From positions 1,312,001 to 1,376,000 of the forward strand of contig CAVXVB010000009.1 in assembly GCA_963765205.1 (NCBI GenBank): DNA of 64,000 nt, written 5' to 3'. Origin of the DNA: an uncultured Verrucomicrobiae bacterium (GTDB taxonomy: Bacteria; Verrucomicrobiota; Verrucomicrobiia; Opitutales; JABDGR01). Both the position numbers and the translations under genes were made by a program. Positions 1-64,000 of this stretch are shown in pieces. The notes under the pieces were generated by a model that saw only the letters and a program-made list of their open reading frames with translations, did not search any database and had not been told where the DNA came from. Position 1 is the stretch's first letter. Every line of letters begins with the position of its first letter.

Positions 1-3000
1 CGCGCGGACCAGTTGGATTACGCCGAAGCCGCGCGGGTGGTCGAGGACGCCTATCCCGATTTGAAACAAGCCCTGCGCACCGCTGCGGAACAGCAGCCCG
101 GCGACGGCGGCCGCTTCAATTTTCTGCAACTGCGCGTCATCCGCAGCGCCCTCCAGCACGCGAATTTAAACGACTGGAAACGTCAGCCAAAAAATCGCAC
201 GCGCTATTATTTCGCCGGCCATGCCGCCATTTTCGCCCTGGCCTTGGCGCTGACCCTTGGCCCCGCGCTGCTCCTGCTCGAGAACAAGGAGTTTCCCGTC
301 CCGCAAATCACCCTGCCGCACGCCAGCGTGACGGTTTCGCCCGGCAACGCGGAAGTCGAGCGCGGCTCGGTTGTGGCGGTGTCCGCGACCTTTGCCGGCC
401 ACATTCCGCGCGAGGCCCAACTGACCTGGCGCCAGCCCGACGGCAAAACCGGCTCCGTGGCGATGGGCCGCAGCCTGTCCGACCCGATTTTCGCAGTGAC
501 GCTGCCGCCGGTGAACACCGACGTGACCTACTCGGTGAATTACACGATGAACAAATTGTTGGGCGGTAACACGTCCACCGACCAATTCACGCTCAAGGTT
601 TTCGACCAGCCCGCGCTGCTGACCGCGAATGCGACGCTGGACTACCCGGCCTTCACCGGCCTGCCCAAGAAAACCATTCCCGACACGCGCCGCGTCAGCG
701 CCATCACCGGCACGCAGTTGCAATACGACTTCACGATGAACAAACCGATGAAGGACGTGACGCTGACTGACGACAAAGGCAACAAAGTGGCCGTCACCGC
801 CTCCAACCCGCAGCGCACGCAATTCACCGCCAACCTCACCATCACTCAGACCGAAAACCTCACCATGCACCTGGCCGACGATGCGAACCGGCCCAACCCT
901 GCGCCGACGGATATCCGTATCACCGCCGTGCCGGTTCAGCGCCCGGTCGTGGCCGTGACCTTCCCGGTGCGCGACCAGCGCGTCTCCCCCCTCGAAGAAG
1001 TCCATGTGCAGGCGACCGCCCGCGACCAGTTTGGGCTGCTCGATTACGGCCTCGCCTACAGCGTGGGCGCGGACGACCCCCAGTTTCTCTCGCTGAAATC
1101 AGCCGACGCCGCCAAGCCGGCCACCCCCGCCAATGCCACTGCCAATGCGACGCCCGGCAACACCACCAATTCCAAGCAGGCCTCCTTCGCCGATGTGATC
1201 AACCTCGAAGCCCAAAATGTCGAGCCTGGTGAACTGGTCACTTGGTTTGCCTGGGCCGATGACACGGGACCGGACGGCAAAGTGCGCCGCACCACCAGCG
1301 ACCTGGCCTTTGCCGAAGTGCGCCCACTCGAATCCATTTTCCATGAAGACGACGCCGCCGCCAGCGCGCAAGCGCCCTCGTCTTCTCAGCAGCAGCAACA
1401 ACAAGGCGCCAACCAAGGCCAAAATCCCACCCAATCGCTGCTCCAACTCGAACGCCAGATTTCCGTCGCCACCTGGAATATCAAATCCGAGGACCAGCCC
1501 GACGCCACCTTCAAGGATGATGTCGGCACGTTGAAGGACAGCCAGGACAGCGCCATCACGCAACTGGCCACCGCAGCCGAGGAGGCCACCACCCCCGCCC
1601 AGCAGGCCGCCGCCGCGGACGCCGCCAAATTCATGCAGCAAGCCGACGCGGGCCTCGCCGCCGCCGCGACCAAAAATTCGCTCGACCCGCTGACGGCGGC
1701 CTGGAGCGGCGCGCAAGGCGCGTACCAAGCACTGTTGCGGATGCAGGGCCGCGAATTCCGAGTGAGTCAGAACCGCAACCAAGGTCAGGGCCAGCAGCAA
1801 AGCAATCCTTTGCAGCAGCAGTTGGATCAACTGCAATTCCGCCAGCAACAAAACCGTTATCAAACGCAGAACAGCGCGCAAGCTCCCGCCCAGCAACAAA
1901 ACCAGATGCAGGCGCAAAGCCGCTTGAATGACCTGGCCCGCCGCCAGCAAGACCTCAACCAGCGCCTCCAGGAAATGCAGACCGCCCTCGCCGCCGCCCA
2001 GGACCAGCAGCAGCGCGACCAAATCCAGCAGGAATTGCAGCGCCTCCAGGAGGAGCAGCAAAACATGCTCAACGACCTCGACCAGGCCGGCCAGAATCTG
2101 GATCAGTTGCAGGCCAACCAGCAGACCGACCAAGCCCGCCAGCAACTGGACCAGGCCCGCCAGAATATGCGCCAGGCCGGCCAGCAACTCGCGCAAAACC
2201 AGGTTTCCCAAGCCCTCGCCGCCGGCACCCGCGCCAACCAGGCTCTTCAGCAAACCCAACAGGCCTTGCACGCCAACTCCGCCAGCCAGTTTGCCAATGA
2301 AATGAGCAACGCCCGCCAGGAAGCGCGCGATTTGTCCAACCAGCAGCAGCAAGACGGGCAGCAACTCACGCAACTGGCGCAAAATCCCACCCAGGCGCTC
2401 GACACCACGGCGCAGCGCCAGGCCCTCTCCCAAAACTTTAATACGCAGGCCGGAAACCTGAGTAATTTGATGACGCAGCTTCAACAAATCGCGCAGGACA
2501 GCCAGGACGTTGAGCCGGGCCTTAACCGGCAGTTGTATGATTTGTTGCGTCAGCAATCCTCGTCGGCCAATGCCACCGTCACGGACCTGAAGAATGGTTC
2601 GCAGATGTTGAACAACGGCGCGCTCGCGCAGACGCTCCCGTTGCAAAACGACGCCGCCCGCAACCTCGACGAACTGCGCCAGGGCGTCGAACGCGCCGCG
2701 CAATCCGTCGTCACCGACGACACCTCAACACTGCGTTACGCGCAAAATGAACTCAATAATTTAACCCAACAGTTGTTGCGCGACCAGCCCGCCACCAGCG
2801 ACCAGTTCCGCAACGCCGCCCAGTCCGCCGCGCCCGGAACCAGCGCCGCAAATCCGGGCAGTGCGCAAAATCCTTCGAGTGGAAATAATGCCCAAAATGG
2901 AAACAACGGCGGCAACAATCAAACGGCCCAGGACGCCAACAGCAATTCCTTCCGCGATGCCGGCAACGCTCAGGATCAGGGCAATCAGGCCGGTCCGGGT

Positions 3001-4040
3001 CAGCAACCCGGCCAAGGACGAGGTCGCCAAGGCGCCCAAGGCCAGGGTCAAGGCCGGGACAATAACCAAACCGCGCAAGATAATGGAAATGGCACGCAAC
3101 CGGGCCAGGGCGGCCAGGGACAGGGGCGACAGGGTCAGCGTGGTCAAGGCCAGGGACAGGCTGGCGCTCAAGTCGCTGAAAACAGCCAAGGCAACCAACC
3201 CGGTCAAGGCCAAGGTCAGGGCAATGACCAAACGGCGCAGGATAATGGCGGCCAGCCCGGCCAAGGCGGCCAAGGCCAGGGTCAAGGTCGGCAAGGCGGA
3301 CGAGGTCGCCAAGGTGGTCAGGGTCAAGGCGGCGGCCAAGTGGCCCAAAACGGTCAAGGTGGACAGCCGGGACAGGGACAAAGTGGCCAAGGTCAAGGCC
3401 GGCAAGGCGGACGCCAAGGTGGCGGTCAAGGTAGCGCGGGGCAAGCGGGCACCGATCAGGCCAACGGGCAGGACGCCAATCAACTCGCCGCCCAAGACCA
3501 GCCGGTTGACCAACCGTTCGACACCGGCCAGGCTGACCAGCCCGGCAACGGTGGCCGTGGCGGCCGTGCCGGGCGCGGTGGACGCGGCGGCCAGCGCGGC
3601 GGCAATCAAGCAGCCAATGGCGGCGCGCCGCAACTCGCCCAACAACTTGGCGGCAATGCAGGCGGAGGCGGCGGTCAGGGTTCTTTGACAACCGACGCGA
3701 CCGGCGGCCCGCTCACCGGCAATAATACTTTCGCCGATTGGGCCGACCGCCTGCGCACCGTGCAAAACCTCCTTGACGACCCCACCCAGCGCCAGCAAAT
3801 CGCCGACGCGCTGGCCCAGGCCCAGGATTTGCGCAGCAATTACATCCGCCACAGCCAGCTTCCGCAATGGGACACCGTGTCGAACAATGTCATCTCCCCA
3901 CTCAGCAAGGTCAGCGACGCCCTGCGCCAACAGCTGACCACCGAGGAGCAGCCTGAAGCCTTGGAGCCCGTGGATCAGGACCCGTGCCGGACAAATACGC
4001 GGACTCCGTGAAACGCTACTACGAGGCGCTTGGCAACTAA
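1..4040 (+). CDS. Large membrane-anchored coiled-coil protein with Q/G-rich low-complexity region (DUF4175-like); 5'-truncated by the window, apparent frameshift near 3983
   Basis: ORF 13..4011: TM helix, Ig-like beta region, long Q-rich helical repeats and GQGQ repeats. Adding one C at ~3983 gives the typical C-terminus DPVPDKYADSVKRYYEALGN ending TAA at 4040. Confidence 0.7.
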
Positions 4041-4079
4041 GCCCGCCCCACCCCACTTTACCCCTGTTTTTTTGTCACG

Positions 4080-6469
4080 ATGCCGCGGGCGCTTGCTTCG
4101 ATCGTTTTTCCTCCGGGCACCTGGTGGTGGGTGGCGCTGGCCGCCGCCGTGGTGCTCGTCCCGCTGGCGCTGGTGGCCCTGCGCCCGGCCCACACCCGCA
4201 AAACCACCCTGGCCGTCGCGCTCGCCTTGCGCACGCTTGGCATCGGCTTGCTCCTGCTTTGCCTGCTCGACCCGCAATGGGCCACGCCGCGCGCCAAGCC
4301 CGGCGCCAATTTTATCGCCCTCGTGGCCGACAACAGCGCGAGCCTGACGATCACCGATGCTGGTGCGGCGCAATCCCGAGGCCAGCAAGTCAAAACCGCG
4401 CTCACCAGTCCCGACAGCCACTGGCTCGCGTCGCTGGCCGAGCAGTTCCAGATCAAGCCCTACATCTTTGACACGAACCTCCAGCGCGTGCGCGATTTCT
4501 CCGGCCTGGATTTCACGGGCGAACGCACTTCGCTTGGCGGGGCGCTCCACGAGGTGCAGCAACGCCTTGCCGGCCAGCCGCTCGCGGGCATCGTGGTCTT
4601 TACCGACGGCGATGCGACCGACGTGTCCGAGTTCGCCCAGGCGCTGGGCCACGTCCCCATCTATCCCGTGCTCGTCGGCAACGCCACCGGGCTGCGCAAC
4701 GTGCGCCTGGCCCAGGTGGACGTGCAGCAAACCGCCTTCGACGACGCCCCGGTTTCCGTGCGCGCGGAAGTCGAAGGCGAAGGCATCGGCACGCAGGCTT
4801 TGTCGGTCGCGGTGAAACCGCTCAACGCGCCCGCCCCGAAAAAGAACGAATCCGATCCAACTCCCACTCCGCAGATTACGCATTTGGTGGCCGACAACGA
4901 GCCGGTGGATGTGTCCTTCGACTGGCACCCCCTCGGCTCCGGCCCGCAGTTTTTCAACGTGTCTGTCGGCTCGGCGGACGGCAAGCCGCTCGACGAGGCG
5001 ACGACCGCCAACAACCACCGCATGATCATGGTGGACCGCGGCCGGCCCGCCTACCACATCCTCTACGTCACCGGCACCGTCAACACGGACTATAAATACC
5101 TCAAGTCCGCCCTCGCAGATGATCCGCAAATGGACATCGTAGGCATCATCCGCGAAGCCAAGGGCACGCCCAAATGGGCCTTCATCGGGCACGATGCCGA
5201 CACCGTCAACGCCTTCTTCGCCGGCTCCGACCAGGCCAAGGACGATTCCCAGGCGCCCGACCAGCCGGTCTTGCGCGTGGACAACTACCGCGACGTGCGC
5301 GAGCGGATTGAATTGCAATCCGGCTTTCCCACCAGCCCCGCCAAACTTTACGCCTACGACGCCGTGATCCTTTCCAAAGTCGAGGCCTCCTTTTTCACCA
5401 CCGACCAGTTGGCGTTGCTCCGCCGCTTCGTCGCGGAGCGCGGCGGCGGCCTCCTGGTGCTCGGCGGTGTGGATTCCTTTGAGGACGGCGGTTACCTCAA
5501 TACCCCGCTGGCGGCCGCCCTGCCCGTTTACCTCGACCGCAAATCGGCGACCATCCCGCAAGGCGATTTGGTCTGGAATCTCACGCGCGAAGGTTGGATC
5601 GAGCCCTGGATGCGCGTGCGCGCCACCGAGGCGGACGAACACGACGCCCTGGTCAGCGCACCACATTTGCTCGTCGCCAATGCGCTCAATGGCGTCAAGC
5701 CCGGTGCGACCGTGCTCGCCACTGTCACCGACGAGGCGGGTAAAGTGTTCCCCTGGTTCATCGAACAAAATTACGGCTCGGGGCGCGTCGCTTGCCTGAC
5801 CGTGGGCGACATGTATGAGGGCCGCATCGGCGATGCGAAACTCATGACGGACTTGAAGCGCTTCTGGCGCCAGGTCAGCCGCTGGCTCGTGACCGACGAC
5901 CCCGCGCCCGTCGAATTGAAAATCGAGCCGTCTTCCGATGGCCGCAGTGTTTCCCTGCGCGTGACGGCCCGTGACGATGAATACCGCCCGCTGGATTTGG
6001 GGAAGGCGACGGTGAAGGTTTCGCGCGTCGCCGCCTCCACCTCGGCCACCGCCTCCACTTTCCAGGAAGTCCCCCTCACCGCCGAGCCGGTGCCGGACGC
6101 GCCGGGCCAGTTTGCCGCGACCTTCACGCCGCCGGAATCCGGCGCCTACCTCGCCGAAGCCGTGGTCGTGGACCGCGCCAACAAGGAAATTGGCCGCGCC
6201 CAATCGGGCTGGGTGGACGACCCCGCCATCGAGGAATTTCAATCGCTCAGACCGAATCGCCCGTTGATGGAGGAAGTCGCGCGGCGCACCGGCGGCCAGG
6301 TCATCCCGTCGAACAACTGGACCAGTTGCCCAAGCTGCTGCAAAATCACACCGCCCCCATCACCGAGGATGACCTGCACCCGCTCTGGAACCAAAGCGGC
6401 GTCTTCCTCGCCGTGTTGCTGTGCTTTCTCGCCGAATGGGGCTGGCGCCGCTGGAAAGGCCTGCCATGA
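4080..6469 (+). CDS. Membrane protein with vWA-like and class I glutamine-amidotransferase-like domains; apparent frameshift near 6308
   Basis: Two N-terminal TM helices, DNSASL and FTDG vWA-like motifs, YDAVIL...GGGLLVLGG segment. The shifted frame gives C-terminal ...LLCFLAEWGWRRWKGLP* whose stop overlaps the next ATG (ATGA 6466-6469). Confidence 0.7.
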
Positions 6470-7569
6470 AACGCCTCTGGATTTTTGCCCTCGCGGCGTT
6501 GTTTGCGGCCTTCACCCCCGCGCGAGCCGCCCCGGCCACCGCCGATGTCTGCGTCGTCGTCGGCGCCGCAGGCGACGACACTTACGCGCCCGGCTTCGCC
6601 GCCGCCGCGAAAAAATGGCAGGACAATTGCCAGCAAGCCGGCGCGACCTGCACCGTCATCGGCTTTGACGACCAGAAAGACGCCGACCCCGCCAAGAACA
6701 CCCTTGACCGCGACAAATTGCGCGACTGGATTGCCGCGCTCGACCCGAATTTGACCACCCCGGTCTGGATTATTTATATCGGCCACGGCACTTTCGACGG
6801 CAAGGACGCGCGGCTGAATTTGCGCGGCGTGCATATTTCGGCGGTGGAACTCGCCGCGCTGCTCAAGCCCGTGAAACGCACCCTCATCTTCGTGGACGGC
6901 AGCTCGGCCAGCGCGCCCTTCATCAACGCCCTCTCCGCGCCCAATCGCATCATCATCACCGCGACCCAAACCGGGCGCGAAGTGGACTACGCGCGCTTCG
7001 GCGAGCTGTTTGCCACCGCCATCACCGACCCCGCCGCTGACCTGGACCAGGACGGGCAGGTGTCCGTGCTCGAGGCCTTCGTCACCGCCGCGCAGCGCGC
7101 CCAGGATTTTTACGCCGAAAACGACCGCATGGCTACCGAGCACGCCCTCATTGACGACAATGGCGACAAACGCGGCACGCCCGCGAGCTGGTTCCAGGGC
7201 ACGCGCCTCGTGCGCAAACCGCAAGGCAATGTCGCTCCCGACGGCGATTTTGCGAAGAACATTGCCCTCATCACCAGCGCCGCCGAGCGCGCCATGACGG
7301 ATGACGACCGCCGGCTCCGCGACCAATACGAAAAACAACTCGACCAACTCCGCGGCCAAAAAGCCAACCTGGACGAAGACGACTACTACGCCCAACTCGA
7401 AGTCATCCTGCGCAAACTCGCGGCGATTTACGTGAAAAACTCGCCGACTCCGGCGCCTGCGGAGGCCACGCCCGCCCCGGCACCCGCGGCCGTCGCGCCG
7501 CCGCCCGCCGATTTGGCTCCCCTGGCGTCCCCCGCTCCGACCACCAGCCCGGCCGCAACCGCTCCGTAA
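6466..7569 (+). CDS. Secreted hypothetical protein, caspase/peptidase C13-like fold
   Basis: Signal peptide MKRLWIFALAALF...ARA; IYIGHG motif, DGSSASAPF, DLDQDGQVS EF-hand-like loop; Pro/Ala-rich tail. Confidence 0.55.
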   Translation: MKRLWIFALAALFAAFTPARAAPATADVCVVVGAAGDDTYAPGFAAAAKKWQDNCQQAGATCTVIGFDDQKDADPAKNTLDRDKLRDWIAALDPNLTTPVWIIYIGHGTFDGKDARLNLRGVHISAVELAALLKPVKRTLIFVDGSSASAPFINALSAPNRIIITATQTGREVDYARFGELFATAITDPAADLDQDGQVSVLEAFVTAAQRAQDFYAENDRMATEHALIDDNGDKRGTPASWFQGTRLVRKPQGNVAPDGDFAKNIALITSAAERAMTDDDRRLRDQYEKQLDQLRGQKANLDEDDYYAQLEVILRKLAAIYVKNSPTPAPAEATPAPAPAAVAPPPADLAPLASPAPTTSPAATAP

Positions 7570-7653
7570 ATTGATGGATTATATCCATTCTGAATTATTT
7601 TGACGCATTTTGAATCGCGGCAACGCCGTCACGAAACGCGGGTAGGTAACGCG

Positions 7654-7716
7654 GGTAGGGACGGCTCTCCGAGCCGTCCGCGGATCCCGCCTAAGCGGGA
7701 GAGTGGCGTCCCGACC
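7654..7716. repeat. GTAG-family REP pair, second copy disrupted by a TCCCGC/GCGGGA hairpin
   Basis: GGTAGGGACGGCTCTCCGAGCCGTCCG (7654-7680) followed by CGGA[TCCCGCCTAAGCGGGA]GAGTGGCGTCCCGACC. Confidence 0.6.
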
Positions 7717-7784
7717 AAAATGCATCAATACCAGATTGCGAAAGGGGTTGCATAGATCGCCCAAAGAAACGTAAAAATGTCCCC

Positions 7785-8423
7785 ATGAAGCCTAAAAACT
7801 TCATCGTGATTGCCCTGGTCGTTGCCATTCTGTGTCTCGGCCTCTGGTGGTTCACGCGGTCAAAGGCGTCTGCGCCGGAAAAAACCGCCGTGGCTAAATT
7901 GCCTGCGCCAAGTCAAGTCGAAGCACCCAAGTATGTCGCGCCCTCGACGATTGCCCCTCCTCTCGCGCCGCCTGCAGCAAAACCCGACGCTGCGCCAATT
8001 GCCGCCGCCCACCCCACTGCCGACTCGTCCCCAGACCCCAACGCCGACCCCCAAGCCGATTTGAAAACCGCCATCCCGGACATCGCGCGCATTAAACGGG
8101 CTGGGGACATGTTGGCGTTTGCGCAAACTTACACTCCACCTGACGAATTAGACCCTCAAGATATCCAAATTATACAAAAGTTTCAGGCCGAATTTGCCAA
8201 GGATCCGGGTTTGAAAGAGAGGACCCAGCCGTCTGCTGAAGCGGAGGCACAGGCTTGGGAAGCACTCGAAGAGCAGACCCCGACCCTTAACTCAACCGGC
8301 GACGAAGCCACCTATACATTCACTTCGCCTCCTGAACCCGACGCGGGACAACCTGTTAGTATCGAAACAACGATTGTCTTTTTAATAATCAACGGCAAGT
8401 GGTATGTGAAAATTAAGAAATAA
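7785..8423 (+). CDS. Hypothetical protein with N-terminal membrane anchor and Pro-rich linker
   Basis: 212 aa ORF with ATG start and hydrophobic N-terminal helix; occupies its own space between other genes. Confidence 0.7.
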   Translation: MKPKNFIVIALVVAILCLGLWWFTRSKASAPEKTAVAKLPAPSQVEAPKYVAPSTIAPPLAPPAAKPDAAPIAAAHPTADSSPDPNADPQADLKTAIPDIARIKRAGDMLAFAQTYTPPDELDPQDIQIIQKFQAEFAKDPGLKERTQPSAEAEAQAWEALEEQTPTLNSTGDEATYTFTSPPEPDAGQPVSIETTIVFLIINGKWYVKIKK

Positions 8424-8495
8424 GCGTACTAATCAACCTAGGTTTTTCATCCCTATAATCCCACCTAAAACTCAAACCGTTCGACCAGTTTCCGA

Positions 8496-10964
8496 TTACG
8501 GCCCGGCGTCCAGCACTGCATCGTAATCCCAGGCAATACTCACGTCTTTGATCCGCAGGACATCGCTTCCATCAGCAGGGAACGCGGGCCAAGCGGTTTT
8601 TTCCAAGAAGATTTTGGTGTCCTGGCGCAGCGGGAGAATTTTCAAATCGAGGCCCTTCGCCAGTTCGTCCGGGGTGAAGCGCCAGAGGCCGATTTCCCAA
8701 GTGGTGCCCTTGTAGAAATTGTCGTCGGCGAAGCGGCTCCCGGCGTAGAGGCGCGCGACATCGCCTTCATAATTGATTTGCAGGACGGGCCGCGCGTGAA
8801 CGTGCGCAAGCAGGTCGGCGGGCATTTTCAAGGTCCAGTCCGCCGCGCGGTCGAAATCGGCGTCGGCGGGTTCCGCGAGGTTTTTCTTGCTGCCCATTTG
8901 CGCGGGCTGCGACGGCCCGGCGGGTTTGGTCTGGGTCAGCTCCACCGCGGCTTTCACTTCCGGCACCGAGGCAGTGAACTGCTGAAAGATGCCGTCCATG
9001 CCCGCCGCACTAAAGCCGGCGGGGTTGCCGCCAAGCGCGGGAAACACGCCCACTTTGAGGTCCGCGGGATTGCGCGCGGTGAGATGGACTTGATCCCCAT
9101 CGAAGAACAAACCAGCGGAGGAGAGAAAGAACCGATCCTTTCCGGCGACCTTCGCCTGATAAAGATTGAGCGCCTGCTCGCGCGTGAGTACTACGATTTG
9201 CGTGGCCTTGCCGGCGTGGGTCACGCGGATGGCCGCATCCGTTCCAGGCATGAGGCCGCTGATGTAGGTGGTGCCGCCGTCTTTGGAAATCGTCGCCTTG
9301 GGCGCGTCCACCGTGTCGCCGTCGGCCAACGCAAAGGAAAACTCGGGCGCGGTGCCCAGCCAGGCAAAGAAAATATAGGTATCGGGGTCGCTAATTTTGC
9401 CCACCAACTCAGCAGTCGCGGATTGCAGGGTGATGCCGTTCACGTCGAGATTCACCGGCCAAATGGTGTATTCGCCATAAGGAATCGTGGTCGGCGTGTG
9501 CGGCACCGTGACCGCCCCGCCGGGCAGCTTGAGCGAAACTTGAAAATCCTTGTGTTCATTCAGTCCGTAATTGCGTTCGTAGTTGTTGATGAAAATGAAC
9601 GCCGCTTTGCCATCCGCGCGGGTGGTAACGCGCGCGGTCGTGTAATCGCTGGTGTTGGCCGGCTGTTGGTCGGCAAAATACGCGGGCATCGGCGCCAACT
9701 GCGCGCCGAAATCATTCAGAAACAAATGCAACACCTTGGTCGTCCCAAACGAGGGATGAAATTGACCGAACTCGCCGAGCGGGGCCTGGAAATCATACGA
9801 TTTCTGCTCCATGTCGTTGTAGCCTTTACCGTCGGGCTGCGACTGCGTTTCCTGGAGCGACGTTTGGCCGTCGGGGTTGGTGCCGCCGTGATACATATAG
9901 TAGCCGAGCAGCGTGATGCCGGAACCGATTTTCACCAAGGCCGCCGCGGTCGAATCATCGGCATACATGATGGGCCGGCGATGGTAGGCGATGGCCATGC
10001 CGCCGCCCATCTCAGCCGTCAGAAACGGAAAGCCGGCGAACTTCTCGTCGTAGCCGGGATATTTTTCGCCGAGATTATTGCCGACATTGTCCTCCGCGCG
10101 ATGTGTGTCGAAAAAGAAATTCACGTTGGGCGGGAGTTCTTTCTGGCTGGCCGCCCAGAATTGCTCGGTGTAGCCGCCAAAAACCGGCAGGTAGCCCGCC
10201 GCGGGGAACGTCGCGCGATCCCAGCCAGTGACATCGTAAAACGGCGCTTCGAGGCCCGCCGCCAGCGCCAGTTGCTTTAATCGCGCAAGATGGTCGGCGC
10301 TGCCCTTGAATTCATTTTCGAGCTGCACGCCGATGACCGGGCCGCCGTCCTTCCACAGCAGCCCCTTCAATTGCTGGCCGATCTGGTTGAAATACGGCGT
10401 CACATCCGCCAGATACGCCGCGTCGTTGGTGCGGGTGCGGGTGCTGTCCTGCAACACCCAATCGGGAATGCCACCGTTGCGCACCTCGGCATGGTCCCAC
10501 GGCCCGATGCGCACCCAGACATACATTCCATGCTTCGCGCACAACTGCACGAACTGGCGCAGGTCTTTATTGCCCGCAAAATCAAACACCCCTTTTATTT
10601 CCTCGTGGTGATACCAAATAATATAACAGGATACGATGTTGATGCCCCCGGCCTTCATCTTGAGGATTTCGTTTTCCCACTCCGCCGCCGGGTAACGTGA
10701 ATAGTGAAACTCGCCCATCACCGGAAAGAACGGCTGGCCGTCGCGCGTGAAGTAGCGGCTGTTGACCGACAACACGTGCCCGTCGGGCGACTGGCCCCCG
10801 ACCGAAAACGCCAACGCCGTGGGCGCGGCGGGCGGCACACTAGCGTCAACGGTGACGACTTCCGCGCGCACGCTGACCTGCGCAACGGCGGCCAGGGCAA
10901 GGAGCGCAAACCGCGCTGACCGGACAAGGGATAAACAAATGTTGCTATTCGGAGTATGAATCAT
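8496..10964 (-). CDS. Beta-galactosidase, glycoside hydrolase family 35
   Basis: Signal peptide; GEFHYSR, KMKAGG, RIGPW, QLENE (acid/base), AEMGGG (nucleophile), YYMYHGGTN, SYDFQAPLGEFG motifs. Confidence 0.9.
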   Translation of the reverse strand: MIHTPNSNICLSLVRSARFALLALAAVAQVSVRAEVVTVDASVPPAAPTALAFSVGGQSPDGHVLSVNSRYFTRDGQPFFPVMGEFHYSRYPAAEWENEILKMKAGGINIVSCYIIWYHHEEIKGVFDFAGNKDLRQFVQLCAKHGMYVWVRIGPWDHAEVRNGGIPDWVLQDSTRTRTNDAAYLADVTPYFNQIGQQLKGLLWKDGGPVIGVQLENEFKGSADHLARLKQLALAAGLEAPFYDVTGWDRATFPAAGYLPVFGGYTEQFWAASQKELPPNVNFFFDTHRAEDNVGNNLGEKYPGYDEKFAGFPFLTAEMGGGMAIAYHRRPIMYADDSTAAALVKIGSGITLLGYYMYHGGTNPDGQTSLQETQSQPDGKGYNDMEQKSYDFQAPLGEFGQFHPSFGTTKVLHLFLNDFGAQLAPMPAYFADQQPANTSDYTTARVTTRADGKAAFIFINNYERNYGLNEHKDFQVSLKLPGGAVTVPHTPTTIPYGEYTIWPVNLDVNGITLQSATAELVGKISDPDTYIFFAWLGTAPEFSFALADGDTVDAPKATISKDGGTTYISGLMPGTDAAIRVTHAGKATQIVVLTREQALNLYQAKVAGKDRFFLSSAGLFFDGDQVHLTARNPADLKVGVFPALGGNPAGFSAAGMDGIFQQFTASVPEVKAAVELTQTKPAGPSQPAQMGSKKNLAEPADADFDRAADWTLKMPADLLAHVHARPVLQINYEGDVARLYAGSRFADDNFYKGTTWEIGLWRFTPDELAKGLDLKILPLRQDTKIFLEKTAWPAFPADGSDVLRIKDVSIAWDYDAVLDAGP

Positions 10965-11073
10965 GGGAGAAAAGTGTGTTTGACAATTTACCTTACCCCG
11001 CGACGTGTCAATCCGGGCATTTTCGGGTACAACCTGCTTAACTTTTCTCCCAGTTTATACCTGAAAAACAGAA

Positions 11074-11103
11074 AAGGCCCGCCGGAAAATTCCGGCGGGC
11101 CTT
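11074..11103 (-). terminator. Intrinsic terminator hairpin (duplicate copy)
   Basis: AAGGCCCGCCGGAA-AA-TTCCGGCGGGCCTT, followed by a T-rich run on the minus strand. Confidence 0.7.
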
Positions 11104-11116
11104 CGACAAAAAGAGA

Positions 11117-11167
11117 TGCAGGGGCTGGATTTGAACCAGCGATCCCGCGGCCGCGGGATTATGAGCC
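11117..11167 (-). pseudogene. Duplicated 3' half of tRNA-fMet, interrupted by a 16-bp palindrome
   Basis: 11117-11142 identical to 11431-11456 and 11159-11167 identical to 11465-11473; TCCCGCGGCCGCGGGA lies between. Confidence 0.85.
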
Positions 11168-11390
11168 GTGCTGCGACTCGAGGAAACAACCGTTTCGGTC
11201 AAGTAGCGACTGAAGACCGCCGCCGCCCTTTTGGCGCTTGAGCAAATTTTCCAATTTCCGAGCCGAACCAAGGGGCATGATCAGCCGTCGAGCCACATTT
11301 TCACTGAGTCCAACATAACGGCGACCCTCATTGTTTTGCAGAAGGTAAACCTGATGACTTTTGCCTTGGTTAATGGCTATAAATAGGGAA

Positions 11391-11417
11391 GGCCCGCCGG
11401 AAAAGTTCCGGCGGGCC
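11391..11417 (-). terminator. Hairpin terminator downstream of tRNA-fMet
   Basis: GGCCCGCCGGAA-AAG-TTCCGGCGGGCC directly 3' of the tRNA. Confidence 0.65.
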
Positions 11418-11429
11418 CGTGAAAAAGAG

Positions 11430-11503
<74 letters not shown>

Positions 11504-11524
11504 ATAAAAAGCGTGTAGAGGGTC

Positions 11525-11553
11525 ACTTTGTCCGCGCTACGGCCCGTTGTCAA
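11525..11553 (-). promoter_or_regulatory. Putative sigma70 promoter of tRNA-fMet
   Basis: TTGACA-N17-CAAAGT on the minus strand, ~20 nt upstream of the tRNA. Confidence 0.5.
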
Positions 11554-11620
11554 GCCGCGTTTGCGCGCGTAGTGTTGGCTTGATTTCTCAATTCTTAAAT
11601 CATAATTCTTAATTCGCTCC

Positions 11621-13024
11621 TCAATACGCCGTCTTTGGCGGATATAACACCTGGCCGATGGTGCGGAACATAATCTGGATGTCGAGGCCCAGCGTCCAGT
11701 TGTTGATGTAGTCCAAATCGTAGCGCACGCGGCGGCGCAGCACCTCAACGTCGGTGATTTCGCCGCGGAAGCCGAACGACTGGGCTAGGCCGGTGATGCC
11801 CGGCTTGGCAAAGTGGCGCATCGGGTAAACATCCACATACTGGTGGAACAGCGCGTCGTGCTCCGGCAAATGCGGGCGCGGGCCGACGCAACTCATCTCC
11901 CCGCGCAGGACATTGAGGAATTGCGGAAACTCATCGAGGCTGGTGCGCCGCAGCCATTGGCCAAAGGGGAAGATGCGCACGTCCCCCTTGGTCGCCTGCT
12001 TCGCTTCCGCAATCGTCCGTCCGGAGTCAACATGCATGGTGCGGAATTTCAGCAGCACAAATTCCGCCCGGTTATAGCCGCGGCGGCGCTGCTTGAAGAA
12101 CAGCGGACCGGCCGACTGCCGGCGGTGCCCCACCCACACCATCGGCACCAGCACGGGTAGCACAAAGAAAACCACGGGGATGCTGATGGCCAGATCAAAC
12201 GCGCGCTTGATGAAACGGTTGAGCAGGTTCTCGAGCGGCTCCTCGCGCAGCATAAAAAACATGTGCCCGGACTCCGTCACCGGAATCAGCGGTTGCGGGA
12301 AAATCCCCGCCCAGGGGTTGTAAATGAGCAGACGGCAGCCCTCGGAGTCGCACAAATTGGCCACGCGCCGCACCAGTTCGGGCGATTCGCGCGTGCCCAG
12401 CAGGATCACCTGGTGGATGTTGCGTTCCCGCGCGACGCGTTCGAGATCATACACCGACCCCAGCACTGGCCACGGCACCTCGCCGCCGCCCCCGCCATGC
12501 CACGTCAACTGGCCCGCGATCTCATAGCCCACCGCCGCGGTGGACTCGATCCAGTCGCGCACCCGCAACGCCGCTTCTATGTCCCCGATAATCAAACAGG
12601 CGCGCAAGTTCCGGCCCGAAAAAAGCAGTTTGGCCAGGCGGCCCGGCGCCAGCAGGTTCAGTAGAAACAACATTACCCAGGACACCCCCAGGTAGCTGAA
12701 CAACATCCCGCGGCTGACGATTTCGTTCTTGGTGACAAAGAAAAGCCCGAAGATCAGTGCGGCGAGGATCGCCATCTGCCGGTAAGTCACCCGCCAAGCC
12801 CATTCCAGACGCGGGCTGGGGCCGCTTTGCGCGCGGTAAAGATTAATGCCCATCAAGCCCGCCACCAGCGCCGCGCCCATGTAGGCCAGCACATCCCCGG
12901 TGGCGAAGTCCGCGCCGCTGAAATGTGCCCACAGCATCGAGACCACCAAGAATAGCAGGGGCAGCGCCACCGCCACCATGGCGCCCAACAGCCGGTATAG
13001 TCCTCTCGTGCGGTGATGAATCAT
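11621..13024 (-). CDS. Undecaprenyl-phosphate sugar phosphotransferase (WcaJ/exopolysaccharide biosynthesis type)
   Basis: N-terminal TM helices, CoA-binding-like middle, C-terminal KRAFDL...KFRTM...LRRTSLDEFPQFLNVLRGEMSCVGPRP...KPGITGLAQ...DLDYI. Confidence 0.9.
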   Translation of the reverse strand: MIHHRTRGLYRLLGAMVAVALPLLFLVVSMLWAHFSGADFATGDVLAYMGAALVAGLMGINLYRAQSGPSPRLEWAWRVTYRQMAILAALIFGLFFVTKNEIVSRGMLFSYLGVSWVMLFLLNLLAPGRLAKLLFSGRNLRACLIIGDIEAALRVRDWIESTAAVGYEIAGQLTWHGGGGGEVPWPVLGSVYDLERVARERNIHQVILLGTRESPELVRRVANLCDSEGCRLLIYNPWAGIFPQPLIPVTESGHMFFMLREEPLENLLNRFIKRAFDLAISIPVVFFVLPVLVPMVWVGHRRQSAGPLFFKQRRRGYNRAEFVLLKFRTMHVDSGRTIAEAKQATKGDVRIFPFGQWLRRTSLDEFPQFLNVLRGEMSCVGPRPHLPEHDALFHQYVDVYPMRHFAKPGITGLAQSFGFRGEITDVEVLRRRVRYDLDYINNWTLGLDIQIMFRTIGQVLYPPKTAY

Positions 13025-13185
13025 TGATTTGCAGGCAGTTATCGCCTCAATAGCCCTTCTCTTAATAGCGGCCATCATGCCCAAGGCGCAATCTGAATCG
13101 GTAACCCAGTGGGCCATCCCGCTGGGAGTTACCCCGCAGGCCCCCCTCAAAACTCAGCATTGCTGCCTCTGTCTTCCTTCTATAA

Positions 13186-13578
13186 AAACCCTCCAGGCCC
13201 AGCCTGTCCCCGAAGCCCACCCACAAGGCCGTCCTCGTTTATTACGAAAGCCTGGCCAAGTTCGAACAGCTCGGCATCAAACACGAAACCGCCGTCCGCT
13301 CCGCCTTTCAGGAATTGCTCGAACATTGTGCCCGCCAGTTCGATTGGAAACTCGTCCCCGAATTCCCCCTCAAGCGCAAAGGCCGGGCCGACGCCAAAGC
13401 CGACGGCGCGCTGCTCGACCACTACGGCCTCAATCACGGCCTCTGGGCAGCCAAGGACTCCGCCGACGATCTCGATCAGGAGATCAAGCACAAGTTCGCC
13501 CTCGGCTACTTGGAATTGATGGAGGGCAAAGGTGGTGATGATCTTCCGCCAGTCTCGACAATGGCGTGGGAAATCTAG
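13186..13578 (+). pseudogene. N-terminal fragment of a type ISP/IIG-like restriction-modification enzyme
   Basis: Frame reads YYESLAKFEQLGIKHETAVRSAFQELL...DGALLD...GLWAAKDSADDLDQEI...GY. No start codon (TAA at 13183); the expected EAK nuclease motif reads AAK; truncated. Confidence 0.6.
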
Positions 13579-14273
13579 CTCATCGCCCACTCGCGTTCAT
13601 CTGACCCTTCAGGCTGGTCGCCCACCGCGCCCTGACTATCGAGCGCGGAGACCATGAGCGCAACCACATTAACCAAGTCAAGCGCCCCTTTTAAGCGCTT
13701 ACTGACGCTTTCCACGATTTTTTGATTCTTCAAGGACAATTCAGAATGGTAGCTCATGGTGACCTGACCCTTGCCAGCGGCGAGGTCTGCTTGCTCCTGC
13801 TTAAAGTAACTTTGCTCGTCGGAACGAACCTGCGCCTGCTTCTCGCTGATGTCCTCATCGTAGTCATCCTCGGTCGCCAACCCCTCGGGATCGAACTTGG
13901 TCCAAGGGTTCTGGCGGCAGTAAGCGTAGAAATTAAGCCCATCCGGCCCGAAGACGCCGCTGGGGTCGGGAGTGAGGAAGCTTTCGAGGCCTGGAACGCG
14001 GAGGCGCTGGCCCTCCTCGATCCAGCCGGTGGGGTCTTGTTCCTTGGTGTTGCTGTGGAAACGTTCCACCTCCGCCCCACTGGCCGTCCATTCCTGGGCG
14101 CCGTAGGCGGGCAGATTTTCTGGGCTTTCAGAAAGCGGCGGCGGGTTCGGGTTATGCCCGCCGTCCTCCGTAAAGGCAGCCTGGTCGGTGAGGTTGCCGA
14201 GTTTCCCGGTCGTTTGCGCCTCGACATCACCTCGACCATCATAATGATAGAGCGAGGGACTATCGTCATGCAA
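13575..14273 (-). pseudogene. Orphan/degenerate RHS repeat-associated core with short C-terminal tip
   Basis: YHYDGRGDV, AYG, TKEQDPTG, FLTPDPSG...DGLNFYAYCRQNPWTKFDPEGL core signature; no upstream YD-repeat body. Confidence 0.8.
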
Positions 14274-14352
14274 AGATCAGAGTGATCTGCCCCCATTTAA
14301 TGGAAGGTATGTAGTGGGATAACCGACCAGAGGTTCGTAGCTCACCGATCTA

Positions 14353-15091
14353 CTACTGGTGCAACAAGACCAGGCCAGCAGCCAACGGGGCCAGCGCCTG
14401 CAAACTTTCGACCTGACGCGCGTGCCGCACGTCCCGGCAGTGGTGATGGCCCCGGCCGGCGAGCAACGGCAGTTGATTTTCCAGCGACGCAGGCACCGGC
14501 GCAGCGGGCGACCGGCCCGGGTCCAGCGATTGCGGCGGCGGCCCCGATGAGGGGCGATCCGTTCGAGACCTTGGAGGGCCTGTGCCCGGTCGAGTTGGTC
14601 GGAGTCGCAGGGCCTTTGTCGCCCCTGAGCCGCCTCGGCCGGGCGGCGTGGCGTGGCACAAGGGTGGCGTCCCCCAGCGTTACATCCGCGGGCGCAGCGC
14701 TGGTTGGGCCAAGGGTGAGAGGAAGACCAGCGCGGTGTGCCACGGCCAGGATCTTGGTCCCTTTGCCGCGCTTCTTTTTGCCGACGGCCGCGCCCCCTTT
14801 TTCGCGGAGGCGAAGGTTGCGTCCGCCAAGCACCCGCGCAAGGCGAGTGGGCCGCGGGCGCCCAGGTCGTCGGCAAGGCCCGGGCGCACTTTGGTCAGCA
14901 CCCCTGCGCGGTGCCAGATTTGGAACCAGTCAGGCACCGGGTTCGACGGTCCCGTACCGGCTGGGCCGCTCGTCCCCAGGTGCGCGGGTGCGCAAAATCC
15001 ACAAGACGCGGTTGATCGCTTTGCCCGAATCGCGCCAGGACCGGCGGAGAAACGTTTTTAAGATGGCCCATTGTTCATCAGTGAGGCCCAT
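14353..15091 (-). mobile_element. Degenerate IS5-family transposase
   Basis: MGLTDEQWAIL...INRVLWILRT...RYG N-terminus; DATFASAKKGG, GKGTKILAV, LRGDKG and RRWKI motifs spread over several frames with stops. Confidence 0.8.
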
Positions 15092-15173
15092 CTCTAAGCA
15101 CGGGAACTGTCAGCTACGTTAATGAACTGATGGGGAAACTTTTTTCGATTTAGCTAAAATGCAGAAAAACGGA

Positions 15174-16529
15174 TCAAATGTCTATCGTCGATGCTGTTTC
15201 CTTCGTTCCGGCGCCGAGCGACAAAATTATCGCCGCAGCGAGGGTCATACATGCGCACAGGAAGTAAATCCCGCCGTCAAACGAGCCGCTGCTGCTACTG
15301 GCTTGCAAGTGACCCAGCACATAGGGGCCGACAAAGCCGCCGAGGGAGCCGACGGAGTTGATCAGCCCGATGCTACCGGCGGCCGCCATTTCGGTGAGGA
15401 ACAAACTCGGCAGCGCCCAAAACGCGGGCTGATAACCTTTGATCCCGGCGAAAAACACAATGAAACACGTGATGGTCAGCGGCAGATGCCCGCGCGTCAG
15501 CGGCGCGAGCAACATGGCCACCAGGGCGAGGAGGATCGAAAAGGCGGCGTGACGACGATACTCCTTCCGTCGGTCGGAATGCCAACCCACCCACAGTTGG
15601 CTGGCCACTGCGGCGCAGGGCGGGAGGATGAGCAGCGAGGTCAGGTTATCCAGCTTAAGCGAATACCAGGAATCGAGAATACTGGGCAGGAAAAATTCGT
15701 AACCGTAATTCACGGTCACGCCGAACAAGTAGGCCAGCATCAGGCTCAACACCTTTGGGTTGAGCAACCCTTCCCGCAACGTCATGCGCCGACGCCCCGC
15801 CACTTGGGCCTTTTCCAGCACCAACTGTTCGGTAAGCGCCTGCTTTTCTGCGGGGGTCAGCCATGGCGCGTCGGCAGGGTGATCGGCGAGCGTGAAAAAC
15901 ACGATGATGCCGAGGGCGACGGCGGGCAGCCCCCAAAAAACATACACCCATTGCCAGCCGACGAGGCCGAGCAGGGCGGCATGATGCACCAGGGTGCCGG
16001 CGACCGTCTCGTCGGTGCCAATTTTTAGCAGCGCACCGGAAATTTTCGGGCTGAGGATTTGAGCGGCGGGGGTGGCAATCATAAACCAGGCCAGCGTGCG
16101 CGCCCGGTCGCGGCGGGGAAACCAGTGCGTGAGGTAAATCAAGACACAAGGGAAAAATCCGGCTTCGGCCAGCCCCAGCATGAAGCGGACAACGTAGAAC
16201 TGCAGGGGGGTTCGCACGGTGGCGGTGAGCGCGGCAACCAGCCCCCAACTGACCATAATCCGGCAGATTAACCGGCGGGCGCTCCATTTTTCGATGGCGA
16301 GCGCACAGGGAATTTCGAGCAAAATGTAACCGAGAAAAAACACCCCCGAGGCGGTCCCGATCACCGCGTTATCGAACCCGAGGTCTTTGAGCATCGTCAG
16401 CTTGGCGAGGGAAATATTGGCGCGGTCCACATACGCGATGACGTAAGCGAGAAAAAGCAGCGGCAACATTCGCCAGTAAGCTTTCTGGCGCGCGCGATTC
16501 AGGGCGGCGGGGTCAATCATGGTGCTCAA
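15174..16529 (-). CDS. MFS transporter, anion:cation symporter family
   Basis: YVDRANIS, FFLGYILLEIP, RFMLGLAEAGFFP, WQWVY, INSVGSLGGFVGP; about 12 TM helices. Confidence 0.9.
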   Translation of the reverse strand: MSTMIDPAALNRARQKAYWRMLPLLFLAYVIAYVDRANISLAKLTMLKDLGFDNAVIGTASGVFFLGYILLEIPCALAIEKWSARRLICRIMVSWGLVAALTATVRTPLQFYVVRFMLGLAEAGFFPCVLIYLTHWFPRRDRARTLAWFMIATPAAQILSPKISGALLKIGTDETVAGTLVHHAALLGLVGWQWVYVFWGLPAVALGIIVFFTLADHPADAPWLTPAEKQALTEQLVLEKAQVAGRRRMTLREGLLNPKVLSLMLAYLFGVTVNYGYEFFLPSILDSWYSLKLDNLTSLLILPPCAAVASQLWVGWHSDRRKEYRRHAAFSILLALVAMLLAPLTRGHLPLTITCFIVFFAGIKGYQPAFWALPSLFLTEMAAAGSIGLINSVGSLGGFVGPYVLGHLQASSSSGSFDGGIYFLCACMTLAAAIILSLGAGTKETASTIDI

Positions 16530-16699
16530 GGCCGCGTGCTGGCGGGATGTTTTCGCAGGCGCGGTTTTATGGCTGAAGGGACATCATTCCGGTAAAATCG
16601 CCAAAGGGCAATGCGGGAGATGGCAGGGTGGGGGTCAAACGCTAATTTTTTCAATGGCTGGGGCGTGGCCCATGAGTTGGTACCGATGGGGAGTATTGC

Positions 16700-18119
16700 C
16701 TATTGCTTCCAATATTTATCCACAAAATTGAGGAAGACCTTCCAGTCGGCGGCGCTGATCTCATGGCGGCCGGTGTGGTAGTAATAGGCCAGGTCGCCGG
16801 CGATGACGGGCGTTTCCGGCGCGGGCCACTCGGTGATGCCCAAGTCTTTCGCGCCGACCAGGCGGTAAACCGGCCCCGGCCGCCACTTCGCCGAGGAATT
16901 CGCCCTTCGGGTCCGACCACTGATCCAGGCTGCCGCCAGTGATGAGCAGCGGGCGCGGCGCGATGAGCGAGATCAAAAAATGCGTGTCCACCGGCATGTC
17001 GTCCCAATGCCCGGCGTATTTTTGCAAATTGCCGGCGAACTGCCAGGGGAAGTTCTGCGCCATGTCGTCAATCGTCTCGCCAAAATCGCGCCGGCCGAGC
17101 GAGGAGCCGAGTTCTCCGCCCTGGCTCGAGAAGACAATGGAGAAGCGCGTATCCGCCGCGCCGGCCCACAACACCGTCTTGCCCAGGCGCGAATGGCCGA
17201 CGAGGGCGACGCGCTTGGCGTTCACCGCCGGGTCGGTTTCGAGATAATCCATGATGCGGCTAAGGCCCCAGGCCCAGGCACTGATGGTGCCCCATTCATC
17301 GGCTGCCGGTTTGTCCTGTCCCGGAGCGAGGGCGAGCTTGCGCACGAGGTTCAGGCTGGTCGTGGCCGAGTCGCCCTCGATGTCGGTGTAATGCACAATC
17401 GCGTAGCCGTAGCCGCGCGCCAGCAGGTCCGCAATCGGCTCCGGCGGGGTGACGCCGCGCGCGGCGGTCGCAGAGGGCGGCGGCGGTTTGGTCGGATCAA
17501 CGTCCGTGAGGCTGGGCGTGGGTGAGGGGTTGGCGGGTGCGGCGCCGAAGCTTATGCTCAACACCACCGGCACCGGGCCGGCGGCGTGCGCGGGGAGAAA
17601 CATCGCGATCTTCATCGTCGGGCCATCCGGCCCGCCGAAATGCCCCACGAGCTGCTTGCGAATCGCCGTGCCGTTCATCGCCTGCGGGTCGGTCGAGGCG
17701 ACTTCCCAAGTGACTTTCGGCGCGGTGTCCGGCACGCGGCCATAAATTTGCGTGGCATAATAGTTGACGATTTCCGGGCGGCGGAAATTGAACCAGGTGT
17801 CGGCATCCGTGACCGGAACGCCGCTGGCCAGCTTAAGCGGGTCGGGCAGGGTGTAGGGCGGGATTTTATCTTCGTAGTAATTCGTAATATGCCCAGTCTT
17901 CACGGCCACCTTGAGCGAGCGGCCATCGGCGTCCTTCAAAGCCGGCGCTGTCCCGCGCGCCGCCGTCGAAGTGGGAGCCGGGGTGGTGGTGGTTGCGGAC
18001 GGCGCGGAAGTTCCAGCGGAATCAGCCGGGCCGGTTTCCGCCGCGCGAAGGGGCAGGCTGGCGAAGGCCAGCAAACTTACCAAAGAGAAAATAAGAATAA
18101 ATCGGGTAAGGATTTTCAT
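16700..18119 (-). CDS. Glucuronoyl-esterase-like protein (CE15); apparent frameshift near 16878
   Basis: Signal peptide, YTLPDPL, AWAWGLSRIMDYL, GHSRLGK catalytic motif, LIAPRP, DQWSDPKGE. The shifted frame continues PVYRLVG...HTGRHEISAADWKVFLNFVDKYWKQ*. Confidence 0.85.
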
Positions 18120-18240
18120 GGGGCAATAGGGTGGTTGTTACACTGATATTCTCCCACCCTAATTCCGCAACCACGAAAAACGGCGAGCAGCATTTCAGTT
18201 TAATCTTATAGCCAGACAATCCGCACCCGCATTGAAAAAT

Positions 18241-18933
18241 CTAAACCACTCCTTTGTTGAGTCTGTCGAACTCGGCTATGAAGTCGCCCATTTGGTCAAG
18301 TCGCTCCGCCTGCATGAGCGCCGGGAATGCGTCCTCGCCCTTATTGTTCGAGTATCTGGGAAGGTAAAATCGGTGGAAACAGCTAACTGCGCCAATCAAT
18401 ATAATCCAAGTATTGCCTCCACTAAATCGAAGCGGAAAAAGTGGCCCTCCACTAACCCCGGGGACTGCGACCCCATCTACGAGGTAACGGGAGTGGGGAT
18501 CGCCGGTGCATGCACTGATGTGGCCGGAAAAGAAGCAAAGTGTGTCGGGGTGGGTAGTGGGGAATCCAGCCCAACCAACTTCCTCACCAATTTCAAAGAT
18601 GTTGGCGGATGGCCCAATTTCTACACCTATCTTACGGAGTTTAGCAAATATCCCAGGCTTGACAGAGAGTATAATCGTATCGCCGCGTTCCAGAGTGGTG
18701 TCTTTGATTATTTTCCATTCCGATTTTTCCAGAGTTATCGAAGGAAGCCAACGTCCGTTAGAAAGCGTAATAGATGATTCACCGCTTTTTACATCCGCAA
18801 GCACATGGGCGGCCGTAACTATCAGTGCGGCATGATCATCCACTCGATAAACAAAACCCGTTCCATGCCCGGCATTAGTGTCGATTTTAACAGTTATCTC
18901 GGTCACGCATTCAACCGTGTGTTGCGGAATCAT
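18241..18933 (-). CDS. Stand-alone trypsin-like serine protease
   Basis: GTGF, TAAHV (His), GDTIIL (Asp) and GVSGGP (Ser) motifs; no signal peptide or PDZ domain; lower GC than flanks. Confidence 0.8.
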   Translation of the reverse strand: MIPQHTVECVTEITVKIDTNAGHGTGFVYRVDDHAALIVTAAHVLADVKSGESSITLSNGRWLPSITLEKSEWKIIKDTTLERGDTIILSVKPGIFAKLRKIGVEIGPSANIFEIGEEVGWAGFPTTHPDTLCFFSGHISACTGDPHSRYLVDGVAVPGVSGGPLFPLRFSGGNTWIILIGAVSCFHRFYLPRYSNNKGEDAFPALMQAERLDQMGDFIAEFDRLNKGVV

Positions 18934-18984
18934 AATCACGTCACTTTTTGTGCGTTTTGGGAGTCGAGCAAGCCAATAAAACAC

Positions 18985-19018
18985 CAACGCCTCTCCGGCG
19001 GGGGCCGGAGAGGCGTTG
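18985..19018 (-). terminator. Terminator hairpin downstream of groEL
   Basis: CAACGCCTCTCCGGC-GGGG-GCCGGAGAGGCGTTG, followed by GTGTTTTATT on the minus strand. Confidence 0.7.
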
Positions 19019-19056
19019 ATATCTGAAAGCATCGGCAGCGCCGATACTGAATTGGG

Positions 19057-20723
<1,667 letters not shown>

Positions 20724-20780
20724 GGTATTTTAAGTAAGTTAAGAGGTTTATGATTTACGGTTTGCGGTTGGGTGGCTGGT

Positions 20781-20814
20781 GTAGGGGCGTCCCGCGAAGC
20801 GGGACTGCGCCCTC
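20781..20814. repeat. GTAG-family REP whose centre is replaced by a TCCCGCGAAGCGGGA hairpin
   Basis: GTAGGGGCG[TCCCGCGAAGCGGGA]CTGCGCCCTC versus intact copies at 24146-24172 and 24193-24217. Confidence 0.75.
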
Positions 20815-20832
20815 TGACCATGGACAGCCGTT

Positions 20833-21129
20833 TTAGCCGATGACGCCGAGGATGTCGTCCTCGCGCAGCAGCGAATATTTGTCGTCACCGATTTTGACTT
20901 CGGTGCCGCCGTATTTGGAGACGAGGACCTTGTCGCCCACCTTCACTTCGAAGGGGATGACCTTGCCGTCGTCGTCTTTTTTGCCGGTGCCGAGCGCGAT
21001 CACTTCGGCTTCCTGCGATTTTTCCTTGGCGGAGTCGGGGATGATGATCCCGCCCTTCATTTGTTCTTTCTCTTCGATCGCCTTCACAAGCACGCGATCG
21101 CCGAGCGGTTGGATTTTCAGTTTGGCCAT
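20833..21129 (-). CDS. groES: Co-chaperonin GroES
   Basis: [36 protein letters not shown] motifs. Confidence 0.98.
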
Positions 21130-21173
21130 AGCAGTTGGTTGTTTTATGGGTTGGGAGGTTGGGGTTGAAAAGT

Positions 21174-21263
21174 AAGGATGAAGGCTGAGGGATGAAGGAT
21201 GAAGGGCGGAGGATAAAGGAAAAAATCAGATCTGGGACTGATTCATCCTTCATCCCTCAGCCT

Positions 21264-21271
<8 letters not shown>
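21174..21271. repeat. Inverted array of heptamer repeats (GGATGAA unit)
   Basis: Perfect 30-bp inverted repeat 21174-21203 / 21242-21271 built of 7-mers; the right arm overlaps the dnaK stop codon. Confidence 0.9.
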
Positions 21272-23207
<1,936 letters not shown>

Positions 23208-23221
23208 TTGCCTGAACGGTT

Positions 23222-23237
23222 AGCAATGGGCGTGCCT
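23222..23237 (-). promoter_or_regulatory. Putative sigma54 (-24/-12) promoter of the dnaK-groES-groEL operon
   Basis: Minus strand AGGCACG-CCCA-TTGCT matches the TGGCACG-N4-TTGCW consensus with correct spacing; AT-rich tract upstream. Confidence 0.65.
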
Positions 23238-23391
23238 GGGCGATATATTTATATCCAAGTCATTTATTAATAGCGTCTTATATTTATTTTCAAATCCATG
23301 AGCGATTCATCTGGCTATGCTATTAGAGCCACATTGTCCCACTCAAGTGACACACAGCGCCATGATCGAGACATAAAATTTAAAAAATTAG

Positions 23392-23420
23392 TTGACAAGA
23401 CAAGATTAGTGATTTAAGGT
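23392..23420 (+). promoter_or_regulatory. Putative sigma70 promoter for the SeqA-like gene
   Basis: TTGACA-N17-TAAGGT, 32 nt upstream of the ATG at 23453. Confidence 0.6.
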
Positions 23421-23452
23421 AAGACTCAGTTAATAACCACCAGGCTCACACC

Positions 23453-24141
23453 ATGAATTCCAAAATTGAAGACCTAAGAAAACAAGCGTTCGAACAAATG
23501 CAGCGGGCAGCCGCTGCAATGAAGACGTCCGACGTTGTGCGTTTAACGCCGCTATTGGAACGGCTCGCTAAACTCGAATCTGAAGCGTCGCTGCTTGCGA
23601 CGCAGATTCAAGAGATTGAAGGATTGCTTTCAGGCACTATTATTGCGGTTCCCCGGCAATCATACGTCACGAGCAACAATATCGAGATTAACGGTTCCCG
23701 ACCCAGAAGCGTTCTCACAGCAAATTGAAGATAGCATTAAACTGGCGTGCAATTGGCAGGGAACGGCCGAACGAAGAAATTTGCCATCAGTTTGCTAGTG
23801 GAACCCAAGCGATATTTTTAAGCAAACTTATCACTGTGCTAGGGCCACAGACTGAATCGCAAATTGTTCGTTTTTGCTCGTCACAAGCTACACGCATGTA
23901 TCTTTCAAAGAATCCGGACATAGATCCACATTTCACGAATCGACAAACTAGCGAGGAGTATTCTCGCGCTCGTATCCCCGGCACGGAGTGGTATGTAATT
24001 ACGAATACGAATACAAATACGAAAAAGGCAGACTTGGAAAAGTTGCTGCATTTTCTCAAGTTTTCTAAGGATTTTGCTATAATTGAACAAATCAATAAGC
24101 CGGCCAACGATATACCTGATGAAATGTTGGCGGCGCTCTAA
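23453..24141 (+). CDS. Coiled-coil + SeqA C-terminal-like domain protein (two ORFs, probably one ~229 aa gene frameshifted at ~23708)
   Basis: ORFs 23453..23728 and 23725..24141; TRMYLS and IPGTEWYVITNTNT resemble SeqA TRVYFA and [14 protein letters not shown]. Confidence 0.6.
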
Positions 24142-24145
24142 CTCC

Positions 24146-24217
24146 GAGGGCGCAGCAAGTCTGCGCCCCTACAAAAACGGGCTGTGCGCAATGTAGGGGC
24201 GCAGTCTTGCTGCGCCC
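24146..24217. repeat. Inverted pair of GTAG-family REP sequences
   Basis: GAGGGCGCAGCAAGTCTGCGCCCCTAC (24146-24172) and GTAGGGGCGCAGTCTTGCTGCGCCC (24193-24217). Confidence 0.8.
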
Positions 24218-24308
24218 GATTGGATTATCCGTGCCATTCGTGGTCAAACTGGCCAACTACCATAATTTAGTTTCCAATTAGCGGCCGCCGGTATATCTAT
24301 AGGCGGAC

Positions 24309-24746
24309 ATGCCCACCATCGCGATTGCCTCCGACCATGCCGGCTTTGATTTGAAGACGGCCATTATCGCCCATTTGCGCGCGAAGGGTCTCACCGTGGT
24401 GGATTTTGGCACCGACAGCACGGTGCCGGTGGACTATCCGGATTTCATCCGGCCCGCCGCCGAAAGCGTGGCCAAAGGCGAAAGCGACCTCGGCATCGTC
24501 CTCGGCGGCAGCGGCAACGGGGAGGCCATCGTGGCCAACAAAGTTCGCGGCATCCGTTGCGGTTACTGCTGGAGCGAGGAGAGCGCCCGGCTCACCAAGC
24601 TGCACAACAACGCGAACGTCATCGCCATCGGCGCCCGGCTGGTGAGCGAAAACCTGGCGCTCAAAATCGTGGACACTTGGCTGGCGACGGAATTTGAAGG
24701 CGGCCGGCACATCCGCCGGATTGAAAAAATTGAGAGTGGTGAGTGA
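24309..24746 (+). CDS. rpiB: Ribose-5-phosphate isomerase B
   Basis: ASDHAGFDLK, DYPD, GSGNGEAIVANKVRGIR, HNNANV, FEGGRH motifs. Confidence 0.95.
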   Translation: MPTIAIASDHAGFDLKTAIIAHLRAKGLTVVDFGTDSTVPVDYPDFIRPAAESVAKGESDLGIVLGGSGNGEAIVANKVRGIRCGYCWSEESARLTKLHNNANVIAIGARLVSENLALKIVDTWLATEFEGGRHIRRIEKIESGE

Positions 24747-24789
24747 CCGAAGGTTTGAGCGCTGATAGGGGCCTCCCCGATGTAATAAC

Positions 24790-24847
24790 TTGCACGGGTT
24801 GCACGGATAAATTTTTGCCATCCATGCGATCCGCGCCCTCCGTGGTC
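24790..24847. repeat. Inverted 9-mer repeat element (CACGGAT-type) between rpiB and lpxB
   Basis: TTGCACGGGTTGCACGGAT...ATCCATGCGATCCGCGCCCTCCGTGGTC; same family as 26079-26171 and 51526-51591. Confidence 0.65.
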
Positions 24848-26027
24848 AAACCCCAAACATTTTATTTTCCAGCCATAGCGCCGCGGCACCCTCCGTGGCC
24901 GCCGGCTCGCCGAGGAGTTGGCGTAACTTTGCCGCGTCGGCCGCGGCCTGTTCGCGGGCGGCGGGGGCTTCGCATTCCGTCAGCCGCTTCGCCAGCGCGG
25001 CGGGTTGGGCGTCGCCCTGGATGAATTCCGGCCAGGCGGATTCGCCGAGCAGCAGGTTCGCAATGCCGAGGTAGGGCACCTGCACCACGCTGCGGCCCAC
25101 GATGTAGGTAATCGGGTTCGTGCGATAGACAATCGCGCCGGGGATGCCCGCGAGTGCGCAGGAGAGCGACATCGTGCCTGAACTCGTCAGCACCATCCGC
25201 CCCGCCGCCTCGTCCGCCACCGCGCGCAACGCGACGTGCGGCGCCAAATCGGGGCGCGCGGCGATTTGCTTCTCCAGTTCCGCGCGCACGCCCGGCCCCG
25301 AAACGAGAGTCACGGCTTTGGCTTCGGGCCGCGTCAGCCGATATTCCGCAAAGCCCGCGAGCATCTTGGGAAAAATGCGCGACACCGGCGCGACACGGCT
25401 GCCGGGCAACAGCAGCACCGGCCCGTCCGCCGCGTAACTCACCGGCAGCCGGTGCTCCGGCGCGGCGAAGGGATGGCCGACAAATTCCACCGGCAGCGTG
25501 GTGTCGGCAAAGCAACCCGGCTCGAAGGGAAAAATCACCGCCAGCGCGTCGAGCCGCTTCGCCATGGTGAAACGCCGCCGCGCCTTCCACGCCCAGATTT
25601 GCGGGGCGATGTAATAAAGCAGCCGCACGTTCCCGCCCGCCGGGCGGCTCCGCTTGCGCAGGTAAAGTTTCCGCGCCAGTTCCAGATTGAAGCCCGGATA
25701 ATCCACCAGCAGCACCGCGCGCGGCGCATTTTTTTCAATCCACGCCAACGTCTGCGCCAGCAACTCCTTGAAAAATCCGTACTTTTTCAACACTTCCACC
25801 AAACCGACGACCGCGTGCGCGCTCAAATCGTAGAGCAAGAAGGCACCCGCCTCCTGCAATGCCGGGCCACCGAGCGCCGCGACGCGCACTCCCGGCCGCC
25901 GCGCGCGCAACCCGCGCACCAGCCGCGCGGCATGTTCGTCCCCCGACGGTTCACCGGCAATGACCAGCACATCCGGCGGCGGTTCGCCGGCGGGCCAGGC
26001 TTGCAGGGTGGGTGGGGGAAGGTTCAC
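24846..26027 (-). CDS. lpxB: Lipid-A-disaccharide synthase
   Basis: AGEPSGD, VDYPGFN, YIAPQIWAW, IFPFE, FVGHP, LLPGSR, SGT motifs. Confidence 0.95.
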   Translation of the reverse strand: MNLPPPTLQAWPAGEPPPDVLVIAGEPSGDEHAARLVRGLRARRPGVRVAALGGPALQEAGAFLLYDLSAHAVVGLVEVLKKYGFFKELLAQTLAWIEKNAPRAVLLVDYPGFNLELARKLYLRKRSRPAGGNVRLLYYIAPQIWAWKARRRFTMAKRLDALAVIFPFEPGCFADTTLPVEFVGHPFAAPEHRLPVSYAADGPVLLLPGSRVAPVSRIFPKMLAGFAEYRLTRPEAKAVTLVSGPGVRAELEKQIAARPDLAPHVALRAVADEAAGRMVLTSSGTMSLSCALAGIPGAIVYRTNPITYIVGRSVVQVPYLGIANLLLGESAWPEFIQGDAQPAALAKRLTECEAPAAREQAAADAAKLRQLLGEPAATEGAAALWLENKMFGV

Positions 26028-26224
26028 CGCAAAGGCGCGAAGCGCGCAAAGGAGTTGGGTGGGTTTGGTTAAAAATTAAACCACGGATGGCACGGATAGC
26101 ACGGATAAAGAAATCAAGGCAACGACCCCGCTAGTTAAAACACATCCGTTTTATCCGTGTCATCCGTGGTTGTCTTGGGGTTTGAGATATTCCTGCTTGG
26201 CGCTCTTGGCTCCTTCGCGGTGAA
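26023..26224. repeat. Nested inverted tandem-repeat elements
   Basis: Outer arms TTCACCGCAAAGG... / ...CCTTCGCGGTGAA; inner arms AACCACGGATGGCACGGATAGCACGGAT (from 26079) / ATCCGTTTTATCCGTGTCATCCGTGGTT (to 26171). Confidence 0.85.
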
Positions 26225-26228
26225 TCCC

Positions 26229-27212
26229 TCACAGCCCGCCCGCCTTGATCTGCGCGGTGATGGTCAGGGCGATTTCGAGCGCGGTTTTGCCAAAGACCAC
26301 GTCAATCTTCGGTGTCTGCGCGGTGCGCACACTTTCGATGAACGAAGCCAGTTCCAGCTTGAGCGGCTCCGCCTTCTCGACCGCGATTTCCTCGCGCTTG
26401 AGGCCGCCCGGCGTCCAGCGCACGAAATGCCCCGCGCATTGGTCGAAATCCACCGACATGTAGCCCGCGCGCTGGAAAATCCGCCATTCCCGCGCCCGCT
26501 TTTTGCTGAGGCGCGAGACATTCAGGTCGGCGACACAGCCGTCGGCGAAAACGAGGCGCGCGTTGGCGATGTCCATGTGCTGCGTGAGGACGGAAAAGCC
26601 GGCGGCGTCAATGCGCGCGACCGGCGCGCCCACCAGTTTCAGCACCAGCCCGATGTCGTGGATCATCAAATCGAGCACGACATCCACCTCCTTGACCCGC
26701 GGGTTGACGTAGCCTTCGTGCGCGCTTTCGGCATCAGTCGCGTTCGGGTCTGGAATTAGCGGCGCCAGCCGTTCGGCGCGGATGAAGCGCGGCTGGCGGA
26801 CATTTTTTTCGAGGTAGGCCATCACCGGGTTGAAGTGCTCGATGTGCCCGACCTGCACAAGGCGGCCGGCCTTTTGCGCGGCGGCCACGATTTTATCCGC
26901 GTCCTCGAGCGACAGGCAGAGCGGCTTCTCGATGAGCAGGTGGCAGCCTGCCGCCAGCAGCCGCAACGCGACAGCGCAGTGATGGTTCGTCGGCACAACC
27001 ACGCTCACCACGTCGCAGGCGCGGCCCAGGGCCTCGGGCGAATCAAACACCGCGCAGTGGTGCCGCGCGGCGATTTCGGCGGCGCGGGCCAAGTCCGTGT
27101 CGTAAACCCCGGCGAGGGTGACGCCGGGCAGTTCCGTGTAAACGCGCGCGTGGTGCTGGCCGAGGTAGCCGACGCCGGCCACGCCGGCGCGAAGGGGGGA
27201 AGATTCGGGCAT
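26229..27212 (-). CDS. Gfo/Idh/MocA-family NAD-dependent oxidoreductase (GnnA-like)
   Basis: GVGYLGQHHAR Rossmann motif, LIEKP, VGHIEHFNP, DLMIHDI; directly upstream of lpxB. Confidence 0.85.
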   Translation of the reverse strand: MPESSPLRAGVAGVGYLGQHHARVYTELPGVTLAGVYDTDLARAAEIAARHHCAVFDSPEALGRACDVVSVVVPTNHHCAVALRLLAAGCHLLIEKPLCLSLEDADKIVAAAQKAGRLVQVGHIEHFNPVMAYLEKNVRQPRFIRAERLAPLIPDPNATDAESAHEGYVNPRVKEVDVVLDLMIHDIGLVLKLVGAPVARIDAAGFSVLTQHMDIANARLVFADGCVADLNVSRLSKKRAREWRIFQRAGYMSVDFDQCAGHFVRWTPGGLKREEIAVEKAEPLKLELASFIESVRTAQTPKIDVVFGKTALEIALTITAQIKAGGL

Positions 27213-27637
27213 GGCCCGTTTATCCACGAATCGCCCCCGCTTGGCACGAATATTTTGTTGCTTAGAGGAAATTGCCAAAATCAAGGAACCCCAAGAATAT
27301 AATAAACATAAAAACTCCAGAAGATAAAAGCCGATCATCAGGAGGTAAAGCGATCATGCAACATGAACAGGATGGCCGCAAACACCTCCCGCTTGTTGGC
27401 CCGGGGTCGTCCAAACGCACTGCGTTGGCGGCGTTGTAAGACCGGACTTAACCCCTCCCATTGTTTGTCAGTTATAAACATTCCATTCCAAAAGCGGCTT
27501 TTATGCCGACTTTTCGGATCGCCTCCAGGGAATCCCGATCAGGTTGCAGCCGGGTGCTGCTTTCATTTTGTGTTGCCAATGCTGGATTTTTAGATTGTAA
27601 AAAATGTCCCCCACCCCACCCCCAAGGAGATTTCAAC

Positions 27638-28816
27638 GTGAAACTGTTTTATTTGCACCACGCGAAAGTTCGCCTCGTCTTGATTCTGGCCGCCCTGCCC
27701 GCCACCGGCTATTTTTCCGTCGCCTGCGCGGCCGCGGATTCGCCGCCGCCGGCCATCAGCACACCGGCCCCGGCGCCAGCCCACCCGGAAGATTCGTGGG
27801 GCGCCTGGGCCACCGGCCAGGAGCCGACGACCATCGGCACCAAGGTCGTGCAAAACCTGCTCGATCGGCCCAAGCTCGATCTTTCCGGCGGCGGGCTGAC
27901 CTACCAGGAAACTTGCTGCGGCTACGGGGCCGTCCGCTTCGCCGCCGCGATCAAGAACCCGGATTTGCTGAACAAGGTGATCGCGCGCTATCAGGCCATC
28001 ATCACGCCCGCCGGCGCCCGGCTGGCCCCCAAGCCGGATCATGTGGACCGGAGCGTTTTTGGCATTCTGCCGCTGGAATTGTATAAAGACCAGGACTCTC
28101 ACGACCCGCAGTATCTCGCGCTCGGCCTCAAATACGCCGATGTGCAGTTCGCCACGCTCAACCCCGCCGGCTTGAGTTCCGAAACCCGCTACTATATTGA
28201 CGATGCCTTCAAGCTCTGCGCGATGCAGATGCTGGCCTATCGCGCCACCCAAAAGGCCGACTACGCGGCCAACGCCGTGAAGGAAATGAACGCGTTCGTT
28301 GACCAGTTGCAGCAACCCACCGGCCTGTTCTTTCACGGCCCCGACGCCCACGTTTATTGGGGGCGCGGCAACGGCTGGATCGCGGCGGGCCTCACGGAAA
28401 TGCTGCTCAACCTCCCGGCCACCGACCCCCAGCGCGCCAAAATCATGACCAGCTACAAGGCGATGATGGCCGGGCTGCTCAAATACCAGGCCGCCGATGG
28501 CCGCTGGCGGCAGGTGATTGACGACGACCAGGCCTGGGAGGAAAATTCCAGCACCGGTTATTTTATTTTCGCGCTGGGTGAAGGCGTGGATCAGGGCTGG
28601 CTGGATGCCGCCACTTACCGGCCGGTGGTTAAAAAAGCGTGGGGCGCGCTCTGCGGGCAAATTGATCCGCAAGGCAACATCCTGGACGTCGGTGGCGTGA
28701 CCGAACATTCCAACGACGTAAGCTATTACCTGGCGATCCCGCGCACCAACGGCAACCTGCACGGCCAGTTCGCCGCCATGTGGGCCGCCACGGCTTTGCT
28801 GGACCCCAAGCACTGA
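27638..28816 (+). CDS. Unsaturated glycuronyl hydrolase, GH105/GH88 family
   Basis: AAGGAG RBS + GTG start, signal peptide; HVD, YIDD, WGRGNGW, ENSST, HGQ motifs. Confidence 0.85.
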   Translation: MKLFYLHHAKVRLVLILAALPATGYFSVACAAADSPPPAISTPAPAPAHPEDSWGAWATGQEPTTIGTKVVQNLLDRPKLDLSGGGLTYQETCCGYGAVRFAAAIKNPDLLNKVIARYQAIITPAGARLAPKPDHVDRSVFGILPLELYKDQDSHDPQYLALGLKYADVQFATLNPAGLSSETRYYIDDAFKLCAMQMLAYRATQKADYAANAVKEMNAFVDQLQQPTGLFFHGPDAHVYWGRGNGWIAAGLTEMLLNLPATDPQRAKIMTSYKAMMAGLLKYQAADGRWRQVIDDDQAWEENSSTGYFIFALGEGVDQGWLDAATYRPVVKKAWGALCGQIDPQGNILDVGGVTEHSNDVSYYLAIPRTNGNLHGQFAAMWAATALLDPKH

Positions 28817-28952
28817 GGGGCCGTGCGGCGGTTCCCCAGAGGATGCAGCGCCCGGCTTTATCGCTCTTGCACGCCGCGTTCGCAACCGTTTTGCTGAAGG
28901 AAGACAACTGCCCCACCCCGGAGTGTGCGGCCCGCCAGCAACTGATTTACCC

Positions 28953-30407
28953 ATGTTTGAACAAGCCTTCAAAAGCATTGACGACATCCTCCGCCAAGAG
29001 GCCGGTTGCGCCTCTGAACTCGATTACACCGAGCAAACGTCCTGGCTGCTTTTCCTGAAATACCTCGATGATTTGGAAAAGGACAAGGCGACCGAGGCCG
29101 CGCTGGACGGGAAAAAATACAGCTACATTCTCGACCAACCTTACCGCTGGGACACCTGGGCCGCCCCCAAGGGCAAGGACGGCCAGCTTGACCACAACGC
29201 GGCGATGACGGGCGACGACGTGCGCGATTTCGTCAACGGCAAACTCTTCCCCTACCTGAACACCTTCAAACAACGGGCCACCGGGCCGCAAACCATCGAA
29301 TACAAAATTGGCGAAATCTTTGGCGAAATTAAGAACAAAATTTCCAGCGGCTACAATTTGCGCGACATCATTGACCACATTGACGAACTGCATTTCCGCT
29401 CCCAGACCGAAAAGCACGAACTTTCGCACCTCTACGAAGACAAGATCAAGAAGATGGGCAATGCCGGGCGCAATGGCGGCGAGTATTACACCCCGCGCCC
29501 GCTCATCCGCGCCATTGTGCAAGTGGTGCAACCTAAAATTGGCCAGCGCATTTATGACGGCGCGGTCGGGTCGGCGGGCTTTTTGTGCGAAGCATTTGAT
29601 TACCTGAAAGCCCACGGCAAGCTCACCACCAAAGACCTCGACACGCTCCAGAACCGCACTTTTTACGGAAAGGAAAAAAAGTCTCTCGCCTTCGTCATCG
29701 CCATCATGAACATGATCCTGCATGGCATCGAAGCCCCCAACATTATTCACACCAACACGCTCACCGAAAACCTGGCCGACATTCAGGAAAAAGACCGCTA
29801 CGACGTGGTGCTGGCCAATCCGCCGTTCGGCGGCGGGGAGCGCAAAGAGGTGCAGCAAAACTTTCCCATCCGCACCGGCGAGACGGCCTTTCTCTTCCTC
29901 CAGCACTTCATCAAAATTCTCCGGGCGGGCGGGCGCGGCGGCGTGGTGATCAAGAACACCTTCCTTTCCAACACCGACAACGCTTCCACCAGCCTGCGCA
30001 AGCTCTTGCTGGAAAGCTGCAATCTGCACACTGTCCTCGACTGCCCCGGCGGCACCTTTCAGGGCGCGGGCGTAAAAACTGTGGTGCTCTTTTTTGAAAA
30101 AGGCAGCAAGACCCGCAAAATCTGGTTCTACCAGCTCGATCCCGGCCGCAACCTCGGCAAGACCAACCCACTCAACGACGAAGACCTGGCTGAATTCGTG
30201 AAGCTGCAAAAGACCTTCGCCGACTCGCCCAAGTCGTGGAGCGTGGACGCCAAGAGCATTGACCCGACAACCTTTGATCTTTCGGTAAAAAACCCAAACG
30301 GCGGCAAGGAAATTGCTCACCGCACCCCGGAAGCGATCATGGAGGAAATCGCCGCGCTGGATGCCGAGAGCGCGGAAGTGTTAGGGAACATTAGGGGGCT
30401 GCTATGA
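28953..30407 (+). CDS. hsdM: Type I restriction-modification methyltransferase subunit M
   Basis: WLLFLKYLDD, GEYYTPR, YDGAVGSAGFL (motif I), NPPF (motif IV). Confidence 0.95.
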   Translation: MFEQAFKSIDDILRQEAGCASELDYTEQTSWLLFLKYLDDLEKDKATEAALDGKKYSYILDQPYRWDTWAAPKGKDGQLDHNAAMTGDDVRDFVNGKLFPYLNTFKQRATGPQTIEYKIGEIFGEIKNKISSGYNLRDIIDHIDELHFRSQTEKHELSHLYEDKIKKMGNAGRNGGEYYTPRPLIRAIVQVVQPKIGQRIYDGAVGSAGFLCEAFDYLKAHGKLTTKDLDTLQNRTFYGKEKKSLAFVIAIMNMILHGIEAPNIIHTNTLTENLADIQEKDRYDVVLANPPFGGGERKEVQQNFPIRTGETAFLFLQHFIKILRAGGRGGVVIKNTFLSNTDNASTSLRKLLLESCNLHTVLDCPGGTFQGAGVKTVVLFFEKGSKTRKIWFYQLDPGRNLGKTNPLNDEDLAEFVKLQKTFADSPKSWSVDAKSIDPTTFDLSVKNPNGGKEIAHRTPEAIMEEIAALDAESAEVLGNIRGLL

Positions 30408-31588
30408 AAAAAGGGTGGGAATTCAAAGAACTCGGTGCGGTGTCTGCCATTAACTATGGCTACACGGAAAGTGCATCGAGTGAGCCTATTGGCCCTCGAT
30501 TTCTTCGCATCACCGATATTCAGGACGATCGCGTCGATTGGGAAAGTGTTCCCTATTGTAAGATTGAAACAGCGGATATTGCCAAATATCGCTTGGCCAG
30601 CGGAGACATTGTTTTTGCGCGAACCGGGGCGACAACAGGCAAGAGCTTCCTCGTAGACGAACCGCCCGAAGCTGTGTTTGCATCGTATTTAATTCGACTT
30701 CGGTTGCTCGACAAAAAGCTGTTGCCTGAATTCGTGTCACTTTTCTTCCAAACCAACGGTTACTGGAAGTCGATCAAAGAAGGCTCGGCAGGTAGCGCAC
30801 AAGGTGGCTTCAATGCGACAAAACTTGCTGCTCTCTCTATTCCTGTTCCTACGCTCTCCGAACAGCAACGCATCGTCAGCATTCTCGACGAAGCATTTGC
30901 GGGCATCACCACCGCGAAAGCCAACGCCGAAAAGAACCTCCAAAATGCCCGCGCCCTCTTCGAAAGCCACCTCCAATCCGTCTTCACCCAGCGCGGCAAG
31001 GGGTGGGTGGAGACAAAACTGGATGACGTTTGCGGTTTTCAAAATGGGTTTGCATTTAAGAGCAGTAGCTTTAAGGACTGCGGCTTTCCGATTCTGCGCA
31101 TTTCGAACATTCAGGACAACCGGGTTGCAACGGAGAAACTTGTGTTTTTCGACCCGAAGGACTACCGAGAGAATCTCGATAGGTATCGAATCGTCGAAGA
31201 TGATTTGCTGATTGCCATGTCTGGAGCAACGACGGGCAAGCTTGGTTTCAACATGACAAGCAAAGTGTTCTATTTAAATCAACGCGTAGGCAAGTTTGAG
31301 CCTGGCAAGAATCTCGACAAGCGCTTTCTATATTACTTCCTCTCGACTAAAATTGAGGAAAATCTGCGCATTTCGGTAGGTTCAGCTCAACCCAATTTAA
31401 GCACCGAACAGATCAAAAACTTTTCTCTGCCATTACCGTCATTCACGGAACAATCGCGCATTGTCGCCTCTTTCGACAATCTCCACATCGAAACCCACCG
31501 CCTCGAATCCATCTACGAACGCAAGCTGGCGGCGCTGGAGGCGTTGAAAAAATCGTTGTTGCACCAGGCGTTCACGGGCAAACTTTAG
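30404..31588 (+). CDS. hsdS: Type I restriction-modification specificity subunit S
   Basis: Two lower-GC target-recognition domains separated by conserved PxLxEQxRIV helices; ends LKKSLLHQAFTGKL. Confidence 0.95.
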   Translation: MKKGWEFKELGAVSAINYGYTESASSEPIGPRFLRITDIQDDRVDWESVPYCKIETADIAKYRLASGDIVFARTGATTGKSFLVDEPPEAVFASYLIRLRLLDKKLLPEFVSLFFQTNGYWKSIKEGSAGSAQGGFNATKLAALSIPVPTLSEQQRIVSILDEAFAGITTAKANAEKNLQNARALFESHLQSVFTQRGKGWVETKLDDVCGFQNGFAFKSSSFKDCGFPILRISNIQDNRVATEKLVFFDPKDYRENLDRYRIVEDDLLIAMSGATTGKLGFNMTSKVFYLNQRVGKFEPGKNLDKRFLYYFLSTKIEENLRISVGSAQPNLSTEQIKNFSLPLPSFTEQSRIVASFDNLHIETHRLESIYERKLAALEALKKSLLHQAFTGKL

Positions 31589-31594
31589 GCCTTC

Positions 31595-31984
31595 ATGAGC
31601 GACGAAGCCCAGCCGCAATCCTCGATCATCCTCTACCAGGCGGAGGATGGGCGCCCGCGCATTCAGTGCCGGTTCGAGAAGGAGACGGTCTGGTTGACGC
31701 AAAAGCTGATGGCGGAGTTGTTCCAGAAGGATGTGCGGACGATCAACGAGCACATTCAAAATGTCCTGGCCGAGGGGGAATTGCCGCCGGATTCAGTTAT
31801 CCGGAAATTCCGGATAACTGCCGCCGATGGCAAAACCTACGAAACGCAGCATTACAACCTGGAGGTCGTTATTTCCGTCGGCTACCGAGACCACCGCCCG
31901 CAACTATTCGGAAATACCGAGTGGTTGGCCGGAATTGCCCAACGCCCAAGGTTTGCCCCAGGCTGGAGGCCATCCCATGAGTGA
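31595..31984 (+). pseudogene. Truncated RhuM-family gene (N-terminal part only)
   Basis: ETVWLTQKLMAELFQ...YNLEVVISVGYR, then unrelated sequence. Confidence 0.8.
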
Positions 31985-33029
31985 CGAATCCCTGCCTACC
32001 CCTTCGCCCGGCGGCCAGTTCCTCGTTTATCCGACGGAGGACGGGAAGCTGAAGATTGAGGTGCGCTTTCAAGGCGAGACCGTCTGGCTCTCGCTCAACC
32101 AACTGGCCGATTTGTTCCAGCGGGACAAGTCGGTCATCTCCCGGCACATCAAAAACGTGTTTGACGAGGGGGAACTGCGCCCGGAGGGAACTGTTGCAAA
32201 ATCTGCAACAGTTCAAACCGAGGGGGGAAAGCAGGTCACGCGGGAGATCGAATTTTACAATCTCGATGTCATCATCTCGGTCGGCTACCGGGTGAAAAGT
32301 GCCATTGCCACCCGCTTTCGCATCTGGGCCACCCAGCGGCTGCGGGAATACATCGTCAAGGGTTTCGTTTTGGACGACGAACGCCTGAAAAACCCCGACC
32401 TGCCGTTCGACTATTTCGAGGAATTGACCCGCCGGATTCAGGACATCCGCACCTCTGAGCGGCGGTTCTACCAGAAGATCACAGACATCTACGCCACCAG
32501 CATTGACTACGACGCCACGCAGGAAATCAGCATTCGTTTCTTCAAAACGGTTCAGAACAAGGTGCATTGGGCGATCACCGGCCAGACCGCCGCCGAGATT
32601 GTGCATGGCCGGGTGGGCGCGACCAAACCCAACCTGGGGCTGACCAACTGGCGCGGCGCGACCATCCGCAAACAGGATGTGGCCATCGCCAAAAACTACC
32701 TCAACGAGCCGGAACTGGCGGCCCTGAACAATCTCGTGGAGCAATACCTCGTCTTTGCCGAAGGGCAGGCCCTGCGGCGCGTGCCCATGCACATGGCGGA
32801 TTGGATCAAGAAGCTGGATGGCTTCCTGACGCTCAACGAGCGCGCCATCCTCACCCATGCCGGGCGCATCTCCCACGAGGTCGCCCAGGCCAAAGCCGAG
32901 TTGGAATACGACAAATTCAAAGCCCTGAGCGCCGCGGCCGCCCGCCCGGTGGACGCGGATTTCGAGCAGACGGCCAAACTGATTCAAAAGCTGCCGCGGC
33001 GGAAGAAACCCAAAAAGAACGCTCCATGA
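31977..33029 (+). CDS. RhuM-family DNA-binding protein
   Basis: ETVWLS, YNLDVIISVGYRVKS, FRIWATQRLREYIVKGF, RIQDIRTSERRFYQKITDIY, VQNKVHWA, AKNYL motifs. Confidence 0.9.
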   Translation: MSDESLPTPSPGGQFLVYPTEDGKLKIEVRFQGETVWLSLNQLADLFQRDKSVISRHIKNVFDEGELRPEGTVAKSATVQTEGGKQVTREIEFYNLDVIISVGYRVKSAIATRFRIWATQRLREYIVKGFVLDDERLKNPDLPFDYFEELTRRIQDIRTSERRFYQKITDIYATSIDYDATQEISIRFFKTVQNKVHWAITGQTAAEIVHGRVGATKPNLGLTNWRGATIRKQDVAIAKNYLNEPELAALNNLVEQYLVFAEGQALRRVPMHMADWIKKLDGFLTLNERAILTHAGRISHEVAQAKAELEYDKFKALSAAAARPVDADFEQTAKLIQKLPRRKKPKKNAP

Positions 33030-35344
33030 ACGAAGCCGAGACCAGAGCCGAGCAGATTGATCCCGCGTTGAAAGCGGCAGGCTGGGGCGTGGCCGAGGGT
33101 AGCCGCGTCAGGCGGGAATATGCGATTGCGCCCGGTCGCATCGAAGGCCACGGGCGGCGCGGCAAAGCACTGACGGCGGATTATGTGCTGGAATATCGCA
33201 ACACCAAGCTGGCCGTCATCGAAGCCAAGGCCTGGAATGAAGAACTGACCGAAGGCGTGGCACAGGCGAAGAATTACGCGGGCAAGCTGGCCATCCGCCA
33301 CGCCTACGCGACCAACGGCCAGGGCATCTACGGCATAGACATGGAGACGGGGAAGGAAGGCGAGACGCCGCGCTATCCCTCGCCCGACGAACTGTGGGCG
33401 CTGACCTTCGCCAAAGCCAACGCCTGGCGCGACCGCTTTGCCGCCATTCCATTCGAGGACCGGGGTGGCTCGCATCCCAGCCGCTACTATCAGGACATCG
33501 CCGTCGAGCGGGCGATGGCGGCCATTGCGGAAGGTCGGCCGCGCATCCTGCTGACGCTGGCCACGGGCACCGGGAAAACGTTTATCGCCTTTCAAATCGC
33601 GTGGAAGCTGTTTCAGAGTCGCTGGAATTTGAGCCGCGAACCGACGCGCCGCCCGCGCATTCTGTTTCTCGCCGACCGGAACATTCTGGCCGACCAGGCT
33701 TACAATGCCTTTTCCGCTTTCCCGGAAGACGCACTGGTGCGAATCGCGCCGGACGACATCCGCAAGAAAGGCAAAGTGCCGAAGAATGGCAGCCTTTTCT
33801 TCACGATCTTCCAGACCTTCATGAGCGGCCCGCCCAAGGATGGCCAGCCGTCGCCCTATTTTGGCGCGTATCCGCCGGACTTCTTTGATTTCATCGTCAT
33901 TGACGAGTGCCATCGCGGCGGCGCGAACGACGAAAGCAACTGGCGCGACATCCTCAATTACTTCGCCCCCGCCGTGCAACTGGGCCTGACCGCCACGCCC
34001 AAGCGCAAGGACAACGTGGACACCTACGCTTATTTCGGCGATCCGGTCTATATCTACTCGCTCAAGGAAGGCATCAACGACGGTTTCCTGACGCCGTTCA
34101 AGGTGAAGCAGATTCAGACAACGCTGGATTACTATGTCCATGCGCCGGACGACACGGTCATCGAGGGCGTGGTGGAGGAGGGGAAAATTTACGAAGAACC
34201 GGACTTCAACCGCAGCATCGAGATTCGCGAGCGCGAAAAGAAGCGCGTCGAGATTTTCATGGCCCAGATCAACCAGCACGAAAAAACGCTGGTCTTTTGC
34301 GCCAGCCAGGCGCACGCGCTGTTTGTGCGCGACCTGATCAACCAGGCCAAGACCAGCCCGGACCCCAACTATTGCCAGCGGGTAACGGCGGACGACGGGG
34401 CGCTGGGCGACCAGCACTTGCGCGATTTTCAGGACAACGAAAAGGCCATCCCGACCATCCTCACCACCTCGCAAAAACTTTCCACCGGCGTGGACGCGCG
34501 CAATGTCCGCAACATTGTCCTGATGCGCAACATCAATTCGATGATCGAATTCAAGCAAATCATCGGGCGCGGCACGCGGCTGTTTGACGGCAAGGATTAC
34601 TTTACGATCTATGACTTCGTCAAAGCGCACCTGCACTTCAGCGATCCCGAATGGGATGGCGAACCCATTGATCCAGAGCCGAAGCCAGAACCCCTGCCCC
34701 GCCCGCCCCCGCCGCCGGTTCCACCGGAGCCAGGCCCGGAACCCGCCCCGCGCCGGCCGAAGATCAAAATCAAATTGGCCGACGGTAAAGAGCGCAAAAT
34801 CCAGCACATGATGGCGACCACTTTCTGGCATCCCGACGGCACCCCGATGTCCGCGCAGCAGTTCATGGAATCGCTGTTTGGCCGGTTGCCGGACTTTTTC
34901 CACAACGAGGAAGAATTGCGCAAATTATGGAGCGCCCCGGACACGCGCGCCAGGCTATTGCAAGGGTTGGCGGAAAAAGGCTTTGGCCATGAGCAACTGA
35001 CCGAGATGCAAAAAATCATTGATGCCGAAAAGAGCGATTTGTTCGACGTGCTGGCGCATGTGGCCTATGCGCTGCCGCCCGTCACGCGCGAGGTTCGCGC
35101 CGGTCTGGCGCGGGGGTATATAAATTCCCAGTTCACCACCAAGCAGCGGGCTTTTCTTGATTTTGTGCTGTCGCATTATGTCAGTGTCGGCGTGGAAGAA
35201 CTTGACCAGAACAAGCTGACGCCCTTGCTCCGGCTTAAATACCATGATTCCATTGCCGACGCCGTGGCCGACCTTGGCCAGCCGGAAGACATCAGCAGGG
35301 TATTCACAGGCTTCCAGAAATATCTCTACCAAGCGGTGGCGTAA
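33026..35344 (+). CDS. hsdR: Type I restriction endonuclease subunit R (EcoAI/EcoEI-like)
   Basis: ADYVL...IEAK nuclease motif, ATGTGKT Walker A, DECHR, GLTATP, QIIGRGTR; start overlaps the RhuM stop (ATGA). Confidence 0.95.
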   Translation: MNEAETRAEQIDPALKAAGWGVAEGSRVRREYAIAPGRIEGHGRRGKALTADYVLEYRNTKLAVIEAKAWNEELTEGVAQAKNYAGKLAIRHAYATNGQGIYGIDMETGKEGETPRYPSPDELWALTFAKANAWRDRFAAIPFEDRGGSHPSRYYQDIAVERAMAAIAEGRPRILLTLATGTGKTFIAFQIAWKLFQSRWNLSREPTRRPRILFLADRNILADQAYNAFSAFPEDALVRIAPDDIRKKGKVPKNGSLFFTIFQTFMSGPPKDGQPSPYFGAYPPDFFDFIVIDECHRGGANDESNWRDILNYFAPAVQLGLTATPKRKDNVDTYAYFGDPVYIYSLKEGINDGFLTPFKVKQIQTTLDYYVHAPDDTVIEGVVEEGKIYEEPDFNRSIEIREREKKRVEIFMAQINQHEKTLVFCASQAHALFVRDLINQAKTSPDPNYCQRVTADDGALGDQHLRDFQDNEKAIPTILTTSQKLSTGVDARNVRNIVLMRNINSMIEFKQIIGRGTRLFDGKDYFTIYDFVKAHLHFSDPEWDGEPIDPEPKPEPLPRPPPPPVPPEPGPEPAPRRPKIKIKLADGKERKIQHMMATTFWHPDGTPMSAQQFMESLFGRLPDFFHNEEELRKLWSAPDTRARLLQGLAEKGFGHEQLTEMQKIIDAEKSDLFDVLAHVAYALPPVTREVRAGLARGYINSQFTTKQRAFLDFVLSHYVSVGVEELDQNKLTPLLRLKYHDSIADAVADLGQPEDISRVFTGFQKYLYQAVA

Positions 35345-35350
35345 AAGGGT

Positions 35351-35420
35351 GTGGACCGGTGGAATCGAACCACCGGGACCAGTTTGGAAAACTGAAGTTT
35401 TGTCGCAAAACTATGTCCGC
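35351..35420 (-). pseudogene. Degenerate full-length copy of tRNA-Gly(TCC)
   Basis: 61/70 nt identical to 51344-51413; two acceptor-stem mismatches, D-loop GG lost, anticodon loop and T arm intact. Confidence 0.8.
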
Positions 35421-35574
35421 GGGGTGGACGGCTTTACTTTCGACGATTTGGCCGCCAAGATCGAAGCTCACCAGCGCTGGTGGCTTTCCGAGTTCTAGGA
35501 AGCCACCATTTCCAGCCGCGCCATTGACTTTCGACGATTTGTGGAGTCGAATTTGCTTAACGCCCCCCACCCCC

Positions 35575-37404
35575 ATGCCCCTCACCCGCCGCAAGTTCAT
35601 CAAACAATCCGCGCTGGCCACCGCTGGCAGTTGGGCTGCGCCGCGTTTGCTTTCGACTGTTTCCGCCGCGGTCCCCGCCTCGGGCGCGGCCACGTCCCTG
35701 GCTTTGCCGGCGCGGCCGATGCTGCCGCCGATTCCACCGTTGCCGGCCATTCCGCCAATTCCGGCCCCGCAGCCCCTCGGCTCCGTGCCCTTGGGCGACC
35801 CGGACAAGTTTCCCGTGGCGAAAATGGATTTCCCCATTGCAAATGGCCCCTTTGAACCGACTTGGGATTCCATTGCGCAACACTACCCGGCCAAGGATAT
35901 CGCCTGGCTGCGCGAGGCGAAGTTCGGCTTCTGGGTGCATTTTGGCCCGCAGGCCGCCGGGCAAAGCGGCGATTGGTATGCGCGCAAACTTTACCAGGAG
36001 GGCACGCCCGCCTACCGCAATCATATTCGGGACTTCGGCCATCCGTCGGAAACCGGTTACATGGAGGTGCTGCGTTCGTGGAATCCCTCCGCGCTGGATC
36101 CGGCCGCGCTGGTGCAACTTTACCGCGACGCGGGCGCGCGCTTTCTGATTATTCAAGGCGTGCATCACGACCAGTTCGACAACTGGGACTCGAAATACCA
36201 GCCGTGGAACTCCGTCAACCTCGGCCCAAAGCGCGACATTTTGGGCGCCTGGCAAAAGGCGGTGCGCGCGCAGGGCATGAAATTTGGCGTCACGTTTCAC
36301 CATGATTACGGCTGGTTCTGGTATCAGTCGGCCTTCGCCGAGGACCGGAACAACGACCAGGGCAAACTTGGCGTGCCCTATGATGCGGCACGCCTGACGC
36401 TGGCCGATGGCGTGGGCAAGTGGTGGGAGGGTTTCGACCCGCGCATGCTCTATATCAACAATATGCGCGAATATGCCGGCTTTTACAACGGCTACGACCG
36501 AACCGGCTCCGGCCCTCCGACCGGCATTTTCACCAACCATCAGGAGTTTGCCCATTGGTATGCGACGTGGTGGGCGCTGCGCATTCAGGACGTGATCGAA
36601 AAATACGACCCGGACTTCATCTACACCGACGGCAACTCCACGCAGCCGTTTTCGGGCGACCACACCGGCATGGGCTATAAGTGCGACGCCATGCAACGGG
36701 TGCTGGCGCATTACTTCAACCGCACGGCGGCGCGGCGCGGAACGATTGATACTTTTGCCATCGTCAAACACCACGAGCCCAACAACGGCATCGTCAACAC
36801 CGCCGAAAGCAAATATCCGGACGCGATCAAAACGGACCAGCCGTGGATTGGCGAATCGCAGGTCGGCGATTGGTTTTACGGCCCGAACTTCACCTACGAC
36901 TCCGGCATGGTCATCCGCCATGTGCTCGAATGCGTCTCGCGCGACGGCGCCGTCGCCATTTGCGTGCCCATCCGGCCCGATGGCTCCCTTGATGACGGCA
37001 GCAAAACGATGATGGCCGCAATCGGCCAATGGATGAAGATTAACGGCGAGGGCATTTACGGCAGCAAAGCCTGGACAAAATTGGGTGAAGGCACCCGCCG
37101 GCTGCCCACTGGCGCGCTGTCCCGCCGGCAGGCCACCTACGCCTTCACCAGCGAAGATTTCCGCTTCACCCTTGGCAAAGACGGCAGCCTTTATGCCTTC
37201 TGCATGACCGTGCCTGCCGCCGGCGCCCAGCTCAAAATCACCTCGCTGGGCACGGCCGCCGCAGCGCTCCCGGCGCCGATCAAGACGGTCTCTCTCCTCG
37301 GCAGCGATACCAAACTCGCGTGGACGCAGCAGGCCGACGGTCTCGTCATTACCTGCCCGGAAACCGCATCATTTAAGACTGCGCTTTGCTTTAAAGTCGC
37401 CTAG
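35575..37404 (+). CDS. Alpha-L-fucosidase, GH29, Tat-exported
   Basis: TRRKFIK twin-arginine signal; WLREAKFGFWVHFG, HHDQF, PDFIYTDG, WMKINGEGIYGS motifs. Confidence 0.88.
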   Translation: MPLTRRKFIKQSALATAGSWAAPRLLSTVSAAVPASGAATSLALPARPMLPPIPPLPAIPPIPAPQPLGSVPLGDPDKFPVAKMDFPIANGPFEPTWDSIAQHYPAKDIAWLREAKFGFWVHFGPQAAGQSGDWYARKLYQEGTPAYRNHIRDFGHPSETGYMEVLRSWNPSALDPAALVQLYRDAGARFLIIQGVHHDQFDNWDSKYQPWNSVNLGPKRDILGAWQKAVRAQGMKFGVTFHHDYGWFWYQSAFAEDRNNDQGKLGVPYDAARLTLADGVGKWWEGFDPRMLYINNMREYAGFYNGYDRTGSGPPTGIFTNHQEFAHWYATWWALRIQDVIEKYDPDFIYTDGNSTQPFSGDHTGMGYKCDAMQRVLAHYFNRTAARRGTIDTFAIVKHHEPNNGIVNTAESKYPDAIKTDQPWIGESQVGDWFYGPNFTYDSGMVIRHVLECVSRDGAVAICVPIRPDGSLDDGSKTMMAAIGQWMKINGEGIYGSKAWTKLGEGTRRLPTGALSRRQATYAFTSEDFRFTLGKDGSLYAFCMTVPAAGAQLKITSLGTAAAALPAPIKTVSLLGSDTKLAWTQQADGLVITCPETASFKTALCFKVA

Positions 37405-37463
37405 GGGGATAAAGAAGTGGCGACGCAGCCTTTTCAAAATCGGCCCACTTATTAATCAAAAAC

Positions 37464-38648
37464 ATGATACAAGACAATTACATTCCAAGCCAGGTTGGTT
37501 TTTTCCCTCGCCTTGGGAAGGCAAATAGGACGTCCCGGCGAACTCCGCAAGGGGGATTTGATTTAACTGCTTTATCATGCAATCCAGCGTTAATTGTCCC
37601 CCAAAAACACTGTTGTGTTCCCGCGGTTCCTTGGCTCCGGGTTTTTAGCGTGGCCGCGCTCTTGGTGCTGGGTGCGCCGGCCAGCCGGGCGCAAAGTGCT
37701 CCCACTGTGCCCGCACCGGGCGCTTCGGCGGCTCCAACCGCAGAAGAGATGAACACGCTCAATACGGCATTGCGGGCGCTGCTGTCGCAGGCGGATCCCG
37801 CGGCCAAGGATATTTTAGACCAATACCCGAATTATGCGCCGTTACGCGCGCCGACCGGGGGCGGGGGCCGGGGCGCCGCGGCGAACGTGACGCTGCCGCC
37901 GGCGCCGGTGGCGGGCGAGGCGGGCGCGATTTTACTCGAGGATTTTGAGTCCACCCCGGTGGGAAAGATTCCAGCGGGGTTCACGGCGACGGGCAAAGTA
38001 GCGGTGGCCGACGATTTTGCGCACTCCGGGACGAAATCGCTGAAAATGGAGGCGGCCAAAAACGGCCCGCGACGCATCACGCTGACGGGAGACAAGGTCG
38101 CGGCGCTCGGAGGAACGTTTTGGGGGCGGTTGTATTTCAAGGTGCAGACGCCGTTTCCGTTGCCGCCGCCGGGCAATAATCCGGTCATCCATTCGACGTT
38201 GGTGGCGGGCTCGGCAATCAGCCCGGATTTTAACGACCGGATTGAGGTGCGGATGCTGGACACCGTGATGAGACAGGATGGGATGCATCAGTATATTTAC
38301 AACGTGCAGCCGTCGGGCGGGCGGCGGGAGTTTGGCAAAGGCGGCGCTTATACCCACACCTACACGAGCGATTGGACGCTGGCGGAATGGTATGTCGATT
38401 ATGCGACGCAGACTTACCGGCTGTTCATCAACGGGGTCGAGATCACGGACGTGACGGAGCATAATGGCGCCGGGAATTTTAACGGCACGGAGTTGCCGGA
38501 GGTTTTCCAGAGCCTGTCGTTCGGTTGGAATAATTACCAGGCGGCGGATCCGGGCTTTGTGGCGTGGATTGACGACATTGCGTTGAGCAAGCAGCGCATC
38601 GGCCCGCATGAAGTTCCCGCGCCGGCGGCGGCGGCGCCAACGAAGTAA
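37464..38648 (+). CDS. Secreted beta-sandwich protein (Cip1/polysaccharide-lyase-like); start uncertain
   Basis: Signal-like segment ...ALLVLGAPASRAQ; EDFES, WGRLYF, FGWNNYQ, WIDDIALSKQRIG. Confidence 0.55.
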   Translation: MIQDNYIPSQVGFFPRLGKANRTSRRTPQGGFDLTALSCNPALIVPQKHCCVPAVPWLRVFSVAALLVLGAPASRAQSAPTVPAPGASAAPTAEEMNTLNTALRALLSQADPAAKDILDQYPNYAPLRAPTGGGGRGAAANVTLPPAPVAGEAGAILLEDFESTPVGKIPAGFTATGKVAVADDFAHSGTKSLKMEAAKNGPRRITLTGDKVAALGGTFWGRLYFKVQTPFPLPPPGNNPVIHSTLVAGSAISPDFNDRIEVRMLDTVMRQDGMHQYIYNVQPSGGRREFGKGGAYTHTYTSDWTLAEWYVDYATQTYRLFINGVEITDVTEHNGAGNFNGTELPEVFQSLSFGWNNYQAADPGFVAWIDDIALSKQRIGPHEVPAPAAAAPTK

Positions 38649-38680
38649 AGACGGAAGCACCCCAACCGGATTGCGTGAGC

Positions 38681-39892
38681 TTAATGCTGGGCGGGTGGGC
38701 TGGCTTGCCCCGCATTATCAACCGCCTTGGGCGGATCCGGGAATAGCAAGGGGGTAAACTGGGTCAGGGCATATTGCCAGACCGGCCAGATATGCGCGCC
38801 TTCGGTGGGCAGGAAAACATGGTGGATGTTTTGACTCGTCAGCGTCTGGTCTTCCTGTTGGTTGCTGCGAAAGGCGGGGTCGCTCTGGCCGCAAACGAGC
38901 ATGAAAGTCTGCAGTTTGGAATTAAGTTCGGCGGGGTCGAGGTTGGCGTTGCGCAGGCCGTTGCCGCTGAACGCGCCGATCGCGCAGAAAAGGTCCAGGT
39001 GACTCAACCCGATGGCAGAGGCCTGGTCGGCGCCGGCCGAGAGGCCCGCGATGGCGCGATGGGCGCGGTCGGTGAGGACATGGAATTTGGTTTCGATGAG
39101 GGGTTTCAAGTCATTCAGCAAATCAGCTTCAAAACCGTTGCCGCCGCCGCGACCACCGCGGTCGAGGGCCGGGGGCGGGCCGTTTTCGATGCCCTGCGGC
39201 ACGTCGCTGCCGGTGATCGCGCCGTAAGGCATCACGACGACCATGGGGCGGATTTTTCCTGCCGCGAGCAGGTTGTCCAAAATCATATTGGCCTGGCCGG
39301 TTTCGACCCAGGCGCCTTCGAACAGGCCGCTTCCGTGCAAGAGATAAAGCACGGGATAGCGCTGGTTGGGAGATTCCTCGTAGGCGGGCGGGGTATAGAC
39401 GAAGGCGCGTCGGGTCAGGTTCAAGGATTTGGAATCGTAGGTCACGATGTCCACGGTGCCATGCGGGACTTTTTGGGGTTCAAAAATCTGCGGCTGGTCG
39501 CCGGGCACGATAAAGAAGCTCGTGTGGCCCCATTGCCGAAGTTCGACGTTTGGGTTGGCGGGGTCCGGGCTGCGGATGCCGCCGTCCTCGGCAAACCCAT
39601 AATTGTAATAGCCCGGTGTCAGCGGCCCGATGGTGATGCTCCAGAGGCCGCGGTCGTCCTTGACGAGAGTCCCGGGCTGGCCGCCCATGGCGGCGATGAC
39701 GGGAGCACCGACCAGGAGCACCTCTTTGGCATCCGGCGCAAAGAGGCGGAACGTGACGGTGTGGTCGGGATGGATCTCAGGGGAAACGGGGACGTTGCCT
39801 TGGTTTTCCCAGGAATTGCCACCGCGCTGCGCCGGGCAGGGGGTGGAATGGAAGAGCGCGAACGCGAACAGGCCAAGGGCGATTCTTTTCAT
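38681..39892 (-). CDS. Secreted esterase (CE1/Fes-like) with N-terminal E-set domain
   Basis: VTFRLFAP, VYTPPAY, YPVLYLLHG, GLSAG nucleophile elbow, GAHIWPVW. Confidence 0.88.
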   Translation of the reverse strand: MKRIALGLFAFALFHSTPCPAQRGGNSWENQGNVPVSPEIHPDHTVTFRLFAPDAKEVLLVGAPVIAAMGGQPGTLVKDDRGLWSITIGPLTPGYYNYGFAEDGGIRSPDPANPNVELRQWGHTSFFIVPGDQPQIFEPQKVPHGTVDIVTYDSKSLNLTRRAFVYTPPAYEESPNQRYPVLYLLHGSGLFEGAWVETGQANMILDNLLAAGKIRPMVVVMPYGAITGSDVPQGIENGPPPALDRGGRGGGNGFEADLLNDLKPLIETKFHVLTDRAHRAIAGLSAGADQASAIGLSHLDLFCAIGAFSGNGLRNANLDPAELNSKLQTFMLVCGQSDPAFRSNQQEDQTLTSQNIHHVFLPTEGAHIWPVWQYALTQFTPLLFPDPPKAVDNAGQASPPAQH

Positions 39893-39956
39893 GGCTGATT
39901 TTCTCGATGAAGTCGAAATGGGAAATTAATGCGCAAATTGACCCTGGCTCGCACCA

Positions 39957-42852
39957 TTACTCAAGACGCACGCTCACCGCCTCGCCGTGATAGACGGTGG
40001 TGTTGGCGGGCTGGGGGGTGGGAGAATAGCCTGCGGGGTGGCCGGGGGAGACGAAGACAAAATTGAAGGCGCGGTCTTTTTGCATCGTCGGAAAGGAGCC
40101 TTGGCGCGGGCCAAGAGTGAGTGTTTGGGTGGCGTCGTTCCAAGTCAGCGGGATTTGGGTGAAGGCGCCTTTTTCGTAGGCGTAGGTCAGGCCGTCGTCC
40201 TCGTAGAGGTTGAAGTGGCCGTCGGCTCCCGCGTAAACGTATACGGTGAGGGGCGCGGCGGACTTTTCGCCGACATACTGAACCTCGGGGCCGGTGGGGA
40301 TGATGGAGCCGGCGCGGATGTAGAGAGGCAATTGGTCATAGGGCGCGGGGGCGTCGAGAGTTTGGCCGCCCGCCATGGATTGGCCGCTCCAGAAATCATA
40401 CCAAAGGGCGCCTTTGGGCAGGTAAACCGGGCGGCTGCGGGCTTGGTAGGTGGTGACGGGGTTCACGAGGAAGGCCGGGCCGAACATATATTGGTCGGGG
40501 ATGTTGCGGGCCGCGAGGTCGTCACGAAAATCCATGACGAGGGGGCGCATTATCGTGTAGCCATCCTGTGTGACTGCGCCGGCAAGTGAATAAATGTAGG
40601 GGAAGAGGGCGTAGCGAAGCTTGTCGAATTTGAGTTCGCTTTGGAACACGGGGGTGGCGGCGTCGCCGAGGTTATACATTTCGCGCAACTGCTGCTGGCC
40701 ATGGACGCGCAGGACGGGGCAGAAGGTGCTGAATTGGAACCAGCGGTCATTGAGTTCGCGCCATTCATCGAGATCGGGGCCGCTGCGGGCGTTGGCGAAG
40801 CGGTATTCCATGATGTAGCCGCCGGTGTCGGTGGTCCAATACGGGAGGCCGGAGATCGAAAAGCCGAGGCCGGCGGAAATTTGTTTGCGCAGGGCCGACC
40901 AGGTGGAGGTGACGTCGCCGGACCAGGTCATGGTCGCGTAGCGTTGTTCGCCGGCGAAGCCGGAGCGGGTGAGGATGAAGACGCGCTGGTCGGGGGCGAC
41001 GGAGCGCTGGCCTTCGTAAATGCCTTTGCTGTTCATCAACGCGTAGCCGTTTTGCACGCGTGCGCCGGTGCCAAGGCCGGTGGGGTTCATGTGGTTGGCG
41101 TAGGCGTCGGGGCTGGGCGGGGAGACGATTTCCGGCTCAGTGGCGTCCATCCACCAGGCGTCAATGCCCTTGCTGAACAAGGCGGAGTTGAGCTGGTCCC
41201 AGAAAAGTTTGCGCGCGCCGTCCTGGAACGGGTCGTAATAGGCGTAGCGCTTGTTGTCGCGGAGAATGTTTTCGTTGAGCGTGGGCTGGAAAAGGTAGCC
41301 GGCTTTGTTGAGGGCGTCGAAGTTGGCCGTGCCCTCGTAGAACTTGCCCCAGGCGGAGATCATGATGTGGGCGTGCTCGTCATGGATGGTTTTGATCATG
41401 CCGACGGGGTCGGGAAATTTGGTGAGGTCGAATTGGTGGGAGCCCCAATCGTTTTGGTTGGGGCGGACGTTCCAGTATTGCCAGTCCTGGACGATGTTAT
41501 CCAAGGGGATCAGGAGCTGGCGGAATTGCGCGAGGGCGCCGAGGATTTCACTTTGGTTGAGGTAGTGGTCGCGCGATTGCCAGAGGCCAAAAGCCCATTG
41601 GGGGAGCATCGTGGCGGGGCCGGTGAGCTGGCGGAAGCCGGCGACGACGCGGTCCAAATCCGGCCCGTAAACAAAATAGTAGTCAATGCCTTCGCCGACA
41701 TTGGACCACAGCGAAGTGTCAGGGGACGGCGCGGGGGTTTTCCAAGTGAGGCTCATGAAGGCGCGGTCCAGTTCACCGCTGTCCCCGCCCCAGACAATTT
41801 TGAGGGGATAATGCCGGCCGGCTTCAAGGCGGACTTTGACCAGCTCGAAGGCGGGGAGCCAGTATTGACGCCAGTGGTCAATGAGAAGCTGGTTATTGAT
41901 CGAGACGGCGATCCGGGCATTCGCGTGAGTCTGGAATTGGTAATCGCCGGTGGCGGGAGCGATGATTTCACCCTCCCAGACGTGCGTGGGGATGGTGGTC
42001 GGGGCGGCTGGGGCGGCGGCGGCGGTGAGCGAGACGGCGGCAATGGTATCCGGCGTCAGCGGTTGGCCGCCAACCAGCGCCAGATTGCCCACAGCGAGAA
42101 TGGCTGTTTGCGCCGGATTTTGAATCTGGTTGCCGCCTGCGGGCAACAGGCCGGTGGTCAGGCCGCCGGAATGGCCGTTGAGGTCCACCAAGTTGGCGGC
42201 GGGAATGGCCTCGAAGGGTCGTAAGTCGCCAAAGCGGGTGCGCGAGGTATTATCCCACAGGATGCCGTAACCACGGCTGGAAACGAGAAAAGGGACGACG
42301 ACGTTGGTGTTGTATTGCCAGAGGTCGAGGTCGTAGCCCTTGATGTCCATGAGGCCCTGCTGGTGCTGGCCGAGGCCATAGAGGGATTCACCGTCGTTGG
42401 CCTGCCATTGTTGCTGGAGGTGGAATGTTTTTTCGCCCATGACCTCGGCGGCCTCGAGCTCGGCGGCCGCCGGCAACTTCGGCCAGGATGGTTTGGCCGG
42501 AAGGATCGGCGAAAGTGACCGCGCCGTTGGCGAGGTCCACCGTGACCTTGAGTTTGGCGGTGGTAAGAGTGGCGGTGGTGGGGGAAGGGTTGCCCAGGGC
42601 CCACTGGGGCGCGGGATTTGGATTAGGCCCGACGACGACCATCGGGTCGGCCTTGAAATCGGGCTGGTTGGAAAAAGTGATGCGAATGATATCGTCCGCC
42701 TTCACCTGGATTTTGAGAAAGCCACCGCTGCCGGGTTGGACGATAAGACCGTCGGGGAGTTTTTGGGGAAGGGCGGGGGCGACGTTTAGCGTCGAGGCGG
42801 GCAGGATGCCGGCCAATCCGGCCAGCAGGAGGCAAAGCAGAGAGCGTTTCAT
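39957..42852 (-). CDS. Alpha-xylosidase-like GH31 enzyme with PA14 insert; apparent frameshift near 42475
   Basis: Signal peptide MKRSLLCLLL in ORF 42388..42978 joins ORF 39957..42476; YGLGQHQ, IVQDWQYW, WWMDATEP, WSGD, DTGGY, RVHG motifs. Confidence 0.9.
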
Positions 42853-42984
42853 GGGGGTAGGTTGGCCAGCGTAGAATATCGAACCGCCGTGGCAAGCCTG
42901 CACTGCGGGGCGTGGTGCAGCATTATGACCAATAGGGGCGGCAGAATCGCCGAAGCCCGCCACGCGATGGATTGCCATCAGCGG

Positions 42985-43713
42985 TTAGGGTGGCGCAGGT
43001 GCGGGGGCGGATATACCCGGCGGGGAAGCTGTGGCGGGGGCTGGAGGCTCATCGGTGCCGGGGACAAGGATGAGATAAATGAGAAGGACGCCAAGAACGC
43101 CAATCGCCACCGCAGCGAGGCCCAGTTGGCGGCGTTTCGGCAGAGTCAACCAAAGGACGACCCCGGTAAAGCAGGCAAGGACAATGAGGAGGGCACTGAT
43201 GTCAATAACCCAGTGCCAGGCGGGGCCGGTATAGCGGCCGCGGTGCAGATTATCCAGGACAGCGATGAAGTTGTAGGCTTCGGCATGAACTTGGGCCTGA
43301 GCAGTGGTTTTATTGATTTCGACGTTCCAGAGTTGGCCAGGCTCCTTAAACGCAACCTCGATGCTGTCGCCCACGTCGTCGTAGCTGGTCATTGCGCCAG
43401 TGATGTGAAAGTCCTGGCGAAGATGTTCGACAATGAGCAGGGAATCGTTGTGCGCGAGCAACTCCGGGGAAACGGGGCCGTGGGATTCGTGAAGGCGCGG
43501 GGTGGTCGCGCCAAACCAGTCTTCATGATTAATGGTGAAGCCGGTGATGCCGAACAGGAGGAGGATCAACAAGCCGAGCATGGTGAGGTAAACATGAATC
43601 GTGCGGCACCAGTCCACGAACTGGCGGTTGAGGAGCAAGGGCGCGCCGGCCACCCAGCGCCGGGGCGGCTTGGGCGGCCCGGGCCGGGGCGGGTGTGGGG
43701 CGCGGGCGCTCAT
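42985..43713 (-). CDS. PepSY-associated TM helix protein
   Basis: RTIHVYLTM, GITGFTINH, LDNLHRG, TGVVLW motifs. Confidence 0.85.
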   Translation of the reverse strand: MSARAPHPPRPGPPKPPRRWVAGAPLLLNRQFVDWCRTIHVYLTMLGLLILLLFGITGFTINHEDWFGATTPRLHESHGPVSPELLAHNDSLLIVEHLRQDFHITGAMTSYDDVGDSIEVAFKEPGQLWNVEINKTTAQAQVHAEAYNFIAVLDNLHRGRYTGPAWHWVIDISALLIVLACFTGVVLWLTLPKRRQLGLAAVAIGVLGVLLIYLILVPGTDEPPAPATASPPGISAPAPAPP

Positions 43714-45347
43714 GGTTGGCTTATGGCTGGAGGAATTTTATTGACGTAGTGAATCGTGGCAGGAAGGGATTCAGCGGTGGGGTGCATGGGGAGGGTCAGT
43801 GGCTGGTCACCGCACCGCACGGTGGTGGCCTGCTTGATGTGGTTGCCGTTTTCGCGGTTGATTTCGACCACCAGGTCGTAGTTGCCCTGGGGAACCGGAG
43901 CGCCCTTGTCATCCTTGCCGTCCCAAACAATGGCATACTGGCCGTCGGCGCGGGTGGCCCGCGTGATGGATTGGACATAGCGGGCGTTGGCGGCCTCGGC
44001 GGCCCGGCCAAATTCCCCCCACCAGTTGCTCAATTCCGGCAGGTATTTCAGGTCGGTGCCCCAGATGCTAAGATTACGTATTACGTTATGTTTTTCGTCC
44101 TCGATCCAGACGGCGATATAAGGGTGGTGGGCCCCGCCGCCGCTGGTGTTGCGCAGAGTAAGGTAAAAGTAAACTTGAAAGTCCCTGGGCCAGGGGCCGG
44201 TGGGTGCCGGTTCAGCAGGGGTTGTTTTTGCGCCGGGGGATGGGGCGGTGGAGGAGGGGCTGGCGGGCGCGGAGGACTTGTCCGCCACGGCGGACGGGAG
44301 GTTGGCGATGGGGGCAAGGGGGATGGGTGCGGAGGAGTTGGACCCACCGGGTGCGGCGACGGCCAGGAACACAGGGCTGGCGTGAATACCGCCGGCCGCA
44401 TCCATCATGAGGCAGGCACGGGCTTGGCGCAGGGCGAGTTGCATGCCTTCGTGCGGCCCGAGCACACAGGCGGCCGTGGAAAGGGCGTTGGCGGAAAGGC
44501 AATCCGACGCGCTGACGGTAGCGCTTACCCAAGGCGGGGTCGCCCACTGGGTGCGTGGGTCAATGACGTGGGAGAAGCGTTGGCCGGCAATTTCGAAAAA
44601 GCGGAGGTAGCCGCCGCTGGTGGCGATGGCGGCGTCGCGCAATTCGATTTGGGCCAGGAGCGGCGCGTTGTCAGCGGGTTGGCGCGGGTCGGCGACGCCG
44701 ATAAGCCAGGAACGGTCGCCCCAAGTGCGAAGGTCGCCGCCGATATTTAACAAGCCTTCCGATGCGGTCTGGCGGGCGATGGCGACGGCGCGGTCAATAA
44801 TGTAGCCTTTGCCCAAGGCATCCACATTGAAGGCTTTGGGCGCATGCGCGGCGGCAAGCAGCGCAGCGCGATCCGGCAGTTGCCCGGTTCGCGCGGCGTC
44901 CTTCCAGAGCTGAATGACGTGCGCCAGGTGGACGTTAAGCGCGCCCCCGGTCACTTCGCTCCAGTGGCGGTAGGCGGCGAAAACCTCCTCCAGTTCCGGC
45001 GAAACAGCAACCGAAGCGTTGGCCCGAAAGCGGCTGATTTCGCTCGCGGGATCGTAGGTGCTCAAGATGCGTCGCAGGCGCTCGATCTCGCCGAGGACTT
45101 GCTGCTCGCAGATCCGGGCTTCGTCCGGGCGCGCGGTGTGGACCATCAGCTCCAGCGAGGTGCCCAGCACGCCATCGCGCCGGAAGAGAAAATGGCCGGC
45201 GGAAATCCGGCGGGGAGGCAAAACCGGCGCAAGATTGTGTGGCGGTGCTGCGAGGAGGGCACGTGCTTGGTTGGCCGGCAACGCCGCCAGCCCGAGGGCG
45301 GATACGCAGATCACTTGCCGAAGATAAGGGGGGTGCCTTGGGTTCAT
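43710..45347 (-). CDS. FAD:protein FMN transferase (ApbE) fused to DUF2271
   Basis: LGKGYIID, NIGGDL, ATSGGY, SHVIDPRT, ANALST (ApbE); PYIAVWIED...ITRATR...WDGKDDKG...EINRENG (DUF2271). Confidence 0.85.
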   Translation of the reverse strand: MNPRHPPYLRQVICVSALGLAALPANQARALLAAPPHNLAPVLPPRRISAGHFLFRRDGVLGTSLELMVHTARPDEARICEQQVLGEIERLRRILSTYDPASEISRFRANASVAVSPELEEVFAAYRHWSEVTGGALNVHLAHVIQLWKDAARTGQLPDRAALLAAAHAPKAFNVDALGKGYIIDRAVAIARQTASEGLLNIGGDLRTWGDRSWLIGVADPRQPADNAPLLAQIELRDAAIATSGGYLRFFEIAGQRFSHVIDPRTQWATPPWVSATVSASDCLSANALSTAACVLGPHEGMQLALRQARACLMMDAAGGIHASPVFLAVAAPGGSNSSAPIPLAPIANLPSAVADKSSAPASPSSTAPSPGAKTTPAEPAPTGPWPRDFQVYFYLTLRNTSGGGAHHPYIAVWIEDEKHNVIRNLSIWGTDLKYLPELSNWWGEFGRAAEAANARYVQSITRATRADGQYAIVWDGKDDKGAPVPQGNYDLVVEINRENGNHIKQATTVRCGDQPLTLPMHPTAESLPATIHYVNKIPPAISQP

Positions 45348-45458
45348 CTAAAGCTGGGGGATAGTCGGCTTTAGTTCAGTTTTACGACCGCGGCAAGGAT
45401 TTGCATCCAAAAAAAGATGCGGGGAAGGAATTTCGCGCCAGCCGGGCCGGAATCCCGT

Positions 45459-45902
45459 TTACTTGTGCTTCAATTCCTCGAACCGCTCGCGGCGCTCCTG
45501 TCGGAAATTCGTGACCTCGAGACGAACACCGTCGGGGTCGGAAAAGAAAATCGCATAATAGTCGGGCGCATATTCCGGGTAAAGTTGGGGAACGGAACAG
45601 TCCACCTTGTGCTCCGCAAACTGCCGGGCGATGGCATCTATATCGGCACAGCTTTCGACGCGGAAGCAGAAGTGGTGCAGGCCGGGTGCGAAAGGATTAT
45701 GTTGGGAATGGCCGAGATGCGCAGGGCGGAGGACAAATCCAAAATGCCGGTTGTAATACTGGATGTGGTGCTCGCCTTCGTTGATAAACGTGTTTTTATG
45801 GAAACCCAGGATGCCCATGACGCGGTCGTAAAATACTTCCGAGCGATGGAGGTCGGAAACGGCCAGATAGATATGGTCGATGCCGATAGTCTCAATGCTC
45901 AT
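45459..45902 (-). CDS. VOC/glyoxalase family protein
   Basis: IDHIYLAVSDL, GLHHFCF, YYAIFFSDPDGVRLE. Confidence 0.9.
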   Translation of the reverse strand: MSIETIGIDHIYLAVSDLHRSEVFYDRVMGILGFHKNTFINEGEHHIQYYNRHFGFVLRPAHLGHSQHNPFAPGLHHFCFRVESCADIDAIARQFAEHKVDCSVPQLYPEYAPDYYAIFFSDPDGVRLEVTNFRQERRERFEELKHK

Positions 45903-46040
45903 GATTGGCCTCCAGTGTCTGATCCGGCACATGCTAAAAAAGATTCCCGCTTCGCCAAAACTCATCAAGGCGCAATCCAGAGGATGCGAATTCCGCCAGG
46001 CAACTTTAGCCCAGGCGGCGGGACCGGCCCACGCCACAGC

Positions 46041-47438
46041 TCAAATGTCCGCGAGACGACCGGTGGAATCGCCAAACCGGGCCACGTCCTTGATGCCGAC
46101 GCGGTCCATCATGCTGAGGTAAAGGTTGGTGATGGGCGTGGGGTCATGCTGGACGTAGCGACCGGTGTTGAGGGTGCCGCCGCCGGCGCCCGCGAGGATG
46201 AGGGGGAGGTTGACGTGGGTGTGCTGGTTCCCATCGGCATTGCCGCCGCCGTAGAGAATCTGTGAGTTGTGGAGGAGCGATTGGCCATCCACGTCCTTCG
46301 TGTTGTCCATTTTTTCGAGGAAGTAGGCGAGCTGGGTGGCATACCATACGTCAATCTGCGTGACTTTCTCGATAAGCTCGGGCTTGTTGCCGTGGTGGGA
46401 GAGGCTGTGGTGGCCTTCGGGGATGCCGATTTCCTTGAAGTCGCGGTTGTTGCCGTCACCCGAGAGGATCAAGGTCGCAATGCGGGTGCTGTCCGTCTGG
46501 AAGGTCAGGTGCAGCATGTCGAGCATGATGCGGACATATTCCGTAAAACTTTCGGGGATTCCGGCCGGGGCGTCGGCGTCGGGCTGGGGCATGCTGGCGC
46601 GGTGTTGTTCCGCGTTGACGATCCGTTGCTCGATTTCGCGCAGGCCGGTGAGGTATTCGTCGAGTTTTTCCTGGTCCCGGCCGGACAGTTCGCGTTGGAG
46701 GGCGTTGGTGTCATCCTGGACGAAATCGAGGATGGAGTGTTGTTGCTGCTGGCGTCGGGCGAGATTTTGCGCGCGCTGGTCGCGCGGGCCGGCGCCAAAG
46801 AGGCGTTCGAAGAGGAGGCGGGGATTGTCTTCGGGGGTGAGGGGGGTGGTGGGGGAACTCCAGGCGAGGTTATGCTGGTAAACGCAGGCGTAGCCGGTGT
46901 CGCAGGCGCCGGTGTTCTGGATGGTGTCGCAGGTGAGTTCGAGCGAGCGGAAGGGGGTAATCATGCCGAGTTGCTGGGCCATGACCTGGTCGGCGGAGAT
47001 GCCGGCATGGAAGTCCGCGCCACCGGTTTTCTTGATGCGAACGCCGGTGAGAAAGGTGCCGTTGGCGCGGGCATGGTCGCCACCGCCGTCCGCTCCCGCC
47101 ATGGCGGAGAGGTCGGTCAAGCCACCGATGACCTGGATTTTGTCCTTAACCTTGGCCAGGGGCTGCATGGTGCGGTTAAGGACGTAATCCTTGCCTTCGC
47201 CAGTGGGCCACCAGGCGGCGGGAATCGCGCCATTGGGGAAATAGAGGAAAGCGGTGCGAAGGGGAGCACCGGTAGGGGTGGTGGCCAGCAGCGGTGCGCC
47301 GGAGGCAACGGAGGCCGCACCCAGGCGACGGGGAAGCAGGGATTCCATGGTCGGCAGGGCCAGGCAAACCCCGAGGCCGCGGAGGAAACGACGGCGGCTG
47401 AGACGTTGGGCGGCGGCGCTAGGGAGGCGTGGGGACAT
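46041..47438 (-). CDS. DUF1552 domain protein, Tat-exported
   Basis: LSRRRFLRGLGVCLALP, YFPNG, ISADQ, NPRLLFERLFG, HHSLSHH, LPLILAG. Confidence 0.88.
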   Translation of the reverse strand: MSPRLPSAAAQRLSRRRFLRGLGVCLALPTMESLLPRRLGAASVASGAPLLATTPTGAPLRTAFLYFPNGAIPAAWWPTGEGKDYVLNRTMQPLAKVKDKIQVIGGLTDLSAMAGADGGGDHARANGTFLTGVRIKKTGGADFHAGISADQVMAQQLGMITPFRSLELTCDTIQNTGACDTGYACVYQHNLAWSSPTTPLTPEDNPRLLFERLFGAGPRDQRAQNLARRQQQQHSILDFVQDDTNALQRELSGRDQEKLDEYLTGLREIEQRIVNAEQHRASMPQPDADAPAGIPESFTEYVRIMLDMLHLTFQTDSTRIATLILSGDGNNRDFKEIGIPEGHHSLSHHGNKPELIEKVTQIDVWYATQLAYFLEKMDNTKDVDGQSLLHNSQILYGGGNADGNQHTHVNLPLILAGAGGGTLNTGRYVQHDPTPITNLYLSMMDRVGIKDVARFGDSTGRLADI

Positions 47439-49998
47439 GGGCGGGGGTGGTTTGGGTTAGCTGGCTGGAGGCCGGGGAGTCGGTCTTCAAAGGGTTGGCG
47501 AGGGGGCGGCGTTCTTGAAAGGGGGCGGACTCGATGACGCCCAGCAACAGCGCGGAAAAGCGGCCATCCGCATGGTCGAGGCGATCCACAATTTTGTCAA
47601 TGGTAGGCACATCGTAATACTCCATTCCGCGTCCGACAGCATAGGTAAGCAGTTTTTCGGTCAAAGTGCGATAAAATTCCTCGCGGTGGTTGGTGACGAG
47701 AATATGCTTCAATTCGGCGATATTTTGGAAGGATTCGCCGGTGGAGAGGGTGCCGGTGGCGTCAATGGGCAGGCTCAGTTCCTGCGTCCGGTAAAGGCCG
47801 AGGGCATTGAAATTTTCCAAGGCGAGGCCGAGCGGGTCCATGCGGTCGTGGCAGGAGGCGCAGAGGGGGTTCTGGCGGTGAAGGGCGAGGACCTCGCGCT
47901 GCGTGGGGGTGTGATCCGTGGCCAGCTTGGCGGCGTCTTCGAGGGGGGGGATATTGGGCGGGGGCGGGGGCGCGGGGGCACCGAGGATGTTTTCCAGAAT
48001 CCATTTGCCGCGCTTGACGGGCGAGGTGCGGGTGGGGTTGGAAGTCATGAGCAGGGTGCTGGCCATCGTGAGGACGCCGCCGCCACGCGGGTTGGTGGGC
48101 GGCAGTTCCACTTTGCGGAATTCCGGCCCGGTGACGGAGCCGGGGGGCAGGCCATCGTCCGTGTAATAGTTGGCGAGGGTTTCGTTGCGAAACGCATAGT
48201 TGCTATCCAGCAGTTCGAGGATGCTGCGGTCGTTGTGAACGACGTAACCGAAATAGGCCATGGTTTCCTGCTGGATGGCGGCGCGCAAGTCGGGGGTTAA
48301 CTGCCGCTTGAATTGGAACCCCTCGCGGGCCAGAATCTCCGGCGCATTGATGGGCAGGTCGGGCAGGTCGCGGGATTGGAGCCACTGCCCGGCAAAATTG
48401 TCCACGAAGGCCTCGCTGCGCGGGTCGGCCAACATGCGTTGAACCTGGGCCTCAAGGTGGTTGCGCAATTGGCCGGTGCCGGCGAGTTGGAGCAGTTCGT
48501 CATCCGGCAGAGTTGACCAGAGGAAATAAGAAAGACGGGAGGCGAGGCTGTATTCGTCCAACTGGGCAAACGGCTGGCCCGGCGCGGGCGGGGTGGCGCT
48601 TTCGATGTGGAAGAGGAACCGCGGCGTGGCCAGGACGGCAGCCATCGCGCGGGAAACGCCGGCCTCGAAAGTGCCGCCGGGTTGGGAATAAGATTTCTCG
48701 GCCACGTCCACGAGGCCGTTGACGAGGGTATCGCTGGCGGGACGGCGGAAGGCCTTGGTGGCGAAAGCGGCGAGAATTTCGCGGGCGTATTGGCGGCGGC
48801 CGGCGGCGTCGGCAGGAGGGACATCGCGGGGAAAGAAGCGCGCATAATTGGGCGCATGGGGCCAGTCCTTCGGGTCGAGCGGACCTTCGACTGTGACCGA
48901 GCTGACTTTGAAGTCCATTTTAGTGTGATTGGACCGCATATCGGGGAGCAGGGGCTGCAATTCGAAGGATACCTGGTGCGTGCCCTTTTCCCAGTGGACG
49001 ACATAATCGTCGCTGTAAAATTCACAATCATACCATACATAGCCATGCTCCGCGACTTCCTGGCCATCGGATTTGACGATGACGGTGCATTGGGCCGGGT
49101 CATAGGCGGCGGTTCCGTCCACTTCCATCTCGGCCTTGATGTGATAATCGCCGGCGGCGATGGCTTGGTAAGTGTGGGTGACTTCCTGTGGAGTGTAAAA
49201 ATCCATGAAATCACCCGGCTTGTGTCCAATCTTGGTGAGGTCTTTGGCCGGAGGAGACTCGAGGAATTCCTTGCCCCAATAAGTTTGGACGGGGAGGGCG
49301 TAAGTGGTGGCCGGGACGGCGCGGTCCACAATGGTTTGCGCGGCCTGGAGGAATTTCTCGAGGCGCATGGGCGAGATGGTGAGCACGTCGCCGATGTCGT
49401 CAAAGCCGTAGCCGGTGTCATCAGGCGGGAATTCGACATTGACATCGAAGTCCACGCCCAGGAGGTCTTTGATGGTATTGTGATATTCAGTACGATTGAG
49501 TCGGCGAAGGGTGACGCGGCCCGGGTCAAGGTTGTCCGGGTCTATGCCAAAGGCGGAGAACTTAATCCAGTTGTCGAGGGTGGCCTGGTCCTGGGCGGAG
49601 AGGCGGGGGTTGCCGCCGGCAGGCATGATGCCGGAGCGGGTGTTCTTGAGCACCTTGAGCCAGAGGTCGGGATTGTGGAGAATTTGGTCCTCGGTCTTCA
49701 ATTGGTCAAAGGCCACGCCGGCGCGGCTTTCGCCGTTGCCGTGGCAGTCATAGCAATTGTCCTTCAAAATGGGTTCGATGACTTGGTGAAAAGTGGCGAG
49801 GGCGGGATTGACGGGGGGCGCGCTGGGAGCAGTCGCGGCGGGGGTTTTAATGGGCGCAGGGGCGGAAATTGGGGTAATTTTGTCTTGGTTCTGGATGCAG
49901 CCCGCGAGCAGCGCGCCCAGGCCCACGGCCACCGCGCCGCCAGCCGCCCACGCGAGCCAGCGCATCTTGCCACGATGGAGGGGGAGTTTCATCACCAA
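47419..49998 (-). CDS. DUF1592/DUF1588-type (PSCyt) cytochrome c lipoprotein
   Basis: Lipobox LLAGC; two CxxCH motifs (CYDCH, CASCH); RRLNRTEY, ASRLSYFLWS, TSPVKRGKWIL, LLTYAVGR. Confidence 0.88.
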   Translation of the reverse strand: MVMKLPLHRGKMRWLAWAAGGAVAVGLGALLAGCIQNQDKITPISAPAPIKTPAATAPSAPPVNPALATFHQVIEPILKDNCYDCHGNGESRAGVAFDQLKTEDQILHNPDLWLKVLKNTRSGIMPAGGNPRLSAQDQATLDNWIKFSAFGIDPDNLDPGRVTLRRLNRTEYHNTIKDLLGVDFDVNVEFPPDDTGYGFDDIGDVLTISPMRLEKFLQAAQTIVDRAVPATTYALPVQTYWGKEFLESPPAKDLTKIGHKPGDFMDFYTPQEVTHTYQAIAAGDYHIKAEMEVDGTAAYDPAQCTVIVKSDGQEVAEHGYVWYDCEFYSDDYVVHWEKGTHQVSFELQPLLPDMRSNHTKMDFKVSSVTVEGPLDPKDWPHAPNYARFFPRDVPPADAAGRRQYAREILAAFATKAFRRPASDTLVNGLVDVAEKSYSQPGGTFEAGVSRAMAAVLATPRFLFHIESATPPAPGQPFAQLDEYSLASRLSYFLWSTLPDDELLQLAGTGQLRNHLEAQVQRMLADPRSEAFVDNFAGQWLQSRDLPDLPINAPEILAREGFQFKRQLTPDLRAAIQQETMAYFGYVVHNDRSILELLDSNYAFRNETLANYYTDDGLPPGSVTGPEFRKVELPPTNPRGGGVLTMASTLLMTSNPTRTSPVKRGKWILENILGAPAPPPPPNIPPLEDAAKLATDHTPTQREVLALHRQNPLCASCHDRMDPLGLALENFNALGLYRTQELSLPIDATGTLSTGESFQNIAELKHILVTNHREEFYRTLTEKLLTYAVGRGMEYYDVPTIDKIVDRLDHADGRFSALLLGVIESAPFQERRPLANPLKTDSPASSQLTQTTPAHVPTPP

Positions 49999-50019
49999 GG
50001 GTAAGTAGGAAGCGCAATT

Positions 50020-50919
50020 TCAGTTGGATTTGGGCGCCAGGGCAACCCGGAATCCCAAAATGCTGGAGACAAAAATTCCGGATCCGCCGCCAATCCCACC
50101 GGGGGCGGCGCTATAGCGGGCGGCGGAACGGCCATAGCGGGCCGCGAGATACCAGGAGCCGCCGCGCTGGACGCGATACGGCCCCTTCACGCCTAGCGGA
50201 TCAGTGACCGGGCCTGCCGGATACGGGCCGTATTTGTCCGCGCACCATTCGCGCACGTTGCCGTGCATGTCGTAAAGCCCCCAGGCGTTGGGCTTTTTTT
50301 GGCCCACCGGATGGGTGGAACCGGCGCTGTTTTTGTCATACCAAGTCATCTCCTCCAAGTCCCCCGCATAGGGTGTGGTGGTGCCCGCGCGGCAGGCATA
50401 TTCCCATTGGGCTTCGGTGGGGAGTTGAAACGCGTAACCGGCCGGCAGCCGGCCGGCGGCCTGCTCCTGGTCGGTCAACTTCTGGCAAAACGCCGCCGCA
50501 TCGTCCCAGGAAACACATTCCACCGGCAAATTTGGGTCCGTATGAAACGCGCTCGGATTGGCGCCGGTAAGCGCCTGATATTGCGCCTGGGTGACGGGAA
50601 ATTTCCCCAGCCAGAAATCCTTGGAAATCGTCACCGCATGTTGCGGGCCTTCGTCGAGCAAGCGACCGGCTTCGGAGTCCGGGCTGCCCATGGTAAAGGT
50701 GCCGGCTTTGATGGGCGCAAGATCCAGTGTGACCTGTCCCGGCAAGGGCACGGTGCAAAGCTGGCCGGGCTTCGGTGGCGAAGCGGCCGGGGTCGCCGCG
50801 GCCGCCACAGGTGCGGCCTCCGCCGCCTGGCTCGACGGCACCCCTTGCCCCACCAACAAAACGCCCAGCACCCCAAGCAACAGGATGAGGGAAAGTTTAT
50901 TCTTTATGGGGTGGCGCAT
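50020..50919 (-). CDS. Formylglycine-generating enzyme (SUMF1/FGE-sulfatase) domain protein
   Basis: GTFTMGS, LPTEAQWEYACRAG, NAWGLYDMHGNVREW, RGGSW, GFRV; signal peptide. Confidence 0.9.
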   Translation of the reverse strand: MRHPIKNKLSLILLLGVLGVLLVGQGVPSSQAAEAAPVAAAATPAASPPKPGQLCTVPLPGQVTLDLAPIKAGTFTMGSPDSEAGRLLDEGPQHAVTISKDFWLGKFPVTQAQYQALTGANPSAFHTDPNLPVECVSWDDAAAFCQKLTDQEQAAGRLPAGYAFQLPTEAQWEYACRAGTTTPYAGDLEEMTWYDKNSAGSTHPVGQKKPNAWGLYDMHGNVREWCADKYGPYPAGPVTDPLGVKGPYRVQRGGSWYLAARYGRSAARYSAAPGGIGGGSGIFVSSILGFRVALAPKSN

Positions 50920-51342
50920 TTTCAGTTCGGCTCGGGATGCAAGGGAAAACCAGACAAATTTCCCGGCCCTCTTTCAAGCCTTAAAATGGCGGCCCCGGCC
51001 CGGCCAACCTATTCAGCCTTTAGGCAAATGTGTAAATGGCTACACCCCCCAGCGCCTCTACATTCCGCCCAAACACAAACGCTCTTCCGATAAAACCGGG
51101 ATGTCATCAGCGACCATCGCCGGGCGGGCGATTGGCGCGCCGGGCACTAATATTTTACGGGGAAAATCATCAAACAACACTGTGACCCGCACGCTCGGCT
51201 GCGGAATTGACCCGACCCTTTTCCAGAGCGGAAATCGTGGCAAATCAGTCCTTGCGGACAACAGCGGATTTCCGTGGAGTTTGTTTAAGTTTGTTGGATT
51301 ATTCTTGCCTTTTAAAATTTAACTTACAGATTATAAATAGAT

Positions 51343-51413
51343 TGCGGGCAGGTGGAATCGAACCACCGAGATCAGTTTGGAAAACTGAAGTTTTGCCACT
51401 AAACTATGCCCGC
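51343..51413 (-). tRNA. tRNA-Gly(TCC); CCA not encoded
   Basis: GCGGGCA TA GTTT AGTGGCA AAAC T TCAGT TTTCCAA ACTGA TCTC GGTGG TTCGATT CCACC TGCCCGC A: fully paired cloverleaf. Confidence 0.92.
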
Positions 51414-51525
51414 GAACTGGCTGGCTTTACTTTTGGAGATTTGATCGCCGAGGTCAAGCCTGCGCGGGACGGAGGCACCCTACCCTTAGGGAAATGCTTT
51501 CGATCTGTTTTCCGCGTTTCAATTT

Positions 51526-51591
51526 AACCACAGATTGCCCGGACAGCACTGATGCACGAGAGTATCTGAGCCATCTGTGCAATCCGTGGTT
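51526..51591. repeat. Inverted 9-mer repeat element (AACCAC...GTGGTT termini)
   Basis: AACCACAGATTGCCCGGACAGCACTGAT...ATCTGAGCCATCTGTGCAATCCGTGGTT. Confidence 0.75.
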
Positions 51592-51604
51592 TCAACCTCG
51601 GCTT

Positions 51605-52903
51605 TTAGATTTTCGCCAGCCGCCGGACGGTGGCGGCGATGACGCGCCGGGCGTCGGCTTCGTCAATGACCACATCGAGGCCGGGTTGCGGCAGGATGAG
51701 GTGCTCGCCCGTCACCGGGATGCGCCCCAGCTCCGCCGTCACCAACCCGCCAAAAGTGGCGACTTCCGTGTTGGGGATGAGGACGCCGAGGGCCTGCTCG
51801 ACGTCGCGCAACGGGGCGAGGCCGGCCACGCGGAACCCGCGCCCTTCCGGGAGCGGCTTGATGAGTTTTTCCTCGGCGGTGTCGAACTCGTCTTGAATAT
51901 CGCCGACGACCTCCTCAATGAGGCGTTCGAGCGTGACGATGCCGGTGACGCCGCCGAATTCGTCCACCGCGAGGGCCATGTGCATTTTCTGGCGGAGGAG
52001 TTTTTCGAGTGCGATGGGCAGCGGCTCGGTCTGCGGCAGGCGGAGGATGTCGCGTCGCAGCGCGCGCAGGTCCACCGGGCCGGGGCTGAGACGGTAAAGG
52101 TCCTTGATGTGGATGAGGCCGAGGCAGCGGTCGAGGTCGCCGTCGCAGAGGGGAAAACGCGTGTGGCCGGAAATACGGGCGGCGACGAGGCTCGCCGTCA
52201 CGTCGCCGGCGAGGTTGAGGAAAACGATTTGGTGGCGGGGCACGAGCACGTCGGCGAGTTTGAAATCACGCGAGCGCAGCGTGTTGGCGAGGATGCCGCG
52301 CAAAAACGGCGGCAGCGCCTGGTCTTCCTCACCCATGGCACGCATCTGCACTTCGACATCGAGCAGGTTGAAGTCTTGGCGGATCTCGACGCCGAACCGG
52401 CGGAACAAGCTTAGCGAAAGCGAGCGCAAGGCGTGGCGCACCGGCTGGCTTAAAAAAGTGAACGCAAGGGCAAGACCCGCCGTGACCCGCAGCGTGGGAT
52501 AGGGCCGTGCCAACGCCACGCCGCGTGCGCAAAGGTCGCCAAAGAGATAGAGTGCGAACACGACGGCTAGAAAAATCGCCGCCGCGAGCCACCGTTCCGC
52601 GGCGTTGCCCGTCAGGCCGGGCCAGTGGCCGAAGGCGGCGTGGATGATGAGCGCGGCGGTGGCGCCCACGCCCGTCGCGCAAAACCGCAGCCCGAAACGG
52701 ATGCCGCGCGCGACCTGGTCGGCGTCGTCGAGCACGCGCGCCACGCGGCGGCGGCGGCGCGCGGCGGCCAGCGCGGGGGCGTCGGCCAGCGAATAGCGCA
52801 GCTTGACCAGGCTGAACTCGCACGCCACCAGCGCCCCATGCAGCGCGATAAGCGCAAGCATCAGCCCAAGGGCCAGCGCCAGATGAGTCCAGAGGGGGTT
52901 CAA
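51605..52903 (-). CDS. Hemolysin-family CNNM/CBS/CorC domain protein
   Basis: ACEFSLVKLR TM domain, GHTRFPL, AVDEFGGVTGIVTLERLIEEVVGDIQDEFD, TFGGLV. Confidence 0.9.
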   Translation of the reverse strand: MNPLWTHLALALGLMLALIALHGALVACEFSLVKLRYSLADAPALAAARRRRRVARVLDDADQVARGIRFGLRFCATGVGATAALIIHAAFGHWPGLTGNAAERWLAAAIFLAVVFALYLFGDLCARGVALARPYPTLRVTAGLALAFTFLSQPVRHALRSLSLSLFRRFGVEIRQDFNLLDVEVQMRAMGEEDQALPPFLRGILANTLRSRDFKLADVLVPRHQIVFLNLAGDVTASLVAARISGHTRFPLCDGDLDRCLGLIHIKDLYRLSPGPVDLRALRRDILRLPQTEPLPIALEKLLRQKMHMALAVDEFGGVTGIVTLERLIEEVVGDIQDEFDTAEEKLIKPLPEGRGFRVAGLAPLRDVEQALGVLIPNTEVATFGGLVTAELGRIPVTGEHLILPQPGLDVVIDEADARRVIAATVRRLAKI

Positions 52904-52909
52904 GGGAGA

Positions 52910-53155
52910 TTAAAGTTCAAGTTTTTGGATCAGCGCTTCGACTGTCAAACGATGATGTTCGGCAACCGGTTTGAGTACTCCCCGAAGAAGCGTGCCGGTC
53001 TTGAGTGGCCGGTGATTGGGCACGGTAACGTGATGGGTGCCGTTGACCAGAGTGGTCAACCGGATATGCGACCCGTCCTGCCGCACGCGTTCGTAGCCCA
53101 AGACGCGCAAGGCCCGGGCCAAGTCGGCACCGTTAACCTGACGCGGCGTTTTCAC
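52910..53155 (-). CDS. HicA-family toxin
   Basis: LGYERVRQDGSHIRL...VTVPNH...LKTGTL. Confidence 0.88.
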   Translation of the reverse strand: MKTPRQVNGADLARALRVLGYERVRQDGSHIRLTTLVNGTHHVTVPNHRPLKTGTLLRGVLKPVAEHHRLTVEALIQKLEL

Positions 53156-53370
53156 ACCGCCAGCACCTCATCGCGCACAAAATGCAAACGGATGACACGG
53201 GGCATTTCTCCCACCACGCCGTCGCCAAAGTGGCATTGCACGGCGTCCCGCACCATGTCCCGCAACTCCTCAAGCGTTTCGCCTTGCGTGGCGATGGCGT
53301 GGCCCAGCGCGGTGGCCACGTAGCCGCCGTCCGTCTCGTCTTCGGTCACCTCGAAGATGATTTCACTCAT
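53152..53370 (-). CDS. HicB-like short antitoxin
   Basis: DGGYVA...IATQGETLEELRDMVRDAV; stop overlaps the toxin start. Confidence 0.8.
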   Translation of the reverse strand: MSEIIFEVTEDETDGGYVATALGHAIATQGETLEELRDMVRDAVQCHFGDGVVGEMPRVIRLHFVRDEVLAV

Positions 53371-53412
53371 AAGTTAAGGCTATGCTACCAGCGCGCGTTG
53401 GGCAAGCCAGTT

Positions 53413-53664
53413 CTACGCCTCGCTTTTGCGTTTAGACTCGGCATTGAAATTCCATTTGTCATGCGTCACAACTATTTGAGCAATTTGTTCTCCGGAAAAT
53501 GGAATGTCTGGTTGACCTCGTATTTCTGCAACCGTCCCCTGCACAACAGCAACTTGATCAAATCTCCTGCCATCATTCAAAACGATGCTTACAACATGGT
53601 AACCCATCCCGGTTTCAGGCTGAGATACCAAATAGGACACCCACTTTGCGGATAGTTTTATCAT
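53413..53664 (-). CDS. Small hypothetical protein (83 aa)
   Basis: ATG overlaps the hisC stop (ATGA); lower GC; PETGMGY segment. Confidence 0.65.
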   Translation of the reverse strand: MIKLSAKWVSYLVSQPETGMGYHVVSIVLNDGRRFDQVAVVQGTVAEIRGQPDIPFSGEQIAQIVVTHDKWNFNAESKRKSEA

Positions 53665-54758
53665 TTCAAGATTTGCGCCAGCGCCTTAAGAAACCGCGCG
53701 TTCTGTTCCTCGGTGCCAATGGTGACACGCAGGTGCGCGGGCAGGTCATAGGGCGCGAGGGGGCGCACGATGACGCCGCGCGCTTGCAGCGCGAGAAAAA
53801 CAGCGCGCGCCTGTGCGAAGCGGAACATGATGAAGTTCGCCACGCTGGGGACGTGTTCGAGGCCAAGTCTATCCAGCCCGGCGGCGACTTGCTTCAGCCC
53901 GGCGGCGTTGATGGCGCGCGTGCGGTCGAGGTGCTCGCGGTCATCGAGCGCGGCCACCGCTGCGGCTTGCGCGATGGCGTTGACGTTGAAGGGCTGGCGC
54001 GCGCGGTGGAGCAGGTCAATCAGCGGTTTCGGCCCGTAGCCGTAGCCAATGCGCAGGCCGGCGAGGCCGTAGATTTTGGAAAAGGTGCGGCAGCACAGGA
54101 TGTTGCGCCCGGCGGCGATGAGCGGGCGCAGGTCGGGCGCGGCGGCGGGTTCGAGGAATTCCACGTAGGCTTCGTCCACGCAGAGGATGACGTGCGGGGG
54201 CAAATCGCGCGCGAAGGCCTCGACCTCGGCGGCGGTGTTGGCCGTGCCGGTGGGATTGTTCGGCGTGGGCAGGTAAACGATTTTGGTCCGCGCGGTGATG
54301 GCGTCGCGCATTTTTTGCAAATCGTGCGTGTAGCCGGGCATCTCGACCTCGACCGGCGTGCCGCCATTGAAGAGGGTGACGTATTTGAACACGATGAAGG
54401 CATGCCGGCCCATGACCACCTCGTCGCTGGGCGAGATGAAGGCTTCGGCGAGCAGTTGCATCTCCTCGTTCGAGCCGTTGCCGGGAAAAATCTGGGCGGG
54501 GTCAAGTTGCAGCCGGGCGGCGATTTTCTCGCGCAAGGCCGTGGCGGCGCCGTCGGGATAGAGGTGGGCGTCGTCGAGAGCGCGGCGCGCGGCGGCCAGC
54601 GCCAGCGGCGACGGCCCGAGCGGGTTTTCGTTCGAGGCGAGCTTGATGACCGAGTCCGGGTCGAGGCCGTGCTCCCGCGCGACATCGGCGATGGGCCGGC
54701 CCGGTTCGTAAACGGGCTGGGTGAGCAAACCGGGCTTGGCAAGTTGGTCGGGAGACAT
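53661..54758 (-). CDS. hisC: Histidinol-phosphate aminotransferase
   Basis: YEPGRP, KLASNENPLG, GNGSNE, PNNPTG, DEAY, RTFSKIYGLAGLRIGY. Confidence 0.95.
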   Translation of the reverse strand: MSPDQLAKPGLLTQPVYEPGRPIADVAREHGLDPDSVIKLASNENPLGPSPLALAAARRALDDAHLYPDGAATALREKIAARLQLDPAQIFPGNGSNEEMQLLAEAFISPSDEVVMGRHAFIVFKYVTLFNGGTPVEVEMPGYTHDLQKMRDAITARTKIVYLPTPNNPTGTANTAAEVEAFARDLPPHVILCVDEAYVEFLEPAAAPDLRPLIAAGRNILCCRTFSKIYGLAGLRIGYGYGPKPLIDLLHRARQPFNVNAIAQAAAVAALDDREHLDRTRAINAAGLKQVAAGLDRLGLEHVPSVANFIMFRFAQARAVFLALQARGVIVRPLAPYDLPAHLRVTIGTEEQNARFLKALAQILK

Positions 54759-54779
54759 GGGGAAAGGTAGAGCATAGAG

Positions 54780-54916
54780 GGAAAACGGAAAATGGAAAAT
54801 GGAAAAAACGCTATTTGCATCGTTGGCCAGTGGTCGGTTTTTTCCGTTTTTCCATCTTCCATTTTCCTGCATCCATTCTTATCTTCATTTTCCATCTTCC
54901 ATTTTCCTTTTTCCAT
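54780..54916. repeat. Inverted array of heptamer repeats (GGAAAAT unit)
   Basis: GGAAAAC GGAAAAT GGAAAAT GGAAAAA, then many ATTTTCC/ATCTTCC units. Confidence 0.85.
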
Positions 54917-54928
54917 TCCTCCTCAACC

Positions 54929-55924
54929 ATGAAGGTTTTACTCACCGGTGCAACCGGTTTGCTCGGCCATGCGACGCTGCTGGCCACGCTGGCGCGCGGG
55001 CATGAGGTGCTCGCGCTCGGGCATGAGCGCCTGCCGGAGCTGCCCGTCGCCGCCGCGGCCCAGAAACACGTCTTCGCCCGGCAGTGCGACTTGACCGACG
55101 ATACCGCGCTGGACCGGCTGATGTTCGACTATTACCCGGACGCCATTATCAACTGCGCGGCACTGTCGAGCCAAGGCGCGGTCGAGGCCAACCCCGCCCT
55201 GGCGGAAAAGCTCAACGTCGCCCTGCCCCGCCGGCTGGCGCAAATCGCGCATCATTTGTGCGCGCGGCTGCTGCACGTCTCGACGGATTTTGTTTTCGAC
55301 GGCAGCAGCGGCCCCTACCGCTCGACGGACATGCCGCATCCGCGCACCCTCTACGGCCAGCTCAAGTTGCAGGCGGAACATGAAGTGCTGCTTTATGGCG
55401 GGGACTTCGTCGTCGTGCTGCGCATCACGGTCGTCAACGGCAACAGCCCGGCCGGCAACCGCGGCGTGCACGAAAAACTTTTCCACACCTGGGCGGCGGG
55501 GAAGGCGGCGACGGCATTCACCGACGAAATGCGCCAGCCGGTTTCGGCGGTCAACGTCGGCGATGTTTTGACAGAACTGATTGAGCGCCCGAACTTGCAC
55601 GGCCTCTTTCATTGGGCCGGGCCGGACACACTGTCGCGCTTCGACATGGCGCGCGCGATTCTGGCGCATTTCGGCCTGCCGGAAAATCTCGTCACCCCCG
55701 CACGCGCGGCGGACCAGCCCGACACCGACACGCGCCCGCGCCGCCTCGAACTGATTCTCCCGCCGCTGCTTGGCAAATTAAAGGCCACGCCCACGCCCTT
55801 TGCACAGCAGTTGGAGGAACTGGAAGTGCCGGCGGCGTGCCGTGAATGGTATTTGCGCACGCGCCCGCCCTCGAATAATGGCCAGGGCGCGCCGCGGCGA
55901 TTAGTGCAAGGAATAGATTTTTAA
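54929..55924 (+). CDS. RmlD/RfbD-like extended SDR oxidoreductase
   Basis: TGATGLLG, INCAA, HVSTDFVFDG, YGQLK catalytic motif. Confidence 0.88.
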   Translation: MKVLLTGATGLLGHATLLATLARGHEVLALGHERLPELPVAAAAQKHVFARQCDLTDDTALDRLMFDYYPDAIINCAALSSQGAVEANPALAEKLNVALPRRLAQIAHHLCARLLHVSTDFVFDGSSGPYRSTDMPHPRTLYGQLKLQAEHEVLLYGGDFVVVLRITVVNGNSPAGNRGVHEKLFHTWAAGKAATAFTDEMRQPVSAVNVGDVLTELIERPNLHGLFHWAGPDTLSRFDMARAILAHFGLPENLVTPARAADQPDTDTRPRRLELILPPLLGKLKATPTPFAQQLEELEVPAACREWYLRTRPPSNNGQGAPRRLVQGIDF

Positions 55925-55930
55925 TCCAAA

Positions 55931-56015
55931 TTAACCACGGAGAACACGGAGAGGATTTTTTCCATCTTCCATTTTCCATAAACTTCTCTGTGTTCCCCGT
56001 GTCCTCCGTGGTTAA
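55931..56015. repeat. Inverted 9-mer element with 12-bp perfect termini, containing heptamer units
   Basis: TTAACCACGGAG...CTCCGTGGTTAA; internal TTTTTCC ATCTTCC ATTTTCC. Confidence 0.85.
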
Positions 56016-56025
56016 ATCTCTTTTG

Positions 56026-56754
56026 ATGCTGCCACCGAAAATCGGCTCGGCGGCGGAGAATATGGCCGCCGATTGGCTGCTGTTGGAAATGTTTCCCCGG
56101 CCCGAGGCTGCGCGGATGCGTTTTTATGGCTGGGCACGGCCATCGTTCACGTTTGGTTATGGGCAAAAGTGGGCGGCGGTGCGCGCGGCGTGTCCGCCCG
56201 GGATGGATTTAATCCGCCGGCCCACCGGCGGCGGGTTGGTGGATCATCGCGCGGACTGGACGTATGCGCTGGTGCTGCCGCCGGCCCATCCGCTCGCCCA
56301 AGTGCGGGCGTGCGACAGTTACCGGGCGGTGCATGAGGCGCTAGAGGAGGCGTTGAGGGAGAGCGGAGTTGGTTGCCAGTTGCAGGGCGCGAATGCCAAG
56401 TTGCAGGTTGCAGGTTGCAGGTTGCAAGTTGCAAGCCAACGAATTAACGGAAGTTTAGCCGTTTGTTTTGAGCGGGCGGAGACGTTTGATGTCGTGCGTT
56501 CGGATGATGGCCGCAAAATCGCCGGCGCGGCACAGAAACGCACACGGCGCGGGCTGCTTTTTCAGGGTTCGGTAAATCGCGATGCCGCCGGTGAGTTGAG
56601 GGATTGGGTCAAGCTCGCAGATATTTTTGCAAAGCGTCTTGGAGTCAGATTGGGCGCCACGCCGCAAAAATATGATGCCGAGCCCTGGCCGGCGGCGCTG
56701 CTGGCGGAAACCACCGCACGGTTCGCGGCAAAGGAATGGAATCAGAAAAGATAA
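56026..56754 (+). CDS. Lipoate-protein ligase A family protein (LipM-like)
   Basis: ENMAAD, RFYGW, RRPTGGGLVDH, CF, KIAGAAQKR, QGS motifs. Confidence 0.88.
   Translation: MLPPKIGSAAENMAADWLLLEMFPRPEAARMRFYGWARPSFTFGYGQKWAAVRAACPPGMDLIRRPTGGGLVDHRADWTYALVLPPAHPLAQVRACDSYRAVHEALEEALRESGVGCQLQGANAKLQVAGCRLQVASQRINGSLAVCFERAETFDVVRSDDGRKIAGAAQKRTRRGLLFQGSVNRDAAGELRDWVKLADIFAKRLGVRLGATPQKYDAEPWPAALLAETTARFAAKEWNQKR
56372..56434 (+). repeat. In-frame heptamer array (GTTGCAG unit) inside the ligase gene
   Basis: Nine 7-nt units = 63 bp, of which GTTGCAG x3 and GTTGCAA x2 are contiguous. Confidence 0.8.
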
Positions 56755-56759
56755 ACATC

Positions 56760-57230
56760 TCACGCGTTCGCCGCGAGGATGCCCCCAACCGTGATGAGCG
56801 CCGCCGCCGCCAGCAGCTTGCCGGGCTGCACGTCCTTCCACTCCGAGAGCACGAGCAGGCCGATGACCACCGTCACGAGCGTGTTCATGTTGTAGATCGA
56901 GACGATTTGCCCGATTTGGCCATTGTAGCGTTTGAGCGCGATGGCGACGCACGCCATCGAAATGGACCACAGGATGCCGAACAGCGCGATATAAGTCGCC
57001 GCGCGCGCCGTGACGGCAAAGTCGCGGTCCCACAGCGCAAACAACGCGCCCATAATGAAAATCGAAAGGCCGATCCCCATGAGGTAAGGCCCGAGGCCGG
57101 TGCCCGTGCGGTTAATCACCTTTTGGAACACCGCGACGATGCCAAAGAGCACCGCCGGGATGAACCCGCCGATCAGAAGGGAAAGTTGTTTGTCAGTCAT
57201 GGGGGAAGGCGATAGCACGGCAGCGGACAT
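56760..57230 (-). CDS. Small multi-pass membrane protein (EamA/DMT-like)
   Basis: About five hydrophobic helices; IYNMNTLVTVVIGLLVLSEWK. Confidence 0.7.
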   Translation of the reverse strand: MSAAVLSPSPMTDKQLSLLIGGFIPAVLFGIVAVFQKVINRTGTGLGPYLMGIGLSIFIMGALFALWDRDFAVTARAATYIALFGILWSISMACVAIALKRYNGQIGQIVSIYNMNTLVTVVIGLLVLSEWKDVQPGKLLAAAALITVGGILAANA

Positions 57231-57247
57231 GAGCCAATCTTGAAAAA

Positions 57248-57389
57248 GACAGAGTGGCAAAGGGACAGAGGGACAGAGGCACAAAGGCCGGGAAATAGAA
57301 ACCCCCATTCGAATTCACCGAAGGTCTTGACTACTCAGTGCCATAGTGCCTTAGCGCCTCTGTCCCTCTGTCCCTCTGTCCCTTTGTCC
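57248..57389. repeat. Inverted array of octamer repeats (GGGACAGA unit)
   Basis: GGGACAGA GGGACAGA GGCACAAA ... TCTGTCCC x3 TTTGTCC. Confidence 0.85.
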
Positions 57390-57457
57390 TACCCCCTTCT
57401 TCCTATTGACTGCCGCGTAAATATTTGTCACCAACAAGCCGCCCCCGCGCACCTGGC

Positions 57458-58927
57458 ATGAACCTTCTCCGCCGCAAAAGCGTCGCCGACCTCCAAGCGG
57501 AGGCCACCACGGACAATAGTCTGAAACGCGTGCTGGGGCCATTGCATCTGGTCATGCTGGGGGTGGGCTGCACGATTGGCACCGGGATTTTTGTGCTGAC
57601 CGGCACGGTGGCGGCGCGCAATGCCGGGCCAGGGGTGATTTTGTCATTCGTGCTTGCTGGCTTTGCCTCGATCTTCGCGGCGTTTTGTTACAGCGAATTT
57701 GCGTCGCTGGTGCCGATGTCCGGCAGCGCCTACACTTATAGTTATGCGACGCTCGGGGAGATTTTCGCCTGGATCATCGGCTGGGATTTGATTCTCGAAT
57801 ACGCCGTGGGCGGCATCACGGTCGCCATCGGGTGGTCGGGATACGTGACTTCGCTGCTGCACGATTTCGGCGTGGATATTCCGCCGCGCTTGACGGCCGC
57901 CTATGGCTCCATCGTCACGCTGGCGGACGGCACAAAAGTTCCGGCGCTTTTCAATTTGCCCGCGGTGTTGATCGTGGCAGCGGTGTCCATTTTGCTCGTC
58001 CTCGGCATCAAAGAGTCGGCGTGGTATAACAACCTGATCGTCTTCGTCAAACTGGCCGTCATCCTGGCATTTTTGGCGCTGGCGGCGCACGCCATCAATC
58101 CCGCCAATTGGCATCCCTTCATTCCCGCCAACACCGGCACCTTCGGGCATTTCGGCTGGAGCGGCATCATGATGGGTTCGGGGACGGTGTTCTTCGCCTA
58201 CATCGGGTTCGACGCGGTGAGCACCGCCGCGCAGGAAACCCGCAATCCCCAGCGCGATATGCCCTTGGGAATCATCGGCTCGCTCATCATTTGCACGATA
58301 TTGTATATTGCGGTGGCGGCGGTCGCCACGGGCGTAGTGCCCTATGCGCAACTCGACACGCCCGCGCCGATTGCACTTGCGGCCGACCAGGCGGTGGGCG
58401 GCTGGATGTCCGTGCTGATTAAAATCGGAGCCGTGGCGGGGCTATCCTCCGTGATCATGGTGCTGATGCTGGGGCAGACCCGCATTTTTTGGGTCATGTC
58501 GCGCGACGGGTTGCTGCCCAAATTCGTGGGCGAAGTTCATCCCCGGTTCCAGACGCCGTGGATTACCACCATTATCACCGGCGTGGTCGTGGCGTTGTTT
58601 TCGGCGCTATTTACGGTGCGGGAGGCCGGCAACCTTTGCTCGATTGGCACGCTGCTGGCCTTTGTCATCGTTTGCCTTTCGGTGCTCGTGCTGCGGGTGC
58701 GCGAGCCGCATCATTACCGGGCCTTTCGCACCCCGGCGATCTGGTTCGTGGCTCCCACCGGCGCTTTGGCGGCATTGGCCTTAATGATTCCGCTGCCCAA
58801 CGCCGCCTGGCTGCGCCTGATTGTCTGGTTCGTCCTCGGCATGGTGCTTTATTTTGTCTATGGGATAAAGAACAGCCGATTGAACAAAAACTCCGGCGTT
58901 GCACCGCCACTTCCCCATGGGCCTTGA
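57458..58927 (+). CDS. Amino acid permease (APC family)
   Basis: IGTGIFVLTG, CYSEFAS, GSAYTY, FFAYIGFDAVST, MSRDGLLP, SIGTLLAF. Confidence 0.95.
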   Translation: MNLLRRKSVADLQAEATTDNSLKRVLGPLHLVMLGVGCTIGTGIFVLTGTVAARNAGPGVILSFVLAGFASIFAAFCYSEFASLVPMSGSAYTYSYATLGEIFAWIIGWDLILEYAVGGITVAIGWSGYVTSLLHDFGVDIPPRLTAAYGSIVTLADGTKVPALFNLPAVLIVAAVSILLVLGIKESAWYNNLIVFVKLAVILAFLALAAHAINPANWHPFIPANTGTFGHFGWSGIMMGSGTVFFAYIGFDAVSTAAQETRNPQRDMPLGIIGSLIICTILYIAVAAVATGVVPYAQLDTPAPIALAADQAVGGWMSVLIKIGAVAGLSSVIMVLMLGQTRIFWVMSRDGLLPKFVGEVHPRFQTPWITTIITGVVVALFSALFTVREAGNLCSIGTLLAFVIVCLSVLVLRVREPHHYRAFRTPAIWFVAPTGALAALALMIPLPNAAWLRLIVWFVLGMVLYFVYGIKNSRLNKNSGVAPPLPHGP

Positions 58928-59408
58928 ATATCTGCACGCCTATTGGCGCCTGCCCTACGTCGAGGCCCCGAAACCCGAGGCTGGCGGCGAGAACCCGTTT
59001 GTAGATTTGCCCAGGCTCGGCGACGACCGCAAGGCCCTCATCCTCTGGCGCGGCCCACTCACCTACCTGGTGATGAACCGTTTTCCCTACAACGTCGGCC
59101 ACCTGCTCGCCATTCCCTTCCGCGAGGCGCCAACGTTAGCCAAGCTGACCCCCGCCGAGCGCGCCGACTTGATGGAGGCCATTGTCAAAGCCCAGGACAT
59201 CCTCACCAAGGCTTTGCGGCCCGACGGCTTTAACATCGGCTTCAATTTCGGGCGCGTGGCCGGCGCGGGCATCCCGCGGCATTTGCATGCGCACATCGTT
59301 CCGCGCTGGAGCGGTGACGTGAATTTCATGCCCGTCGTGGCCGACACCAAAGTCCTCCCCGTGGCCCTCGACACGCTTTGGGAGCGATTGAAGGCATTTG
59401 CCAACTAA
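58917..59408 (+). CDS. HIT domain protein (Ap4A phosphorylase-like)
   Basis: NRFPYNVGHL, GFNIGFN, HLHAHIVPRWSGD. Confidence 0.9.
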   Translation: MGLEYLHAYWRLPYVEAPKPEAGGENPFVDLPRLGDDRKALILWRGPLTYLVMNRFPYNVGHLLAIPFREAPTLAKLTPAERADLMEAIVKAQDILTKALRPDGFNIGFNFGRVAGAGIPRHLHAHIVPRWSGDVNFMPVVADTKVLPVALDTLWERLKAFAN

Positions 59409-59412
59409 GGAT

Positions 59413-59485
59413 GGGCCGTCGCCAGCGATGCCCCTACATTAGCAATCCATTTCATAATTCATAAATCATCATTCATAATTCCTTC
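59413..59485. repeat. GTAG-type REP (59413-59437) plus a heptamer arm (TTCATAA unit) ending at the phoH start
   Basis: GGGCCGTCGCCAGCGATGCCCCTAC; TTCATAA TTCATAA ATCATCA TTCATAA. Confidence 0.6.
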
Positions 59486-60454
59486 ATGGAGCCCCGCGTC
59501 ATCAAATTTCCCAGCCCCCGGCAACTCAGCCAGCTTTATTGCGGCAAGGAGGCCAACCTCGCGAAGGTCGAGGAGGCCTTCGAGGTGAAGATCGTCACGC
59601 GCGAGGACTGGCTGCAAGTCGAGGGCGCGGTCGCGGACCAGGACCGCGTCGCCCAATTGTTTGAGTTTTTGAATGCCGCGCGCGGGCAGGGCATGAATGT
59701 CTCCCAGGTGGATTTTGACAACATGCTCGCCACGGTGAAACGCGGCGAGGTAGCGCAGTTGCGCGAGTTGTTTGAAAACCCGCTCGTGCTGCGCTTCAAG
59801 CGCACGACGATCGTCCCAAAGACGCTCAACCAGAAGCGCTACCTGCAATTCATCCACAAGGCGGAAGTGGTGTTCGGCATCGGCCCGGCGGGCACCGGCA
59901 AGACCTATCTCGCCGTCGCGTCCGCGCTCGAGGCGCTGGTCAACAACCAGGTCGAGAAAATAATCCTCACGCGCCCGGCCGTCGAAGCTGGCGAGGCGCT
60001 GGGCTTTTTGCCCGGCGATCTGAACGAGAAAATCCTGCCCTACCTGCGCCCCCTGCACGACGCGATGTATGAAATGCTCGGCAAGGACGAAAGCGACCGG
60101 CTCATCGAAAAAGGCATCATCGAAATCGCCCCGCTCGCCTACATGCGCGGGCGCACGCTGGCCAACGCCTACATCCTGCTCGACGAGGCGCAAAACACCA
60201 CCCCCGAACAGATGATCATGTTTTTGACGCGTCTGGGCGACCGCTCGCGCATGCTCATCACCGGTGACATCACGCAGGTGGACCTGCCGCGCTCGAAAGT
60301 CTCCGGCCTCAAGCAGGCCATCCAGGTGCTCCAAGGCGTCGAAGGCATCAAGCTGTTTTATTTTGACGTGGTGGACGTGGTGCGCCACCCCCTCGTCAGC
60401 GCCATCATCAAGGCCTACGAGACCTTCCATGCCGATTCATCGAGGGGGGATTAG
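59486..60454 (+). CDS. phoH: PhoH-like ATPase
   Basis: GPAGTGKTYLA, RPAVEAGEALGFLPGD, YMRGRTL, DEAQN, TGDITQVDLP, VVRHPLV. Confidence 0.95.
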   Translation: MEPRVIKFPSPRQLSQLYCGKEANLAKVEEAFEVKIVTREDWLQVEGAVADQDRVAQLFEFLNAARGQGMNVSQVDFDNMLATVKRGEVAQLRELFENPLVLRFKRTTIVPKTLNQKRYLQFIHKAEVVFGIGPAGTGKTYLAVASALEALVNNQVEKIILTRPAVEAGEALGFLPGDLNEKILPYLRPLHDAMYEMLGKDESDRLIEKGIIEIAPLAYMRGRTLANAYILLDEAQNTTPEQMIMFLTRLGDRSRMLITGDITQVDLPRSKVSGLKQAIQVLQGVEGIKLFYFDVVDVVRHPLVSAIIKAYETFHADSSRGD

Positions 60455-60682
60455 GGGTGATTATTTTTGAGTGTGCTGATCAATTCCCCTTTTGGCTCCA
60501 AAAATTCGAAGCGCCATCCCATAGATGCTTTCCTTAACTTTTGGCTAACATCATTGGTGGCAAGTCTTTTTGTGTGTAAGCCTAAAATTAGATAGTCAAA
60601 CGATCTGCTCATGTTTCGTGCCCTCCGTAGCTTAAACTTTTGAAATTGCCTTGTGGCTGATTTTCCGGTTAAAAACAGCCCC

Positions 60683-60964
60683 ATGAAAATCATTTCCGCA
60701 AGTCCGACGACGGGCTACCGGGTGCGACTGGCGTTTGACGACGGCGTGGACGGCGAAGTTGACCTGTCTGATTATGCGGGGGTCGGGGTGTTTCAGGCCT
60801 GGCGCAAACCGGGCATTTTCAAAAAACTTGCCGTGGCCAAGACCGGCGCGCTGGCCTGGCCCGGCGACCTTGGCCTGTGCGCCGACGCGCTCTATCTGCG
60901 TTTGACTGGAAAACGGCCCGAGGAGCTTGTCCCCGCGTTGCGCCGCGCTCCCATCCATGCCTGA
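60683..60964 (+). CDS. DUF2442 domain protein (putative antitoxin)
   Basis: YRVRLAFDDGVDGEVDLS...GVF...LAWPGDLGLCADALY. Confidence 0.8.
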   Translation: MKIISASPTTGYRVRLAFDDGVDGEVDLSDYAGVGVFQAWRKPGIFKKLAVAKTGALAWPGDLGLCADALYLRLTGKRPEELVPALRRAPIHA

Positions 60965-61064
60965 AATCTGCCGCATCGGCCGCCCTGCCCCGTCGGCTCC
61001 GACACAAAGATGTTGCCAAAAATTGTTTTGACGAACCGGGGGCAATTGTCGAACTGACTTAATA

Positions 61065-62876
61065 ATGCCGACGAGCGTCTGGGATTCGCCCTATCAGCAA
61101 TTGGCCTCGCTCCAGCGCGAAATGCGGCGGTCCGCCACGGCCTGGGCGGGGCGGCGGCGCTTCCACCCGCAACACGAGTTGAGCGCGCGGAATTTGCTGC
61201 ATTACCTGGCGCTCCGGCGCCACGATTTGAGCGCGCTGCAGCGCCAGCTCTCGCAACTGGGCTTAACGTCGCTCGGACGCAGCGAGGCGTCCATTCTCAA
61301 AAGTGTGGAGACCCTGCTGGCCACCCTGGCGACGTTGCGCGGCGCGGCATTCAAACCCGGCGCGAAGTCGGAGGGGCCGGATTTCGAGCAAGGGCGGGAA
61401 CTGTTGGGCAAGCACACGGCGGCACTGCTCGGCCCGCCCCCGTCGGACCGATGGGTGCGCATGATGGTCACGCTGCCAGGCGAGGCGGCGCGGGATCCCG
61501 GGTTGGTCCGTGCGCTCGTGAAGGAAGGCATGGACTGCGCGCGCATCAACAGCGCCCATGACGATCCGGCGGCGTGGGAGCAGATGGCGGCGAACGTCCG
61601 GCGCGCCAGCCAGGAGCTAAAGAAAAACTGCCGCATTCTGGTGGATCTCGCGGGGCCAAAATTGCGCACCGGGCCGCTGCCACCGGGGCCGGCGGTGCTC
61701 AAATGCCGGCCCCAACGCAACGAGTTTGGCCAGGTGCTGAATCCTGCCCAGATATGGTTGGTGGCCGCGGGCGGCCCCGTTGCAGAGCCACCCGTGGCCG
61801 GAGCATTCACGGTGCCCGTGTCACGGACTTTCCTGGCGAGCCTGGGCGAAGGCAACGAAGTGAATTTCACGGACGCGCGCGGTGCGCACCGCGTGTTGCG
61901 CATCGGCGCACGTCACTTGGACGGGTGCGCGGCGACGCTGGAAAAGACGGCTTACTTCGTCCCCCGACTCCGATTGTGGCACGGGAAACAAACCGGGCGG
62001 GTCGGGAACATCCCGGCGCGCGAAGGCTTTTTGCAGCTTTATCCCGGGCAGCGTTTCCGGCTCGTGCGCCCCGGCGCAGCCGATGGACGGGCCGGCGACC
62101 TGCCTGCGCTGCCGTGCTTGGTGCCGGAAGTCTTCCGGCATGTGCGGGCCGGCGAGCGTGTGTTTATTGATGACGGGAGAATTGCCGCCATCGTCGAAAA
62201 GGCCGGGCCGGCAGGCTTGGAATTGCGGGTCACTCATGCGCGCACCGGCGGCGAAAAAATCCGGGCCGGCAAAGGACTGAACTTTCCCGACAGCCAGTTG
62301 CAACTGCCGGTGTTAAACAAAGCAGACCAAGCGGTATTGCGCTGGGCCGCGCGACACGCGGACCTCGTCGGCCTCTCGTTTGCGCAGAGCGCGGCCGGAG
62401 TGGCGGAATTGAAGCGGCGGCTGGCCGCGCTGGGCCGCCCGGACATGGGCCTCGTCCTCAAAATCGAAACCAAAAGTGGTTTTCGGTTCCTGCCGGAAAT
62501 GCTGCTGGAGTTGCTCGGTTGGCGCTGCGGGGGCGTGATGATCGCGCGCGGGGACCTCGCCGTGGAATACGGCTACGAATACCTCGCGGAAGTGCAGGAG
62601 GAAATTTTATGCATTTGCGAAGCCGCGCACACACCCGTCATTTGGGCGACGCAGGTGCTGGAAATGCTGGCCAAGACCGGCCGGCCATCGCGCGCGGAGA
62701 TCACCGATGCCGCGATCGGCGAGCGGGCGGAATGTGTCATGCTCAACAAAGGCCCGTATATCCTCGATGCGATCCGCATGCTCGACCGCATCCTGCGCCT
62801 CAGCCAGACCCACCAACGCAAGAAGACCCCCAAGTTCCGCGCCTTGACGGACTTTAACTGGCCGCGCCCGGCGTAA
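61065..62876 (+). CDS. pyk: Pyruvate kinase, atypical form with N-terminal extension
   Basis: ARINSAH, DLAGPKLRTG, IDDG, KGLNFP, KIET, MIARGDL, WATQVLE, PSRAEITD, CVMLNKG. Confidence 0.88.
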   Translation: MPTSVWDSPYQQLASLQREMRRSATAWAGRRRFHPQHELSARNLLHYLALRRHDLSALQRQLSQLGLTSLGRSEASILKSVETLLATLATLRGAAFKPGAKSEGPDFEQGRELLGKHTAALLGPPPSDRWVRMMVTLPGEAARDPGLVRALVKEGMDCARINSAHDDPAAWEQMAANVRRASQELKKNCRILVDLAGPKLRTGPLPPGPAVLKCRPQRNEFGQVLNPAQIWLVAAGGPVAEPPVAGAFTVPVSRTFLASLGEGNEVNFTDARGAHRVLRIGARHLDGCAATLEKTAYFVPRLRLWHGKQTGRVGNIPAREGFLQLYPGQRFRLVRPGAADGRAGDLPALPCLVPEVFRHVRAGERVFIDDGRIAAIVEKAGPAGLELRVTHARTGGEKIRAGKGLNFPDSQLQLPVLNKADQAVLRWAARHADLVGLSFAQSAAGVAELKRRLAALGRPDMGLVLKIETKSGFRFLPEMLLELLGWRCGGVMIARGDLAVEYGYEYLAEVQEEILCICEAAHTPVIWATQVLEMLAKTGRPSRAEITDAAIGERAECVMLNKGPYILDAIRMLDRILRLSQTHQRKKTPKFRALTDFNWPRPA

Positions 62877-63152
62877 GAGGCTGGCATGGATGGTTACGAT
62901 CGGTTCAACACCTCGTTATGCGATGCAATAGCGTGTAAGGCAAACACCCGCATTAAGTAGGGGGTCGCAGTGCTGGCCTAAACGAATAAAAAACAATCTT
63001 AACCATTTCTATTCAAACAACTTAGATGGACAAGCCACCATTATTGTCTGGTGAAACCGACCGATTTTGATATGATTACAGGTTTTTAGCCGCCCAAGGC
63101 TATACGAACGACCTGCGCATTGCATCGTCCAAATCATAATCAGGGTGAGCCT

Positions 63153-64000
63153 ATGGCCTGGTTTACCAAGCCCAAAACGAAAAAGGAGCAGATTGAGGAG
63201 CAGCGCCGGCGCCGGCGCGGCGATACTGTGGCGTTGTCCCCCCACTGGCTCGACTTTCGAATGACGCTTGGAGGGGTGCTGTTTCTGCTAATGGCGGTGG
63301 CGGTGTGGTTAATTTGCTTCGCCGGCTTGTCGCCGGTGACGCAGCAATTGGTCGCCAGCCAGCGCGAACGCGTGCGGGTCGTGGCGGCCTTCCCGTTCAA
63401 CTATACCAGCGACGTGCGGACCCAGCGGGAAAAGAACAATGCCGAAGAACTGGTCGGCCCCTCGTTCAAACAGCCCGACCACGCCCTCGAAGAGCGCATG
63501 AAGCAGGCGGTGCTCGAATTGGAATCGTCCCTGGATCAATACCAGCAGGACTCCGCCAGCCTCCCCCCCGAGGAGCAACTGGCCGCACGGGAAAAGCTCG
63601 CGCGCGAATTCAGCGCCAAGAACGGATTTGACCTCGACCCGGCCGATGTCGCCAGCCTTGCCGCTGTGACCGACCCCAAGGAGCGCAACCAAGCCTTTAA
63701 CGTCGCGCTGACGAACATCCACAACTTGCTAAACCGCGGCATCTATGACCCCGCGCAGCCCGGCTTCCAGCCCGTGGCCATGCAGGGCGCGATGTATACC
63801 TTCGATGTTTCCGGGCGCGCCAGTTCGGTGCCTGTGCTGCCGCAAGATGAGGCCATGCGGCAGTTCCGCATCAATCTCGCCACCCTCGACATGGCGGCCC
63901 CCGCCAAGACCGCGATCTTCGATCTCCTCAAACAAACCCTCGTCCCCAACATCGCCTTCGATCAGGAACGCACCACGCGCGCCAAGACCGCCGCCATGGA
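63153..64000 (+). CDS. Membrane protein, probably the N-terminus of a 7TM-HD (HDIG) phosphohydrolase; runs off the window
   Basis: Open frame from ATG 63153 (MAWFTKPK...), one TM helix then RVRVVAAFPFNY extracellular region. The family call rests mainly on the usual phoH-HDIG synteny. Confidence 0.55.
   Translation, partial: MAWFTKPKTKKEQIEEQRRRRRGDTVALSPHWLDFRMTLGGVLFLLMAVAVWLICFAGLSPVTQQLVASQRERVRVVAAFPFNYTSDVRTQREKNNAEELVGPSFKQPDHALEERMKQAVLELESSLDQYQQDSASLPPEEQLAAREKLAREFSAKNGFDLDPADVASLAAVTDPKERNQAFNVALTNIHNLLNRGIYDPAQPGFQPVAMQGAMYTFDVSGRASSVPVLPQDEAMRQFRINLATLDMAAPAKTAIFDLLKQTLVPNIAFDQERTTRAKTAAM

Follow-up and report, generated by a model that had tools for sequence, protein, structure and literature searches.

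The short palindrome TCCCGC-N3/4-GCGGGA forms the conserved end of a small nuclease cassette that lies at tRNA genes, and the same hairpin recurs in related genomes in copies that carry no gene. On balance we incline to the reading that a small, selfish cassette with an Slx1-like GIY-YIG nuclease (∼88 aa) lodges at tRNA genes, that the hairpin serves as its recognition end, and that the hairpin also spreads gene-free. The window, the whole stretch of 64,000 nucleotides that was analysed, belongs to a genome with an assembly of 4.02 Mb (G000). It holds three such hairpins, at 7685–7700 (loop CTAA), 11143–11158 (GGCC) and 20790–20804 (GAA), where an earlier reading made from the letters alone (the sequence-only reading) had placed them: 0.13 would be expected in 64 kb, and at least three were obtained in 0 of 100 shuffles. 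That reading described a tiny element in structured non-coding DNA, with target bases lost and an enzyme probably encoded elsewhere, and this part stands; a fixed loss of 8 bp and the independent overwriting of a tRNA, which it also proposed, do not.

The cassette of the window lies at 11 kb. Its target, an intact tRNA-Met(CAT) gene that we take to be of the initiator type, was found at 11429–11503 on the minus strand (ARAGORN; Rfam 66 bits). The 3′ half of this tRNA makes up, together with a terminator-like hairpin, the first copy of a duplicated segment (11389–11456, minus strand, self-alignment). A decayed mini GIY-YIG nuclease gene follows at 11159–11374 on the minus strand (identified by translation, Pfam, homologues and alignment), then the micro-hairpin TCCCGC-GGCC-GCGGGA as the cassette end at 11143–11158, to which no strand is assigned, and finally the second copy of tRNA 3′ half and terminator at 11074–11142 (minus strand, alignment), which has diverged from the first. 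The 216 bases between hairpin and tRNA, overlooked in the sequence-only reading, are thus a gene remnant: the start codon is gone, a 72-nt in-frame deletion is present relative to the intact gene of the relative G003, and the Pfam GIY-YIG match (E 0.0014, 19.3 bits) lies below the cut-off of 22.6. The last codons and the stop of the gene fall within a tRNA-anticodon-like stretch directly before the hairpin. The duplication spans ∼70 bp, and its terminator is host DNA, since one of the same type lies 3′ of the tRNA in the close relatives G001, G004 and G006, which present clean empty sites without the cassette. The 8 nt that the hairpin replaces in the downstream copy are retained in the intact tRNA (11457–11464); because this tRNA is intact and the difference of 8 nt belongs invariably to the end of the cassette, the host loses nothing here. 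What had been taken for an independent overwrite of a host target is instead the conserved end of a nuclease cassette, and the statement that there is no target duplication is right for a short one at the tRNA copy and missed the long one. Since 11143 is a conserved cassette end, the three hairpins of the window are not equivalent events.

A protein search of G000 yielded no intact nuclease of the cassette subfamily, and the local gene is probably dead. A second mini GIY-YIG gene, seemingly intact and of a different subfamily, lies at G000:C8:347400–347780 (L002), 3′ of a decayed sequence that we take to be tRNA-Ser-like and separated by 73 nt from a CCCTCC repeat that is filled with the hairpin; it is a candidate active enzyme of G000. 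A UPF0213-like GIY-YIG gene (L001, G000:C9:728190–728613) adjoins a tRNA-Gln, and a hairpin of the TCCCGC kind is absent nearby.

Protein searches in the order and in a species collection gave 80 loci with nuclease homologues, some of them repeated. The layout is constant: an intact tRNA-Met, the host 3′ half with downstream DNA, the nuclease gene, the hairpin and a second 3′ half, often in tandem, with a short tRNA-like arm at the 3′ end of the gene providing the stop codon. The homologues were found by protein search alone, and in 33 of 36 distinct near-complete ones the hairpin lies at most 90 nt from the gene end, the same place as in the window; in the three exceptions it is decayed, upstream and absent, respectively. 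The cassette measures ∼300 bp and has the nuclease as its sole reading frame. Intact nucleases are single-domain proteins of 86–99 aa, the corresponding atlas clusters span 82–99 aa (PF01541), and a search against NCBIfam gave weak matches only. Of 401 genomes of the phylum, 34 contain the pattern of the junction, some matches having unmatched arms, versus 0 for the control among the matches listed. Among the homologous loci, the junction occurs mainly in Verrucomicrobiota, and also in records titled Patescibacteria, Acidobacteria and Kiritimatiellae. Viral contigs gave 0 matches to the junction, and no plasmid relatives of the nuclease were found.

Counted by hand, the host's own tRNA sequence continues past the hairpin in a run of at least 30 nt in 24 of 45 comparable copies, and ahead of the hairpin the likeness to tRNA extends over at most 12 nt in 42 of the 45. 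A tRNA-Asn subfamily of cassettes bears TCCCGA-type stems and differences of 8 or 10 nt. Additional hairpins sit in T-loops and D-arms of the cassette tRNA copies, so the hairpin is also placed apart from the nuclease gene. At a few loci (L048, L093) it lies in a full-length tRNA 5′ half, which means that true substitution in a whole tRNA copy occurs. The G003 cassette is divided between two contig ends (L048 and L071, at the ends of C7 and C78), and at the G003 sugar-transferase locus a hairpin-filled tRNA 5′ half stands opposite an inverted nuclease gene, a rearrangement or a misassembly. Nested micro-hairpins were seen in G146 (L007 and L014): CCAGC-AAA-GCTGG and a TCCCAC-type variant in the T-arm, with no bases lost.

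In the whole of G000 the motif TCCCGC-N3/4-GCGGGA occurs 33 times against ∼2 copies expected, a 16-fold excess that places its frequency, a check suggested by the sequence-only reading, above chance. Thirteen copies have a 3-nt and 20 a 4-nt loop (1.03 expected per length), the remaining loop lengths from 0 to 15 yield 0–3 copies each, and the arms in reversed order, used as control, give one copy with a 3-nt and four with a 4-nt loop. No other 6-bp hairpin is over-represented as strongly in this genome (log10 p −27; runner-up −9.8). Per genome the count ranges from 0 to 146 across 201 genomes of the order and from 0 to 33 within the genus: the hairpin is real and patchy across relatives, like selfish repeats. 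Its outer flank is not conserved. Directly beyond one side, T[CT] is found in 20 of 32 distinct flanks in G000 (background 0.27), and this bias recurs in G003 (8/15), G188 (11/15) and G122 (11/15) among the 15 loci listed per genome and is absent in G089 (4/13 among the loci listed).

It is very improbable that these hairpins arose by chance, by misassembly or by convergence on a stable fold, whether as terminator or RNA helices or through template switching. A few single copies are indeed of this kind, as the ∼2 expected copies would suggest. The copy in the 23S rRNA (G000:C5:556123) was rejected as an insertion: the same GCAA loop caps an ordinary helix in 2 of the 9 matching family genomes, G001 and G006. 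One or two G000 copies fall in ordinary coding frames, probably by chance. Among the assembled contigs of four read runs, no piece shown spans any of the three window sites. As a general account, however, chance, convergence and artefact are refuted: the excess is confined to loops of 3–4 nt, the counts differ among relatives over the range given above, the same junction is present in dozens of independent assemblies, and template switching, being local, is unable to write one fixed stem into unrelated flanks. Two single loci may be added here. A hairpin with a 5-nt loop at G000:C9:227167, in surroundings that we take to resemble an RNase P RNA gene, may be a native helix, and at G000:C9:924982 a REP filled with the hairpin lies in frame within a gene, presumably one for a sugar ABC-transporter ATPase-like protein.

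In some genomes the lone hairpins can be tied to the cassettes by their dialects. In G188, 99 of 146 lone copies share the exact loop of the G188 cassette; this loop is found in 61 of 105 copies in G122, where the cassette loop is one base off the commonest lone loop, and in 0 copies in G089, G033 and G000. Both G188 and G122 thus carry one exact 15-mer in varied flanks (15 loci each). The cassette of G089 has a 4-nt loop, as do 48 of the 50 copies listed for this genome, eight being identical (hand count). G135 has a cassette with a TCCGGC stem, and nine lone TCCGGC hairpins (control 0) versus three of TCCCGC. In G000 the cassette's own loop recurs once only; this copy lies in coding DNA and may be due to chance.

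A cassette-type nuclease is present in 12 of 17 genomes with at least 13 hairpins and in 14 of 183 others (odds ratio 29 in a Fisher test that excludes G000, treats kin that are not independent and includes two rich genomes with high control counts among the 17). The threshold of 13 is one of three tried: 10, 13 and 20 gave nuclease odds ratios of 16, 29 and 16. GIY-YIG had been on the list of gene families that the sequence-only reading wished to see correlated with the motif. Five hairpin-rich genomes (G029, G128, G145, G178 and G192) lack a cassette-type match; a Pfam search of these returned UvrC-sized matches only in three, two small genes in G029 and, in G178, one small GIY-YIG gene at a tRNA without a TCCCGC hairpin. 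G128, G145 and G192, all of genus g57, have 16–24 hairpins in genomes of ∼2 Mb, and a small GIY-YIG gene was not found in them.

Y1/RAYT genes are enriched in the hairpin-rich genomes as well (12 of 17 versus 53 of 183 others, odds ratio 5.9), which speaks for an alternative in which an HUH enzyme (RAYT or IS200-type) moves the hairpin and the GIY-YIG cassette is moved too, or is a mere carrier. HUH enzymes cut and rejoin single strands, a chemistry that provides the joining step. In addition, G000 has two clear Y1 genes but no intact cassette nuclease, the host repeats of the hairpin are mostly REP-like and bear GTAG tags, and one of the two Y1 genes has, at a distance of 81 nt, a CCCAGGG repeat that contains the hairpin and whose partner copy is empty. 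We nevertheless consider this alternative unlikely: the Y1 association is weaker than that of the nuclease, and G033, G089 and G146 are hairpin-rich and possess the cassette-type nuclease with no Y1 match at E 1e-12. Furthermore, the GTAG tag is missing from the hairpin itself, and both stem and loop dialects follow the cassette.

The other two hairpins of the window lie in host repeats. That at 7685–7700 is part of a GTAG-tagged double-hairpin REP-like repeat at 7655–7716 on the plus strand (family A, 6 filled and 10 empty copies). The original sequence at 7685 had been thought impossible to reconstruct; the 10 empty family members have 7 nt in its place. The hairpin at 20790–20804 lies in a GTAGGGGCG REP-like repeat at 20781–20812 (plus strand; 1 filled and 14 empty copies), in the spacer between groES, which we assign from its translation, and groEL, which was identified by Pfam. 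Empty GTAGGGGCG repeats were aligned at 24146–24172 on the minus and at 24193–24217 on the plus strand.

Comparison of filled and empty members of seven G000 repeat types gave replaced lengths of 5, 5, 6, 7, 7, 8 and 10–11 nt: 5 nt in each of two tandem arrays (of a 9-mer and of a 7-mer), 6 nt in the CCCTCC repeat, 7 nt in both the double-hairpin REP and the CCCAGGG repeat, 8 nt in the GTAGGGGCG repeat and 10–11 nt in its sister family. Among 52 rows for the tRNA copies of relatives, 8 nt are replaced in 37, almost all at one tRNA-Met position, 6 nt in four, 7 nt in one, 9 nt in one and 10 nt in nine. Across 14 distinct target types the loss is thus 5–10 nt, with one nested case (L007) as the no-loss exception, and the rule of exactly 8 bp falls. 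The two comparisons behind it had been read correctly, with 8 nt differing at both the tRNA copy and the GTAGGGGCG repeat; their agreement is a coincidence. In the seven repeat types no short target-site duplication was found, bases being lost instead. A repeat with a 21-nt alternative, probably another insert, was omitted from the length count; such a long repeat has three copies (G000:C9:881672, C11:189354 and C5 near 49,000), two with the hairpin and one with the 21-nt alternative.

The replaced lengths, which the sequence-only reading had proposed to tabulate, vary, though not randomly. The first and last bases of the replaced piece are complementary in 13 of the 14 target types, and 7 of the 14 have at least two complementary end pairs (local null 0.05; 0.25 for at least one pair), so that the target symmetry noted in the sequence-only reading, a weak palindrome, holds up. 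Ends shared with the element were trimmed before this comparison. As the test is post hoc, as 'empty' denotes another member of the repeat family and not an ancestral allele, and as part of the targets form the loops of stems in the host repeats, the symmetry is no proof but a rule that awaits testing.

In G000 the loop of a lone hairpin goes with the repeat family that hosts it and not with the cassette, and the orthologous groES-groEL spacer of G001 lacks the entire repeat; most of the 33 G000 copies are therefore probably passengers of host repeats that acquired the hairpin once or a few times, and from the repeat families we estimate roughly 10–15 founding events. Both observations would also be expected if the hairpin were immobile now: repeats would have acquired it on a few occasions long ago, when they recombined with cassette ends in a homology-assisted or illegitimate way, and it would have multiplied with them, with no dedicated swap; the hairpin may then be kept as a binding site. 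The same filled repeat families are present in G003 and G089, and several filled CCCAGGG repeats of G003 have the loop of the empty form, as expected from recombination. Retention of the old loop inside an added stem fits some of these G003 copies; it does not fit the CCCAGGG copies of G000, because no empty form has their loops. Against old acquisition as the whole account stand the exact 15-mer in many unrelated flanks, with 99 copies in G188 and 61 in G122 (15 loci seen in each), and the range of targets, which share one end symmetry although they comprise seven types of repeat and at least seven positions in tRNAs, and we regard it as rather unlikely. Other stems (TCCGGC-, TTCCGC- and GCCCGC-) fill CCCAGGG repeats at G000:C5:209191, C5:668642, C9:489654 and C9:706746, suggesting that several hairpin dialects use the same slot. 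In G003 and G089, a long reading frame crosses the hairpin at six loci, and the readable ones look like variable linkers or chance and yield no replaced length.

Returning to the cassette as the source of the hairpin, we infer that the hairpin is mobile and that the nuclease takes part in its movement. By analogy with SsnA, which recognizes the same core, the nuclease would bind the TCCCGC/GCGGGA stem in single-stranded or extruded DNA and would nick the foot of its own hairpin as well as the foot of similar small target hairpins. Host repair could then join the donor hairpin in place of the target tip, a 'hairpin-tip swap', and a one-sided join combined with recombination in the tRNA 3′ half might give rise to the long duplication and the cassette as a whole. 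The chemistry of GIY-YIG nucleases is hydrolytic, and we know of no joining step for them; because the family has no known joining catalyst, movement by an HUH enzyme and old acquisition are both kept in play. In its strongest form, the proposal states that the bare 15–16-nt hairpin is an actively mobile non-autonomous element, that the ∼88-residue GIY-YIG nuclease swaps it for stem-loop tips and that the same reaction at tRNA arms spreads the gene; this we put forward tentatively, as possible and rather doubtful.

SsnA is a GIY-YIG protein of 94 aa that binds a hairpin with a TCCCGC-N4-GCGGGA core and cuts single-stranded DNA next to it; the sequence of the stem is required, that of the loop is free (Chenal et al. 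2025, PMC11893778). These authors suggest that NTS-ssnA is of mobile-element origin and was domesticated, and the two Verrucomicrobiota in their genome table both have 0 in the columns that we take to be NTS counts (PMC11893778). The cassettes share with Ssn (SsnA, CDD cd10448) a single-domain GIY-YIG protein of ∼90 aa adjoining a hairpin, and with the NTS of Neisseria a consensus that includes exactly TCCCGC-N4-GCGGGA, with gene-less copies scattered genome-wide. In contrast to these systems, the SRM flank pattern fits none of the 33 copies in the genome and none of the 47 cassette junctions, and two proteins flanked by NTS (L224, L169) share a C-terminal motif that is found in 0 of 40 proteins of the tRNA-Met type. 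In the cassette one hairpin lies 3′ of the gene inside the tRNA copy, whereas ssnA has NTS on both sides, and the main text of the Ssn paper neither mentions tRNA nor shows mobility or target replacement (PMC11893778). L224 and L169 form their own long branch in a short and poorly resolved tree that used 22 of the 40 cassette proteins, which points to a probable position of the cassette proteins outside the cd10448 clade.

The best solved relatives of the cassette protein, PDB 1zg2 (E 9e-8) and 1ywl (E 2e-6), are UPF0213/Slx1-like and share with it a minimal stand-alone GIY-YIG domain. Prokaryotic Slx1-like proteins are predicted repair enzymes, with no link to tRNA genes or hairpin repeats drawn in the sections on them (Dunin-Horkawicz et al. 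2006, PMC1564403). For REPs and REPINs, palindromes that carry no gene, movement in trans by a co-evolving RAYT has been proposed (Bertels and Rainey 2011, PMC3116915). As described there, REPINs are doublets, far longer and tied to an HUH enzyme, whereas here a bare 15–16-mer enters REPs and replaces bases. By analogy, hairpin and cassette appear to resemble both Ssn/NTS and REP/RAYT, with a small enzyme, a cognate palindrome and gene-less copies; we place them in neither. DDE transposons and MITEs differ in that no short target-site duplication is present here, and IS200/IS605 (HUH) elements in that they insert without target loss, whereas 5–10 nt are lost here.

Small dispersed repeats (SDRs) are ∼20 nt or longer, and to our knowledge no enzyme is known for them. 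They are described as very small, apparently mobile sequences that enter palindromes, SDR5 entering HIP1, and in the sections that treat them they are reported only from Nostocaceae (PMC5861425, PMC2884548). With tRNA-integrating elements the cassettes have in common the intact tRNA, a cargo, the duplicate 3′ half and the tandem arrays. Integrative elements that target tRNA genes (prophages, islands) restore the tRNA 3′ end. The cassettes differ from them in their size of ∼300 bp without a tyrosine or serine integrase, the nuclease being the only gene, and in a hairpin-marked boundary just past the anticodon arm, with a duplication that can extend through the terminator. In the literature outside subscription journals and two supplements of PMC11893778, our searches brought up neither mini GIY-YIG cassettes at tRNA genes nor a swap of hairpins; in the sections of a 2026 preprint that deal with NTS repeats, these serve as a benchmark only (10.64898/2026.09.22.753630).

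Three things were put to the test here: the tRNA-Met cassette family of Verrucomicrobiota, the correspondence of lone hairpins with the dialect of the cassette, and the rule for the replaced tip. For the question of how short palindromes (dRS3/NTS, SDRs, REP variants) multiply, the cassettes offer one testable unit: a donor hairpin, a tRNA target with empty alleles and a candidate enzyme of 88 residues, together with natural variants of stem and loop that co-vary with it and a rule that predicts the bases replaced. If mobile, the 15–16-base hairpin would be among the smallest DNA pieces known to move. Should the swap be true, it would constitute a new, substitutive mode of DNA movement, in which no known passenger would be smaller and few known catalysts as small, and the nucleases would extend the sequence-specific single-strand cutters beyond cd10448.

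Two further tRNA observations were made in the window and its genome. Two tRNA-Gly(TCC) genes 16 kb apart (35348–35420 and 51343–51413) are each part of a repeat of 120 nt, the two copies being 80% identical; the gene at 35348–35420 reaches only 40.7 bits in Rfam and is perhaps an attachment-site scar. At G000:C9:1287772–1289206, a cluster of seven tRNAs is followed by a gene with a Y1/HUH domain, perhaps a mobile tRNA array.
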